Assembly: GCA_053919585.1 (NCBI GenBank)
Contig: CM132817.1
Length of the DNA stretch: 64,000 nt
Source: Euprymna scolopes
Lineage: Eukaryota
Reading direction: 5' to 3' (one strand)
Both the position numbers and the translations under genes were made by a program. The notes under the pieces were generated by a model. That model searched no databases. It worked only from the letters and a program-made list of their open reading frames with translations, and was not told where the DNA came from. Positions 1-64,000 of this stretch are shown here, piece after piece. Each line of letters opens with the position of its first letter. The stretch's first letter is position 1.

Positions 1-269
1 GTGAAAATAAAATGTTTCATGATCGAACAATATTTTTTGCAGGAATTTATTCCTATTTGAGTCAGGTAAATTATTTCGAGTTGAGAACAAATGAAGTCAA
101 AGTTCTGTTTCTCCCATGAGGAAACAAGTTTCCATGATTGAATGATATTTTTTAGAAATTAATTTCCATTTCAGTCACATAAATTCTTTCCAGTTGAGAT
201 TGTACCCAATTTATAGTAATGATTTAAACAATGTATAAATAAATCGATGCAGCTTTCATTCCGAAACTC

Positions 270-1255
270 CTTTGGTGCCCGGCATTGTCTGATTGTAAAA
301 TATGCTTAAATATAATATTTTCATTTATCCAGATTTCATATATATTATTAGGAGTTAATACTGTATCAATTATTTCATATGATATCATACCCAATGTCTA
401 GTTATGATTTCAAAAATAAAAAAAATAGTATGTCTTGGGTGCTATCAATTAGAATCAAAACCAAAACTGAAAGCAAAACTGTAGTATTAAAAGCTAATGA
501 TGTTACTACTGGACGACAGTCACTTTGACATTTAGTCATTAATAAACTAACATAAATGTACAAAATGTATAACAATTTGCGCATGCGTATCAGAATAGTT
601 TTATGTGATTTATGCTTGGCAAGTTATGATTTCTTTCAATTTTGACCCCTTTAAAAACTATTTAAACCGGTTAGATTCATAAAAGAATGGTCAACAAAAA
701 ATGCAATTATTTGAGCTGTCTTACATCATTCTGCGACCTACTGTTTCAGAGGAGATACAATTTGAAAAAGTGAAGACAGACATAGTGAGATTTATAAAAT
801 CTCACTATGTCTTGGGGAGGGAGGGAGGGGGGGGCTTTGCCCGGTCGTAAAATACGCTCAAGTATATTTTAATTTGTCCAGATTTTATATATATTATTAT
901 AGAGTTGTGATTTCAAAAGTAAAAAAAAAAAAAAAAAAGTATTTGGATGCCATCAGCTAGAATCGAAACTGAAAGCAAAGCAAAACTGTATCATTCAAAG
1001 CTGGTGACATTACCACTGTACCAATGTGACTCGCATATGGACTAATTAAAAATAAACTAAGATGAATGTATAAACTGCATAACGATTTTTTCAATTCTGA
1101 ATCCTTTTCGACCTCTTAAAAACTATTTTAACCAGCTAAAGACCCATAAAAAAATCCAATCATTTGAAGCCCCTAGCGCTGCTCTGCAAATTTTTGTTTC
1201 GAAGAGATAGTTTTAAAACATGGACACAGACTGACAGTGAGTTTTATAAATTAGA
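270..1255 (-). mobile_element. Two adjacent degenerate Helitron-like repeats (related to 20178-20515 and 31410-31680)
   Basis: Duplicated blocks cccgg...aaatatgcttaaatata...ccagattttatatatattatt and ccttaaaaactattt. Confidence 0.55.
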
Positions 1256-2016
1256 TGTACCCAGTGTTCTGTTTATAGGAGAGTCAATATTTTGCTTTAT
1301 AAATAAAATGAAACATTTTCCTTTCAATTTATCTATTCTAACTCATTTTTAGTTGTTACACAAAGTTTCAACTTAATAGTAAAATTTAGATAGTCTGGGA
1401 CTTAATAGGTTAATATCAGGAAATAGAAATGTTAAAACATTTTGATGGGAAGATGATTGCCCGCTGTCTTTGGTGGTAATAGCTGTCCTCATCAGGTGCT
1501 CATCATTGTGTAGTGTTTGTGGTAGAAAAGGGACAGGAACTTGGTTCAAAGACAAGCCAGGATAACTGAATTTTAAACAAATAATCAAGACGGTTGACTA
1601 CTCTGTGGTGTAGGGTTATGAAGAGAAATCGTTTCACAAGCCAATCACTGATAGCATTTGCACAGTTATTTTATTAAATTTCTTTGTCAAATAAATACAT
1701 TTTCATAAAAATAAAATATGATGCTTTTCTTGTTTCATTCATTTTTTTTTTTTTTGGAATGCAAGTTCATTTGTATTCAGCTTTTTTCTGGTCGTAGTGA
1801 AAAATTGGTTTTTGGCTGGACATTTATTTATGGAATATTCTATCTGATATCACCTGATTGGAAAAAATTATGAAAAATTCTACAATCTTTTTTTTTTTCA
1901 AAAATTAAAACGATACATAAAATATGAAGATCAGTTTTGATAAAATTCGGAATTTTTAAGCATTTTTTTTTCTTTATCAAAAAGGAAATTCAGGCGGAAA
2001 TTCATTGTTAACTTAC

Positions 2017-2078
2017 CGGATTATCCATATCTGGATCATGCGAAAAAGACATATTTTTTGTGTCCATTTCTTTTTCCT
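2017..2078 (-). CDS. Probable exon 2 of the same minus-strand gene ((E)EKEMDTKNMSFSHDPDMDNP)
   Basis: tttgtctttcag|AG...AATCCG|gtaagt; 62 nt, open, phase-compatible with the phase-1 end of exon 6571-7057. Confidence 0.6.
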
Positions 2079-4269
2079 CTGAAAGACAAACGTTTAGATT
2101 TTAAAATCTTATTCCAATTAAAAATAGAAAGAATAAAAACAAAGGCCAGAATTACTGAAGTATTGTTAAAATTAAATGTTCACCAAGAAAGTTTTGGGTT
2201 GGGATTTTAAGGAAAAAGTCCTAAACCCTATCCTACCTAACATCCTGTTTGCTAGAGATTCTTCACAGAAACAGACCAAAAATGATCCAAAGGTTGCTAA
2301 CTGATGAAACAGACATCACTTGGGTTTTTGCTAGAGCCCTTTTAGCCAGATTGCAACTCTAATACAAATGGAGGCCACTTTTACCGATTTTGAGCTCACG
2401 GGATTAATTAGTCATATTGTATGAACTAGCTTAGGATTGACAAAAATGGACTGCAGTAGTCAGAAATGCTGTACGTGTTCAAGAAGAAATCGACTCAACT
2501 TGACCACGTCAATAGCAGTTACAAGTCAAAAAAAAAAATTAAATTTACAATTTTGTTTCATCCATCCTCAGTATCATCTACACATGGTTACAACCAGGTT
2601 TCACTCATTGAAAAATGGTACATATTCTATAAAGGATAACCTCTACTTGCATCGTCATATACTCAAAAGATTACATTTGGACAGGATAGAGAAATGTGTG
2701 CAAAATAGGAGACTTTGATGATATAGACATGTTGAAAGAATAGAAAAGAGTTGTTGTTTCCACAGCTCTAGAAGAGTTAAAGTAGCAGGTTAAGTTCAGA
2801 GGAAGGTCAAGGAAGTGATAAAAATGAACTTGAGAAAAAAGTGATAAATAAAATCCTGGCTAGAGATAGGTTACTTTAGAGGTCAATTTATAAAAGCTGT
2901 CCAACACATGCCTGCATTATGTGAAACCGAATATAGTGATGATACAATTGTCAATCTGTTTGACAACATTAGATTTTGCATGAAGGTGTCTTCATACACA
3001 TTTTTTCATTAGAAGGACAATCTTTTTTATTTGAATTTATAAATTTCATACATGTTATCACATTAACATCTTTCATTTGACAAAGTTTTAATGATAGAAA
3101 CAAATTTGATAACATTGGTATTAATCTCTATGATGTTCGCTTTATTGGTTGGAGTTATTTCAGTTATCTCCCATGGATTATATTCAAATTATCTCCCTTG
3201 GATTATTTTACTTAAAGTTAAATGAGAACGAACTTTCTGGCTTGAAAGATGCAACATTTAAGACCTGATCTTATCCTTTTTCTGGCGTGTCTTTCAAAGC
3301 CATAAGACATGGTCCAAAGTATCAATATACACATTTTTTCGTTAGGACAATTTTTTTTAACTGAATTTCTATAGTTCATACATGTCACAGTGACATCATT
3401 CGGCATTTCTACACTATTAGGACGAAATTTCAGAAATAGTAGTACTAAATGTCATTAAAACAAGGGCATCTATGTATTCATCGTATTTATAAGATGATTA
3501 TATCTAAAAATTATGAAAATCAATAAAGTAGAAAATTATTTATTAAAGAAAATAAAAAATAGAATTTGATGAAAACAATTGTAAGAGACAGGAGAGTTCA
3601 CAAGCGAAGTAATTTTCCAATAATAGCCGAAATTTTCCATCTACTAACACGATTAAAGTTGATTTTTTTAATAATTCAGTAATATTCAAGTAATTTCGAC
3701 TGCATAATTTGGAAGCTACCATTAAAATTTATTAGAATTGACAAAAAAAAAAAAAAAAAAATTGTAAAAACCAGTGCTTTTTGATTTGAAAACCACATTT
3801 ATATAGATATATTTAGAAAACAAGCAGATCAGACAGATTAGATTTGAGTAGCAGATTGGGTTGAACAGATCAGATTGGCTCAGGAAGTGAGGCAGGTCAA
3901 AGGGTTTAAGAAGAGGAGAAAATCAGAGGAGTTTGATGGAGTCATACAACTGAGTCTTAGCTGAGATTTTTAGTTTGAAAAATGGGAATGTAACTCAGAT
4001 ATAAACACGAGTGGCGAGACTCTAACGACACACATACACCCATTATCAACAAGTCAAATACGCAACGTGTTTTTTTTAAGTGTCTTTGTTGAGTTTATTT
4101 TGAATACAACTTGCAGGCCAGCAGCGCATGCAATCTTGGCAACCACTAATGCTAAAGTCGATATGGTTATACCATGTAAAAACTGTAAGCTTTCATATTT
4201 GGTCAAATAAGAATCCTTTGGCTTTGTATCAAAAAATATTTTACAGATTTCTTCTTTTTCATCAAAACT

Positions 4270-4345
4270 TAAATCAACAGCTATTCATAAATAGATTGTA
4301 GTCAGATGGTAAAACATCTGGATTGAATAGGGTGGGTGTGGTTGA
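4270..4345 (-). mobile_element. mariner transposase C-terminal relic
   Basis: NPDVLPSDYNLF resembles the YSPDLAPSDYHLF motif. Confidence 0.55.
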
Positions 4346-5814
4346 ACTTCCACAGCGTCTAATTCTTGTTGCTAATCTAAGAAAATTATGATTTTCTCTA
4401 GATACAAGAAGGGTTCTGTTAGTATTCACCATGTAAAATGTTTTGTACTGATTAAATCCAAAAATTATCAGAATAAATATAAAGGAGTAAATAAAGTTTC
4501 TTGATTTAATGCAAAATTTCAATAAGGAGTGATTCTTTTTTTTTTAATCTTTCCCAAATTATCCAAATTTCTATCTTTTTCAAAATATCCAAATCTCTTC
4601 CGCTTTGTTTTACAAGATGCTTAGATGGTAAACAGAATAATCTTTCTATGTTTAAGGAGGGCGATTGCTTTTTGATTATCTTGTAGTTTACTGTTAATTC
4701 CTATTGTATTCAAATAAATTAGAGTGAAATTGGTTTCGACATTACATCCGAACAACTTATTTTTACTTAAACCACAATTTAGTAAGATGAAAAAAAAAGT
4801 TATAGAGTTTAAGAAAAATATAGTCGCCATCTTTTAAAATAAGTCAAAACTAGACTATAAGTACATAACTCAAGTTCATAAATTTTAGATAAGGACAGGA
4901 AACTATTTTTGTTTATTTTGTTGTTTTTTTGTTTGCTTTTTTTTTTTTAAAGAAAAAAAGATTCCCTGTACTTAACAAGTAAAAACTTGAGTTATCATCT
5001 TCCTTAGCTAACCCTTTCTTTGTTTACAAAGACAGCGACTCTATTTCCCAGTAGAGTTTCATTTTGGCATTTCACGTGTACGGTAAAACTTGCTATAACT
5101 TAGCGTTTTTAATGCTATTTTTTATTTAAGTAAAAAATAGTTTGAGTAAAACCACAAATTCACTAAATAATTTATATGACTGAAATAGAAATTAACGAAA
5201 TTATTTCATTAGTTTATTTGAAATAACGAAAAATAAAAAATAACTGTTTTGTACAACTAAAATGAATTAAATAAATACTTAGTTGTGTGTGTCTCTCTCT
5301 ATCTCCATAATTCGAAAACAAAACTGAAAAAACAATCATTTGTTTTTGCCAGGAAATATTTATTTTTGAAAAGATTAAACTATACACAGAACTTTTTTTG
5401 TTGTTGTTGTTTTAAAATATTTATGGTTAAAAAAGAAAAAAATGCAACATAAACAAACATGGCCTTGAGTTGACCCTGACCGATGATAATCCTCGCCCAA
5501 TGGGCCAGATTAACTATTTTCTAGTCTGATCTTCTATCGGTACCTTCGGTTTCACGGAAACACTAGAAACTCAGTCCGCAGGGTTAAAGATACCGAATGT
5601 AACCGATATTTCAGCCAATTCCTATAACAAATAAATTCAAGCGGTCAGGATCTGGAAAGGAAACATTTAAACAAAAGCATAAATTCATCTTCATTTCAAC
5701 AATCGCACGAAAAAAAATAAATGTATAAAAAAGTGGGGTAGAGGTAAACAAGTGCTCGTCGAAACACACGCACAAATCAGAACACACACGCATTAGATTC
5801 TGCACGTAAACACA

Positions 5815-5850
<36 letters not shown>

Positions 5851-6057
5851 ATATCCAATAAAAGATTTAAAGTAAGCGATTATTTGCTTCACAACTTTCG
5901 AATAAAAAAATAATGCCGACATTAAAATTGAAATAGGACGGGTTCTTTTCTGAAATAGTTGCTCCGTCGAGAAATAGGTTTTTCTTTCAGGATATTAAAA
6001 ACGTTTATCATTTATATAAATAATAACTACTTTTTCGTCTATAAATTTTAATAGTTA

Positions 6058-6300
6058 TAATTCTAGTCTCCGAAAATTGCTTTCGAAATCAGACAGTTTG
6101 AAAACTTCATAAGTCATTCTCAAGTATTCACGTTAACGATGTAAACATCATGTCGGACATGTTTTTTTTTAATATATACATATATATATTTTTTTTAAAC
6201 ATGTCCGACACAATGTTTACATCATAGACTTACACATTTGAAAGCATTTTTAAAACGTTTCAATTGTCGGATTTATAAAGTAATTTCGAGGCTAGAATTG
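6058..6300. repeat. Palindromic (foldback) MITE-like hairpin
   Basis: gatgtaaacat..tgtcggacatgttt / aaacatgtccgaca..atgtttacatc, with outer aattctag/ctagaatt arms. Confidence 0.75.
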
Positions 6301-6570
6301 TTGTTTTTTTATGGTCGACAAAATGCGCCTCTGTCATATTTAAGAACATAGCGTTCTTGGATACAACAGAGGCGCGTTAAAAAATTTGTTTTTATTTTGA
6401 TTTAAAATATTTTAATAAAAAAATGAAAAAACATTAATTTTCGCATGCACCCCGCCCTGAGGTATCAAAGAACATGGCGTTCTTCGATATGACAGGGGCG
6501 CATGCAGAAATTACGGCTTTCGTTTCAATTTTTAAAAAAATATAAAATAAAATAAAAAAGTTATCTTTAC

Positions 6571-7057
6571 CTGAAGTTTCGTTTAATGACATTTGTTGTT
6601 CGGTGTTAAATTTATCATTAATTCTCGTCGGCCCTTGTACTCTCCGGCCTTCTTCGATCTCCTCCCCAACATCTCCAGTCCCGTCGTTTAAATTCGTGCG
6701 ATTGCGTACGTCACTTCGTCGTTCCTCCTCTTCCTCCATTGACTGCTGCCTCGGATCCGCTCTAATATTATTATTATTCTGATTATTATTATTATTCGTT
6801 ATCTGGTTTTTCGCTTTTTCCCCGTCGCCGTCGTGGTCATGGTGGACTTGAAGCTTCGCGTTTTCGACATCGGGACAAGATGGTCTATCATTAAAACACG
6901 GGGTGACCATGGCTTCCGCTAATGGGCTCGAAGTCTTACCGGACGAATCCGCAACCATACTGCAGGCTCGATGTGGCACAAAAACTCCATCGGACTCGAT
7001 TCGCGGACGTTTAGGTGAAAACATCGCCACCGTCTCGTCATTATCTTTGGCAGCCAT
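6571..7057 (-). CDS. First coding exon of a divergently transcribed gene with a low-complexity N-terminus and NLS-like SPKRPR; tentatively a SIRT1-like sirtuin
   Basis: GC/CpG-richer ORF MAAKDNDETVAMFSPKRPRIESDG...SLNETS ending at a phase-1 donor (TCA G|gtaaag). The ATG lies in a YY1-like AAACATGGCTGCC context. SIRT1 identity is inferred only from the KRPR motif, acidic/disordered composition and DNAJC12 adjacency; no catalytic domain is in the window. Confidence 0.7.
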
Positions 7058-7692
7058 GTTTGGTCACTGATTTGCGCATGTACAAAAAGCTAGCGCACGC
7101 ACACAGCCATACGCACACATATCTAACCACAGACAAATACACACATTAATAGCTACACACGAGTTAGCTAGAAAAATCTCCATATAGGCACACTACTGAA
7201 AACAAACGTACATCCGCATTTAATCAAATAAATACAAATCACACTAGTTTCGTAATTATTATTGAACAATTTTTATTTTAATTTTGATTTTATTTTGTAT
7301 TTTAAATATTAAAAACCATTTTATTTTTATCTTTTATTTGAATTAGTTTATAACAAAATCCGAAAATATGGCAAGTTTAAAATACCCATTTCATCTAGTT
7401 AATGTTTTCAAAACATTTTACGTTTAGCTGAATTCTTTGGTGATATTGTAATTTTTAAGCTATTAATTTTATTTACTTTTCTGGCTTCTTCTCAAGATAT
7501 AATTTTTGAATCTTTATTTGATCAGTAGAGTTTATGAACGAAATTAGTTCTTATTTTTTATGTATTCGTATACTAATATATATATTTATATATTATTCTG
7601 TAAGTGAATCCACACTTTCTGTGTGGACCGAGCCAGAACAAGTAGGTTTCGAATTAAAAAGAATCTTTTAAGAAAATTTCAAAACATTGAAT
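7058..7692. promoter_or_regulatory. Bidirectional promoter/5'UTR region between divergent ATGs
   Basis: Start codons at 7057 (-) and 7693 (+) are separated by 635 bp. No recognisable TE. Partial NRF1-like TGCGCATG at ~7073. Confidence 0.65.
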
Positions 7693-7779
7693 ATGGCAAA
7701 TATCGACGCGATTTTCGACTATGAAAACGACCCGAATGACAATTATTATTCACTTCTTGGCTGCACTCAACTTTCCACA
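7693..7779 (+). CDS. DNAJC12: DNAJC12 exon 1 (MANIDAIFDYENDPNDNYYSLLGCTQLST)
   Basis: Matches the DNAJC12 N-terminus (DAI..Y.....DYY.LLGC..LS); phase-0 donor gtaagt at 7780. Confidence 0.93.
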
Positions 7780-7912
7780 GTAAGTATCAGGGAGAGTAAA
7801 ACCTCTGCTTTTTGCAATTAGGAAAAGCGGGATTTCGGTTTTTGTAATTCAAAGACGGTAATTAATTCGCTTTGTTTTTTATTTATTTTATTTTTTTGTT
7901 TGTTTTTTTTTC

Positions 7913-8157
7913 TACAAAGGAGTCACCACTTATCAAGGCCCAGAGTACAGTGGTCAAAGGGAACATTTCAGTCATCGTTAGTAGTGGAAATTTGGTAAAT
8001 TGGATTACTTAAGAATTTTTTCACGTTGGACTTGAAGACAATCATATTGTAGTCAATTGGAAAGTAGGAAAACGGAACAGAGTTCCACAGACGTGCAGTT
8101 CTAAGAAAAAAGCTTTGTTCATGGAATCTACGTTTAGGTACAGATGTCTCTTCTGTG
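7913..8157 (-). mobile_element. CR1-group 3' fragment immediately upstream of the BEL element
   Basis: KRRFHEQSFFLRTARLWNS remnant and the family 3' end. Confidence 0.8.
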
Positions 8158-8173
8158 GTATCAGAAAAAGTTA

Positions 8174-8392
8174 CGGTACTCACCTTCCTGCAACTTCTGG
8201 TGGAGATGCTTGAAACTAGGAAGTGAGTGCCTTGGCCTTGCTAGTGACTAATTTTATTTGTAATCAGCATCACGTGGCACTTGTCTGCTATAAAAGAGAC
8301 TTAGTGCACACGTGTTTGTTGGGTGTTACTGTTTTCTTTATTTTTTTCTTCTCTTCTTCCCTTTTACAGCTCAATCGTTATTTTTGCATTTT
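8174..8392 (+). repeat. 5' LTR (partial) of the BEL/Pao element
   Basis: Direct repeat of 9987-10187; contains CACGTG and TATAAAA; joined directly to integrase sequence (gag/PR/RT missing). Confidence 0.75.
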
Positions 8393-9372
8393 GCCACAAG
8401 CGTTGCAAGCACCTTGGCGTTTCCACAGCCCTGAATAAGGTGAGGCTGTCCGGCTATTGGATACCTCAAGGCAGACAGGCTGTAAAAAAGGTCTTATTTG
8501 GATGTGCCCTGTGCCGGAAATTTAACACCTTCTCCTACCTAAGGATGACGGATTTACCCAAGCATCGGGTTAATATGATAAAACCCTTCCTACATACCAG
8601 AGTAGATTATACGGGTCATCTGTGGGTCCTGAATGGTGGAGAAAGGACGAAAATGTATATCCTTGTATTCACTTGTTTGGAAGTGAGGGCAGTACATTTG
8701 GAACTGATTGAAGACATGACGATCCACTCATTTTTGATGGCGTTTATCCGATTTACTAACATTTATGGCATGCCATCACACGTATACAGTGACAATGCCA
8801 AGTCCTTTGTTGCAGGATGTGATATAATTCACGATGTATTCTCATCCAGTGAATTTAAGGAGTTTGAGTGATTGTGTAATTCAGCACATTAAGATACCTT
8901 TACACTCACCCTGGTATGGAAGCGTTTGAGAACGATTAATTAAGACCATAAAATCTTGTGTGTATAAATTGATTGGCCATGCCAGCTACTCTTATTTCAA
9001 TCTGTTGACCATCCTCTCTGATGTTCAGAATGCTGTCAATGATCGACCATTGACCTATAGGAGCTCAACAGATCCAAGCTTGGAGATCATAACTCCGAAT
9101 CATTTTTTGCACCCAACCGTCAACCCAAGGATAATATTGAGACTGAACAATTGGAGCATCTATCAAGTCGAACCTCCTTCCAAAAGACAGCTACTGGACT
9201 CCTTGACTACAAGAGACAAAGCATTAAAAACGTTTAAAAGGATCTGGTACGAAGACTATTTATTGAGCCTAAGGGAACATGCCCAAAAGCAACCAAAGGG
9301 AAATGTATCTGGAGTCAAGATTGAGAGATTGTAATAATTAAGATACCCAATAAAACTCGACCATTTTGGGCC

Positions 9373-9777
9373 TTGGGTAGAGTCCCACATCTTTACCCAG
9401 GAGATGATGGATTGGTTAGATCTGCTCAAATCAAGCGAGGAGATGGATCCTTGCAGGTCCATTCTCTGAAACACCTCCATCCTTTGGAATTGTCGATTGA
9501 GGATCCTGTTGAGTGTCCTAGTTTGCTACTACAAAATCCAGATGACTCTGTCGATTCTGATGACCATTCGTCCTTTCATCCTGATGATCTTCCAGCAGAA
9601 GATAATTGTCGCATTTGGATCTGTGCTGGTTGTGACCAACCAGATGATGGTAGTGCCATGGTCTGTTGTGATCAGTGTGATAACTGGTATCATTTTTATT
9701 GTGTGGGTATATATCAACCTCCACCAATCGAGGAAGGATGGTATTGTCAGGATTGCCTGAACCGGAGAGACGACTAA
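9373..9777 (+). pseudogene. Integrase C-terminal domain, acidic linker and C4HC3 PHD finger (TAF3-like)
   Basis: IWICAGCDQPDDGSAMVCCDQCDNWYHFYCVGIYQPPPIEEGWYCQDC in the same open frame as the DUF5641-like segment. Confidence 0.9.
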
Positions 9778-9816
9778 TGAGTCAACCCTCTCAAGCCTGG
9801 TCATGATGATTAATAA

Positions 9817-9986
9817 NNNNNNNNNNNNNNNNNNNNNNNNNNNNNNNNNNNNNNNNNNNNNNNNNNNNNNNNNNNNNNNNNNNNNNNNNNNNNNNNNNNN
9901 NNNNNNNNNNNNNNNNNNNNNNNNNNNNNNNNNNNNNNNNNNNNNNNNNNNNNNNNNNNNNNNNNNNNNNNNNNNNNNNNNNNNNN
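9817..9986. other. Assembly gap (170 N)
   Basis: Run of N. Confidence 1.
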
Positions 9987-10187
9987 CGGTACTCACCTTC
10001 CTGCAGCTTCTGGTGGAGATGCTTGAAACTAGGAAGTGAGTGCCTTGCTAGTGATTAATTTATTTGTAATCAGCATCACGTGGCACTTGTCTGCTATAAA
10101 AGAGACTTAGTGCACACGTGTTTGTTGGGTGTTTTTTTTTTTTTTCTCTTCTTCCCTTTTACAGCTCAAGCGTTATTTTTGCATTTT
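9987..10187 (+). repeat. 3' LTR of the BEL/Pao element (start hidden in the N gap; may extend to ~10265)
   Basis: Near-identical to 8174-8392. Confidence 0.75.
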
Positions 10188-10289
10188 CCTATCAAGATCC
10201 TTCCGGATCTACTATTACTATTATTCCCCGAAACTACCGGACCTTCTCTACCTGGAAATGTTCATTTTGACAGATTTCAAATACTTTAT

Positions 10290-10690
10290 GGAGCTTATGC
10301 ACTTTTGTTACTGCGCTATTTTTTTAATAGTATTTTCAAGTTAAATTAAAGTTTTACGATATTTTCTTTAGTACTAGTGCAGAGAGTGATCCGGACGTAA
10401 ATAATAACGTTATTATTTAAAAAGCCATTCTTAACATGAGGAGGGTGTTTTGTACCTATTCTATACTTCAACCTTACAATTGAATAAAAAAAAATATATC
10501 ATAAAACTTTAATTAAACTTGGAAATACGATTTAAAAAATAGCGCGGATCACTCTCTGCACTAGCACCTTTTCTTTTTATTAAATTGTTAAGTGAAAGTA
10601 GAGAATGATTAGAAAACACCCTCCCTCCCTAAGAATGGCTTTCTAAATAATGTTATTATTTCAACACGATAACAAAAGTGCATAAGTACC
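10290..10690. mobile_element. Merlin-like MITE carrying a nested related MITE (10370-10568)
   Basis: Outer TIR ggagcttatgcacttttgtta / taacaaaagtgcataagtacc. Inner TIR agtactagtgcagagagtgatccg / cggatcactctctgcactagcacc with 8-bp TSD ttttcttt. Confidence 0.78.
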
Positions 10691-11239
10691 CAATTTATGA
10701 TTGGAAGGGAAGGTAGGTAGAAGATTTTTGATTCATCAAAAAAATTACTTCCTGCTCCCTTCCCTCATATGTCCACTTGCTCTTGTTAACAGCCAGATTT
10801 TTTTGTTTATTTCTTGGACTAAACATATTCATGCTTCAAACTTTTATCACAAACAAAATATTTTGAGCATCCTTTTTTAGCGACAGACAAAGTGGTGGTG
10901 GGTTGTAAGGTTTGCACGGAGTCTCTCTTTAAAATTCTACCAAAAATCAGGTAATTATCTAATTAATATAAATTTTTCACTGATTATTATGTGAAGAATG
11001 AACTTTATAAAGGTATAATATTTTTCCATAATCGATATATATGTAATATATATAGCCTACATAAACTGGCCTTTTTCATTTGTGGTCACTCGTACCTTTA
11101 AAATAAAAAGTCAGAACTGAACATATTCTTCCTGTATGGAGGGGGGGGGGTAGGAAAAAAATGCTTCTTTTCAAATCATGAGATTGAAAATCCGAATTTT
11201 GAATGCATTTTTTGTGTTTTGAAGTGTGAAAGTGTAACA

Positions 11240-11545
11240 TGTTACATATGAGAGCGTTGGAAAGTATTCGCAGCAGCGACGGATGGCGGTTTGCAAAGTG
11301 ATCACCAACAGCAGTAGTCAAAAATGTCCGTATGCAAATTAGGAAGTGTGCAAGAGAAGAAAAAGGAAAAATAAAGAGAAAAAGGACATTTCGGGGGAGA
11401 AATAAAGTTGATGTTGAAGAAAATGGACGTGTAAAGTTGAAAGTGAGAAATGGCTGGCTATGGCCAGCATGAGGTCGGAGAAGAAAAGTGTACCTCAAGC
11501 GAAATAGTCGATGGCAAGAGACTTTTAATTGGTGTCAAGACAGAA
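11240..11545 (+). mobile_element. Decayed RTE-like LINE 3' fragment (inverted copy at ~25590-25985)
   Basis: Shared atgcaaattaggaagtgtgc..gaagaaaaaggaaaaa..gttgaagaaaatg; K.KW...GH..R-like remnant. Other RTE-like scraps at ~2690-2915 and ~13120-13350. Confidence 0.5.
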
Positions 11546-12166
11546 GAAAAAATATTATAAAAACGTTTTGTAAAACAAAAATAAGATTTAAATATTTTTT
11601 AAAGGTTTTTGAATCAACTAAACTAACCTTTTTATGTTTAAATAAGATATAGGATGATTTGTTAAGAATATGCAAAAATATTGAAATATAATTATTTGAA
11701 TTTCAAATAATCTCATTTTTGTTACTAGTATGGATGACCGTGGCATGGAGGACTATAAGATATTTCAAAGTATGGAAACATAAATGTGTCTAAATATTTA
11801 TTTAAGCATTTCTATGAATTTTAAAATTTTAATGTAACCAAACAAGTAAATACTTTTTTGTTTTAATAATTGAATTAAATTATAATTCAAAATGCCATTT
11901 ATGGTAAAATACCTTTTATATTATGTTATTCTTAGTTTTATACCTTTTTTTGTATTCATTGTTGGCCACCTTACATTACGCTAACTCACGTAAACAACAA
12001 AACTCTATTTTGGACAACTTACATAGTTCATGTAATACACTCTGCTGTTCCTTCCAACTTTAATTAAATTCGAAAAAACTATTTAAAAAAACGTTGATCA
12101 ATAAGTGCACGAGCACCAAATTTTTCTGTATATAAAATTTTTATTGCTCAAATACCTCATTGCATA

Positions 12167-12672
12167 TCTATAATAGTGAGAATGTGCGTGTGGAGATACT
12201 TCTCAACCTATATACTCAAAAATATTTTGATCTACAGACTTGAAAATTTGGTATATAGGGTATTCAGACATGTGGGAAACTTTTTAATGTTTTCATCCAG
12301 AAAAAAAGAGCTACTAAGGGGTCAAAATTGAAAAATCAATACCTGGGGGGGGGGAGGATCAGATTTTTGTCTGTTTTCAACTGTTTCACGAATGTGCATG
12401 CATAAATCGTTCACATGACAGATTCCTTATGTTAAGAATAAGTAGGTTTGAAAACACGTTTAAAGATTGTGTCAAGCTAGCCTACTGATTATCGTATTTG
12501 ACTCATTGTCTTTAGATTTTGATTTCGATTTCAGCTTGAGTATTTTTTTTTTTTTTCTTACTAGTTAACGGTTTAGAAAAATGTTCGCATGGACATGTCT
12601 CGGTTTCTGTATTAATTAAAATATAATATTTATGTGTATTTTATGACTGAGCAACACTGGGTGGCCTGCTAG
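12167..12672 (+). mobile_element. Non-autonomous Helitron
   Basis: A|TCTATAATA 5' end; 3' gagcaacactgggtggcctg CTAG|T. Confidence 0.7.
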
Positions 12673-14261
12673 TTTTATATAAATATGAGTTTTAAGTAGG
12701 ATAGTCATGGTATAAATTTTTATGATGAATGGAGTGAAAGATTGTCAAGTATAATTGAGATATGTTGATGAATGACGGTCATAAATTAAATCCTCTAAGT
12801 TAGAATAATCTGCAGCAGTTTTTTGGGTTTTTTTTTTTTTTTTAAATTTTTTACATTTGTTTTGACTCTTAGCATTTTCCAAGTCTTTCAGCAATCTACA
12901 TGTATGCTTTTTTTTTTTTTTTTTTTTTTGAGGGGGGGGGGGCCCACTGAACAAGGCCCGAAGACCACTCGAGGATAAGAGTTAATAAATGTAAGGTGGT
13001 AGTTTAGTAATCGTTAATAGTGTAAATTAAGGAGAATTTAATCGTTTATAGGGACAGCACAACAAGAACTAAACTCATGGTAGAATCAACAGCAAATCTA
13101 GCGACAGCTTTTAACATGTTGGAATTTGTTGGACGACTTTTAGAAATTAACTTCAATATTAACTTACCTCTGACCAGGTCTTTATTTATCCTTCTTACTC
13201 TCAAGTGCATCCTTATAACTTACTTCCATGTTTTCTGTAGCCTTCTCCTGTGAACTGAACCTGCTACCTCAATTGTCCTATGTCTATTAACTCAAGAACT
13301 TTCATTCTTTCAACATGACTATACCACCAAAGTCTGTTCTGCACACATCTATTTTTTTTTTTAATACTTTTGCTTACCTCAAACAAGGCATATTACACTT
13401 TGGACATAAGGGGCTATTATTTGGGATCATATTTACAGGGAACTATTTAATAAGATGAGTGAGATGTTGATTTACATTATATCGAAAATCCTGCGTGTTG
13501 GTACAGTCAGGGAAGCATGGAGGAATTTTAAAGTCTAGCAATACATGGAAAAAACTACAGTAGAAGGCTTTTTGGTATCTATAGATCTTTACAGTGAAGG
13601 GGTTGGATTTTGTTGCTTGTCGGATTAGTCAAATATTTATGTTGAGAGAAAAGTGCTACGAGTTCATCAAAGCACATTCCATTAAAATACTTGTAAAACA
13701 GGCACAGGAATGCAACATTGCAGTGATTGGACAGAGGTTTGAGATTGGTTGATAGGTATTAGATTGGAAATTCATGTCCAAAAACAATGCCCTTTCTCCG
13801 TCAGTGGTATCCAATTCTATCAAGGGCTGTTATGTTTTAATTTTTTTTTTTTTTTTTTTTTTTTCACATGCAACATGTTGGAACAACTGCAAAGCATCTC
13901 TCTTCGATGTTTTCTTTCTGAAGTGTCTTTAATTGATTTATCCTTCATCAGTGGTATCCAGACTAATCGGTCTTCGTTCTGTTTTTCCCTCCGACATGTT
14001 GAGACAGCTGCGAAAAATTTCTTTTCAATGTTTTCTTTTTGAAGTTGCTTTAATAGATGCATGCTTTCTTGCCCCATGATGTTTAGTAATGAGTATATTC
14101 AACTTACAATATTCATCCTGTTCGTAGCGCCATGTAAAGTGGGAGAATATGTCCTTTCACTTTGTTGTTAAGATGTACACAAAAAACCGATGGCTGCCTC
14201 CATCTCTCTTTTTTTTTTTTATATTTTTATATATATATATATATAATTTTTTTTTTTTTTT

Positions 14262-17200
14262 ACATGGAGGCCCAGAAGCCACTCGGCGACAAGGGTTATT
14301 GTGTGTACAGTAATCAATGAGATAGTATCGTAGTAATAGTTAGTATTAGATTTGATAAAGTGTCATTACTTAAGGGGGCGGTTCATCAGGAATTTGCTTG
14401 TGTTGGACTTGAAGACATCTAAGTTGAAGTCTGGAGTGAAACAGGCAAGCGGCAGAGAGTTCCATAGGCGTGCAGTTCTAAGAAAGAAGCTTTGTTCTTG
14501 GAATCTACGTTTTGATTTAGGGACGGATGAAATGTGGGAAAAATTGACAGTGGTTTCAACTAGTCGGATGTTTTTCGTGAAAGATTGGCGAGGGGGGACC
14601 AGAGAATGGAGCTCAGATGAGCACTTGCCATGGAAATAACGATAAAACAGACAGGCTCGCAACGTCTCTTCTGTGGGAGAGAGGTTGCAGGGAAGAGAAA
14701 AGGGCATCCCCCACCAAGCCACAAAGTCTATTTTGTACTCTGTCAAGGCAGGATAGGCTGTTTTTAGCAGCTCCTGCCCAGATGTGGCAGCAGTACTCCA
14801 TCCTTGGACGTACTTGGCTTTTATATAGATAGAGAATTGCATCGTTAGTGAGATATCTTCTGGAGCAGTAGAAGGATCCCACCATTTTCCCAGTAACCTT
14901 GGCCACAGACTTGATATATGTGTTCCATTTCAGATCAGGAGTAAAGGTCAAACCCAGAAGCTTATCAAAACATGGGGCCTCCCCTAGATGAGAGCCATCC
15001 ATTTCAGTTGATGCCAGATGGAGATCAGAGCGTTTATGATGTAATGATTGGAGCTTGGTCTTAGATGCATTAAAGGTAACAAGCCACCTCTTCCTCCCCA
15101 CTGTATCACACGCTCAAGATCTAAGGAGAGAGAATCAGAGAACATTGTCATTTACGGCCTTTGATGTGTTGCCATAGATAGTTGTGTCATCAACATAGAT
15201 GTCGACGAATGATTTTAGTATGTGTTTTGGGAGATCATTGATGTAGATCAGGAAAAGAGTTGGGCCCAGGATGGACCCCTGAGGGACTCCAGCATTAATA
15301 CTGTGGGCCTCTGATTTTTGCCCATCAACCACTACTCTTATGAGCCTATCAGAGAGAAATGATTTAATGATTGAGAAAACATTTCCAGTTATATCATAGC
15401 TGGAAATCTTGTGAAGTAGGCCTTTATGCCATACCTTATCGAAGGCCTTTGATATGTCAAGAGCAATTGCCCTAGAAATTAAGCCTTTTTCAAGAGATCC
15501 GCTAATCCTATGAGATATAACTGTTAGCACGTCTGCTGTAGATCTAACGGAACGGAAACCATATTGCGTGTCACTAAGAAGGTTATTTCTGCTGAGGTGG
15601 TTGACTACTCTTCTATTTAATATGGATTCCACCAACTTATGACACACAGGAGACTCAATGGTCTGTACTGAGAGGGAGATGACTTATCACCTGAATTTTT
15701 AAATACAGGGCATACTGATGTTTTCCAGGGTGTTGGAAAGCACTTCTCCTTAAGGCAATGCTTAAACAGTTTGGTAAGTATGGGGGCAAGTTCTGGTTGT
15801 AGCTTTTTTAACACTATAATTGGAATTCCGTCAGGACCAGTTGCTTTACTGGAATCAAGGTTCTTGATTAGCTTGGCGACCTCATGCACAGATATTTGTA
15901 TGTTACCTAGCGTGTTGTGTGTTATAGGAGGAAATACGGGGAGTTGATGGCTTTTGTCGCATAGGGTAGAATTTGCTGCAAATTCATGGCAAATAGTTTG
16001 GCCTTGTCGGATGCTGGCGAGATGACCTCTGGTCCATTGATAATGGTTGGGATCGAACACACGCTTCTGTTCAGGATCCTATTTGCTATTTGCCAGAACT
16101 GGTGGGAACCAAGCCGCTGCTTAGCTACTTTGGATTTAACGGATTGAGCATATAGCTCTCTTGCATTTTTTATTACTCTTTTACAGTGGTTGCTGGCAAT
16201 CCTGAAAGCACCTTTAGTCTCAGTGCATCTATTACATTGGTAGCTATGGAAAAAGTGATTTCTGTGCGCAATGGCAGCAGCACATTCAGGGGAGAACCCT
16301 GGCTGGCTGTTAGGTTTTGTTGGGATTTTTTGGATGGTATGAATTGGCCTATGCCTACAAGTAACCATTCGGTCAGGTCTGATACTATAGAGGACACATC
16401 CTTTTTAAACATGGAATGGAGAGGTAGATCAGATATAAATGTACGGAAGCTATCCCAGTCAGCCATAGAGTATCGATATACAGTATGGTGGAGAGGTACG
16501 TCTGTAGACTCATTATATTTCATTTTTATCTTAACTGATACAACTGAGTGGTTGGAGGATCCCAGAGGAGATAGAACGGAACATGAGCATAGCTCAGGGG
16601 AAGTGGAGAGAAAGAGGTCTAGAAGGCTTGCATACTGACCGGTAGTATCGGGCACACGGGTGGGCTCGCGAACAATCTGAGTGAGGTCATAGGCAATGGC
16701 AAAATCATTACAGAACCTCCCCTCATCATCAGTCTTATTTGAGTGGGTCAGCCATTCCACATTATGAACATTGAAGTCACCGCAAATGTGAATGTTAGCC
16801 AAGGGATGAGCAGACAGGATGTGGTCAATTTTCTCCGATATACTCTTAAAGATAGTAACTCCGCTGTCGTGGGGGGCGATAGAGGGCAAATATAAATGCG
16901 GTGGTGTAAGCAAATGCAACCCGGAAGCACATATAAGGTAAATTAGGGTCTTCTCTGGAGATATCTCTGCCACACGGGAAGCCATCTTTAATGTAGGCAC
17001 ATATTCCATGCCCATGGCGATCTTGGGGATCAGATTTAGATGTTAAGTTAGAGTATCCTTTAATTATGAACTCATCTAGGGAGGTGGTCGGCCCTATTCC
17101 AGTTTCGCTTAGAAAGAATATGTCCGGTTTCATCTCCTGTAATTGTGTTTCAACCTCTGGAAGGTTGGAACATAGACCCCTGACGTTGGAGAAGGAGACA

Positions 17201-17790
17201 TGGTAGTAGGGGTCTACATTGGAGGATAGGGTTCTAGGTTTATTCGTGTTTTTTTGAAATATTTCATGTTGAGGATTTTGGGATTTGTGGAACAGATCAG
17301 CATACTAGGTTAGAGCAGAACAGAGAGGGAAAGTAAGTAAGAAAAGATGGGAATTTTTTTTTTTTTTTTTTGTAGCACATAAGGTAAAGCCGTAACCCAC
17401 TAGTATGGCATCGAGAGGCCCCACCAGAGACTATTGCATGGTCTAGAATCCATTCACCAAATGGCAATACAGCAGCCCCAGTACTTTGCACCTGCTGATA
17501 GGACAGCCACCTTAGTGGTTAATCCAAGGTTCCGGTCCCTGACTATCAGGCAGTTAACGTCAGCCCAGATGAAAACGTTTACCTCCAGCACCCTTACTAG
17601 TGACATGGGCGCAAGGATAGACAAAGAAAATTTCCGGCATCTCAGACTACTGTTCACGAAGTACTACCAACCTGGGAAGCAGCTTTTTCTTCACCCTTTG
17701 TTAGAAGCATCACTTATTGGAAATGAGGACTGAGGGACAAAAAAGGAGAAGCGAGAATTACTGGATCTGCTGATAACACATCCACTGCAT
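14262..17790 (-). mobile_element. Near full-length CR1-group LINE (APE endonuclease + RT), frameshifted
   Basis: APE motifs NVRGL, FLSET, GDFNVH, LDLF, S.H; RT motifs LDISKAFDKV, GVPQGSILGP, YVDD; C-terminal RPRMEYCCHIWAG; poly(A) tail at 14247-14261. 5' boundary approximate. Confidence 0.92.
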
Positions 17791-18641
17791 TATCTACTCT
17801 CCATTAAAAAAAAAAAAAAAGGTAACAGGTACTTATTAATATCTACGCAGTATAAGTCCTTTGCCCCATTCCCAGTTTAGGATAGTACTTGAAGATAGTT
17901 TCCCCTCCCATGTTAATCCGTGGAAGTTTTTTTTTTTTTTTTTTTGCTTTAGATACCTCGAGGTCGAACCTTTGAGCTTCACCTTATAATTAAGTTCCAA
18001 TAATGGAAATTGTGAAGTCGGCTTATGTTTAGGGGGGGGGGACCCTGTTTTCCCGGAAAATCCGTTCTGTTATTCTTTTACTCATATCATGTTTAATGCT
18101 TGTGCAAAAATTCCAAGGCATAGTTATTGAGAAAAGTGTGGACAGACGATTGGACAAGGGTGGATTTACAGGTTTACCCTCCTTTTGTCGGGAGACCAAG
18201 AAAAATCAAAATAGTGAAATTGTTTTTTGCTGTAATATAATTAGCCACTGAAATTACAAAGCAACCCTGTAAAAAATTAAAAGTCCATAATAGATGTACA
18301 GGAACCTCAAAACTAATAGTTATGAGACAACCTCCTAATCCACTGGGCTACACTGCTTATTACAAAATCACGTTGAAAATTCTTGTGGTTAAACGAATTC
18401 AGAGGACGGTGCTTGAGGCGCAGTTGCTGAAATCGTTTAGAAAGAAAAGATTTTATGCGACTCCCATTTGATATAAAACTATTTCAATACAAAATTATTG
18501 ACCTTTTTTCCAATTTTTACATATTTGTCTGAGAGATTGATCTTTCTAACGATGCCAAGTTGGTGCCTGTACGATACACATGACAAAAGTTTTTAGCATT
18601 CATACAAACACGCAAAAAACAACTTTCCTTTGTATAATAGA

Positions 18642-19030
18642 CTAGCCTGAGTGCCCGGTGGTAGGCAGGCAGGCTCGAACCCATACTGCAAAGTAGGAAA
18701 AGAACTTAAAAAAAAAAACGTGATGTGCTTGCTGTTGCGTCCATCGCCAAACCAGAAGTGACATAGGTTTAAATTAAGGCTAGATCATTGAAAAAATGGG
18801 ATGACTTTCGAAAATATCGGTGAAAAAAGCGACCGCTTCCTAGAGAAAAATGCCCAGTGAAATGAATTAATGTTTTTGGCCAATTTTTCGATATTTGTTG
18901 TCCGAAGGGTCGAGCTTCAAAACGATACCAATTTTGTGAAAATCTGTCGTCTCTGTCGAAAGTTTTAGGCAAACATGCAAACATACATACATACATTTAA
19001 ACAGACAGGCGAGATTTATATAATAGAAGA
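18642..19030 (-). mobile_element. Non-autonomous Helitron
   Basis: CTAG terminus and TC start on the minus strand; homologous to 27229-27674. Confidence 0.72.
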
Positions 19031-19414
19031 TTCACAATTATTTGTGACTTTGATAAAAAAAAAAAAAAAAAACATTAAATCTCCTCCGGCAATATCTTCT
19101 ATGTCCAATCTTAATGAGTTAATAACATAATTAGAACTCGGATGCTTTATAAGATGGTAGTTCAAATTAGTCAATTAATGTTTGACCTTCAATAAATACT
19201 AGGTTCAGGTAAATATTGACTTGTTCGCATGCAATGCTACCATTTGCATCTTTTTTTTTTTTTTTTACTTTTTATTTGTTACAAAAGAGAATTTGCTTTT
19301 AAAATAATTTGGGTTAAAAGGAAAAAAAAAAGGCTGATTTAACAACCCTGCAAAAACCTGGTATGTAAACAATGTGTGATGAAACAAAGTCTTGCCGTGA
19401 ATTATACTAGACTA

Positions 19415-20103
19415 CTAGACTACCCGTGACCCGTTGGGTCAGTATGTTATATTAGCTATGGAATTCATGTATGACACTTGTGATGTAAAGGAAATAGTTA
19501 TTTTGGACATAACAGAAACATTTCTATGAAAGTATATTAAAATGAACAAAGAATATAGATTTCTATGAGTTGTTCTGTTTATTATAATTGATTATTTTTT
19601 ATTTTTTTTAAATTTACAGTTACTGAATTATAAGTGGTTGGCCATACTTAAAGGTAAATGTGCACTGAACAGATACCATAATACTTATTATAGTTAAATT
19701 CAAATTTTGATATATCTGCTTTTTTTTTTTTTTTTACATCGTTCATTTCTGTATTACGTTTAAGTTATTTTAAATCCCACTCTTCCCATGTTAAATAATT
19801 TCGAAATAATAACGTTAATATTTCAGCGTGCCAATTGTTCTTTTGTTTTTTTCGCGTTTAAATTATCCAAATAAACAATTGTTAATACTGTCTATTTTTT
19901 TTTATTTTTTTTTTTTACATTGTTCATTTCTGTATTACATTTAAGTTATTTTAAACCCAACTCTTCCCATCTTAAATAATAATTTCGAAATAATAACGTA
20001 ATAATTTCAGTGCGCAGGTTATGATGCGCAACCGGATGCCATAAACCGGAAACTGGGTTACATACATCGTTACAAGGTCATTTGAGTTTTATAATTAAAT
20101 AGA
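19415..20103 (-). mobile_element. Non-autonomous Helitron with an internal ~180-bp tandem duplication
   Basis: ctag + gacccgttgggtc hairpin; 19735-19830 repeated at 19915-20010. Confidence 0.62.
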
Positions 20104-20519
20104 TAATTTATTATTATTTAAATTTCTTATTATTAATAATTTATTATTAACAACTTTTTTTTTTTTTTATAAATAACTAGTAGGCTCCCCGGCATTGCCA
20201 GGTCATAAAATATGCTTAAATATATTTTGATTAATGCAGATTTTATATTTATTATTATATTATATTGAACCCAGTATGCAGTAATGATTTAAAAATTAAA
20301 AAAAAAAAAAAAAAGACTTGTGCACCACAACTGAGAATTGAAACCAAAACGTATAGCTTACGATTTATTTTTTCTTTTGATGTTAATTACCGAGCTATGA
20401 AGACATGTTTGCTGCAAGGCTAAAAATTAAAACACAAACCATTATGTTACGCATGCATGTTCGTAATGCTGTCGTTCGACCTTCACCTGGAAAATTATTT
20501 CTTTAATTTCCACACTTAG

Positions 20520-20556
<37 letters not shown>

Positions 20557-21212
20557 GGGAGATAACTGCCTTGTTAATTTCTATTAGAGGGGAGGGATCA
20601 CTGCCTGATTAATTACTGTTATCAGGGGAGAGAACCGCCTTGTTAATTCCTGTTATAACGGGTAGATAACTGCAATGTTAATTCCTGTTATCAGAGGAGG
20701 TGACTGCCTTATTAATTCCTGTTATCAGGTGAGGGAGTTAACTGCCTGGTTAATTCCTGTTATAGAGGGGAGATGACTGTTAAATCATGTTATCTGGTGA
20801 GATCACCACCTTGTTAATTCCTGTTATCAGGGAAGATGACTTCCCCATTAATTCCTGTTATCAGGGGAGATGACTGCCTTATTAATTCCTGTTATCAGAG
20901 GACATGACTGCCTTGTTAATTCCTGTTATCAGGTGAGGGAGATGACTGTTTGTTAATTCCTGTTATCGGGTGAGGGAGATGACTGTTTGTTAATTCCTCT
21001 TATCGGGAGAGAGGGATCACCGTCTGGTTAATTCCTGTTATCGAGGGGAGATCAGTTCCTGGTTAATTCCTGTTATCAGGGGAGATGACTGCCTTGTTAA
21101 ATCTTGTTATCGGGTAAGATCACCACCTTGTTAATTCTTTTTATCAGGGGAGATGACTGCTTTGTTAATTCCTTTTATCAGGGGAAATCACTTCCTGGTT
21201 AATTCCTGTTAT
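20557..21212. repeat. Minisatellite, ~32-35 bp unit (ggagatgactgccttgttaattcctgttatcagg), about 20 copies, after (TA)n
   Basis: Visible tandem periodicity. Confidence 0.92.
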
Positions 21213-21384
21213 GACCTTCTTACCTATACAGGTCGCTGTTTTGAAATTATAGAAAGAGAAAAAGACTTCATTCTTGATTGAAAGTTAAAATTGAATACAA
21301 CAGAGAGAAAAAGGAATATTTTTTTATTTTCCAAATGATGCCATATACTTTGTATAGTTTCTTGATTGTTCCATACTGAAATTT

Positions 21385-21726
21385 GGCCCTGTCAGTGGGG
21401 CATTAGAATACGCCGACTACCCCCCTGCAGAGGGTAAAAGTCCCTCAATGGGGGTCCTGGATATGACCTTAAACTATATCCAGTGGTTAGGCCCCAGCTT
21501 GTGGGCTTTGGGGAGTGTGGAGCCACCCTTTAATTACCATTGCTCCCAGGTCCACTCTGACCCGGAGTGGTAGTACCTGTTAGGGTCCCAACTATAGGTT
21601 AAATAGAAAACGACGTGAAAACAACAAATATATTCTATTAAAAAAATTTTTCTTCAAAATCTTTGGATTCGGCATTAAATAACCCGAAAAGAGTTGATAT
21701 GCCGTAAAACAAAAACAACCAACCAA
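21385..21726 (+). mobile_element. SINE-like retroposon with (CAAC)n tail and 14-bp TSD
   Basis: TSD ccatactgaaattt at 21371-21384 and 21727-21740; near-identical copy at 51016-51358. Confidence 0.9.
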
Positions 21727-23279
21727 CCATACTGAAATTTAGGCAAATATGTACACTGACCCAAAAGCAGTTGATTTTTCAGAGGTTTTAATTGTGATTT
21801 TTGGATTTATTATGCAAATAAAAACTTGTCTACTAATCTTTAACGTTCTTGATAATCTAGAACTTATTTTCTGTACAAAAAATGTTATTTTCTAATGACA
21901 CGATTTTGACTTGACATGAAATTACCCAGCAATTTATCAGAGGTGGAGTGAGTGGGCATATGGTTAAAAAAAAGTGTTAAACTGAAAGAATTTCATAATT
22001 TCAACAAACTTTAGTAAATTTATTGATTAACATGCTCATCTAAATCACTCCTTATCTGCCTAAAAGAGATTCTCCTTAAAAATTTGGCAGAAAAAAAAAT
22101 GAAAAAAAAATTGTTAAATATAGAGTGGAGGATCAGTTTCATATATAAACTTAACATAAAGTTCATTTTGAAGTAAAGCTAACATTAGGGCAATTACCTA
22201 ATATATTTTTACCACAAACCCATTTCTTGCCTTTGTATTTATACATTTTTCTTTGACGTCCAACTGTAAAGGTCATAAAACCTCAAAAAATATGAATCCT
22301 CCTAAAAAAAAATACACACTAGCAAAAGAAAAAAATTGTTTGTCATAAAATGCTAGAATGGTCTACATGAAATTGTAGATGCAAAACCAACGTCAAACTC
22401 TAAATTCTAAAATAATTTTGTTCTTGATTTTCCTTTCCAGCATGTTTTGCAGGGTATTCACATATAATCACCTGAAATGAGTTGAATCTCAATTTTTTTT
22501 TTTGGGGGGGGGGGGGCACATAATTGCTTTAAAATATATCCTCTTCCATTCCCCCCCCCCCAAAAAAAATGAATGCAGTTGTTTAGCTTCCATGGTATAA
22601 AAAGGAGTTAACAACCCTAACACACTAGACTGGCTCAGAAATAGGGGATCACTTTATATTAAATTTATGTACAAAACTGATCGCCTTACTCCAAAGTTTC
22701 TTTTATTTATTTATTTATTTTTTTTTTTTTTTTTTCTCAGTTCCACTAAGTTTTTCAGGATTTTTACATGTAAGTGCCTTTAAAAAAAGTGGAATTTTTA
22801 TTTTGGGAGAGGGGGATGAAATGTTTAGCAAAAGAAATTAATCTAAAATTATATCAAAATATGTATCTTTTTTTTTTCATAATTTGGACAGATCTGTAGA
22901 GGGATCATCTAAACTTTTGTTTTCATTTGTCAATGAGAATAGTGAAAATCAACCTTGTAAACATTAAACAATAAATTTATTCAGATGATTAAAGAGTTTA
23001 TTTTTCACAAAATGTAAAACTGCAAAAAAAAAAGTACTGGTACAGTTTTTGAATCAGACCAAACCAACCTCTACTGGCATTACCTCTAAAAAAATCTACA
23101 TGACAACAAACTGGTATCAAAATCCAAAAAAGACGTCATTTCTACATAAAAGCATAATGAGACGTTTAAAGCAAGAAAATCATCATATATTAGTTTTTAT
23201 GGAAGATTATTTTTCGATAAAAATAAAAAATTCTGAAAAATAAACTTTCCATTTTTTAAAACTTTTTCTTCTTTTGCAG

Positions 23280-23358
23280 GTTGAACAAATTATAACTGAA
23301 TATAAAGTCAGAGCTTTGTTGTATCATCCCGACAAGAATCCTAACGATGCTCAATCAG
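23280..23358 (+). CDS. DNAJC12: DNAJC12 exon 2, J-domain HPD motif (VEQIITEYKVRALLYHPDKNPNDAQS)
   Basis: cttttgcag acceptor, 79 nt, HPD tripeptide, GT donor (weak, gttttt), phase 1. Confidence 0.93.
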
Positions 23359-23534
23359 GTTTTTTTAATCATTTTTGTAGTTATTTCTAATTTCGTTTTG
23401 ATTTGAAATATAAGTGAAAGAGAAAAATTATGTCATAAAGTAGAAAGCATACGGATTAACAGTATTTTCATCTTTTGGTTACTTTGCAGTAACATCTAAA
23501 GTTGATTTTAGATACGATTATTAAGTGAGGTAAT

Positions 23535-24332
23535 AAAATTATTGGTAACATAAGTTGAGAAAGAGACTGGCCTTACTTTAAGAACATATCAGAAAAAAAT
23601 ATTGCACATACAAGTATTTATTCCATAGACAGCATTCAATCTGACTCTAAAGTAATACTCTGTTAATCACACTGAATAACCTACCTCATTTATGACGTTT
23701 GTAAATTTTTAAGATGAGGATTGGTTATCTGTATTATTTGGATTCATCGGACTAATGTTCTCATCTTGAGTGTCATTTTCACAATGTTTCAGTCGATGTA
23801 ACCTCCGACCTTCTTCAGGTTTATCTTGTTGGAATGTTTTTGTCGAACTCAGGGGATTTGGACAGAATTTCGAATGGAACCCTTCACAAGAGTAGCATGC
23901 TCTTGTTCCATTAGCCATGACTGGATAGATGTCCTAAGTAATTCGCAATTGTATTTTTTGGTCACCCACACTGAGAATTGAACCTTCAACCTTCAGGAGA
24001 ATATCCTTTTTACAATTGATTTTTCCAAGTACTCTAACTACTTCAACACCTGAAGAAGGTTGCAAATTACATCAACCGAACCATTGTGAAAATTACATTC
24101 CAGATGAGAACAGTAGTCCGATGAATCCAATTAATACAGATAACCAATCCTCATTTTAAAAATTTACCAACATCATAAATGAGGTAGGTTATTCAGTATG
24201 ATTAATAGAGTATTACTTTAAAGTCAGATTGAATGCTTTCTATGGACTAAATACTTGTATGTGCGACATTTTTTTCTGATATGTTTTTAAAGTAAGACCA
24301 GTCTTTTTTCAACTCTTGTTACCAATAATTTT
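23535..24332. mobile_element. tRNA-headed, hammerhead-tailed (Penelope-like) element with ~285-bp inverted arms
   Basis: Arms 23535-23820 and 24048-24332; CTGAAGA...GAAAC motifs in opposite orientations; B-box-like GGTTCAATTC on the minus strand at ~23980. Confidence 0.75.
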
Positions 24333-24749
24333 CTTCCTAGTAAAAAATATTTGATTCTCATTTGTCAGTTATTTTGGTAAATCTTTTTAGCATTTTGTTA
24401 AAAACAATAAAATGTAATTAGATTTGTTGCAAAGAAATACATTGATCAGCTCAGAATTATTTTCATCAAAATCTCATTTTTAAAAATGGGATGTAACTCT
24501 GTATTCATCTATATAGAGTTATTTCCCTTTGATTAGAACAGTAAAATATTTTGGACAAAAAATTGAATAGTTTAAACAAAACAAAAGCAAAACAAATTAT
24601 TAGTAAAGAAATACTACCAAGCAATACCGTGTGAGTTCAACTAGTAAGAAATAGTTTGAGTTTGATTCAAGTTGATGCTATAATGTTAGCAGATGTACAC
24701 TTGATGAAAGGGCCTGATATATAAAAGGAACCCGTTGTTAATGAAATTG

Positions 24750-24936
24750 GGTACTTATGCACTTATTGAACCATGCTGAAATAATAACATTATTTAGAAA
24801 GCCATTATTAACATTGGGAGGGGGGGTTGTAACTATTCTGTACATAAAAATTTAATAAAAAAAGATGTCGTAAAACTTTTATTTAACTTGAAAATCCTAT
24901 TTAAAAATAGCATTATTTAATAAGTGCACATGCACC
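24750..24936. mobile_element. Merlin-like MITE
   Basis: GGTAC...GCACC termini, 8-bp TSD tgaaattg/ggaaattg; partial copies near 12060-12117 and 54737-54880. Confidence 0.78.
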
Positions 24937-25124
24937 GGAAATTGGAAATTCAAAAAGCAAATTATATGAAATATAATTACAGTTTAAATCGTCATTTTTA
25001 ACTATTTCATGAATATCCAAGTTTGTTGAGAAACGAATCCAGATAATGTATTCACTTTTGCCCACCACGAAACACAAATGATGACATTCGGAAATTTTTG
25101 CAATTCCCCTGAATTAGTATAATT

Positions 25125-25490
25125 TACATTATCCGAACTACTATTATCATCTTGGTTGTTATTTTAATAATATTTCAGCAGATGTAATCTCTGACCTTCT
25201 TCAGGTGCATCTTTTTGAACTCTGGAATTTTTATGTTGAACTCGAAGAATCTGTTATTAATTTGGAACTGAACCTTTTATTTTATCCACATGGGTGGATT
25301 GTTCTTGTTCTATCAGCCATGACTGGATAGAAGTGTTGATTTTTATGTTATTCTGTAGTGAGGATTAAACCTTCAACCTTTAGAAGACTCATTTAGAACC
25401 GATTGATACTTAACGACTTTATTGCATCAGCCGTTTTGAGTTTGACATAAAGATTCTTAAGTTTGAAAAGATGTATCTTAAGAAGGTGGC
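25125..25490 (-). mobile_element. Copy of the same tRNA/hammerhead element with a short inverted tail
   Basis: ccttcttcaggtgcatc, agccatgactggatag and aggattaaaccttcaacc blocks are shared with 23700-24045. Confidence 0.7.
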
Positions 25491-25999
25491 TGTTATGCTT
25501 TACTTCAGTAATTTATAAAAATGAAACTGGAAAGAAATAAAAATCCAGGTCGGCATTTTTTTATTTATTACAAAACGTTTTTATTACTGTTACTTTCGGC
25601 ACCATTTAAAAAAAGTCTTTCGCTGCCACGTGTCCATTTTAGCCTGAAATACGTTTCTCCTTCTCCCAATCACATGCCGGCCACAATCAACCCATTTCTC
25701 GCCTTTGTATTTACACATCCATTTTCTTTGCTGTCGTCTTTCTTTCTCTAACCTCATGCCAACCATAGTCACTTGCGACTTTACATGTTCATTTTCTTCA
25801 ACGTCCACTTTCTTTTCTTCCCCAAACACATGTTGCATTTTTTTCCTTTTTTCTTCTCGCGCACACTTCCTAATTTGCATATGTGTATTTTTCGGCTACT
25901 GCTGCTGCTAATCTCTTTGCAAGCCAGTCATCTTTTGCAGCTGCTGATATTTTTCCACGCACTCATATGCACTATGTTACATATGTTGTCAAATTATTG

Positions 26000-26745
26000 T
26001 GAAGATAACGACCAAGCTTAGAATACAAATAATCCAATTTATCATCCTCATCATCCCAGCAGCATCTTTTCAAATTGATTAACTTCTCATTATGGAAATT
26101 ATTTTTTTTATCCACATTGTTATGTTCTAACAACGTTTCAGCTGATGTAACCTCGCAATATTCTTTAGATGCAGTTTTTGAACTTAGGAATATTTGGATC
26201 ATTCAGACTACCATTCTCATCTTGATTTTTATATACACAACGTTTAGCCTGATGTATCCCCCGACCTTATTCAGGTGCATCTTTGTCAAACTTTGGAAAC
26301 TTTTATTTAATCAACAGGAGTTGATTGTTAGCATTCTATCAGTCATGACTAAGTAGAAATGTTAATTATTGTTATTCTTAGTTATTATCGCCAATAGTGA
26401 GGATTGAACCTTCAACCTCAAGGAGACTGTTACTTAAAATTAATTATTCATCAACGCTTTTAACCATTAGACCATTTGTTCGATTCTGATATGAATTTTA
26501 AGAGCCTTGGGCTTAATCTTTTCTAAATGTCTAGTAAATAGCTGATGCAATGAGAAAAATCTACACTGGATTAAATGAAGGGTTTTGTTTAAAATTTTGT
26601 ACAGGCCTCCAAGTTCGAAAAGATGCACCTGAAGAAGGTCAGAGACATCGACTGAAAATTATGTGGAAATAACAACCAGGATGAAAATAGTAGTCCAAAA
26701 ATAATCCAAATTATCAATCCTTGTCACAAAAATTCCAAAACGATA
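26000..26745. mobile_element. Compound copy of the tRNA/hammerhead element (minus body, plus inverted tail 26605-26745)
   Basis: A box TGGTCTAATGG and B box GGTTCAATCC on the minus strand at 26400-26474; cacCTGAAGAaggtc..gactGAAA at 26626-26657. Confidence 0.72.
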
Positions 26746-27228
26746 ATTTTGTGTAAAAATAGTTATTTATATGTTAATGAAGTTGACGTTATTATTTAAT
26801 CTATTTTATTCAAGCTGAGTTAATCAACGTTTGTTTCTTTAAAACTTTTTTTTTCTATTTTTTTAATTATACAAAATACATGTTAAATACATGATTTTGG
26901 TATTAAATCGTGTTTTCTTTCTTTTTTTTAATCCATTTTAGACATTCTAATTATTCTAATTAACTCTAATTTACAATTTATTCAGTAAGTCAACTTACTA
27001 AGTTTCTGTTTATTTCCCTCGCTCTCACTTGTATGTTATTTGAAACTCCCTGCTTTTTTTTTGATACAGTGTCTATAACTCTTGCTCCCATTACTCTTTC
27101 ATTCATTAACAAGCTAAGGTAATAAAACCATAAAATAGAAAATCGAAATAGTCATAAACTTTAGGCAGTATCACCATGGTACCTGGAGAGAGAGAACAGA
27201 AAGACTAATTTTGTAGTTTATCTTTTTA

Positions 27229-27674
27229 CTAGCCTGGGTACCCAGCGTTGCCCGGGTGTTTGGAGGTGTGTGTTAAGCAAAAAAAAAAAAAAAAAAAAGT
27301 GGTAGTAGGTAGGCAGGCTCGAACCTGTACTGTGAAGGAGGAAAAGAATGTAAAAAAAAAGTGACGTCTTTGCCGTTGCGTCCATTGCCAAACAAGAAGT
27401 GCCAAAGGTTTAAATTAAGGCTAGTCAATCGAAAAGAGGTGATGACTTTCGAAAATATTGGCGAAAAAAAGCAAGGCGCATCTGTAGAAAAGTGGCCAGT
27501 TGAGGATGAAGAAATGAAATGATTGTTTTTAACTAATTTTTCGATATTTGTCATCCAAAGGGTCGAGCTTCAAAATGATACCAATCTCAAAAAAATCCTC
27601 TGATGTAAGTTTTAGGCAGACATTCATACATACATGCATACATTTAAACAGACAGGTGAGATTTATATTATAGA
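27229..27674 (-). mobile_element. Non-autonomous Helitron
   Basis: ctagcctgggtacccagcgttgcccggg 3' hairpin end; (tatg)n near the 5' TC. Confidence 0.75.
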
Positions 27675-27968
27675 TGTTTTAAATTTAACTGGCTATATGC
27701 CAACTGACTCGATCACAAATCAAATAATCTAACTCAAGTTGAATAGATAACTCAATATGTCACTTTATTTTTCGATTCATATATTGTAAAAGATAAATAT
27801 AGATTGCAAACTTTTTAATTGGAAAAATATTTTGAGAGCAAATCAATTATGTTTTGCTTATGTTTGGGAAGGCATAGCTTTTGCATGACAACAGATTTGT
27901 CAGCATAATAGTGGTGTTCAGCATACATTTCATTCAACAAAAAATGTGTCTAACGATTTCTTTTGTAG

Positions 27969-28108
27969 CAAAGAAGTTTGCCAAATTACAGGTTGCCAAA
28001 GACATTTTAACATGTGAAGAATCGCGGATGAAATATGATAAATGGTTAAATGCTGGTCTTCATATGCCATTTGAAGTGTGGAATTCACATAATAGTCACA
28101 TACATTCC
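27969..28108 (+). CDS. DNAJC12: DNAJC12 exon 3 (AKKFAKLQVAKDILTCEESRMKYDKWLNAGLHMPFEVWNSHNSHIHS)
   Basis: ttttgtag acceptor, 140 nt, gtaagt donor; J-domain helices III-IV and the MPF..W motif. Confidence 0.93.
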
Positions 28109-28234
28109 GTAAGTAATTTTATAATCTATTTTCTTTTGTGCTTATCCTATGCATTAAGGTGCACTTTAGATTTATTTCTCCACAATACATGATCAAATGC
28201 TTATCTTCTAAGTTGTTTCCCAGATGACTTGAGG

Positions 28235-28872
28235 CCATATGTCCAATCCCACCGCGCTGTATGTGTCCCAATCTTCTGTCCATACAATATTTTATAATGT
28301 GACCATTCTGCCTACAGCGGAAACATTTCACTTTGGAATGCAGGTTTTGAAGATTTTTAAGTCACTGGACCAACTTAGTAGATATTATAAGATGCTCCCT
28401 AAGTTTTGTTTCATTCTTGATGATGGTCCGTGTGCTTTCAAATAACTGTTCAATCAGCAACACCTTTATGCTTATGGGTGCCTTCAGGAATTGCTTTACT
28501 TGAACTGAGAGCCAGCCGCAGATGCATATATAAAAATCTGTTGAGGTAACACTCCAAATAGAACAGCCAACTTCTTCAATGCCGCAAAAACATCTACCGT
28601 CTCGCTTACCGATAGTTTCCGAGACATAAACTGTCTGTATGCTGTGCAAGGATCCACTGCAAAAGCACTGTACAGCACAGCCAGCATCAGCTCAACATTG
28701 ACTTTAATTCTCGCTTAGCTGGTGATAAACATCCAGAGTGCCTCTCGTTAGTCTTGATCTATTTGACTCCATGCAAGTGTCAGGTTAACTCCATTCTCTC
28801 GGCCTAGTCGACCAGAGATGTGGATTCATCAAACTCTGAGATGAGTTTCAAGTCACACTTTACATCTGCCAT
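28235..28872 (-). mobile_element. Degenerate Ty3/Gypsy gag fragment with CCHC knuckle
   Basis: MADVKCDLKLISEFD start, AFAVDPCTAYRQFMSRKL..ETVDVF, and CFRCRQNGHIIKYC; multiple frameshifts. Confidence 0.7.
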
Positions 28873-29399
28873 TATGTCTTGAATTAACAGCATGGCAACG
28901 TTCTAAAATAGCTTGTTGTAGATAAAAATGAAAACACTCGCGCAAAAAAAGTAAAAAATCTGACTCTGAAATTGTATTAACATAACAGCAATAATTTGTT
29001 ATTTGCATGAAATAAAATTTATTACATAAACACAAACAAAAAAAAAACATGTGAGTTCTCCAAGTTAAGGAGAATTTCGCTTTTTTTTTTTAATAAAAAA
29101 ACAGATTTCTGCTTAAATCACAAGAGCCTCTTCAGATGAATGAGTTCTCTGCTTTGTTTTTAAATAAGAAATGGCTGATTTCTACCTAATTACTAGATCC
29201 TTTTTATTTTTTTTGTTGGTATTTGGATTTTCTTTCTTTTTTCTATCACTTTATTATTCTTTTTTTTTCTTCTCTTCTTCCTTATCTTGTCTTCCTTTTC
29301 CATCTTAATATAGTTCTGAAAACTAAAAATTTTAATTTTGCTGTTATGATGGGGATATAAGGGGGGTTAGATGACTTCCGTCTGCTTTTCCCTTACATG

Positions 29400-29920
29400 G
29401 TCACTTAGATTGGTCCCGACAAAGGAGGGATTGAATCTAGTAATTCACTCCCATTCATCCATTTGTACTTTTCTCAATAACCATTCATTGAAATTTTTTT
29501 TTTAAATCTTGCACAAATATTAATCATGGTGAAAGTAAATTTGTGCCAGAATGGATTTTCTAGGATAACTTTGGTTGCCCTTTGGGTCATTATAGGAGTA
29601 AAATTGCTTCAAAATCATTCATCCGTTTGTTTGCTCACACTTTTCTCAATAACCGCTCCTTGAATTTCTTTTTAAATCTTGCATGAACATTAGTCATGGT
29701 GACAGTAAATTTTTGCCAGAACAGATTTTATGGGATAACTCTGGTTGCCCCCTAGGGGGCATTATAGGGATAAAATTGCCCCCAAATTGTTCATTTGTTC
29801 ACACTTTTCTCAATAACCATGCCTTGGATTTTTAAAAATTTTGCACGAACATTAGTCATGATGGAAGTAAATTTTTCACTCGTGGAGAGGGGCCCTGCAT
29901 GCTCGGCTTGCTTTTAGTTG
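29400..29920. repeat. Dispersed repeat with three ~170-bp internal tandem units
   Basis: Recurrent ttctcaataacc...catggtgaaagtaaatt...ggataactctggttgccc. Confidence 0.7.
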
Positions 29921-30109
29921 AAACTGATTGGAGTTATTAAGGAAAAAGGTGTTGTCTTCCTTCAGTCTTGATACCCACTGTAAGGTTGCTTGCACATGAA
30001 ATTTAATGCAGGCATGGTGATCATTTTGATTGTCGAGAAGATTTTATAGAAGAAAAAGTTTAAAGTAAAAAGTGTTATGAAAATTAAATGGGTTAGTTTC
30101 TGAATTTTT

Positions 30110-30535
30110 GAGATAAAGATTGAAAATTTGTATTATTTGGACTACTGTTCTCATTTTGAGTTTTATTGTCACTGCGGTTTAGTTGATGTAACCTTCAGGT
30201 GTGTCTTGTCGAAAGTACAAAGTAAAATTCAGTTGTAAAGTTACACTTTTCTAGAGGTTGAATGTTCAAGCCTTAGTGCAGGTAATACTAAGAATACAAT
30301 TGCGAATTACTTAAAACTTTCATCTGATCATGGCTGACAGAATGAAAGCATAACCCCCCCTCCATGATTAATTAAAGGGTTCCTTTTAAAATTCTATGCA
30401 AATTCCCAGGTTTGACAAATATTCCAGAGTTCAACAGATGCACATGAAGAAGGTTGGAGGTTACATCAACCAAAACCTTGAATATGACAACTAAGATGAG
30501 AACAGTAGTCAGAATAATTCAAATAATTCAAATTA
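30110..30535. mobile_element. Copy of the tRNA/hammerhead element (plus body preceded by an inverted tail)
   Basis: ggactactgttctcat...gatgtaaccttcaggtg versus gaagaaggttggaggttacatcaacc...gatgagaacagtagtc. Confidence 0.68.
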
Positions 30536-30681
30536 GGGTTAGAGAATTTCATTCTAAAGCATTTGATATTTTTTAGGTTTACGAGTTATTGAGTTTTAAT
30601 GATGCAAATCATTTTAATGATTTAGAGAATTTTTATTATTTTGTATTGTTTTAAAATAAAATTGTTACTTCAATCTTTCAG

Positions 30682-30748
30682 TCGTTGCACTGGGCCAACC
30701 CCAAACCAAAATCAATGATTGAGTCAACTCAACCCAACAAAACCAAAG
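30682..30748 (+). CDS. DNAJC12: DNAJC12 exon 4 (SLHWANPKPKSMIESTQPNKTK)
   Basis: ctttcag acceptor, 67 nt, G|gtaac donor; conserved S.HW motif. Confidence 0.88.
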
Positions 30749-30789
30749 GTAACAATTTCATTATTTTTACTCTTGTTCACATTAAAAAA

Positions 30790-31406
30790 AAAGAATAAGC
30801 GAATTAATAACCCTGTTTAAACTTTTTTAAAAAATCGGAAAAAAACAAAAATAAAACAGGGAACGGACGTAAAACTTTAAAACAATCGGATAAACAAAAA
30901 CCCCCCCAAAAAAAAAGGAAAGAAAAAAAAAAGCGAAAAGAAAAAAAAAAAAAACAGCGAAAAGCGAAAAAAAAAATGGTATAAAATAACCTCATTTCAA
31001 TATAAAATGTTTAAAACTCGAGAAAAATGTATATCTGATAACTGGGATTGAACCTAAAATCTTTAGATAACGACGCTGTCACTTAACACGTCGCGCTATA
31101 GACGTGTGGATGAAAGAAGGTCAGTTTTTATAACATTTAAAATGAATTCAATGTACGTCTTTTGTGCGTAATGATGCATGCGTAAAGCCATTTTGTCAAG
31201 AAGATACCATTTTTTTCACCCCTCCTTGTAAAAAAGAGAGCTGTTAAGGATGAAGGAATGAATGTTTTTGCCCAATTTTTCGATCTTTGTCGTTCAAGAT
31301 GTGGAGCTTCAAAATGATACCGAACTCGTGAAAATCCGTCGCCTCTGTCGAAAGTTTTTGCGAGACATACAAACACACACACATTTTCACTTTTATATAT
31401 AGAGAT
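30790..31406 (-). mobile_element. Helitron-like repeat with a tRNA-like segment
   Basis: 5' end matches 18642-19030; internal part related to 59300-59800. Confidence 0.6.
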
Positions 31407-31963
31407 TACATTTGACCCAATATAGTAATGATTTAAAAAGTTTAAAAAAAAAAAAAAAAAAAAAATTACTTGTATGCCACCACCGAGAATCGAAATCAAA
31501 ACGTTTAGCTTATGATTTACTTTTTCCTTGGACGTTAATGCCTGAGCTATGAAGACATGTTTGCTGCGAGGCTAAAAATTAAAACATGAACCAATAGCTA
31601 TTATGTTATGCATGCATATTCATAATGCCGTCATTCGACCTACACCTAGTAAATTCCATTTCTTTCATTTTCACCCTTTTGCACAGATTTTCCCCTGCAT
31701 GAATATAATCTAATTATCTTCATGAATATAATTACACATAACAGTTAACTAAAGATGATCATCCCCTAAGAAACCCAAAAAACTAATAGGGAATTAATTA
31801 AAATGAATGCTTAAAAAGATATGCAACTTAGCTAGATCTTTTGCAGATGAATGAAATTCCATGACCTATATGTAAGAAAGTTGTATTTTCTTTTTAAATA
31901 AATAGAAAAAAGGATATATGAATATCAATACACAAAAAATCAAATTTATAAAAGTGTATATAT

Positions 31964-32333
31964 TAGTGCTGGGACGATTAATCAGAATCAGGAATCTGAA
32001 AAATTGACAAATTTGGAAGTATCAGAATCGGTATTGGAATAAAAAAAATTGGTGCCTATTTTCCGATGCCAAATCGATTCTTTTAATTGTCTTTTCTTAT
32101 TTGATTATATTTTCTGATAATAACAATAAAATAATATTTATTGATTTTAAAATACCAGTAAAGGTAAAATCTATACATCATCCTCTACGCGTGTAATTTT
32201 TCACGTTCATGAAAATATCTGCATATAACATGTGCTTCTTACAGAAATCGGGAAAATAACAATTTATAGTTAAATATTTAGAGATTTATGAAGAATCAGA
32301 ATCGGTAATTGTATTGGAATCGTCCCATCACTA
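31964..32333. mobile_element. hAT-type MITE
   Basis: TIR tagtgctgggacgatt / aatcgtcccatcacta, perfect 8-bp TSD gtatatat, subterminal gaatc repeats. Confidence 0.85.
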
Positions 32334-32624
32334 GTATATATATGCATACACACGCACACATATATATCAGTGAGGTGTGGCTATCAAGTTTTATTTTATT
32401 TCAATTATTACAGCTATCTATGTTGTGTCAATTGATACGACATCAGCTGATTTTTATGGGAGCCCAAGTGAAATGACTAGCAAACAAAAATGGGATTATT
32501 TCATCAATTCTCCAAGCAATGTGGAATAGGATTGAGATGATTTTGTCATACAATATATTTCTAAAATAGCCATTGAATAAAATTTTGTAAAGTTATTTAA
32601 TTTTTTTTCTTTTTTTACAATTAG

Positions 32625-33680
32625 ATCACCACCATATCAAAGCCAAGTTCCGCTTAAGAATAAGGGTTAATAGAAAAAGAATGCTTATCAACCAAAATTG
32701 ATTGATACAATAAAAACTAAGTTTCAGTAGTGATAAGATGGTTCAAGCATTTGGCTTGAATGTGACTGTTGTAGTCTAGAGAAGTAGTCCTAGGATATTG
32801 TGTTCAACAAATGGGAAACTGTTGAAACTTCATCTGATGCTAGGTACATGGAGGAAGAAGGAAAAGTGTTTTTCAATTAATAGATCTTGCTGTTAATGTC
32901 GTACAAGGAAAAATCAGATTGGAATGCAGTCAAACGTCTTCCATGAAAATAACGAGAGACTAGCAACGTCTCATCTGTGAGGAAGGAGCCATAGAATTGA
33001 AGAGATCACCTCTCACTAGATTACAAATTCTATTTAGGCAACAAAGTGTTTTGAGTCTTGTCTCTATATGGCAGTAGTACTCCATCTTGATGTATCTGAT
33101 TCTTATACTGATAGAGGATTGCATCAGAAGTCTGATACTTTTCTTGAGCGATAGAATGATCCAAACATTTTTTCCAGTGACCTTAGCAAAAGATTTTATG
33201 TTTTCCATTTTAGATCTGGAGTAAAAGTCAAGGAGAGACATTCATTTTTACTAGGGAAAAATAAAGATCCAGCTATTATTGGTAATGAAAGGAGAGAAGG
33301 CTTTAGAATTTTTTGTTTTCCATTATTGCAGCACGTGCTCCAGATCAGAAGAGAATATGAAGACGAGTGCTTGTTCAAGCTGTTGCCATAGATATCAACA
33401 AATGACATGGAAGATCATTAATGAAAATTACGAAGGAGGTTCGATGGCTAGGAATGTATCCTTGAGGCACACCGGTATTGATAGCATGTGTATAAATAGC
33501 TACTTTTCTCAACCTATCACAGAAACAATTCGTGAAGACATTACCCAAGATTCCATAGCAGACAAGTTTGAGAGCAACCCTTTATGCCAGACTATTAAAG
33601 GTTTTGATATGTTGAGAGCTATTGCTCTAAACAAAGTCCCCAGCAGAAGATTCGCTGAGCCTATGTAATGTTAAAGGTAG
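32625..33680 (-). mobile_element. Old, diverged CR1-group LINE relic
   Basis: Remnants TFTPDLKW, MEYYCHI, plus RT-like traces. Confidence 0.7.
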
Positions 33681-33735
33681 CCATTAACCTTGTAAGATGA
33701 AATTTGTAGTGCTTATCACTAAATATATTTATGAC

Positions 33736-34026
33736 GACTTGTGAAAAATTTCCCCCACTCTTTATCTGTGCCTAAATCAAAACGTGGATTCCATAAACAA
33801 AGCTTCTTTCTTAGAACTGCACGCCTGTGGAACTGTTCCGTCTGCCTGCTTCCCACCTGACTACAACTTGGTCCAACGTAAACAAATTCCTAATGAACCG
33901 CCCCCCTTAAGTAAACACTTCATCAAATCTCCACACTAACATACTCTACTTGCAATAACCCTTATCCCTGAGTGGCTTCCGGGCCTTGATAAGTAGTAAC
34001 CACTGTGTAAAAAAAAAAAAAAAAAA
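33736..34026 (+). mobile_element. CR1-group 3' fragment with poly(A), opposite orientation
   Basis: Reverse complement of the family 3' end (aataacccttatccctgagtggcttccgggccttgataag...A18). Confidence 0.85.
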
Positions 34027-34383
34027 TTTTTTCTGATGAGATGAACCAAATTAATTCTAAAAATTAAAAAATAATTATTACTTCGGTCTTCCCCAGATTA
34101 AAAACTGACCTTGTATCTGTCCTCGTGTGGAAGCAAGTAAATATATATTAATATAATTTTTCAAATTCAGTTTTAACAGATAAATCAACTTCTGACTTAT
34201 TTTATTTGATTAAGAAGCTTTTAATTTCAATGTTCATATACTGTATTTAAAGATGAATTTTGTTGATTTGTGTACATGGTTGAATCTGAGGATAATCTGA
34301 TTTAAGCATTTTATACCCAGCAATTAATATTTCATTTAAAGATATTAAATTAAAAAGAATTTTAAAATTATCTTTTATTTCAG

Positions 34384-34460
34384 ATTTTTCAAGCCTGAAT
34401 GTGACAACACCCCAAAATACATCCAGCTTATTACAGAAATTCAGAAATTATGAAATTTGA
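34384..34460 (+). CDS. DNAJC12: DNAJC12 terminal exon (FSSLNVTTPQNTSSLLQKFRNYEI*)
   Basis: tttcag acceptor, in phase; ends in the DNAJC12-diagnostic KFRNYEI-stop. Total CDS 450 nt. AATAAA at 34639. Confidence 0.93.
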
Positions 34461-34846
34461 AAAGCTACAAAGGTCATCTTTTGTTATAAAATGTGGAATT
34501 CGTATATTTTAACCAAGAATATTAGAAATGTTCATTTTTAGTTAATGTCATCAAAGTCCGTTTCAAACATATTTTTTGAAAAATCGTTATAGCTTTATGA
34601 AAAAATTTTTTCCCTTTTTATATTGTTTCTTTATTGTTAATAAAAATTTTATGCCAGTTACAATTTTGTTGTTTGTTTATCTCTGATACAAGGTCAAAAT
34701 TAGAGAGCAAGCCATCCTCAAAAATGAACGCAACTTTTCTGGGCTGATTTTATGTTTTTGCCATATTGTTATATTCTGAAATATGTTAACATTCAGTTTA
34801 ACATCTTTTTTTCAAGATTTTAGAAACTAACCCGTCTCTGGCCAGG

Positions 34847-34879
<33 letters not shown>

Positions 34880-35022
34880 ATGTCCATTATTATTTCCTCC
34901 CCTGCCACTTCAATTGGTCTACATCTATTAACATTCGTTCATGTGATCAAAGCATTAAAGTCCTATTCAGCACACATATCTATATACTGTTGAGACATAA
35001 AAAAATTATTTTGTTTTTTTTT

Positions 35023-36535
35023 ACAAAGGTGTCAAGTCACCACTTATCAAGGCCACTCGAGGATAAAGGTTAATGACTATTAAGTGGTCAAAGAGAACAT
35101 GTAGTAACCATTAGTAGTAGAAATTTGTTAAATTGAATTACTTAAGGGATGGCTCATCAAGAATTTGTTCACGTTGGACTTAAAGACAACCCTGTTGTAG
35201 TCAGTTGGAATACAGAAGACAATTCTACAGGCTTGCAGTTCTAAGAAAGAAGCTTTGTCCATGGAATCTACGATTAGGTTTAGGCACAGATAAAGAATGG
35301 AAGGAATTATTGATAGTGTTTTCAGCTAAACAAGGGTTTCTTGTGAAAGTTTGGCGAGGGGGAACCATAGATTGAAGCTCAGTCGAGCAGTTGCCATGAA
35401 AATAATGTTAAAGCAGAGACATGCTCTTAATATCTCTTCTGTGAGAAAGAAGTTGCAGGGAAGAGAAAAGAGCATCCCCCACTAGGCTACGAAGTCAATT
35501 TTGAACTGTAGGGAAGGATAAGCTGCTTCTAGCAGCTCCTGCCCAGATGTGGCAACAGTACTCCATCCTTAGACGTACTTGGCTCTTACATAGCTAGAGA
35601 ATTGCATCAGCAGGGAGATATCCACTGGAGCGGTACAATAATACCACCATTTTTCCAGCAGCCTTGGCAACAGATTTGATGTACGTGTTCCATCTTCGAT
35701 CAGGAGTAAAGGTCAGACCTAGAAGTTTGTCAAAACATGGAGCTTCCACAAGACGAGAGCCATTCATTTTGATTGAGGCTAGACAGGAATCAGAGCATTA
35801 ATGATGGAAAGATAAAAGCTTGGTTTTAGATGCATTAAAATTAACCAGCCACCTCTTTCCCCATTGCAGAGAAAAGAGAATAGTCGTTTACGGCCCTTGA
35901 AGTGTCGCCATAGATGGTAGTATCATCAGCATAAATGTCTACAAATGATCTTAGGGAGATCATTGATGTAGATCAGGAAGAAAGTTAAACTCAGGTACCC
36001 CAGCATTAATACTGTGAGCTGATTTCAGCCCATCAACCACTACTCTTATGAGCCTATCAGAGAAATGATTCAATAATTGAAAAGACATTTCCAGCTAAAT
36101 CGTAGCTGGAGTTTTTGTGAGTAGACATTTATGCCATACCCTATCAAAGGCCTTTGATATGTCAAGGGCAATTTCCCGTCAAGAGATTCGCTAATCCTGA
36201 GATATAACTATTAGCACATTTGGTGTAGATCTAACAAAATGGAAACCATATTGTATGTCATTGAGTAGGTTATTTTTCCTGAGGTGGTTGACTACTTCTC
36301 TATTTAACACAGATTCCAGCAACGTATGACGCACAGGAGACATAGTTCTATACTGAGAGGGAGATAACTGATTCCTTGAATTCTTAAATATTGACGAGGT
36401 TCTCCAGGGTGTTGGGAAGCAATTCTCCTTAAGACAACACTTAAACAGCTTTGTAAGCATGGGAGCTAGTTCTGGTTGAAGCTTTTTAGCACTATAATAA
36501 GAATGTTGTCTGCGCCAGTTACTTTATTGGAAAGT
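35023..36535 (-). mobile_element. 5'-truncated CR1-group LINE copy
   Basis: Same 3' end and RT sequence as 14262-17790, more diverged. Confidence 0.88.
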
Positions 36536-37849
36536 GGGGATTTAATAAAAGTGTCTACTTAAGGGGGCGGTTTATTAGGAATTTGTTTACGTTGGACTTG
36601 AAGACACCCAGGTTGTAGTCAGGTGGGAAGCAGGCAGACGGAACAGAGTTCCACATGTGTGCACTTCTAAGACAGAAGCTTTGTTCATGGAATCTACGTT
36701 TTGATTTAGGTACAGATAAGAAGTGGGGAAAATTTTTGACAGTGGTTTTAGCTAAACGAGTGTTTTTCGTAAAAGATTGGCGAGGGGTAACCAGAGATTG
36801 GAGTTCAGACGAGCACCTGCCATTGAAATAACGATAAAACAAAGATAGGCTTGCAATGTCTCTTCTGTAGGAGAGATGTTGCAGGGAAGAAAAAAAGGGC
36901 ATCCCTACTAAGCCACAAAGTCTATTTTGTACTCTGTCAAGGCAGGATAGGCTGTTTTTAGCAGCTCCTGCCCAGATATGGCAGCAGTATTCCATCCTTG
37001 GGCATACTTGGCTTTTATATAGATAGAGAATTGCATCAGTAGTGAGATATCTTCTGGAGCGGTAGAAGGATCCCACCATTTTTCCAGCGACCTTGGCAAC
37101 AGACTTGATGTACGGGTTCTATTTCAGATCAGGAGTAAAGGTCAAGCCTAGAAGCTTGTCAAAACATGGGGCTTCTCTTAGATGAGAGCCATCTATTTCA
37201 ATTGATGCTAGATGGAGATCAGAGCATTGATGATGTAAGGATAAGAGTTTGGTTTTAGATGCATTAAAAGGTAACCAGCCACCTCTTTCCCCACTGAACC
37301 ACGCGCTTGAGATCAGAGGAGAGAGAATCAGAGAGAACTTTGTCATTTACAACCTTTGATGTGTTGTCGTAGATGGTCATGTCATCAGCATAGGTGTCAA
37401 CGAATGATTTTTTAAGTATGTGTTTAGGGAGATCATTGATGTAGATCAGGAAAAGAGTTGGGCCAGGATGGACCCCTGAGGGACTCCAGCATTAATACTG
37501 CAGGCTTCTGATTTTTGACCATCGACCACTACTCTTATGAGCCTATCAGAGAGAAATGATTTAATGATTGAGAAAACATTTCCAGTTATACCCTAGCTGA
37601 AAATCTTGTGAAGTAGGCCTTTATGCCATACCTAGTCGAAGGCCTTTGATATGTCAAGAGCAATTGCCCTAGAAAGGAAGCCTTTGTCAAGAGATTCACT
37701 AATCCTATGAGATATAACCGTTAGCACATCTGCGGTAGATCTTGCAGAACGGAAACCATATTGCGTGTCACTAAGAAGTGCTGAGGTGGTTGACTATTCT
37801 CTATTTAATATGAATTCCAGCAACTTACTCATGACACACGGGAGACTTA
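36536..37849 (-). mobile_element. Second 5'-truncated CR1-group LINE copy, joined in tandem to the previous one
   Basis: ORF 36555-37079 (MEYCCHIWAG...); lacks the terminal ~70 nt and poly(A). Confidence 0.88.
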
Positions 37850-38669
37850 TTTTTTTTTATTAGCTTGGTAACATCACGCAGATCTTTGTATTTTAAATTT
37901 TGAAAATTAGTGGTCCTGATTTTGTAAATCTTTAAGTTGAAATGATTAAAAACTTAAAGTCAATGAAAGGAATATTCTTTTTGCTTAAGATTTAAAAATT
38001 ATTCAGAAAGGGTGAAATTTATTAACAATTACAAATTGAGAAAAGAAAAAATGTGACTATTTACTTGCCTTCCCACAAGGGCAGAATTAGATCCAAGGTC
38101 AATCTTTAATGCTAGGAAACCCCCCACCCCACCCCATCCAGGTACTCTGGATTTGGACAAAGATGAAAAAAAAAAAAAAAAAATGTTACCTTAGTCTAGA
38201 AAAACTTTTTACTGACTAAAGACAGAAAAGATGAAGTGCAATATTAGAACTTATACTACACTTTAATATCAGCCAAAAGGCCAAGGTTAACTATAATAGC
38301 TTATTTGATAAAAACTAAGATCTTGAATTGGTATGTATATAACAATGTTCAATTACATTATCAACAAAAATGCTATGGAAAATAATTCCAACATTATCAA
38401 TTTTTCTTAAAACAAAAGAGAAAAAAAAAAAAAAAAATAGAAAAACAAACTCAATTCCATAGGTTTTGTTATTTTTTTTATTTTTGATGTTAATTTGCTA
38501 TTTTGCAATTTCAACAAAAAGAAATGCAGTCTTAAAAGTGCTAAATTGGAGGAAGCTACAACAAAGTTGAGGAGTCACTAGATTGGCTTATCGCCAAATA
38601 AACTGGATGGAACAAAGACTCATCCAAAAATTAAGATTCCTTTCCTTCATTTTTTATTTTTTTTTAATT

Positions 38670-38704
<35 letters not shown>

Positions 38705-38934
38705 CACTGATTAATCACTAAATGCAGCGCAAAATTGAACGATGTAGCCCCATTCCCCACATCTTTTTTGTGGCAGTTTCCTCATCAACTCATTGAAATA
38801 ATGTTGAACTAGCAATGGGGGCGCCAATTCATTGCTACACAAGGAAATTTAATGATGGACCCAAAGGTCTTTTTTTTTTTGACATCAAGCCGATATTAAA
38901 AAATATTTGCTGTTTTGCCGATGACAAAGACACC

Positions 38935-38966
<32 letters not shown>

Positions 38967-39329
38967 TTCATAAAAGTTGGCAAATAAGATTTTATTTCAA
39001 ACAGAAGAAAGTTATTTTTTCGCTAAAAATACAAGCGACTTGGCAGTTTCTAAATATAACTGATAATAATTATCACTTCAGTTATTTTTTAAATGTTATA
39101 GAGATAATGGAAAAGGAATACGTATAAGACCCCACACACATTCCTTAGCCTTCTCATATTATTGAAATCTTTTAGTTTTCAAGTAACAAATTAAAATTTA
39201 GCAGTTTCAAAAAAAAAAAAAAAAAAAAAAAAAATCTGCTTATACATACTAACTAAACGTTACGAAAGATTACAAATGTAGCACATTAAAGAAATTTCAA
39301 ATCATTGGTTCAGTAGAACAGAATTACTT

Positions 39330-39900
39330 GAATTTCTGTTCTCATCTCCAATGTTTTTCTCATGTTTTAGCAGCTATAACCTTCATCCTTCTTCAGATGC
39401 ATCTTGTCAAACTCAGGAATCAATATGGAATTTGAAGCCCCCAAATTCATGCAATACTATACATATATATATATATATATGTACATATAATATATGGTGT
39501 TTGGTATTGCACGATTCTGGATTGCCTCATTTAATCCACAGAGATACCTTATTCTCATTTTGCCAATCATGGACCACTGATGCAATGGATAAAGGTGTTA
39601 CATTACACTCAGTTCTAAGTTTTCTAGAGATTTATGATTCAATCTTCAGTACTGATAATACTAAGAATACAATTAAGAATTACTTAAGACTTATCTGGTC
39701 ATGACTGATGACACAAGAACAAGCTACCCTGTAGATTAATTAAGGTGTTCACTTTAAAATTCTATACAAATTCCAAAGTTTAATGAGATATACACAAAAA
39801 AGATCAGGTTACATTGATCAAAACATGATCAGAATAACATTGAAGATGAGAATAATTCAAATAATCAGTCCTCATTGAAAAATTTCCAAAACAGAATGGA
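39330..39900. mobile_element. Diverged copy of the tRNA/hammerhead element, inverted arrangement
   Basis: ccttcttcagatgcatcttgtcaaactcagg (minus tail) and actaagaatacaatt...gatgagaataattc (plus body and tail). Confidence 0.62.
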
Positions 39901-41426
39901 AAATTGTTTTAGAAGAAAAATTTAATATCAACTGAAAAAGGGAATCACAGAAAAACAAGACAGGTGGCGCACACCATATTTAGTCATTGATTACTTTATT
40001 TTTATTTATTTTGTAGTTTATGAACATTGTGTGCATGTCAGCTGATATTTGCAAGAAATGGTGACGATTCCAGACAACACGTACTGCCAGCAGTATGTCG
40101 TAAAAATTACAAGTTGTACACAAGCACAAAAAAATGTCAACCAAACATTAAAAGTTTAGTAAGAAAAGAGTAAAAATACAGACTAGTTAAGACTCGAGAC
40201 TTTGTAAAAAAAAAAAAAAAATCATATCAAACACATTGGAATGAAAGTCTTTACTTGCTTCACATAGTTTTAACATTTTATTTAAAACTTCCTTCTATAA
40301 AATCTGTTTTTTCAACAATTGAAAGTACAGCTAACGGCTGCCATGCTTACAGTTGCTGACCATCATTAAATGACAATTGTCAAGTAGGCATTATGAAAAA
40401 AAAAAAAACATTTCATAGATATTAAAACTAGTTAGGCCATGTATAGAATTTCATTCGGATACGTTTCATTTATTTATTTTTTTTTAATTGTTTACAAATT
40501 ATCAAGCATTAATTATTCTTTACTTTTACCTAGAAAATAAATCAGAATTAAAAAAAAAAAAACTTTGCCAAGTGGGGAGAGAGAAAGACGAAAAGGTCAA
40601 TATCATTTAAGAGCTACTGCAAAAGGCCAAAATTAAATCTTACAGATGCCCCCCCCCCGCCCAAAAAAAGATATTAAATTAGAAAAGAAAGTCACTAACG
40701 GTTGCCTTTGTCATGAAGCAAACATCACGCGCTTATTCTTCATCAGCATGTTGCATTTCTTTGAGGAAGTATTCTTCTTCGTCCTGCACCCCCACCCCCA
40801 CCCATTTTTATCGGGCTGATTTTCCGGTGACAGTTCTTGGACATCCTCCAGTCACACTACAAATAGAGAACCCTAACCCGAGATTTGCAGAAAGAAAAAA
40901 AATATACCAACCAAAGTGACATACTAAAATACTTCAAGAAAAATGTTTTCTTTTCAGTAGAAATATTTCTCATTTGGTTTATTTCTGTGGTTGGAAGATT
41001 TTACCTGCCGGGTGAAAGAAAGAGCGGGATGGGGAAGGGGGTACAGGCATTAACTCCCAGCCACCTGCTTAAAGATTAAAAAAAAAAAAAAAAAAGCAGC
41101 GGCAATTTCTTTTTTTGGGTTGTCCCCCATTTGTGTCAGCCTACTCACACCGTCAATTCAATCCGCGGACTCGTTTTAGCCCAGGAAACTGCATAATGCA
41201 GTTGCCACACAACCATCTTCACTTAAGAAAAGCGACACAGCCATGAGCCATTGTTTCCAACAAAAGCTCAAGTGAGCTGCAATAAAGTGGTCGTGACGGG
41301 AGGTAGCGTGCTTACCAGATCAAAAGTGCTAGTAGTAGTAGTAAGAGTAGTAAGAGTAGTAATATCGTCATCGGCATCATTAATCGTAGCAGCACACCAA
41401 ATTGCTGCTAGCCATAAAAATTGAAG

Positions 41427-42533
41427 TCACCTTTTAGCCAAGCGAAGGACAATGCCTGACTTTGAACCAATCACTTTCCATTCTGGATCGTTGGGATCTT
41501 CGTCCGCATTCGATGCAGAAGAACTGCTCGGCAGTGGTGAACATGGATGACTACTTCCCGGCGTCCTCAACTCGAGAGGTAAAGCTTCGGAAATCGTTTC
41601 AATGTTTTTTTTTGTTTCATTACAATGTTCAATCCGCATAGTTTCATATTCTACTTCAGTCAAAGGAAAAGTCCGTGGAATCCACGGTTCAACAGCCGAA
41701 TGCTCAACCATGTCAAAAAGGTCACCGTCATCATCATAGAACGAACGTTCATGTTTTGACAAAGAACTACAACGCCTTCGGCCCAACTGTTCATCACAGA
41801 ACCTTTGGAGGTGTGTGGTTGGGTGAAAGGTGGTTGGTGTCAAAGGGCGAGGCTGAAAGGAACTATCTATGGGAGAAGGGCGAGGGCTACAGGACTGTAT
41901 TAATGAGGGAGATGTAGACAATGCTGCAGCATTTTGAGAGATTTTGCTCAGCAAAGGGCTTTGCGAACGATGTCCTAAATGTGATGGAAGATGAGATGAG
42001 GAGACGCCTTCTTCAATTCCGTCCGATCTTAAACAAGACGCTAGCTCTTGCTGCTTAAAACTAGTCGTAGCAAAAGGGCCATCACTTTCTTCTAAATCGA
42101 TTGCTCTGTGATGATAAGACAAGCCTCTGCCATGTCTCATCTTGTCAGTTTCATCTAACATGAGTAAGGATTGGCTTTCTGTTAACTCCGAATGAAGTTT
42201 ATTATTAGGCGAAGAATGATGGAGTGACGATGAGGAACGGTCATGTAACGGCAGTAAAGCAGGCAGCGGGGAAGGGGATTGTGAAGTATCAGCAGCACAG
42301 GATCCATGGCGTAAAGAGGAGGAGGGAGTTGGATGAATCGGTGAACCAATCATTGAACTGTTGTCAAGAGCGCCCATAGATTCAGGAGAGACTGGCTCCG
42401 TATCATCGGAGCGGACTGAACGATGGCCGCGCCTTCCATGTTGAAAAAAAGAAACAAATCGCTTTTTCTCTTGAGTTTCACATTTTGCATGACGCTGAAT
42501 ATAAAGTTCATCCGAGAGGTCTTCAATCTCAGA
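41427..42533 (-). CDS. KANSL1: KANSL1/NSL1 terminal exon (PEHE C-half SEIEDLSDELYIQRHAKCETQEKKRF plus Ser/Pro-rich tail)
   Basis: tttcag acceptor at 42534-35; 1107 nt open to TGA; EDLSD....RH..CE..E..R PEHE signature. Confidence 0.9.
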   Translation of the reverse strand, partial: SEIEDLSDELYIQRHAKCETQEKKRFVSFFQHGRRGHRSVRSDDTEPVSPESMGALDNSSMIGSPIHPTPSSSLRHGSCAADTSQSPSPLPALLPLHDRSSSSLHHSSPNNKLHSELTESQSLLMLDETDKMRHGRGLSYHHRAIDLEESDGPFATTSFKQQELASCLRSDGIEEGVSSSHLPSHLGHRSQSPLLSKISQNAAALSTSPSLIQSCSPRPSPIDSSFQPRPLTPTTFHPTTHLQRFCDEQLGRRRCSSLSKHERSFYDDDGDLFDMVEHSAVEPWIPRTFPLTEVEYETMRIEHCNETKKNIETISEALPLELRTPGSSHPCSPLPSSSSASNADEDPNDPEWKVIGSKSGIVLRLAKR

Positions 42534-43033
42534 CTGAAAAGAGAGAGAGAGAAAAAAAATATATATCAGTACATTGGTCCGAGGGATGTAATTGGAAATA
42601 AAGCCCTATAACATGACCAAAACTTTTGAGTCAAGTTCTGTACAAAATCTAATGGTGATATTAATTTTGTATTAAATGGCTTAATATTAACAGATAAAAA
42701 AAAAAAGCAAGAGTAATATGGCTTGAACATTTTCCCTGGCCACCAACCTTTGTAAAGAAATCATGTTAAGATCTCATTCAAGAAAGATCAAGGACAATCA
42801 CCAAAGACATGGATCAACCAGATAAATGTTAAGACTGGTATACTGCTTCTAACAGATGAAAGACTGTGATAAGTGGCAGAATTTTGTTTGTAAGCATGTA
42901 GCGAAATTCTGTAATAAAGCTGAGATATGGGACCGCCCCCCCTCCCCTCCAATACACACACAAATTGTAGGCACACTATGCTGTTTGCCAAACACGTAAA
43001 AAAAAAAAAAAAAAAAAAAATCCTTTTTTAATA

Positions 43034-43192
43034 CAGGGTTTATAAAGATTTTCAATGTCCATTTTCAAGAATTTTCAAAGCCTTTTTTCAAGAGAAAAGT
43101 CAAATTTTAAAAATAAAATTTGATGCATAAAAACCGAGCATACAGGGTCCCCCTCCACAAGTAAAAAAAAATTACTTTCACCATGACTCATG

Positions 43193-43230
<38 letters not shown>

Positions 43231-43890
43231 GAAGGTGTGGCCATTGAGAAAAGTGCAAATAAAGAAACGATTTGAGGACATTTTTACTTTCGGAGGAGGA
43301 GGGGGGGGGGCAGAGTTATCCAGGAAAATCCATTCTGGCAAAAATTTACTTTCACCGTGACTAATAAAATGCAACATTTTTAAAAAATCCAAGACCTGAT
43401 TATTGAGAAAAGTGCAAACAGACGAACGAAAGTGAATTACTAGGTCCAATCCTCCTTTGTCAGGGGACAAAAAATGATATAATAAATCAAAAAAACAAAT
43501 ATTTTAATTAATATTTTAAAAATAATTTAATATTTATTTTGATTTTTACTTCGGCTATATCTGCAAAGTATATGGATAACATCGGGTAATTTCGTGATAA
43601 AGGGGCATAACTCTTGTAACACTAATATCCAAAATAATATGATGCAACTTCAGAAGAATTTTATTTTATTTTTAATCTTTAAAAATATTTTAATTGCATT
43701 TTAATCAATAGTAAGATATTTTAGTATCTATTTTTACTATTGAGACAAATTTTTTACTGAATATAAATGATTTTCAAGCCCTTTTCAAGAAATTTCCTAT
43801 ATTTTCCAGGCCTTTTCAAGATAATAGAAATAAGGCCTTTTCAAGACAAAGCTCAAAATTCAAGGTCTTTTCAAGCCTGCGTGAACCCTG
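43034..43890. mobile_element. CAGGG...CCCTG MITE with ttttcaag subterminal repeats, containing a nested dispersed repeat (43141-43470)
   Basis: Termini cagggtt/aaccctg; the nested part matches 63620-63770 and, inverted, 29400-29900. TSD not clear. Confidence 0.6.
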
Positions 43891-44280
43891 TAATACGTGA
43901 ATATCAAAACGTTTATCTTGTATAAAATACCTGGCAATTTCTGTAGCAGTATCAAGATCTATGACTAATACAGAAAAAATATATGGATTCAAATTAAATA
44001 TTAAAACAAAAAAAAAATTGATGAAATTGATTACAAATTTTAAAAAGATTATTGCTGCTCCAAAAGCAAAGAACCCAGCCATTTCAGAGTCGACAGGGAA
44101 CAAACTCACTCACTCTCACACCCAAAGTGCTTTTTATATATAAGTGGAAATAAATATGGGGACAGGGATGAGTGAGGATTTAAACTGTCTTTAGAATTTA
44201 TACAGAAGAAAGATAGGAGCCATCATACATAGGTATACTCATTATCAAAAATTCATGAGCAATAAAAAAAGAAACCTTAC

Positions 44281-44527
44281 CTCTTCCTCATCATCTCCTG
44301 CAATCTCCTCCTCCTTGTTATTAACCTCCTCTTCCTTCACCACCGCTGCTGCTGCTGCCTCCTCCTCTTCTTCTCCCTCTTTCTGACATGCAGGAATAAT
44401 ACCATTGGTTTGGTTGGAAGTTGGTGGCTTTTTAATACTTAGAAGCGAAGAATTTGTTGAAGACGCTAAACTCTCAACTTCTGCTTGATCTTCAGAAACT
44501 GGTGACTCTGGAACGATCTTTCTCCAT
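44281..44527 (-). CDS. KANSL1: KANSL1 exon (WRKIVPESPVSEDQ...acidic/poly-Ala...GDDEEE)
   Basis: tag acceptor, gtaagg donor; completes TPK|WR with the upstream exon; 247 nt, phases consistent. Confidence 0.88.
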
Positions 44528-45039
44528 CTATAAAATAAAAAATATTTGAAAAATTAAAATAAGAAAAAATACATACAGTGTGGAACGATTAAATTCTCGC
44601 CCTAGAAAAGACGACATTTCATTTCCGTTTGATGAAAACCGGTTTTCTTTTTTGTTGCATCTACTAGTTGGCCAGTTGTGTACAAATTCCAAGAATCAAT
44701 CAAATCAATCAAAATCGACAACTTATCTTAGAAGGATGCATCTTCAAATGTAAAACTCTTAGAGACAATCCTAACTTAGATTTTACGTGATGCGTTCCAT
44801 CAAATTTAAAACCTAAAACTGTTGGAATTGTGACGTTGTTCTGAAGAAATGAAACTAGTGCACCGTTTTTTTAATTACTACGATGTGCAAAGGGGATTGG
44901 GGTTTGGGGGGGGGGGGGTTAGATTTGTTGGGTCTTTTTAATACTAATATTATTAAAATAAGTACGTTCTTGGACCAGAAAACTAATGTACATTTAAAAT
45001 ACAATCAAAAAAGTAAAAATTTACAAGAACAATAGGAGC

Positions 45040-45541
45040 CTTCTATTATGCCTGAAAGTAACAATGTTTCATGAGAGCAATTAGAGATGTGCCACTGTAC
45101 AACTCATGTTCTCTACCGATCCAAGTTATGACAACAGGACCATTGCCAGCACCCTCAAAATGCATCGCTGGATTGTCATGAATAACAGGGATGTGCCCAG
45201 AGTGATGAAAGTTTCCAGCCACGGTTATGGTCTTTGGTGTGGTTTCCAGGTGAGGACAACCTCATACTACCTAACATTTTCAAAGTTGACACCAAAGTGT
45301 ACTGGGATGCGCTGAAGAGTGTGGTGATCCCCTGGTGCAATCAGGTAGGCAACCTGACCCTGCTAGACTACTTTGGTCACACGTTGAGAACATCACAATA
45401 CCAAAGCCAGTCTGATCGCCGCTATTTACCAAGTTTCCGCCGGCGCTTATCACATAATTTACCTGAATTGATGTTTTTCACTAAAATTATTAAAATAAAG
45501 CTGTAGTGTTTTTATAGCGACACTTATCATCCCACCCTGTA
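45040..45541 (+). mobile_element. Deleted Tc1/mariner relic
   Basis: VYWDALKSVVIPW and LDYF remnants; terminus cccaccctgTA. Confidence 0.55.
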
Positions 45542-48058
45542 AATGGCAAATGTTTACGATGATTACGTCTTCTAAAAATTGGCTTACATAATTTTATTCT
45601 GACGATCCACAATGTTAGAAGTCGCTTATTATCATGTTAATGTCATATCAAGTCAGCATTAAATTTTCAGATTATAATTTTTTTCATTTTTTTTTTTTAA
45701 ATGTTTTTTCAATTTTTAGTTTGTTACTGGAGTTTAACATACAGATATACAAATGAAAAGAAAAGTCAGCAACCCAAGAGTTCGATTCCTGAAATTTTGA
45801 AACCTCCAATTCTGACAGAAATGCATGGGAGTCATCATTAGTCATTATTCAGGTGATAATTCCTAAAGAGTAAATAAATAGTAGATGGTCAATAACATTT
45901 CAATGGCAAAAAAACTTGGTTTCTCTACCAAATGACAGACTAGCAATCAGAACATCTCTTCCAACTGGGATGAATACCCAAATCTACACCTTCTGTTTTG
46001 CTAATATGAGAGGCTATTTAGTTCTCTCCCACTGCAAAAGATGTGACACCAAGGTTGGAAAGTGGGATTGAGAAGTCAGTGCCCCCAAGGAGGAATACTC
46101 TGACCTGCAAAAAGTGTCTGGGCCTGCTCTGTCAGAATTCCCTGGTAAGGGCGCCCCAGGTGAACTAGCATTACACCGCAATCAACAAGAGAGGTCATTA
46201 CGGGAATGGTCTAATCTCTTGATTTTGGGGATCGAGGATAAAAATCTTTAGACATCAAATGACAGCTCTACTTTGATCACACCGTGACCACTTGAGAATT
46301 ATCCTTTTAATCACTGCACATAAAAACTGATTAACCAGAGAATTAATCAGTTGAAGTGGTCATAATTTTTATAAAATCTCAGGTATTCTTTCTCAGCATA
46401 AGCCCTTATTTTTAAGACATTTTTTTTTCAAAGAGGCTAACCAATTACTTGGGTGGTCTCTCTGTAACAAATGCTGAGCCAAATGGCATCATGGTAGTGA
46501 AAAAGAAAAGGACTATTACAAAGAATGTGTGTAGAGGCAGAAGAACAGGTTAGAGAGGAGCGCAATCACTTTTTTTTTTCTTTTTTTTTTTAATTCAGGA
46601 AAATACCCAGAAATAAATGTTACAAAAAAAGGGAGCTGAGTTATTACTTGTCTTATGTTCCTTGCTATGTAGACTGTGTGGGTCCTGTGTGTAACGTTAT
46701 TTGGCACCATATCGACCAAGTCTTTTTACAGAAAAAAGTTAAAAATGAAGATATGGATAAAGAAAGCAAAAAGGAGGTTACCACGGAGGAATGCAGTCGC
46801 AAAGGAGGGACATGCGCACAGACCAATCAGAGGTCGAAACTTTAAGAAAGCAAGAGAAGCTAAAAAAAAAAAAAAAATTGCACCACATTGTGAGTAAAAT
46901 AATTTGTTTTATTTTTTCTTTTCTGTTCACTTTCGAATTTTTTCTGTTTGTTGGTCATATTTTTTAGTTGCTAAAGGACATTGTGTGGGGACCTTAAGTC
47001 AATGTGAATATTATCTTTAATGTTAGACAATGTTTAAGCATTATGACTAAGTTATTTAATATTATAAAGGGTAAAGTTTCATGCTCAGTTAATGCAGCAA
47101 ATAGCCTATTAGGTTTTAAGATGTTAGAATTAAACATCTAGACATGAACACATTTTATTCATGTAAATTGATATTCAAGTTGTTCAATATTAAGGTTAAA
47201 AAAAAAAAAACATTGAATTCTTACAACAGACTATGCTGAGGGGGCATATAAATTTTTATTTGTAAGTAAAACCATGCCTAGTGACTTTATTTTTTCATGT
47301 TTCGTTACTTGAATTCTTATAAATCTAATACCAAACAAAGAACAGGTAAATTTAAAGTTTTTTTAATCTTAAAATTATTGGCAAATGAAATTGCTTGGCA
47401 GTCAAGTAAAACAATGTTAACAGAATATTATCCGTTGATTCTTATATAAGAGCTTTATATGACGAATATATTGCTACTGTGATAGATGTGTCCACAAAGT
47501 ATTTAAGGTACTTACAATCCTCAGATTCAGGAATGGAGGATGTAGATTATGAAGAATTTGTCTGTAGGAAAGCTTGAAAGTTGCCAACAGAATTTGGATA
47601 ATGAATAAAATTTCCCGGGTATGGAATATAACTTAGTCACCAGAGGTTAGTGACTGGACTTTTGATGGTTCAGTTTACAAACAAAAGTAGTTTAGAAAAT
47701 TGCGAAAATTTAGAAGGATAAAAAGGGTGCTTGTGTTAGATAGCAGGATTGCCAAAGATAAAAAATGAGAAAAGAATGGTACAGTGAAGGGGTTTAACAA
47801 GTGATACACTGGGACATTTTGCTTGTTTTATGTGAACCTTACAGTTTTTTTTTCCTTTTCTTTTCTTGTTAGTGTGTAACAATCAGATAATTCATTGCAT
47901 AATACCAGGGCCAGCTAGAAAGTAAGAATTATTTGTGATCACTTAATTTGAAGCAATAAATGACAAATGAGATGGAATTAATCTTGATAAGCATGATGCA
48001 AGTAATTGTTTAAAGTGAAATAAATTTTGATGTACTAACGTGTGCCTTATTTTTTTTT

Positions 48059-50234
48059 ACATAGTGTTCACCTCTTATCAAGGCCTGGAAGCCACTTGGG
48101 GATAAGGGTTATTGTGTGTACAGTAATCATGGGGATAATATCGTAGTAATAGTTGGTATTGGAGATTTGGTAAAGTGTCTTAAGGGGGGCGATTAATCAG
48201 GAATTTGTTTATGTTGGACTTGAAGACATCCATGTTGTAGTCAGGTGGGAAACAGACAAACGGAAGAGAATTCCACAAGCGTGCAGTTCTAAGAAAGAAG
48301 CTTTGTTCATGGAATCTACGGTTTGATCTGAGCACAGATATAGAGTGGGGGAAATTGTTAACATTAGTTTTAGCTAGACGGGTGTTTTTCGTGAAAGATT
48401 GACGAGGGGTAACCAGAGATTGGAGCTCGGACGAGCACTTGCCATGGAAATAACGATTAAACAAAGACAGGCTTGCAACATTTCTTCTGTGGGAGAGAGT
48501 TTGCAGGGAAGAGAAAAGGATATCCCCCACTAATATACAAAGTCTATTTTGTACTTTGTCAAGGCAGGATAGGCTGTTTTTAGAAGCTCCAGCCCAGATG
48601 TGGCAGCAGTATTCCATCCTTGGACGTACTTGGCTTTTATAAAGATAGAGAATTGCTTCAGTAGCGAGATATCTTCTGGAGCGGTAGAATGATCCTACCA
48701 TTTTCCCAGCGGCCCGGGCAACAAACTTGATATACGTGTTCCATTTCAGATAAGGAGTAAAAGGTCAAACCCAGGAGCTTGTCAAAACATGAAGTCTCCC
48801 AAAGACGAGAGCCATCCATTTCAATTGATGCTAGATTGGGATCAGAGGGGCTTGGTTTTAGATGCATTAAAAGTAACCAGCCACCTCTTCCCCCACTGAA
48901 CCACGCGCTCAAGATCAGAGGAGAGGGAATCAGAGAGAGCTTTGTCATTTACGGCCTTTGATGTGTTGCCATAGATGGTCGTGTCATCAGCATAGATGTC
49001 AACGAATGATTTAAGTATGTGTTTTGGGAGATCATTGATGTAGATCAAGAAGAGAGTTGGGCCCAGGATGGAACCCTGGGGAACTCCAGCATTAATACTG
49101 TGGGCCTCTGATTGCTGCCCATCAACCACTACTCTTATGAGCCTATCAGAGAGAAATGATTTAATTGAGAAAACATTTCCAGTTATACCCTAGCTGGAAA
49201 TCTTGTTGGAGTAGGCCCTTATGCCATACCTTATCGAAGGCCTTTGATATGTCAAGAGCAATTACCCTAGAAAGGAAGCCTTTGTCAAGAGATTTACTAA
49301 TCCTATAACCATTAGTACATCAGCTGTAGATCTAGCAGAACAGAAACCATATTGCATATCACTAAGGAGGTCATTTCTGCTGAGGTGGTTGACTACTTCT
49401 TTAACATGGATTCCAGCAACTTTCTCATGACACACAAGAGACTTATTGGTCTGTACTGAGGAGATGACTTGTTACACGAGTTCTTAAATACAGGGCATAC
49501 TGATGAGATTTTCCAGGGTGTTGGAAAGCACTTCTCCTTAAGACAATGCTTAAACAGTTTTGTAAGTATGGTGGCAAGTTCTTGTTGAAGCTTTTTCAAC
49601 ACTATAATTAAAATGCTGTCTGGGCCAGTTGCTTTACTGGAATCAAGGTTCTTGATTAGTTTGGCGACCTCACGCACAGATATTTGTATGCTGCATAGTG
49701 TGTTGTCTGTTGGAGGAAATACGGGGAGTTGATGGTCTTCGTCGTAGAAGGTAGAGTTAGTTGTAAAGTTCTTGGCAAATAGTTTGGCCTTGTCTACTGC
49801 TGATGATATTAACTCCGGTCCATTGATGATGGTTGGGATAGAACGCACACTTCTGTTCAGGATCCTGTTTGCTATTTGCCAAAACTGGTGGGAACCAAGC
49901 CGCTGCTCAGCTACTTTGGATTTAACGGACTGAGCATATAGCTCTCTGGCATTTTTTATTACTCTTTTACAGTGGTTGCTGGTAGTCCTGAAAGCAGCTT
50001 TAGTCTCAGTACATTTGTTACATTGGTAGCTATGGAAAAAGTGATTTCTGTGTGCAATGGCAGCAGCACATTTTGGGGAGAACCATGGCTGGCTGTTAGG
50101 TTTTTGTTGGAATTTTTTGGATGGTATGAATCGGTCTATGTCTACAATTAACCATTCGGTCAGGTGTGATACTATAGAGGACACATCCTTTTTAAACACG
50201 GAATGCAGGGATAGATCAGATATGAATGTACGGA
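48059..50234 (-). mobile_element. 5'-truncated CR1-group LINE in a KANSL1 intron
   Basis: RT GVPQGSILGP and YADD; same family as 14262-17790; A-rich tail. Confidence 0.9.
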
Positions 50235-51015
50235 GATTATTTACTGGTTCAATTATTTGGTAGAAAAATGAAACACTTCTCTCCATTATTTTTGTGATTG
50301 TAATATAGGAAAGTTGTACGAATTTTCAAATATCCTATTAGTTTTATGTATAATTTATTGAATCTAGAAATAAATTTATAGTTCCTGTCTGGTTGTTCAA
50401 ATGCCTCCTAGAGATTTAGGCAATAAATCCTTATAAACATATCACCCACATACTTGAAGTATATTTGATCCTGAGCAAATAATATCACAAGGTCTATGTT
50501 GGTGTTGGACATCGAAAAAAAAAAAAAAAAAAACAATATTTCACTTTATTCTGAACAGCCATTTACTTTTCTTTAGCATTGGTCATGTTGTAAAATAAAA
50601 AAAATGAAAAAGCATTGATTTATATTAAAAAAGAAATATTTTCCAGAGAAGACATCTTTTCTACAGCAAATATGTTACCAATGGAAGCCATTTTTTGTCA
50701 ATAGCAAATTTTGCAATTATTACGGAATAGTAATACTGATACATTCTTTTGAATAATAATAAACTAAACATTTTAGCTGGTTAAAAACAGGCAAAAGTTA
50801 TAGCCTGTTGACTTAGTGTTTTATGTCAAACTGATAGCTGAATATGGTAAAATTTATGCTCCTTTTTGCATTAAATAGTAATCCCTATATTAACCCCTGT
50901 GCATAAAATAGATAACATAATTAGTTGGCTGCATTTTATCATAAAAATCCATACAAAATTTTAGCCAAATCTATTCTGCAGTTTCTAAGAAAAAGTGGAA
51001 TGGACAGATAGGCAG

Positions 51016-51358
51016 TTGGTTGGTTGTTTTTGTTTTATGGCATATCAACCCTTTTCGGGTTATTTAATGCCGAATCCAAAGATTTTGAAGAAAAAATTTT
51101 TTTAATAGAATATATTTGTTGTTTTCACGTCGGTTTCTATTCAACCCATAGTTGGGACCCTAACAGGTACTACCACTCCGGGTCGGAGTGGACCTGGGAG
51201 CAATGGTAATTAAAGGGTGGCTCCACACTCCCCAAAGCCCGTAAGCTGGGGCTTCACCACTGGATATAGTTTAAGGTCATATCCAGGACTCCCATTGAGG
51301 GACTTTTACCCTCTGCAGGGGGGCAGTCAGCATATTCTCATGCCCCACCGACAGGGCC
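51016..51358 (-). mobile_element. Second copy of the same SINE-like element, 12-bp TSD
   Basis: TSD acagataggcag at 51004-51015 and 51360-51371. Confidence 0.9.
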
Positions 51359-51664
51359 AACAGATAGGCAGACGAAAAATACAGATAACTGTTTATAAAA
51401 ATTATTTATATAAAGCTACCATGGTAAGAGATAGGTAATATCAAAAAAATTTTCATCGCGTAATAAATTTGTAAACATGGTCCTTATTCCTAAAAATAAC
51501 TTAAATAATGTAAGGGAGATAATTCATTTTAAATTTAAGAATATACTTGTCTACCTTACAACTAACATACATTTTTTTTTCTGTAGAAGTTTAAAAATAT
51601 GTAAACGAATAAAAATTAAATGAATCCTGGATATTGTCAGATATTAAAAGAAGTCATTACTTAC

Positions 51665-51929
51665 TTTGGAGTAACAATTTCTTTATATTGCAACTTTTCT
51701 ACACGAGTTGATGCTGCCATACTGTATGGAATGACAATATTGTTAATATCGAAGGCACTCTCTCCACGTCTTTTCCTCAGTGTAGCTTCTTTCATCTCTT
51801 TGAATGTTGCAGAAGGAAAGTTAATTGAGCCATCTCTGAAAAAAGCCTGGTCTGATGATCTAAAACGACGTTTCCCACTAAGACGGCTTCCTCCTAATGA
51901 AATCGATCTCGATGGAAACTTTTTGAGAG
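51665..51929 (-). CDS. KANSL1: KANSL1 exon ([38 protein letters not shown])
   Basis: Very close to the KANSL1 motif [38 protein letters not shown] as recalled; cag acceptor, gtaagt donor. Confidence 0.93.
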
Positions 51930-52776
51930 CTGGAAAAAAATAAAGGTAAACATTATTAAACAAAAGACTTTTAAGCTTGTTAGAAGCACTGTGTATATTA
52001 TATAGACAGATTTGAGCTTCAGAAGGCTGTGACAATGCAATGTAAGGTTATGAACAGAAAATTTCAATATGAACTTACATTTTGAAAAGGAGGTATTAAC
52101 CTCAGATTAGAAAAACTTGGACACTGTAAAACACGATCAAAGATATAAAAATAAAAAACAGCAAGTAGAATAGAAAAGAAAATTCTGTATATACTGTAAA
52201 AAGTAAATATAAATTCAGAGTTTTACAGTTTGCTTGAAGCATAGTACATATTGTATAGATATATTTGTGGTTTAGAAGTCAGTGATAATGCAATGCAATG
52301 TAATGGGCAACAATTAAATCAAAAGAATGTCTGGTTGAGAAACAAAAACAAAAAAAAACAAAAAAAAATTTTCTTTCGTGTTTTTTTTTTAATTTTTAAA
52401 CTATAGTGTTATAAATTGTCCAAATTTTTCTTTCAAAATTAATAACCCCTTTTTAAAATCTATATCTGATTCAGATATAAAATTATTACATTACACCTTG
52501 TGTTTTTATGTCTATGATCTCGTTTCTTAACCAAACTTTTTTTGATTCACCTGGTGCCCATCATGTCATCATGCCAATACTGGATCCACTATTAGGCATC
52601 AAAGTTACGATCCATCAAATCTTGGTCAGTACAAGTTGGTCCATCACTGTTTCGATTTAATATTAATAGTGTTAATTATTTAAATGCATACTTATTGTTT
52701 CTAAGTATGTTTTTTTCCACATTGGATGTAAATTGCATATTAACCATGGTGGCACAAAGTAATTTACTATACTTAC

Positions 52777-52968
52777 CAATTGCTAATTGTGCTGCTCTGC
52801 GTTTCTTAATTTCTGTCCGACACAAGCGTTTGTCAGTTACTTTGTTTTGTGGAGTTGTAGGTAATGAAGATGAAGCCGACGGAGCAACTAAACTCATCGG
52901 ATTTATGGCTGCTGAAGTGCTCGGACGAGACTTCTCTACAGGTTTTTTATCATACCGGCTTCGGAATT
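52777..52968 (-). CDS. KANSL1: KANSL1 exon (FRSRYDKKPVEKSRPSTS...KKRRAAQLAI)
   Basis: tag/gtaagt boundaries, 192 nt, phase 1 to phase 1, joins the neighbouring exons in frame. Confidence 0.82.
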
Positions 52969-53106
52969 CTATAAGAGAAAATATTTGATCTTTAGTGGGG
53001 AAAAATTTGGAGTATGGAATCAAATTAGTATCATTCAAATTTTAAACAAAACTATTAGAAATCAATTCAGGAGATATGTAAGAGGAATCTTGTAAATTGA
53101 AAATTC

Positions 53107-53152
<46 letters not shown>

Positions 53153-53337
53153 GTTGAAAAGAAACATTTTCTGGAATTTTTAATTTGTATTTTAAATGAT
53201 ATATTTTCAGAAAAGTTTTAGTTATGATACCTTTACTTTATATGTAATTTTAAATAGCGTTTTTCACTCTAGCTAATCATTTAAATTGCAATTGTTTTAA
53301 AACAATTGTCTTTTTTTTTTAAAACACTGAGTACAAG

Positions 53338-53440
53338 ATGGAAAAAAGCAAATTCCCACAATTTTTTTTATTTCAATTCAAACTAGGCCGAAAAGCTGCT
53401 GAAACAGCTCGCAATATCAACAAAGCTGAAGCATGTTGAA
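53338..53440 (+). mobile_element. mariner transposase N-terminal relic
   Basis: FQFKLGRKAAETARNINKA helix-turn-helix remnant. Confidence 0.7.
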
Positions 53441-53618
53441 GCAATGGTTGCCTAATCACTAACCAGGTTAATGTTTTTATGTATTACTTTCGAAAAGCTG
53501 CTGAAACAGTTTATGATTTAAACATTACTTTATTTCAAGTATATTTTAAGCAGTGGGTTACGGGATATGAAGTAATTCCTGGAAATTACTCATAGCGTTA
53601 ACAATTTAAACATTACTT

Positions 53619-53655
<37 letters not shown>

Positions 53656-53656
53656 T

Positions 53657-53757
53657 TACAAGGTGGTCACCACTTATCAAGGCCCGAAATCCACTCAGGG
53701 ATAAGGGTTATTGTAAGTACAGTACGTCAGTGTGGAGATTTAATAAAGTGTCTACTT
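53657..53757 (-). mobile_element. CR1-group extreme 3' fragment (a similar piece lies at ~12945-13100)
   Basis: caccacttatcaaggcccgaaatccactcagggataagggttatt matches the family tail. Confidence 0.75.
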
Positions 53758-55054
53758 GGGTGGAGTGGGGTGGGGAATATTAAATCAGTCCCGAAAATGG
53801 GTGAAACCGTTTACGGATTATACATTACTTTATTTAGCATTACAAGTGAATGCTGTATTTTCGTGGAAATCGGCAATATTACATACCTAATGTGTTTCAA
53901 CAAGTCATATCTTTTTTATTTGTTGGTCAATTTTTAAAAGAATTATATTGATGGAAAGAGAATAAAATAAGCATTCCAATGATGTTAATTTATTTTTCTT
54001 TTATGTGTTCAATGTTTTTATGCTCCAAGTTAAAAATGAAAAATTTGTAAAAAAATGACGACAAAAAGGGAAACACTTTTTTCAATATTTTCATTTTATA
54101 TACGTTACGTTTGAAGACACATGCGCGGGGTTAAATTTGATTGGATATGACTGAAATTTTACAGGCTATATAAACAAAGAAGTCCATCTCTACTGGTGTT
54201 TGATTTTTATTTTTACGACGAAAGGAAGCAAAGTTGACGAGGAATATTTCAAAATTGATGAGATAAATCTGCATATATCATCCATTTTCATATAAATAAT
54301 AGTTTCAGAATTATTTTCATGTATAATATGTAAATATTTGATAATTATTAATTGCGCAGAATTTTATTTCAAATTTTATCTTTTATAGAAATCAAATTCG
54401 CTTACGGAAAAACAGTCGCTAAGCGCATCATGCGCTAAGCTGACTAAAGCATTCTCTTAAAAATAGAAAACCGTTTCTGCTTTCTTCTTACTAGATTAGT
54501 CATTTTTATTCTGAGTTCGTCAATTTAAAAAAATTATTTTCAAGTTCTTTAAATTTGATTTCCAAACAATACTATTTTGTTGTTTTTAATGCTTTCAGTA
54601 CACGTGCACTAAAAGCGTTAAAAACAACAAAATGTACTAAGTATATGCGTTTAACTACTTATTTGTACTCAAGGTAGAATTGTGTTTTTTAGTGGTCAAG
54701 AAAAAAAAAAAAAAAAAAAAAAAGCATAAATAAAAGGTACTTGTGCACTTATGCTACCATGCTGAAATAATAAGGTTATTATTTAGAAACCCATTTTTAA
54801 CATGGGGAAGGAAGGGTGTTTTTTGTTAACTATTCTGTACTTTTACTTAAATAGAAAAGATATCATGAAACTTGAATTTATTTTTAATTCATTGTCAAGA
54901 CTTTTTTCGAATCTGTAAAACAAAGCGTTTTTTTTTTTAACTGAGGATATCTAAATAATAATAATACGAATAATTAGGCGGTTCGATAAAGAATTTCATT
55001 GTTGATGCATTTTGTAAATTTTTATATTATGTAATTTATATTAACAGTTTTCTT

Positions 55055-55338
55055 TAAAATGACTACCTTTAAAGGTTGTCAAGTATACAGAAAACGAATA
55101 TCGCATTTAAATTTTCCGCAAATAAGTAGCTTTCTGGATATTAAGCAATGTCATTTCTTACGTTGTTGCTGGTGGCCATCTTGGTATGCACGTTTGTGCA
55201 TAGTTTCTTGGGGTTGCGCTTGCGCGTATCAAAATGGCCACCAGTGATAACATAAGAAATGACATTGCTTAATATTTGCAGAAATTTAAATGCGATATTC
55301 GTTTTCAGCATACCTTAAAACCTATAGAAGTAATTTTC
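55055..55338. repeat. Palindromic (foldback) MITE-like hairpin
   Basis: gaaaacgaatatcgcatttaaattt / aaatttaaatgcgatattcgttttc and tattaagcaatgtcatttctta / taagaaatgacattgcttaata. Confidence 0.8.
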
Positions 55339-55959
55339 AATGTTAAGGTAGAAACAAGGTAAAAAAAATTACCGTTTTATTTCTTTGTTTACATCATTGA
55401 ATTTTCAGTAAAACAACAGAATAGAAATGACAAAAAATACCATGAACTGGTGAATATATAGTTGTTGCTTATCAGGATTCCTCGTATCCTGGCACTGTGA
55501 AAGTTACATCAAGGATTCATGTAAAGTACGATTTAGGGTTGCATCGCAGAAAATAGGGGTATATTTTGTGCCAGATAGAGAGGATTAACAAAATTAACAA
55601 TTGGACCGGTCCCAAAATGCATAAATTCTGGTTGACTACGGGAATTTCCATCTTTTACAGAAATCCAAAATCTATATGAAAATTTTTTCTTTGATATATT
55701 TCTGAGATTAATTCATATCTACTCAATTTTTTTTTCTTTGAAGGGAGTAGTAAATACTGGCCATGAATGCTCTTTAGGCATTCAATGGCTACACCCAAGA
55801 TTAAGCTCTCCTTTGGTGAGGAGGCAGGAAAATGCCTATTCACAATAAAGCTATATTTAAATACTACTATAATACTTAGTTTTGTTCATAAATAGACACC
55901 CACTGTATGATACCATGCGCCAGTTTTAAAAAAATTGAAATTTGTACATCTGAATTTAT

Positions 55960-57225
55960 AATTCATGGCTTAAGTGGGGCGATTATGTGGATTAAAATGA
56001 TGAAAAATGATTGTCGACATTAGTAACATATCCAAGAATTATGAAAAATAACAAAATGACCGTTAATTGATTGGTGTGTTTAAAATTAAATAATCATCCC
56101 AGATAATATATCAAAGTTATTATTTTAGTAGTGGAGGTTACTAATGTGGGTTACAAATATTAAAAATAATTGTCGAAATGAGTAACATATCCAAGAATTA
56201 AGAAAAATGATGACGTGTGATGTAATTGATAGTTATGTTTTTTTATTAAATAATCAGCCCAGACATTATATCAAAGTAATTTTTTAGTAAGAGAGGGCGA
56301 CGAGGATGGTTTAAATTATAAAAAATTGTCGAAATTAGTAACATATCCAAGAATTAAGAAAAATGGCGAAATGTGATTTAATTGATTAGTGTGTTTATAA
56401 TAAAATAATCAACCTAGACAATATATCAAAGTTATTATATAAGTAAACAGGAAGGAGATAAGGAGGGCTTTAATTATGAAAAATTGTCGAAATTAGTAAC
56501 ATATCCAAGAATTACGAAAAAATGATGAAATATTAGTTAATTGATTAGTGTGTTTGTAAGGAAATAATCAGCCTAGGCAATATATCAAAGTTATTATTTA
56601 GTAAAGAGGGAAGGACGAAAATGATGGTTAAAATTATGAAAAATGATTGTCGAAATAACATATCCAAGAATTATGAAAAATGATTAAATGTGATTTCATG
56701 CTTTAGTGTGTTTGTAATAAAATAATAAGCCCACAAAATATTTCAAAGTTATTATTTTTTTAAGGAGGGGGCAGTAATGTGGGGATTAATTATGACAATT
56801 TATTACCGAAATTAGTAACATACCCAAGAATTATGAAAAATGATGAAATGGAGGGTAATGGTGTTTATAATGAAATAATCAGTCCAGCAAACAAAGTTAT
56901 TATTTTAGTAAGGTTGAGCAACAACATTGGTTTAAATTATAAAAAAAATATTGTCAAAATTAGTAACATATCCAAGAATTACGAAAAATGATGAAATGCG
57001 AGTTAATTGATAGTTGTGTTTTTTATAAAATAATCAGCCGATACAATATATCAAATTTAATATTTTAGTAAAGGGAGGGGCGATAATGTGGGTTAAAAGT
57101 ATGAACATAGTAACATATTCAATGATTATGAAAAATGATAAAATGTGAGTTAATTGACCAGTGTGTTTGTAATGAAATAATCATCCGAGGAAATATATCA
57201 AAGTTATTATTTTAGTAAGGGGGCA
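55960..57225. repeat. Satellite, ~147-160 bp unit, about 8 copies
   Basis: taacatatccaagaatt-like marker near 56024, 56183, 56339, 56497, 56657, 56816, 56964, 57111. Confidence 0.9.
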
Positions 57226-58406
57226 ATACAGTTTTAATAAAAAAGTAGAATAATATGATTGTGCCTTCATTCATGTGCCCAGCAACAATATATTACATAT
57301 GAAAAATGCTGCTGTGAAATTTCCACAGGTCCCGCTAGTTAAATATATGAATGTAGGATACCATTTTATACCTAAAATTCAAAATCCATTTTTTTTTAGA
57401 ACTACATTTACTGAAGTAGCTGTATCTAACTAGTGCATTTTTAAAGAAACTTGTTATGCTTTTGTATTTTTTTTTTTATTTCAATAAAAATTAATTGGGG
57501 GGGGGAAAAAAAAAAAAAAAAAAGTCTATGTGCTTATTTACTTAATTTACCACGGAAACAGAAAAGTTTCCAAAAAAAATGAAAGCACTTTGGATTGGGA
57601 CAAAAATAAAAATTGCCTCAGTCTATAAGAATTCTTCCTTCGCAAAAAGAGGATCTAAAATGGAAACCTAGGAAAAAGACTCGGAGGACAATTGAAACAA
57701 AGGTGGCTGGATAATGGCAATTTTGTACCAAGGACAAAGAACGCAATCTCTGCCGAGGGGTTTTAATAAAGAAAAAAACTGAACATTTATGCCATTTTTG
57801 CAATGATGCATGTTTATGCTGGTGACACACGTGGCATAGTTGTGTGGATAAAAGCAAACGTAACAATTTGAGATTAATAATTTTAACCACCTCCCCAAAA
57901 AATAGTTTAACGTATTACGTTTGAATTAGTAAAGACAGTTAAATTATATTTGTAGTATTTAGTGACTAAATGTACAAAAACTATGCAGAGATTCTATAAT
58001 GGATATTAATTAACCCTATACATACATCCTTAAAAATGATACACAAAAAATTATAGAAAAGATGGGCGGGGAAAATATCAAGCAAGAGGTGTTAACTCTA
58101 AAAATTTGTGAATATCTTTAGTTGTTTGAACTAAGATTACTTTAACTACTCAGCAGTTTTCAGAACATAAACAACGGGGGGGGGGGGATCTTAAAACTAC
58201 TGTCCACTTTTGAATCTTTTTTTTTTTTTTGTCTTGTGACCCCAAAGGAATGAACATTATTTTTTTTTAAATCATAAAGTCAGGATCATACTAATTACGA
58301 TGACATAAGGTTTGTAAGTTTATCTTGTGTAGTTATTTTTACTTTTAACCATAGAAAGAGTGATAGCATTATAGATAAGGTTTAATTAAAAGAAAAGGCA
58401 TCTTAC

Positions 58407-58492
58407 TTGCAGAGGAAAGCAAAACAGCAGCCGCATTCTTTAACTTTTTACTTGTACGCCGTGCTTCATTTTGTTGTAAAATTTTCTGTCGT
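58407..58492 (-). CDS. KANSL1: KANSL1 exon (RQKILQQNEARRTSKKLKNAAAVLLSSA)
   Basis: tttcag acceptor, gtaaga donor, 86 nt, in frame with exon 52777-52968. Upstream exons not found in the window. Confidence 0.75.
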
Positions 58493-58921
58493 CTGAAAGA
58501 AAAGTAAAATGAAAACCTCATGGATAACATGCAGAATAAAGATAAATCTTTTATTTGATGGCACATCAACTCTACAAGTCATTTTCTGCTGTACAATGTA
58601 TTTATAGTCATTTGATAAATCCTAGAAAGTTATTTAATGATATCTTTGGTTTCTTTCGAAAATAGAAGCAACTTTTTTCAGCTAGTCCTTATTTACTTAT
58701 CTCTTCATAAAAAAGTTAATCCCAAGGTTTATTTTTTTTAATGCTGGTAAAATAAAGTTCCCAAAAGCTGGAATCCACTGAATTGAGACAAAAATTTAAA
58801 TTGCCTCAGTCTAGAAAGACTTATGATCAAAGACAAAAAGATGAAATATAGCATCAGAATCGATAACACACTTTGATTGAAGACCAAAGACTTAATTGTA
58901 ACGTAGGCACATGTTTGAACA

Positions 58922-59953
58922 TCTATATCTATCTATCTATATATATAAAAGCGAAAATGTATGTATGTATGTACGCTTTTCCTCGATGTCCACAAAAGGC
59001 TTCTTTCAGAGAAGCGCTTGCTCGCTTCACAACTTCTTAAAACTTTTTATATCATCTATAAATTGTAATATCTCACACTTAACCACGGAGCTCGCCTGTC
59101 TATTTAATTTTATTGACTTTCAAACGTTAATTATTCGACATTTCCCCCGCATTGGCACGCGTTATATTCGGTTTTCGGTATAAACAAAAAGCGAAACTCG
59201 ACTAATTACTGGGGGTCAGCAAAAACTGTCTTCTCATGACGAGATCGGTTCTACACATGCGTCAGACGATGTGATAACCTGATTTAGTTTAAATATTTGA
59301 ATAACTGACGCATTTTCACCTACGCCGTGTTAGCTTAGTTGGTTAGAGCGTTGGGTCATTATCTAAACGTTTTGGGTTTGAATCATGGTGTTAGATGTCT
59401 TTTTTCGATTTTTTAAATTTTAATATTGAAGCAGGGTTTTTTACGCCATTTTTCACGTAACGTTCGTTTTTGTTTTACTTCGTTTATTCTTAGATTTTCA
59501 TTAACACCCCCCGACCACACACACCCAAAAACACCCAGGTACCAACCGATTTTTTAAATTTTAATATTGAAACAGGCTTATTTAAGCCATTTTTTACATT
59601 TTATTTTTGTTTTTATTTTTCCGATTTTTTAAAGCAGTTTTAACGTTCGTTTTTCTGTTTTCTTTTTTCCGATTTTTACATTTAACATCATTCGTTTGCC
59701 ATACGTTAGTTTTTTTTTGTGTTTTTTTGTTTTGATTTTTTAAGTTTTAACTTTTAAAAATATTTACTTCGCTTATTCTTATGGTTTGATTACCCCCCCC
59801 CCACGCTTTATTTTTCAGATAAGTTTTACCGTTCGTTTTTCTGTTTTCTTTTTTACTTCGCTTATTCTTGTTTTGATTAACACCCCCCCCCCAAGCACAC
59901 ACACACACACACCTCCAAACACTCGGGCAATACCGGGTAGCCCCCCCGCTAGT

Positions 59954-59994
<41 letters not shown>

Positions 59995-61050
59995 CAAAAA
60001 TGTGTGTATGTATGTTCTCTTTTTGTATATGTCACAGAAAGGCTTTTTTCAGAGAAGCGGTTGGTCGGCTTGCAACTTCTTAAAACTTTTTATATCACAT
60101 ATAAATTATAATATCGCCGAGTTAACGGAGCTCGCCTGTCTATTTAATTTGCTCGACTTTAGAAAGATAAATATTCAACATTTTTTGCTCGCCGCATGTG
60201 GATTAGTCTTTTTCCTATAATAAAAGCGACACTAATTCTGGCGGTATTTTCCGTCTATCGGCGGAAATGTCCGAAAGCAATCAGATTTGATCAATGTGGA
60301 AATATTTTCCTTATATCAAACAATTGCTATTCAAATTGGATAAGGGGAGCTGGTCCCCCCCCACCACCACCACCAACAACATCTTGGGGAAACAAAAATA
60401 AAAGAAAGCTTTCTGCAGTAAATGAAATACTATCCCGCAGTCAAAGTTGACGTCATGTAGTCATTAAAACGTGCACCTGCCAAATCTAAGTAATTAAATA
60501 ACTTCAAACGTGTTTCCGTTAGTATCTCGCGGTGGGTCAATGGTTAAAGTCACACACTTTTTTTTTTCACACTTTAATTTCCAACTTCACGTCAAGGGTT
60601 CGGGTTTGATCCTCATACTCACCTACCAAAACTTTTTTATTTATTTTAACCCCCCCCCCGAGTTTTGGTTTACCCAAAACCACACACACACACACCTCCA
60701 AACACCCGGGCAACGCCGGGTACTCCCCCCCCCCCGTTAGTTTTTGGTGATGTTTTGATTACCCCCCCCTCCCCCCCGGATTTAGTTTAAATAGTTGAAG
60801 AACTGACTGAATTTCATGTACGTCATGTTAGCTCAGTTGGTTAGCGCGTTGGTTCATTATCTAAACGCTTTGGGTTAGAATCGTGGTGAGACGTCTTTTT
60901 TTTTTTTTTCGATTTTTTAAATTTCAATATTGAACTAGTGTTATTTAAGCCATTTTTTTCATGTAACATTCGTTTTTCTGTTTTTTTTTTTACTTCGCTT
61001 ATTCTTAGGTTTTCATTAACACCCCCACCCTCTCCAAACACTCGGCAACG
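58922..61050 (+). mobile_element. Tandem Helitron cluster (58922-59952, 59953-60740, partial 60741-61050)
   Basis: TCTATA...aaagcgaaaatgtatgtatg 5' ends; cccgggcaacgccggg hairpin + CTAG/TTAG 3' ends; head-to-tail junction CTAG|TC. Confidence 0.78.
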
Positions 61051-61565
61051 CGATGCAACTTTTGTGTGCGAGTATGATTATGCATAGCTGATCTTTATTT
61101 TTGTTTTACCAGGTCTTGTTGGTTACTGTTTGTACGACTTGCTGTTTGCAAACATATCCCATTTTTTTTTCTTTTCTTTGTGGTGTACTATACTGTATTA
61201 AAAAAAAAAAAAAAAGTATTCAAATAAAACTAATGAGATAATGACTAATATGTATAATATGCATTTTTATGAGAAAATCAAAAATGGTGTAAAATATCAC
61301 AAAGCAATTGCAATATCACAAAGCAATTGCAACTACTCTTACGATTTTTTTTTTCGGATTTATGCAACCATGCCCATATTCCTCTTAAAGTTGATAAATT
61401 CCTGTTCTTCTGATGATTCAGGACAGAAAAGATTTAAAAACTGACAATTACACGAATGGTTCTGGACTACAAAACAGGTGTTGTTAATTGAACATTTTAA
61501 TATGCTGAAAGAAATAAACGGTAAGATGGACAGGAATTTGGAATGTAGCCTTTTTATCATTATCT

Positions 61566-61605
<40 letters not shown>

Positions 61606-64000
61606 TCGTATTCCTGTTTGTTTGTTCACAATTTGATTAATATATACAAAATTTCCTTACTTTACTCTTTCATTTATTTCTATATATAGTATGATTCTTG
61701 CAAACTAGCTACAAGAGATCATCTCATTTGCATATTACATTAAGAAAAATCGATTTTATTAAATAGCGGTATCTTAGTTAATATTTCTAGTGAGAGAATT
61801 GTTATAAGTGTTCTATTTAAAATTATTTAATAAATTTTAAATAATTATATTGATAACATATTTAATAAAATTTATTTGGAATTATTATTCCAACATCAAT
61901 TTTTTTTTTAAATCTTTGTTTCAGAGTTATTCAGAACAAAACTATTACCAAATAAAATAATTTGGTAATCTCAATAAATTTCTAGCTTCAAAAAATAATT
62001 CAGAGTAGATAGAAAAATGTTTAGCTTTTGTTTTATTTTTAAATGTAAAAACACTTAAGAAAAACTGAAAAGATTTCATTTGTTTGTTTTTATTATTCTA
62101 TAAGCGACTATACAGAAATCGGTATTTTTTTACGATGTGACCCACCTAAAAATAAAGATCTACTTTTTTTGGCCTAATACGTTTAAATAGCCTTTATAAC
62201 ATGAAAGAAATTTTGAAAAGAAAGAAAATTAACATTTTAGAGTAGGGGATCACTTTTCCATATTAATTTAATGTAAAATGAGCACCCACTATTTGGCCAC
62301 CAAGCGTTCAACAAGACATGTCACCTCTAGCATTTTTTTTTAAAGTTTGGCAATCACGGGTAGGGGACAAAACATGACAAATACAATTTGTTTTTTTTTT
62401 TTGTGGTGGTGGGCGGGAATTACATTTAAAACATAAAATAACGATAAATTTAATTAATTTTTATGAGACTACTCTGTACTTTCACCTAACAATTTCAGAA
62501 ACAAAACGAACCCCAAAATAAATTACATTGGGGGGGGGGGGAGGGTTAGAGTTACAATGACGAAAAATTTCATTTAATTCTTTTTGGAATTAATTTTTGG
62601 TAGATCAATTTTTTTTAGAGGTTCTGCCTACTTGGCTAATTTTTTTTTTTTTTCTTTGCGATCACACAGGCATTCGCTGCTATTTTTATGGAAACAAAAA
62701 TTGTAATGATTTATTTATAAGTATTTTTTTTTTTTTGGGGGGGGGGTTCTTTCCAGTGCTCAATATCCAGAGAATATTTTCTTTTTGTATCCCTTCTGCC
62801 GAAATATCTGGTGGAGAGGGTATCACATACATTTTTTTTTTATCCGTTCTTTTATTTTGGGAATTGTTGTGGGGGTATCCACGTTTCCCATGATGAAATT
62901 GATTAGTATAGCAGGTGTGTTCCAAATGGAACTTCAGGTCAACCCAGGCGACGCCGGGTACCCATGCTAGTATAAGAGGTTAGACAAAATAATGGAAACA
63001 CCTCGAATCATAAACATAGCCATAAAAAAATTTGGTTTATTTTTTATGCTTTTTCGCTTTATTAACATTGCTGTTTCTTTTCAGATACCAGGGGAAAAAA
63101 AAGTGATTAAAAAATAATATAGCAAACTTTCAAAGTGTCAACTTATTTGATGCTCGTATAGCAGATACTAGCATAAGAACAGCAAAAACATTTAGTGTGC
63201 AAAGAAATTCTGTCTCAAAAAGCAATAATTTATTAAAAGGAAATCTTTATTGAAACAAAACTCGGGGGGGGGGGATAATCCAATTCTGATATGAATTATT
63301 AGGATCACTGAAGTATGACTAAAAATTACTGCAGAGCTTAATTATCACTTCAAGAATCTAGTTTCTACAAAAGCTTTTCGGTAAGTGCTGGACAATAGAC
63401 TACAACTTAGAAATCTGCCAACCAAATGGTTACCCCCTGAAAACTTTATATATTTTATCTAATAAAATTTACCTAATGATTACAGAAAGGTTTATAGGGG
63501 CAAAACCATATTTAGCAAAAAAAATTTGAAAACAATTGTAACTTTGTATGAATTCATACTTCACAGAATTCAAGATGTAATTATTGCCAATGCCAATTCT
63601 ATCTAATTAAAACAAGAACATGTGGGGTCCCTCTCCACAAGAGAAAAATTTACTTTCACCATGACTAATTTTTGTGAAAAATTTCCAAATAAATTCAAGG
63701 CGTAATTATTAAGAAAAGTGCAAACAAACGAACAAAAGTGAATTACTAGGTCCAATCCCTTTGTCAGGGATCAATAATTTGCTTTAAACTTTAAGGTGCT
63801 TTTCATTATTTTGTCCCAACACTCGTATCTTTCTCTCTCTCATAAGTCTTATGTCTAACCTTAATAAAACAAAAAAATTCAGATGTTAGAAACCAATTTG
63901 ATATGCTTCTGATGATCAATGACGCTGTGAAACTGCAGCGAAGTGTTAAGTTCAATTTATTATCGTGTTATAATGACATAGCTTTATCCAATAGAGCTTT

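What the first reader, a model, noticed from the sequence alone, without database searches (positions are those of the whole stretch)
8392..9777. BEL/Pao integrase with a C-terminal TAF3-type PHD finger: candidate H3K4me3-guided integration module
Seen: the DUF5641-like integrase tail (LYPGDDGLVRSAQIK...LHPLE) continues without a stop through an acidic linker into a complete C4HC3 PHD finger (9613-9759), inside the LTR pair. Known: the pattern IWIC.GC..PDDGS.M..CD.CD.WYH..CVGI...PP....W.C..C closely matches the TAF3 PHD as I recall it, and the H3K4me3 cage residues (W in IWIC, D in PDDG, M, W in DNWYH) are all present. PHD fingers in BEL/Pao elements are usually reported at the Gag N-terminus; the classic integrase-tail chromatin reader is the chromodomain of Ty3/Gypsy chromoviruses. 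Inference: this family may have captured a host PHD at the same structural position as that chromodomain to steer integration to active promoters. I cannot confirm it is undescribed.
Basis: partly seen in the sequence, partly recalled or inferred. Interest (0 to 1): 0.9.

Follow-up and report, generated by a model that had tools for sequence, protein, structure and literature searches.

The report
BEL/Pao integrase carrying TAF3-like PHD finger
A dead copy of a mollusc LTR retrotransposon ends its integrase in a histone-reading PHD finger copied from the transcription factor TAF3; the same fusion is intact and conserved in a whole subclade of these elements, so it probably ties integration to active chromatin, though that is not yet shown.

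Summary
Window 9373-9777 is an open 134-codon tail: the end of the BEL/Pao integrase C-terminal domain (DUF5641), an acidic linker, then a PHD finger (9622-9756). The integrase upstream (8392-9372) is broken by two frameshifts and several stops. The copy also lacks about 4.4 kb (gag to RNase H).

The fusion is not a chimera or misassembly. The genome holds at least 150 copies in at least six BEL/Pao lineages. Some are young, with 99.8% identical LTRs and single open frames of 1,886-1,920 codons running Gag-PR-RT-IN-DUF5641-PHD. One lineage has tandem PHDs; another adds an AT-hook-like tail.

The PHD's closest solved relative is the TAF3 PHD (E 1.5e-18; 0.8 Å to the H3K4me3 complex). All four cage residues are present.

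On an integrase-only tree, 9 of 10 PHD-bearing elements group together among 120 PHD-less relatives.

Promoter targeting is unproven. The window copy lies about 380 bp into intron 1 of a DnaJ gene, beside a CpG-rich promoter. However, flanks of 20 young PHD copies were no more CpG-rich than flanks of 20 PHD-less copies.

I found no paper or named protein with this architecture. The scan has noted the same fusion 16 times elsewhere in this genome.

The parts
8158..8391 (+). 5' LTR remnant, truncated at its 3' end and joined directly to the integrase zinc-binding domain (internal deletion junction at 8391/8392)
   Evidence: blastn to the 3' LTR remnant (89.5% over 219 bp) and to both LTRs of the full-length C29 copy L033
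8392..9372 (+). Broken integrase: H2C2 zinc-binding domain and catalytic core remnant, with two frame changes (about 8865-8890 and 9325-9400) and in-frame stops
   Evidence: Weak Pfam matches to Integrase_H2C2, rve and rva_4. tblastn to the intact family-A polyprotein: residues 1386-1558 in frame 1, 1551-1731 in frame 2, 1705-1848 in frame 1
9373..9492 (+). End of the integrase C-terminal domain (DUF5641; ...GDDGLVRSAQIKRGDGSLQVHSLKHLHPLE), first part of the open tail ORF 9373-9777
   Evidence: Pfam DUF5641 at E 0.06 on this fragment, E 1e-8 to 1e-11 in intact relatives. The AF2 model of the L032 tail shows an SH3/Tudor-like barrel
9493..9612 (+). Acidic, low-complexity linker of about 40 residues
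   Evidence: Translation. The equivalent stretch in the L032 model has pLDDT below 50, i.e. predicted disordered. Its length and sequence vary between lineages
9622..9756 (+). TAF3-type PHD finger (C4HC3). Cage residues W82, D91, M96 and W105 of the ORF correspond to mouse Taf3 W868, D877, M882 and W891. W82 (9616-9618) lies just before the first Cys
   Evidence: Pfam PF00628 at E 1.7e-10. PDB sequence search finds TAF3 PHD at E 1.5e-18. Cage residues from PMC12238850. Alignment
9775..9777 (+). Stop codon of pol, 6 codons after the last PHD cysteine
9817..9986 (.). Assembly gap (170 N) between the 3' untranslated stretch and the 3' LTR remnant; not filled
9987..10245 (+). 3' LTR remnant. Homology to the C29 copy's LTR stops at 10245, about 210 bp short of that copy's LTR end, so no target-site duplication could be confirmed
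7693..7778 (+). Context: exon 1 of a DnaJ (DNAJC12-like) gene (MANIDAIFDYENDPNDNYYSLLGCTQLST, GTAAGT donor). Exon 2 with HPDK lies near 23,3xx. The element starts about 380 bp into intron 1
   Evidence: Translations. Pfam does not score the 28-residue exon. The likeness to DNAJC12 is from memory
5001..7750 (.). Context: CpG-rich, promoter-like zone (CpG observed/expected 1.2-2.1, against 0.62 for the whole window) ending about 400 bp before the element

Best explanation
What it is (shown). Window 8158-10245 is an old, dead, internally deleted copy of a BEL/Pao LTR retrotransposon. In this family and its sister lineages, Pol ends with the integrase C-terminal barrel (DUF5641), a disordered acidic linker of about 40 residues, and a PHD finger derived from the PHD of the TFIID subunit TAF3. 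The module is an ancestral, maintained part of one BEL/Pao subclade. At least six lineages in this genome carry it. Some are young and appear in RNA libraries. One has two PHDs in tandem, and one sub-lineage adds an RRRGRPSLLP (AT-hook-like) tail.

How it most likely works (inferred). After reverse transcription, the integrase carries the PHD on a flexible tether. The PHD binds the free N-terminus of histone H3 with K4 trimethylated in a cage formed by W, D, M and W, as TAF3 does. This holds the intasome on promoter-proximal nucleosomes of active genes and biases where new copies insert. That would parallel the chromodomain of chromoviruses and the MBD of CopiaMBD elements.

The architecture and the TAF3 origin are near certain. 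The confidence given is for the targeting mechanism.
For: - Family-wide fusion: at least 151 matches of the tail plus PHD in the genome's own assembly, many inside open frames of 1,875-1,953 codons.
- L031 has 502-bp LTRs with one mismatch, a 4-bp TGTA target duplication and a 1,920-codon ORF. L032 has a 1,886-codon ORF.
- Pfam order in intact copies is DUF1759, Peptidase_A17, RVT_1, Integrase_H2C2, DUF5641, PHD.
- TAF3 is the best solved relative (E 1.5e-18). The model superposes on TAF3 PHD-H3K4me3 (5wxh) at 0.8 Å with 67% identity.
- W868, M882 and W891 are kept in 9 of 11 PHDs from retrotransposon lineages 37-71% identical to each other, and all zinc ligands are kept. The cage residues are defined in PMC12238850.
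- On an integrase-only tree, 9 of 10 PHD-bearing rows form one group (SH-aLRT 87, inside a starred set) among 120 PHD-less rows. This implies long retention.
- Contigs from RNA libraries span IN, PHD1, PHD2 and the stop without a gap (1,963 nt and 703 nt).
- The PHD with H3 residues 2-41 scored 0.35 against a best control of 0.01. The tool calls this weak support: that mark was reached by 51 of 78 solved complexes and 2 of 108 mismatched pairs, but a pass at 0.60 or under is more often wrong than right unless the guess was likely beforehand. The three runs agree in at least 54% of their contacts, and the partner's pLDDT is at least 51. Because a similar complex is already solved, the pass may come from memory.
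- The window copy sits about 380 bp into intron 1 of a DnaJ gene, at the edge of a CpG-rich promoter zone.
Against: - The only systematic test I could run gave no support. The 3' flanks of 20 independent young PHD-bearing insertions (family A) had pooled CpG observed/expected of 0.95-1.05. Flanks of 20 PHD-less sister-family insertions had 0.82-0.96. Mann-Whitney p was 0.15-0.76, and there was no gradient with distance. The proxy is crude and the sample small.
- D877 is replaced by P, Q or E in the AT-hook sub-lineage.
- The second PHD of the tandem lineage lacks W868.
- W894 of TAF3 is F in all but one retrotransposon PHD.
- It is not known whether the PHD stays on mature integrase after protease cleavage.
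- The window copy beside a promoter is a single case.
- No histone-binding or chromatin data exist for this species in what I could reach.
Confidence: 0.45

Rival explanations
1. The PHD is functional but serves a step other than target choice. It might tether the pre-integration complex or Pol to chromatin for nuclear retention. It might mimic or compete with TAF3 at H3K4me3 promoters to favour the element's own transcription or to resist silencing.
For: The domain is conserved, yet flank composition does not differ from a PHD-less sister family. PHD-less relatives carry a different conserved C-terminal motif (RPKR..RGRP..YY), so the tail region as a whole may hold the targeting function.
Against: The PHD sits at the extreme C-terminus of integrase, behind a flexible linker. 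That is the arrangement of known integrase targeting modules: the chromodomain (Gao et al. 2008) and the MBD, both as cited in PMC6673714. Nothing points to a separately expressed PHD protein.
Confidence: 0.25
2. The PHD reads a different ligand from H3K4me3, so any targeting would not be promoter-directed. Candidates are unmodified or lower-methylated H3K4, another protein's N-terminus, or nuclear phosphoinositides, which the TAF3 PHD is reported to bind.
For: The abstract of PMC4429956 reports the TAF3 PHD as a phosphoinositide interactor. D877 is lost in one sub-lineage, W868 is lost in the second tandem PHD, and W894 is F.
Against: W868, M882 and W891 are kept in nearly all lineages. The window PHD keeps all four cage residues and is 65% identical to TAF3. 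The model matches the H3K4me3-bound TAF3 structure at 0.8 Å.
Confidence: 0.15
3. The fusion in the window is a one-off chimera, a misassembly next to the gap, or a host exon lying inside the element.
For: A 170-N gap lies 40 bp after the stop codon, and this copy is rearranged.
Against: The same junction occurs in at least 150 places in the genome, in intact ORFs of about 1.9 thousand codons, in contigs of unrelated public assemblies, and in RNA-library contigs. The host TAF3 PHD lies elsewhere (C28) and is split by an intron.
Confidence: 0.01

Closest known systems
Chromoviruses (Ty3/Gypsy elements such as Tf1 or MAGGY, with a chromodomain at the integrase C-terminus; Gao et al. 2008, as cited in PMC6673714)
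   Same: A histone-mark reader domain is appended after the integrase C-terminal barrel. The expected role is tethering the intasome to marked nucleosomes.
   Different: Different superfamily (BEL/Pao, not Ty3/Gypsy). Different fold (zinc-binding PHD, not chromodomain). Opposite expected chromatin: H3K4me3 euchromatin and promoters rather than H3K9me heterochromatin. Function here is untested.
CopiaMBD retrotransposons of arthropods (PMC6673714)
   Same: A host chromatin or DNA-mark reader captured by an LTR retrotransposon, proposed to bias integration. Flank-composition analysis is used as the test.
   Different: That case involves an MBD reading methyl-CpG in Copia elements, and binding was shown experimentally. 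Here a PHD is expected to read H3K4me3 in BEL/Pao, nothing is shown experimentally, and my flank proxy gave no difference.
[quoted passage not shown]
   Same: A PHD finger as an accessory domain of a transposable-element protein. PMC6673714 calls such domains 'widespread in eukaryotes'.
   Different: Those are other element classes and positions, and their origins are said to be hard to trace. Here the PHD is specifically TAF3-like, sits at the BEL/Pao integrase C-terminus, and defines one subclade. I found no paper describing this arrangement.
TAF3 PHD finger (TFIID subunit 3; PDB 2k16, 2k17, 5wxh, 5c13)
   Same: 65-67% identical over 48-52 residues. Same zinc ligands and the same H3K4me3 cage residues (W868, D877, M882, W891). 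Modelled backbone within 0.8 Å.
   Different: No histone-fold (Bromo_TP) domain. It is encoded without the intron that splits the host PHD after WYHW. W894 is F and G884 is C in the window lineage. The context is a retrotransposon polyprotein.

Membership tests
BEL/Pao LTR retrotransposons | Pao-type aspartic peptidase (Peptidase_A17) in the order Gag, PR, RT, RNase H, IN | tested here: met
   Peptidase_A17 at E 1e-31 to 1e-35, with DUF1759, RVT_1, Integrase_H2C2 and DUF5641 in that order, in intact relatives L031, L032, L038 and L039. The window copy keeps only the IN-to-PHD part.
BEL/Pao LTR retrotransposons | Long terminal repeats flanking the internal region, with a short target-site duplication | tested here: met
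   L031 has 502-bp LTRs 99.8% identical and a TGTA duplication. The window copy has LTR remnants only, and no duplication could be confirmed.
PHD finger (Pfam PF00628) | C4HC3 zinc-ligand pattern, scoring above the Pfam gathering threshold | tested here: met
   41.2 bits against a cut-off of 24, covering the full 47-position profile. All ligands align with TAF3.
TAF3-type, H3K4me3-reading PHD | Closest to the TAF3 PHD by sequence and by fold | tested here: met
   E 1.5e-18 for TAF3, against 8.7e-12 for the next family, MLL3. Foldseek matches 5wxh and 5c13 at rmsd 0.8-1.0 Å with 65-67% identity. Non-retrotransposon hits in a library of 1.84 billion proteins are TAF3 proteins.
TAF3-type, H3K4me3-reading PHD | Cage residues W868, D877, M882 and W891 (mouse numbering; PMC12238850) | tested here: met
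   The window PHD has W82, D91, M96 and W105. In other lineages D877 varies, and one tandem PHD lacks W868.
TAF3-type, H3K4me3-reading PHD | Actual selective binding of H3K4me3 | not testable with these tools
   There is only an in-silico co-fold with unmodified H3 residues 2-41: score 0.35 against a best control of 0.01, called 'weak support' and possibly from memory of solved complexes.
Integrase-borne chromatin-targeting module (works like the chromovirus chromodomain) | Reader domain placed C-terminal to the integrase C-terminal barrel, in the same reading frame | tested here: met
   The frame is continuous in intact copies. The model shows a barrel, then a disordered linker, then the PHD.
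   A CpG observed/expected proxy on flanks of 20 PHD-bearing and 20 PHD-less young insertions showed no significant difference. No gene annotation or H3K4me3 data were available.

The most novel reading that the evidence does not exclude
A whole subclade of animal BEL/Pao retrotransposons, abundant and apparently still active in this mollusc genome, uses a TAF3-derived PHD finger (single or tandem, with or without an AT-hook) on its integrase to read H3K4me3 and insert next to active promoters. That would be an undescribed euchromatin-seeking counterpart of the heterochromatin-seeking chromoviruses, and a natural promoter-targeting integrase.
Probability: 0.3. Interest if true: 0.8.

Novelty: new variant of a known kind. 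Interest (0 to 1): 0.55.

Why it matters
Integrase-borne chromatin readers are the clearest examples of how retrotransposons choose where to land. The established cases read repressive marks: the chromodomain reads H3K9me and the MBD reads methyl-CpG.

A conserved reader of an active-promoter mark on a BEL/Pao integrase would be the opposite strategy, in a superfamily whose targeting is essentially unstudied. The host here is a 5.9-Gb genome where these elements are numerous and young.

It would also be a datable case of capture from a core transcription factor. The host PHD is split by an intron and the element's PHD is not. If the mechanism holds, the small PHD-linker module would be a ready-made tether to H3K4me3 nucleosomes. 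If it fails, the conserved domain still needs another explanation.

Tried and rejected
- One-off chimera or misassembly: rejected.
- Host exon or domesticated gene: rejected. The host TAF3 PHD is at C28 and is split by a 7.5-kb intron. Only 4 of 9 copies of the window's family keep the tail open, as expected for neutral decay.
- Promoter-targeting proxy test: no difference between PHD-bearing and PHD-less families. I first misread a pooled value by ignoring locus orientation and corrected it.
- Looking for named proteins with DUF5641 plus PHD: three searches found only unnamed contig proteins and host TAF3s. The ESM Atlas look-up gave only sub-threshold leads.
- Literature searches for BEL/Pao with PHD, TAF3 with retrotransposon, and DUF5641 found nothing relevant.
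- Pfam on the short DnaJ exon and on the ORFs upstream on the minus strand gave nothing, so the SIRT1 side of the proposed bidirectional promoter is unverified.
- Predicted complex of the PHD with the H3 tail: weak support only, score 0.35 against 0.01 for the best control.

Full report
**1. The observation**

It starts with an integrase zinc-binding motif. It later runs through ...LYPGDDGLVRSAQIKRGDGSLQVHSLKHLHPLE, an acidic stretch, and IWICAGCDQPDDGSAMVCCDQCDNWYHFYCVGIYQPPPIEEGWYCQDC. The stop is at 9775-9777.

Pfam gives these matches:
- PHD (PF00628) at E 1.7e-10, 41 bits against a cut-off of 24, on nt 9622-9756.
- A sub-threshold DUF5641 match on the first 28 residues of ORF 9373-9774.
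- Weak Integrase_H2C2 and rve matches on 8392-8868.

- The frame is not continuous from 8392. Nine stops lie between 8869 and 9322. Homology to an intact relative changes frame twice. Only 9373-9777 is open.
- The flanking repeats are LTR remnants (8158-8391 and 9987-10245; 89.5% alike over 219 bp). The 5' remnant is joined directly to the integrase zinc finger. Compared with the full-length but decayed copy on C29 (L033), about 4.4 kb is missing.

A 170-N gap (9817-9986) precedes the 3' remnant. I left it as it is.

**2. It is a family trait, not an accident of this copy**

The 134-residue tail finds at least 151 places in the window's own 5.9-Gb assembly. They fall into three groups:
- Nine copies of the window's own family, 81-99% identical, all decayed.
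- A family at about 61% identity with many open frames of 1,938 codons.
- A family at about 53% identity with open frames of 1,875-1,904 codons.

L031 (C13) has 502-bp LTRs with one mismatch, a TGTA target duplication and a 1,920-codon ORF. L032 (C5) has a 1,886-codon ORF. Pfam reads both as DUF1759 (Gag), Peptidase_A17, (RVT_1), Integrase_H2C2, DUF5641, PHD. That makes them BEL/Pao elements.

- L031 ends in two PHD fingers in tandem.
- Searching with the host TAF3 tail revealed three more BEL/Pao lineages with a terminal PHD: L038, L039 and L040.
- Several of these lineages end PHD-...RRRGRPSLLP, an AT-hook-like motif.

**3. Beyond this genome**

A search of 1.84 billion representative proteins found the DUF5641-PHD junction in unnamed contigs of other public assemblies. 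P0021/P0172 is a 1,767-residue Gag-Pol-PHD. Others are P0147, P0008, P0015 and P0018.

One such contig is 71% identical in DNA to copies in this genome. Another is only about 66% identical, and only in the reverse-transcriptase region.

Of the 120 closest BEL/Pao polyproteins, only three carry a PHD. The rest end in an acidic linker and a conserved RPKR..RGRP..D(D/E)QFxYY motif.

On a tree built from integrase columns only, 9 of the 10 PHD-bearing rows form one group. Its support is SH-aLRT 87, and it lies inside a starred set that also holds two PHD-less rows. P0147 sits apart on a long branch. This is a quick-search tree, so the grouping is supported but not proven. It fits one old acquisition that has been retained, plus possibly a second.

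**4. Origin and likely ligand**

- By sequence, the closest solved relative is the TAF3 PHD (E 1.5e-18, about 65% identity). The next family scores 8.7e-12.
- Non-retrotransposon hits in the protein libraries are TAF3 proteins with a Bromo_TP domain plus a PHD.
- The host's own TAF3 PHD lies on C28 and is split by a roughly 7.5-kb intron after WYHW. The retrotransposon PHDs are uninterrupted, which fits capture from a processed transcript.
- The retrotransposon PHDs are no closer to cephalopod TAF3 than to fish TAF3 (44-62% identity), so the capture is not recent.
- PMC12238850 places H3K4me3 in a cage of D877, M882, W868 and W891. The window PHD has all four.
- Across lineages, W868, M882 and W891 persist, with two exceptions: the second tandem PHD (W to C) and P0147 (W to Y). 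D877 becomes P, Q or E in the AT-hook lineages. W894 is F in nearly all.
- An AlphaFold model of the L032 tail (mean pLDDT 75) shows a helix, a five-stranded barrel, a disordered linker and the PHD. Foldseek matches the PHD to TAF3-H3K4me3 (5wxh) at 0.8 Å, and the barrel to Tudor-type barrels.
- A co-fold of the window PHD with host H3 residues 2-41 scored 0.35, against 0.01 for the best of three controls. The tool calls this weak support: that mark was reached by 51 of 78 solved complexes and 2 of 108 mismatched pairs, but a pass at 0.60 or under is more often wrong than right unless the guess was likely beforehand. The three runs agree in at least 54% of their contacts, and the partner's pLDDT is at least 51. 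It also warns that the pass may reflect memory of solved complexes.

**5. Activity**

Family A has near-identical LTRs, intact ORFs and unique flanks at 20 sites. Contigs from oligo-dT and poly-A RNA libraries labelled as mollusc or invertebrate metagenomes span IN, both PHDs and the stop without a gap (1,963 nt and 703 nt). Depth rises towards the 3' end. Contigs cannot prove transcription.

**6. Does it steer integration?**

The window copy starts about 380 bp into intron 1 of a DnaJ gene. Exon 1 is 7693-7778, and exon 2, with the HPDK motif, lies near 23.3 kb. The copy sits at the edge of a zone (5001-7750) with CpG observed/expected of 1.2-2.1, against 0.62 for the whole window. That is one case.

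As a proxy test I compared the 3' flanks of 20 independent young family-A insertions with those of 20 insertions of a PHD-less sister family. That family has 1,840-codon ORFs and a tail ending ...NPYIYY.

| Measure | PHD-bearing family A | PHD-less family C |
|---|---|---|
| Pooled CpG observed/expected | 0.95-1.05 | 0.82-0.96 |
| Median over 650 bp | 1.02 | 0.95 |

Mann-Whitney p was 0.15-0.76, and there was no gradient with distance. The test therefore gives no support. It is small, one-sided and indirect, so it does not refute the idea either. Both families' flanks are richer in CpG than the window average, which I cannot explain.

**7. What is known**

PHD fingers in transposable elements are on record for these groups (PMC6673714; PMC8557442):
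- CR1-like non-LTR elements;
- REM1 and other Chlamydomonas elements;
- Chlamys Penelope-like elements;
- Rehavkus DNA transposons.

Chromodomains and an MBD on LTR-element proteins are the established targeting precedents. I found no paper that describes a PHD on a BEL/Pao integrase or a TAF3-like PHD in any retrotransposon. I also found no named protein with DUF5641 plus PHD. Subscription journals and Repbase are outside my reach.

This scan has noted the same fusion 16 times on other DNA of this genome. One followed-up note reached a similar conclusion.

**8. Verdict**

- The architecture is a conserved trait of a BEL/Pao subclade.
- The targeting mechanism is a reasonable inference (about 0.45) that my one proxy test did not support.
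- I rate it a new variant of a known kind: a retrotransposon integrase carrying a captured chromatin reader.

Noticed in passing
L039:5808-8102 (G000 C2, about 160.156 Mb): An open frame of 765 codons lies downstream of pol in one PHD/AT-hook BEL/Pao lineage. It has no Pfam match and could be an env-like third gene.
   Followed up: partly
Proteins P0180-P0295: PHD-less BEL/Pao relatives share a conserved extreme C-terminus: an acidic linker, then RPKR..(A)A..RGRP..D(D/E)QFxYY. This looks like a different, undescribed tail module at the position where the PHD clade has its finger.
   Followed up: no
L031:7625-7823 (3' untranslated region of family A): A stretch of about 200 bp has roughly 100 times the depth of the rest of the element, in both DNA and RNA runs, with many loose ends at 7765-7812. 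It looks like a very abundant short repeat embedded in or shared with the element.
   Followed up: no
G000 contig C46 (219.6 Mb) and C27:107-115 Mb: C46 holds 17 of 150 PHD-tail hits and 11 of 150 PHD-less hits, although it is 3.7% of the genome. C27:107-115 Mb holds about 10 copies with the same truncated 136- or 226-codon frames, which suggests segmental or tandem duplication.
   Followed up: no
Flanks L046-L086: Flanks of young insertions of both BEL/Pao families, with and without the PHD, have CpG observed/expected of about 0.9-1.0, against 0.62 for the 64-kb window. Either both families prefer CpG-rich (unmethylated?) DNA, or the window is unrepresentative.
   Followed up: partly
L041 (G000 C28:91716500-91726499): The host TAF3 PHD is split by a roughly 7.5-kb intron right after WYHW. 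Its sequence is almost identical to that of Acanthosepion pharaonis TAF3 (P0004).
   Followed up: yes
Proteins P0010, P0016, P0012: Public proteins of 570-1,380 residues carry three TAF3-like PHD fingers. P0012 is a mite TAF3 with Bromo_TP. P0010 and P0016 have no other Pfam domain.
   Followed up: no
window 8013-8135 and 14390-14512; window 14350-16400 minus strand: A 123-bp repeat (78% identical) lies just upstream of the element's 5' LTR and again at 14.4 kb. A run of minus-strand ORFs at 14.4-16.4 kb with GC 0.41-0.45 suggests another transposable element in the same intron.
   Followed up: no
window 23,26x-23,35x (+): Exon 2 of the DnaJ gene (VEQIITEYKVRALLYHPDKNPNDAQ) lies here, so intron 1 is about 15.5 kb and is filled with repeats.
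   Followed up: partly
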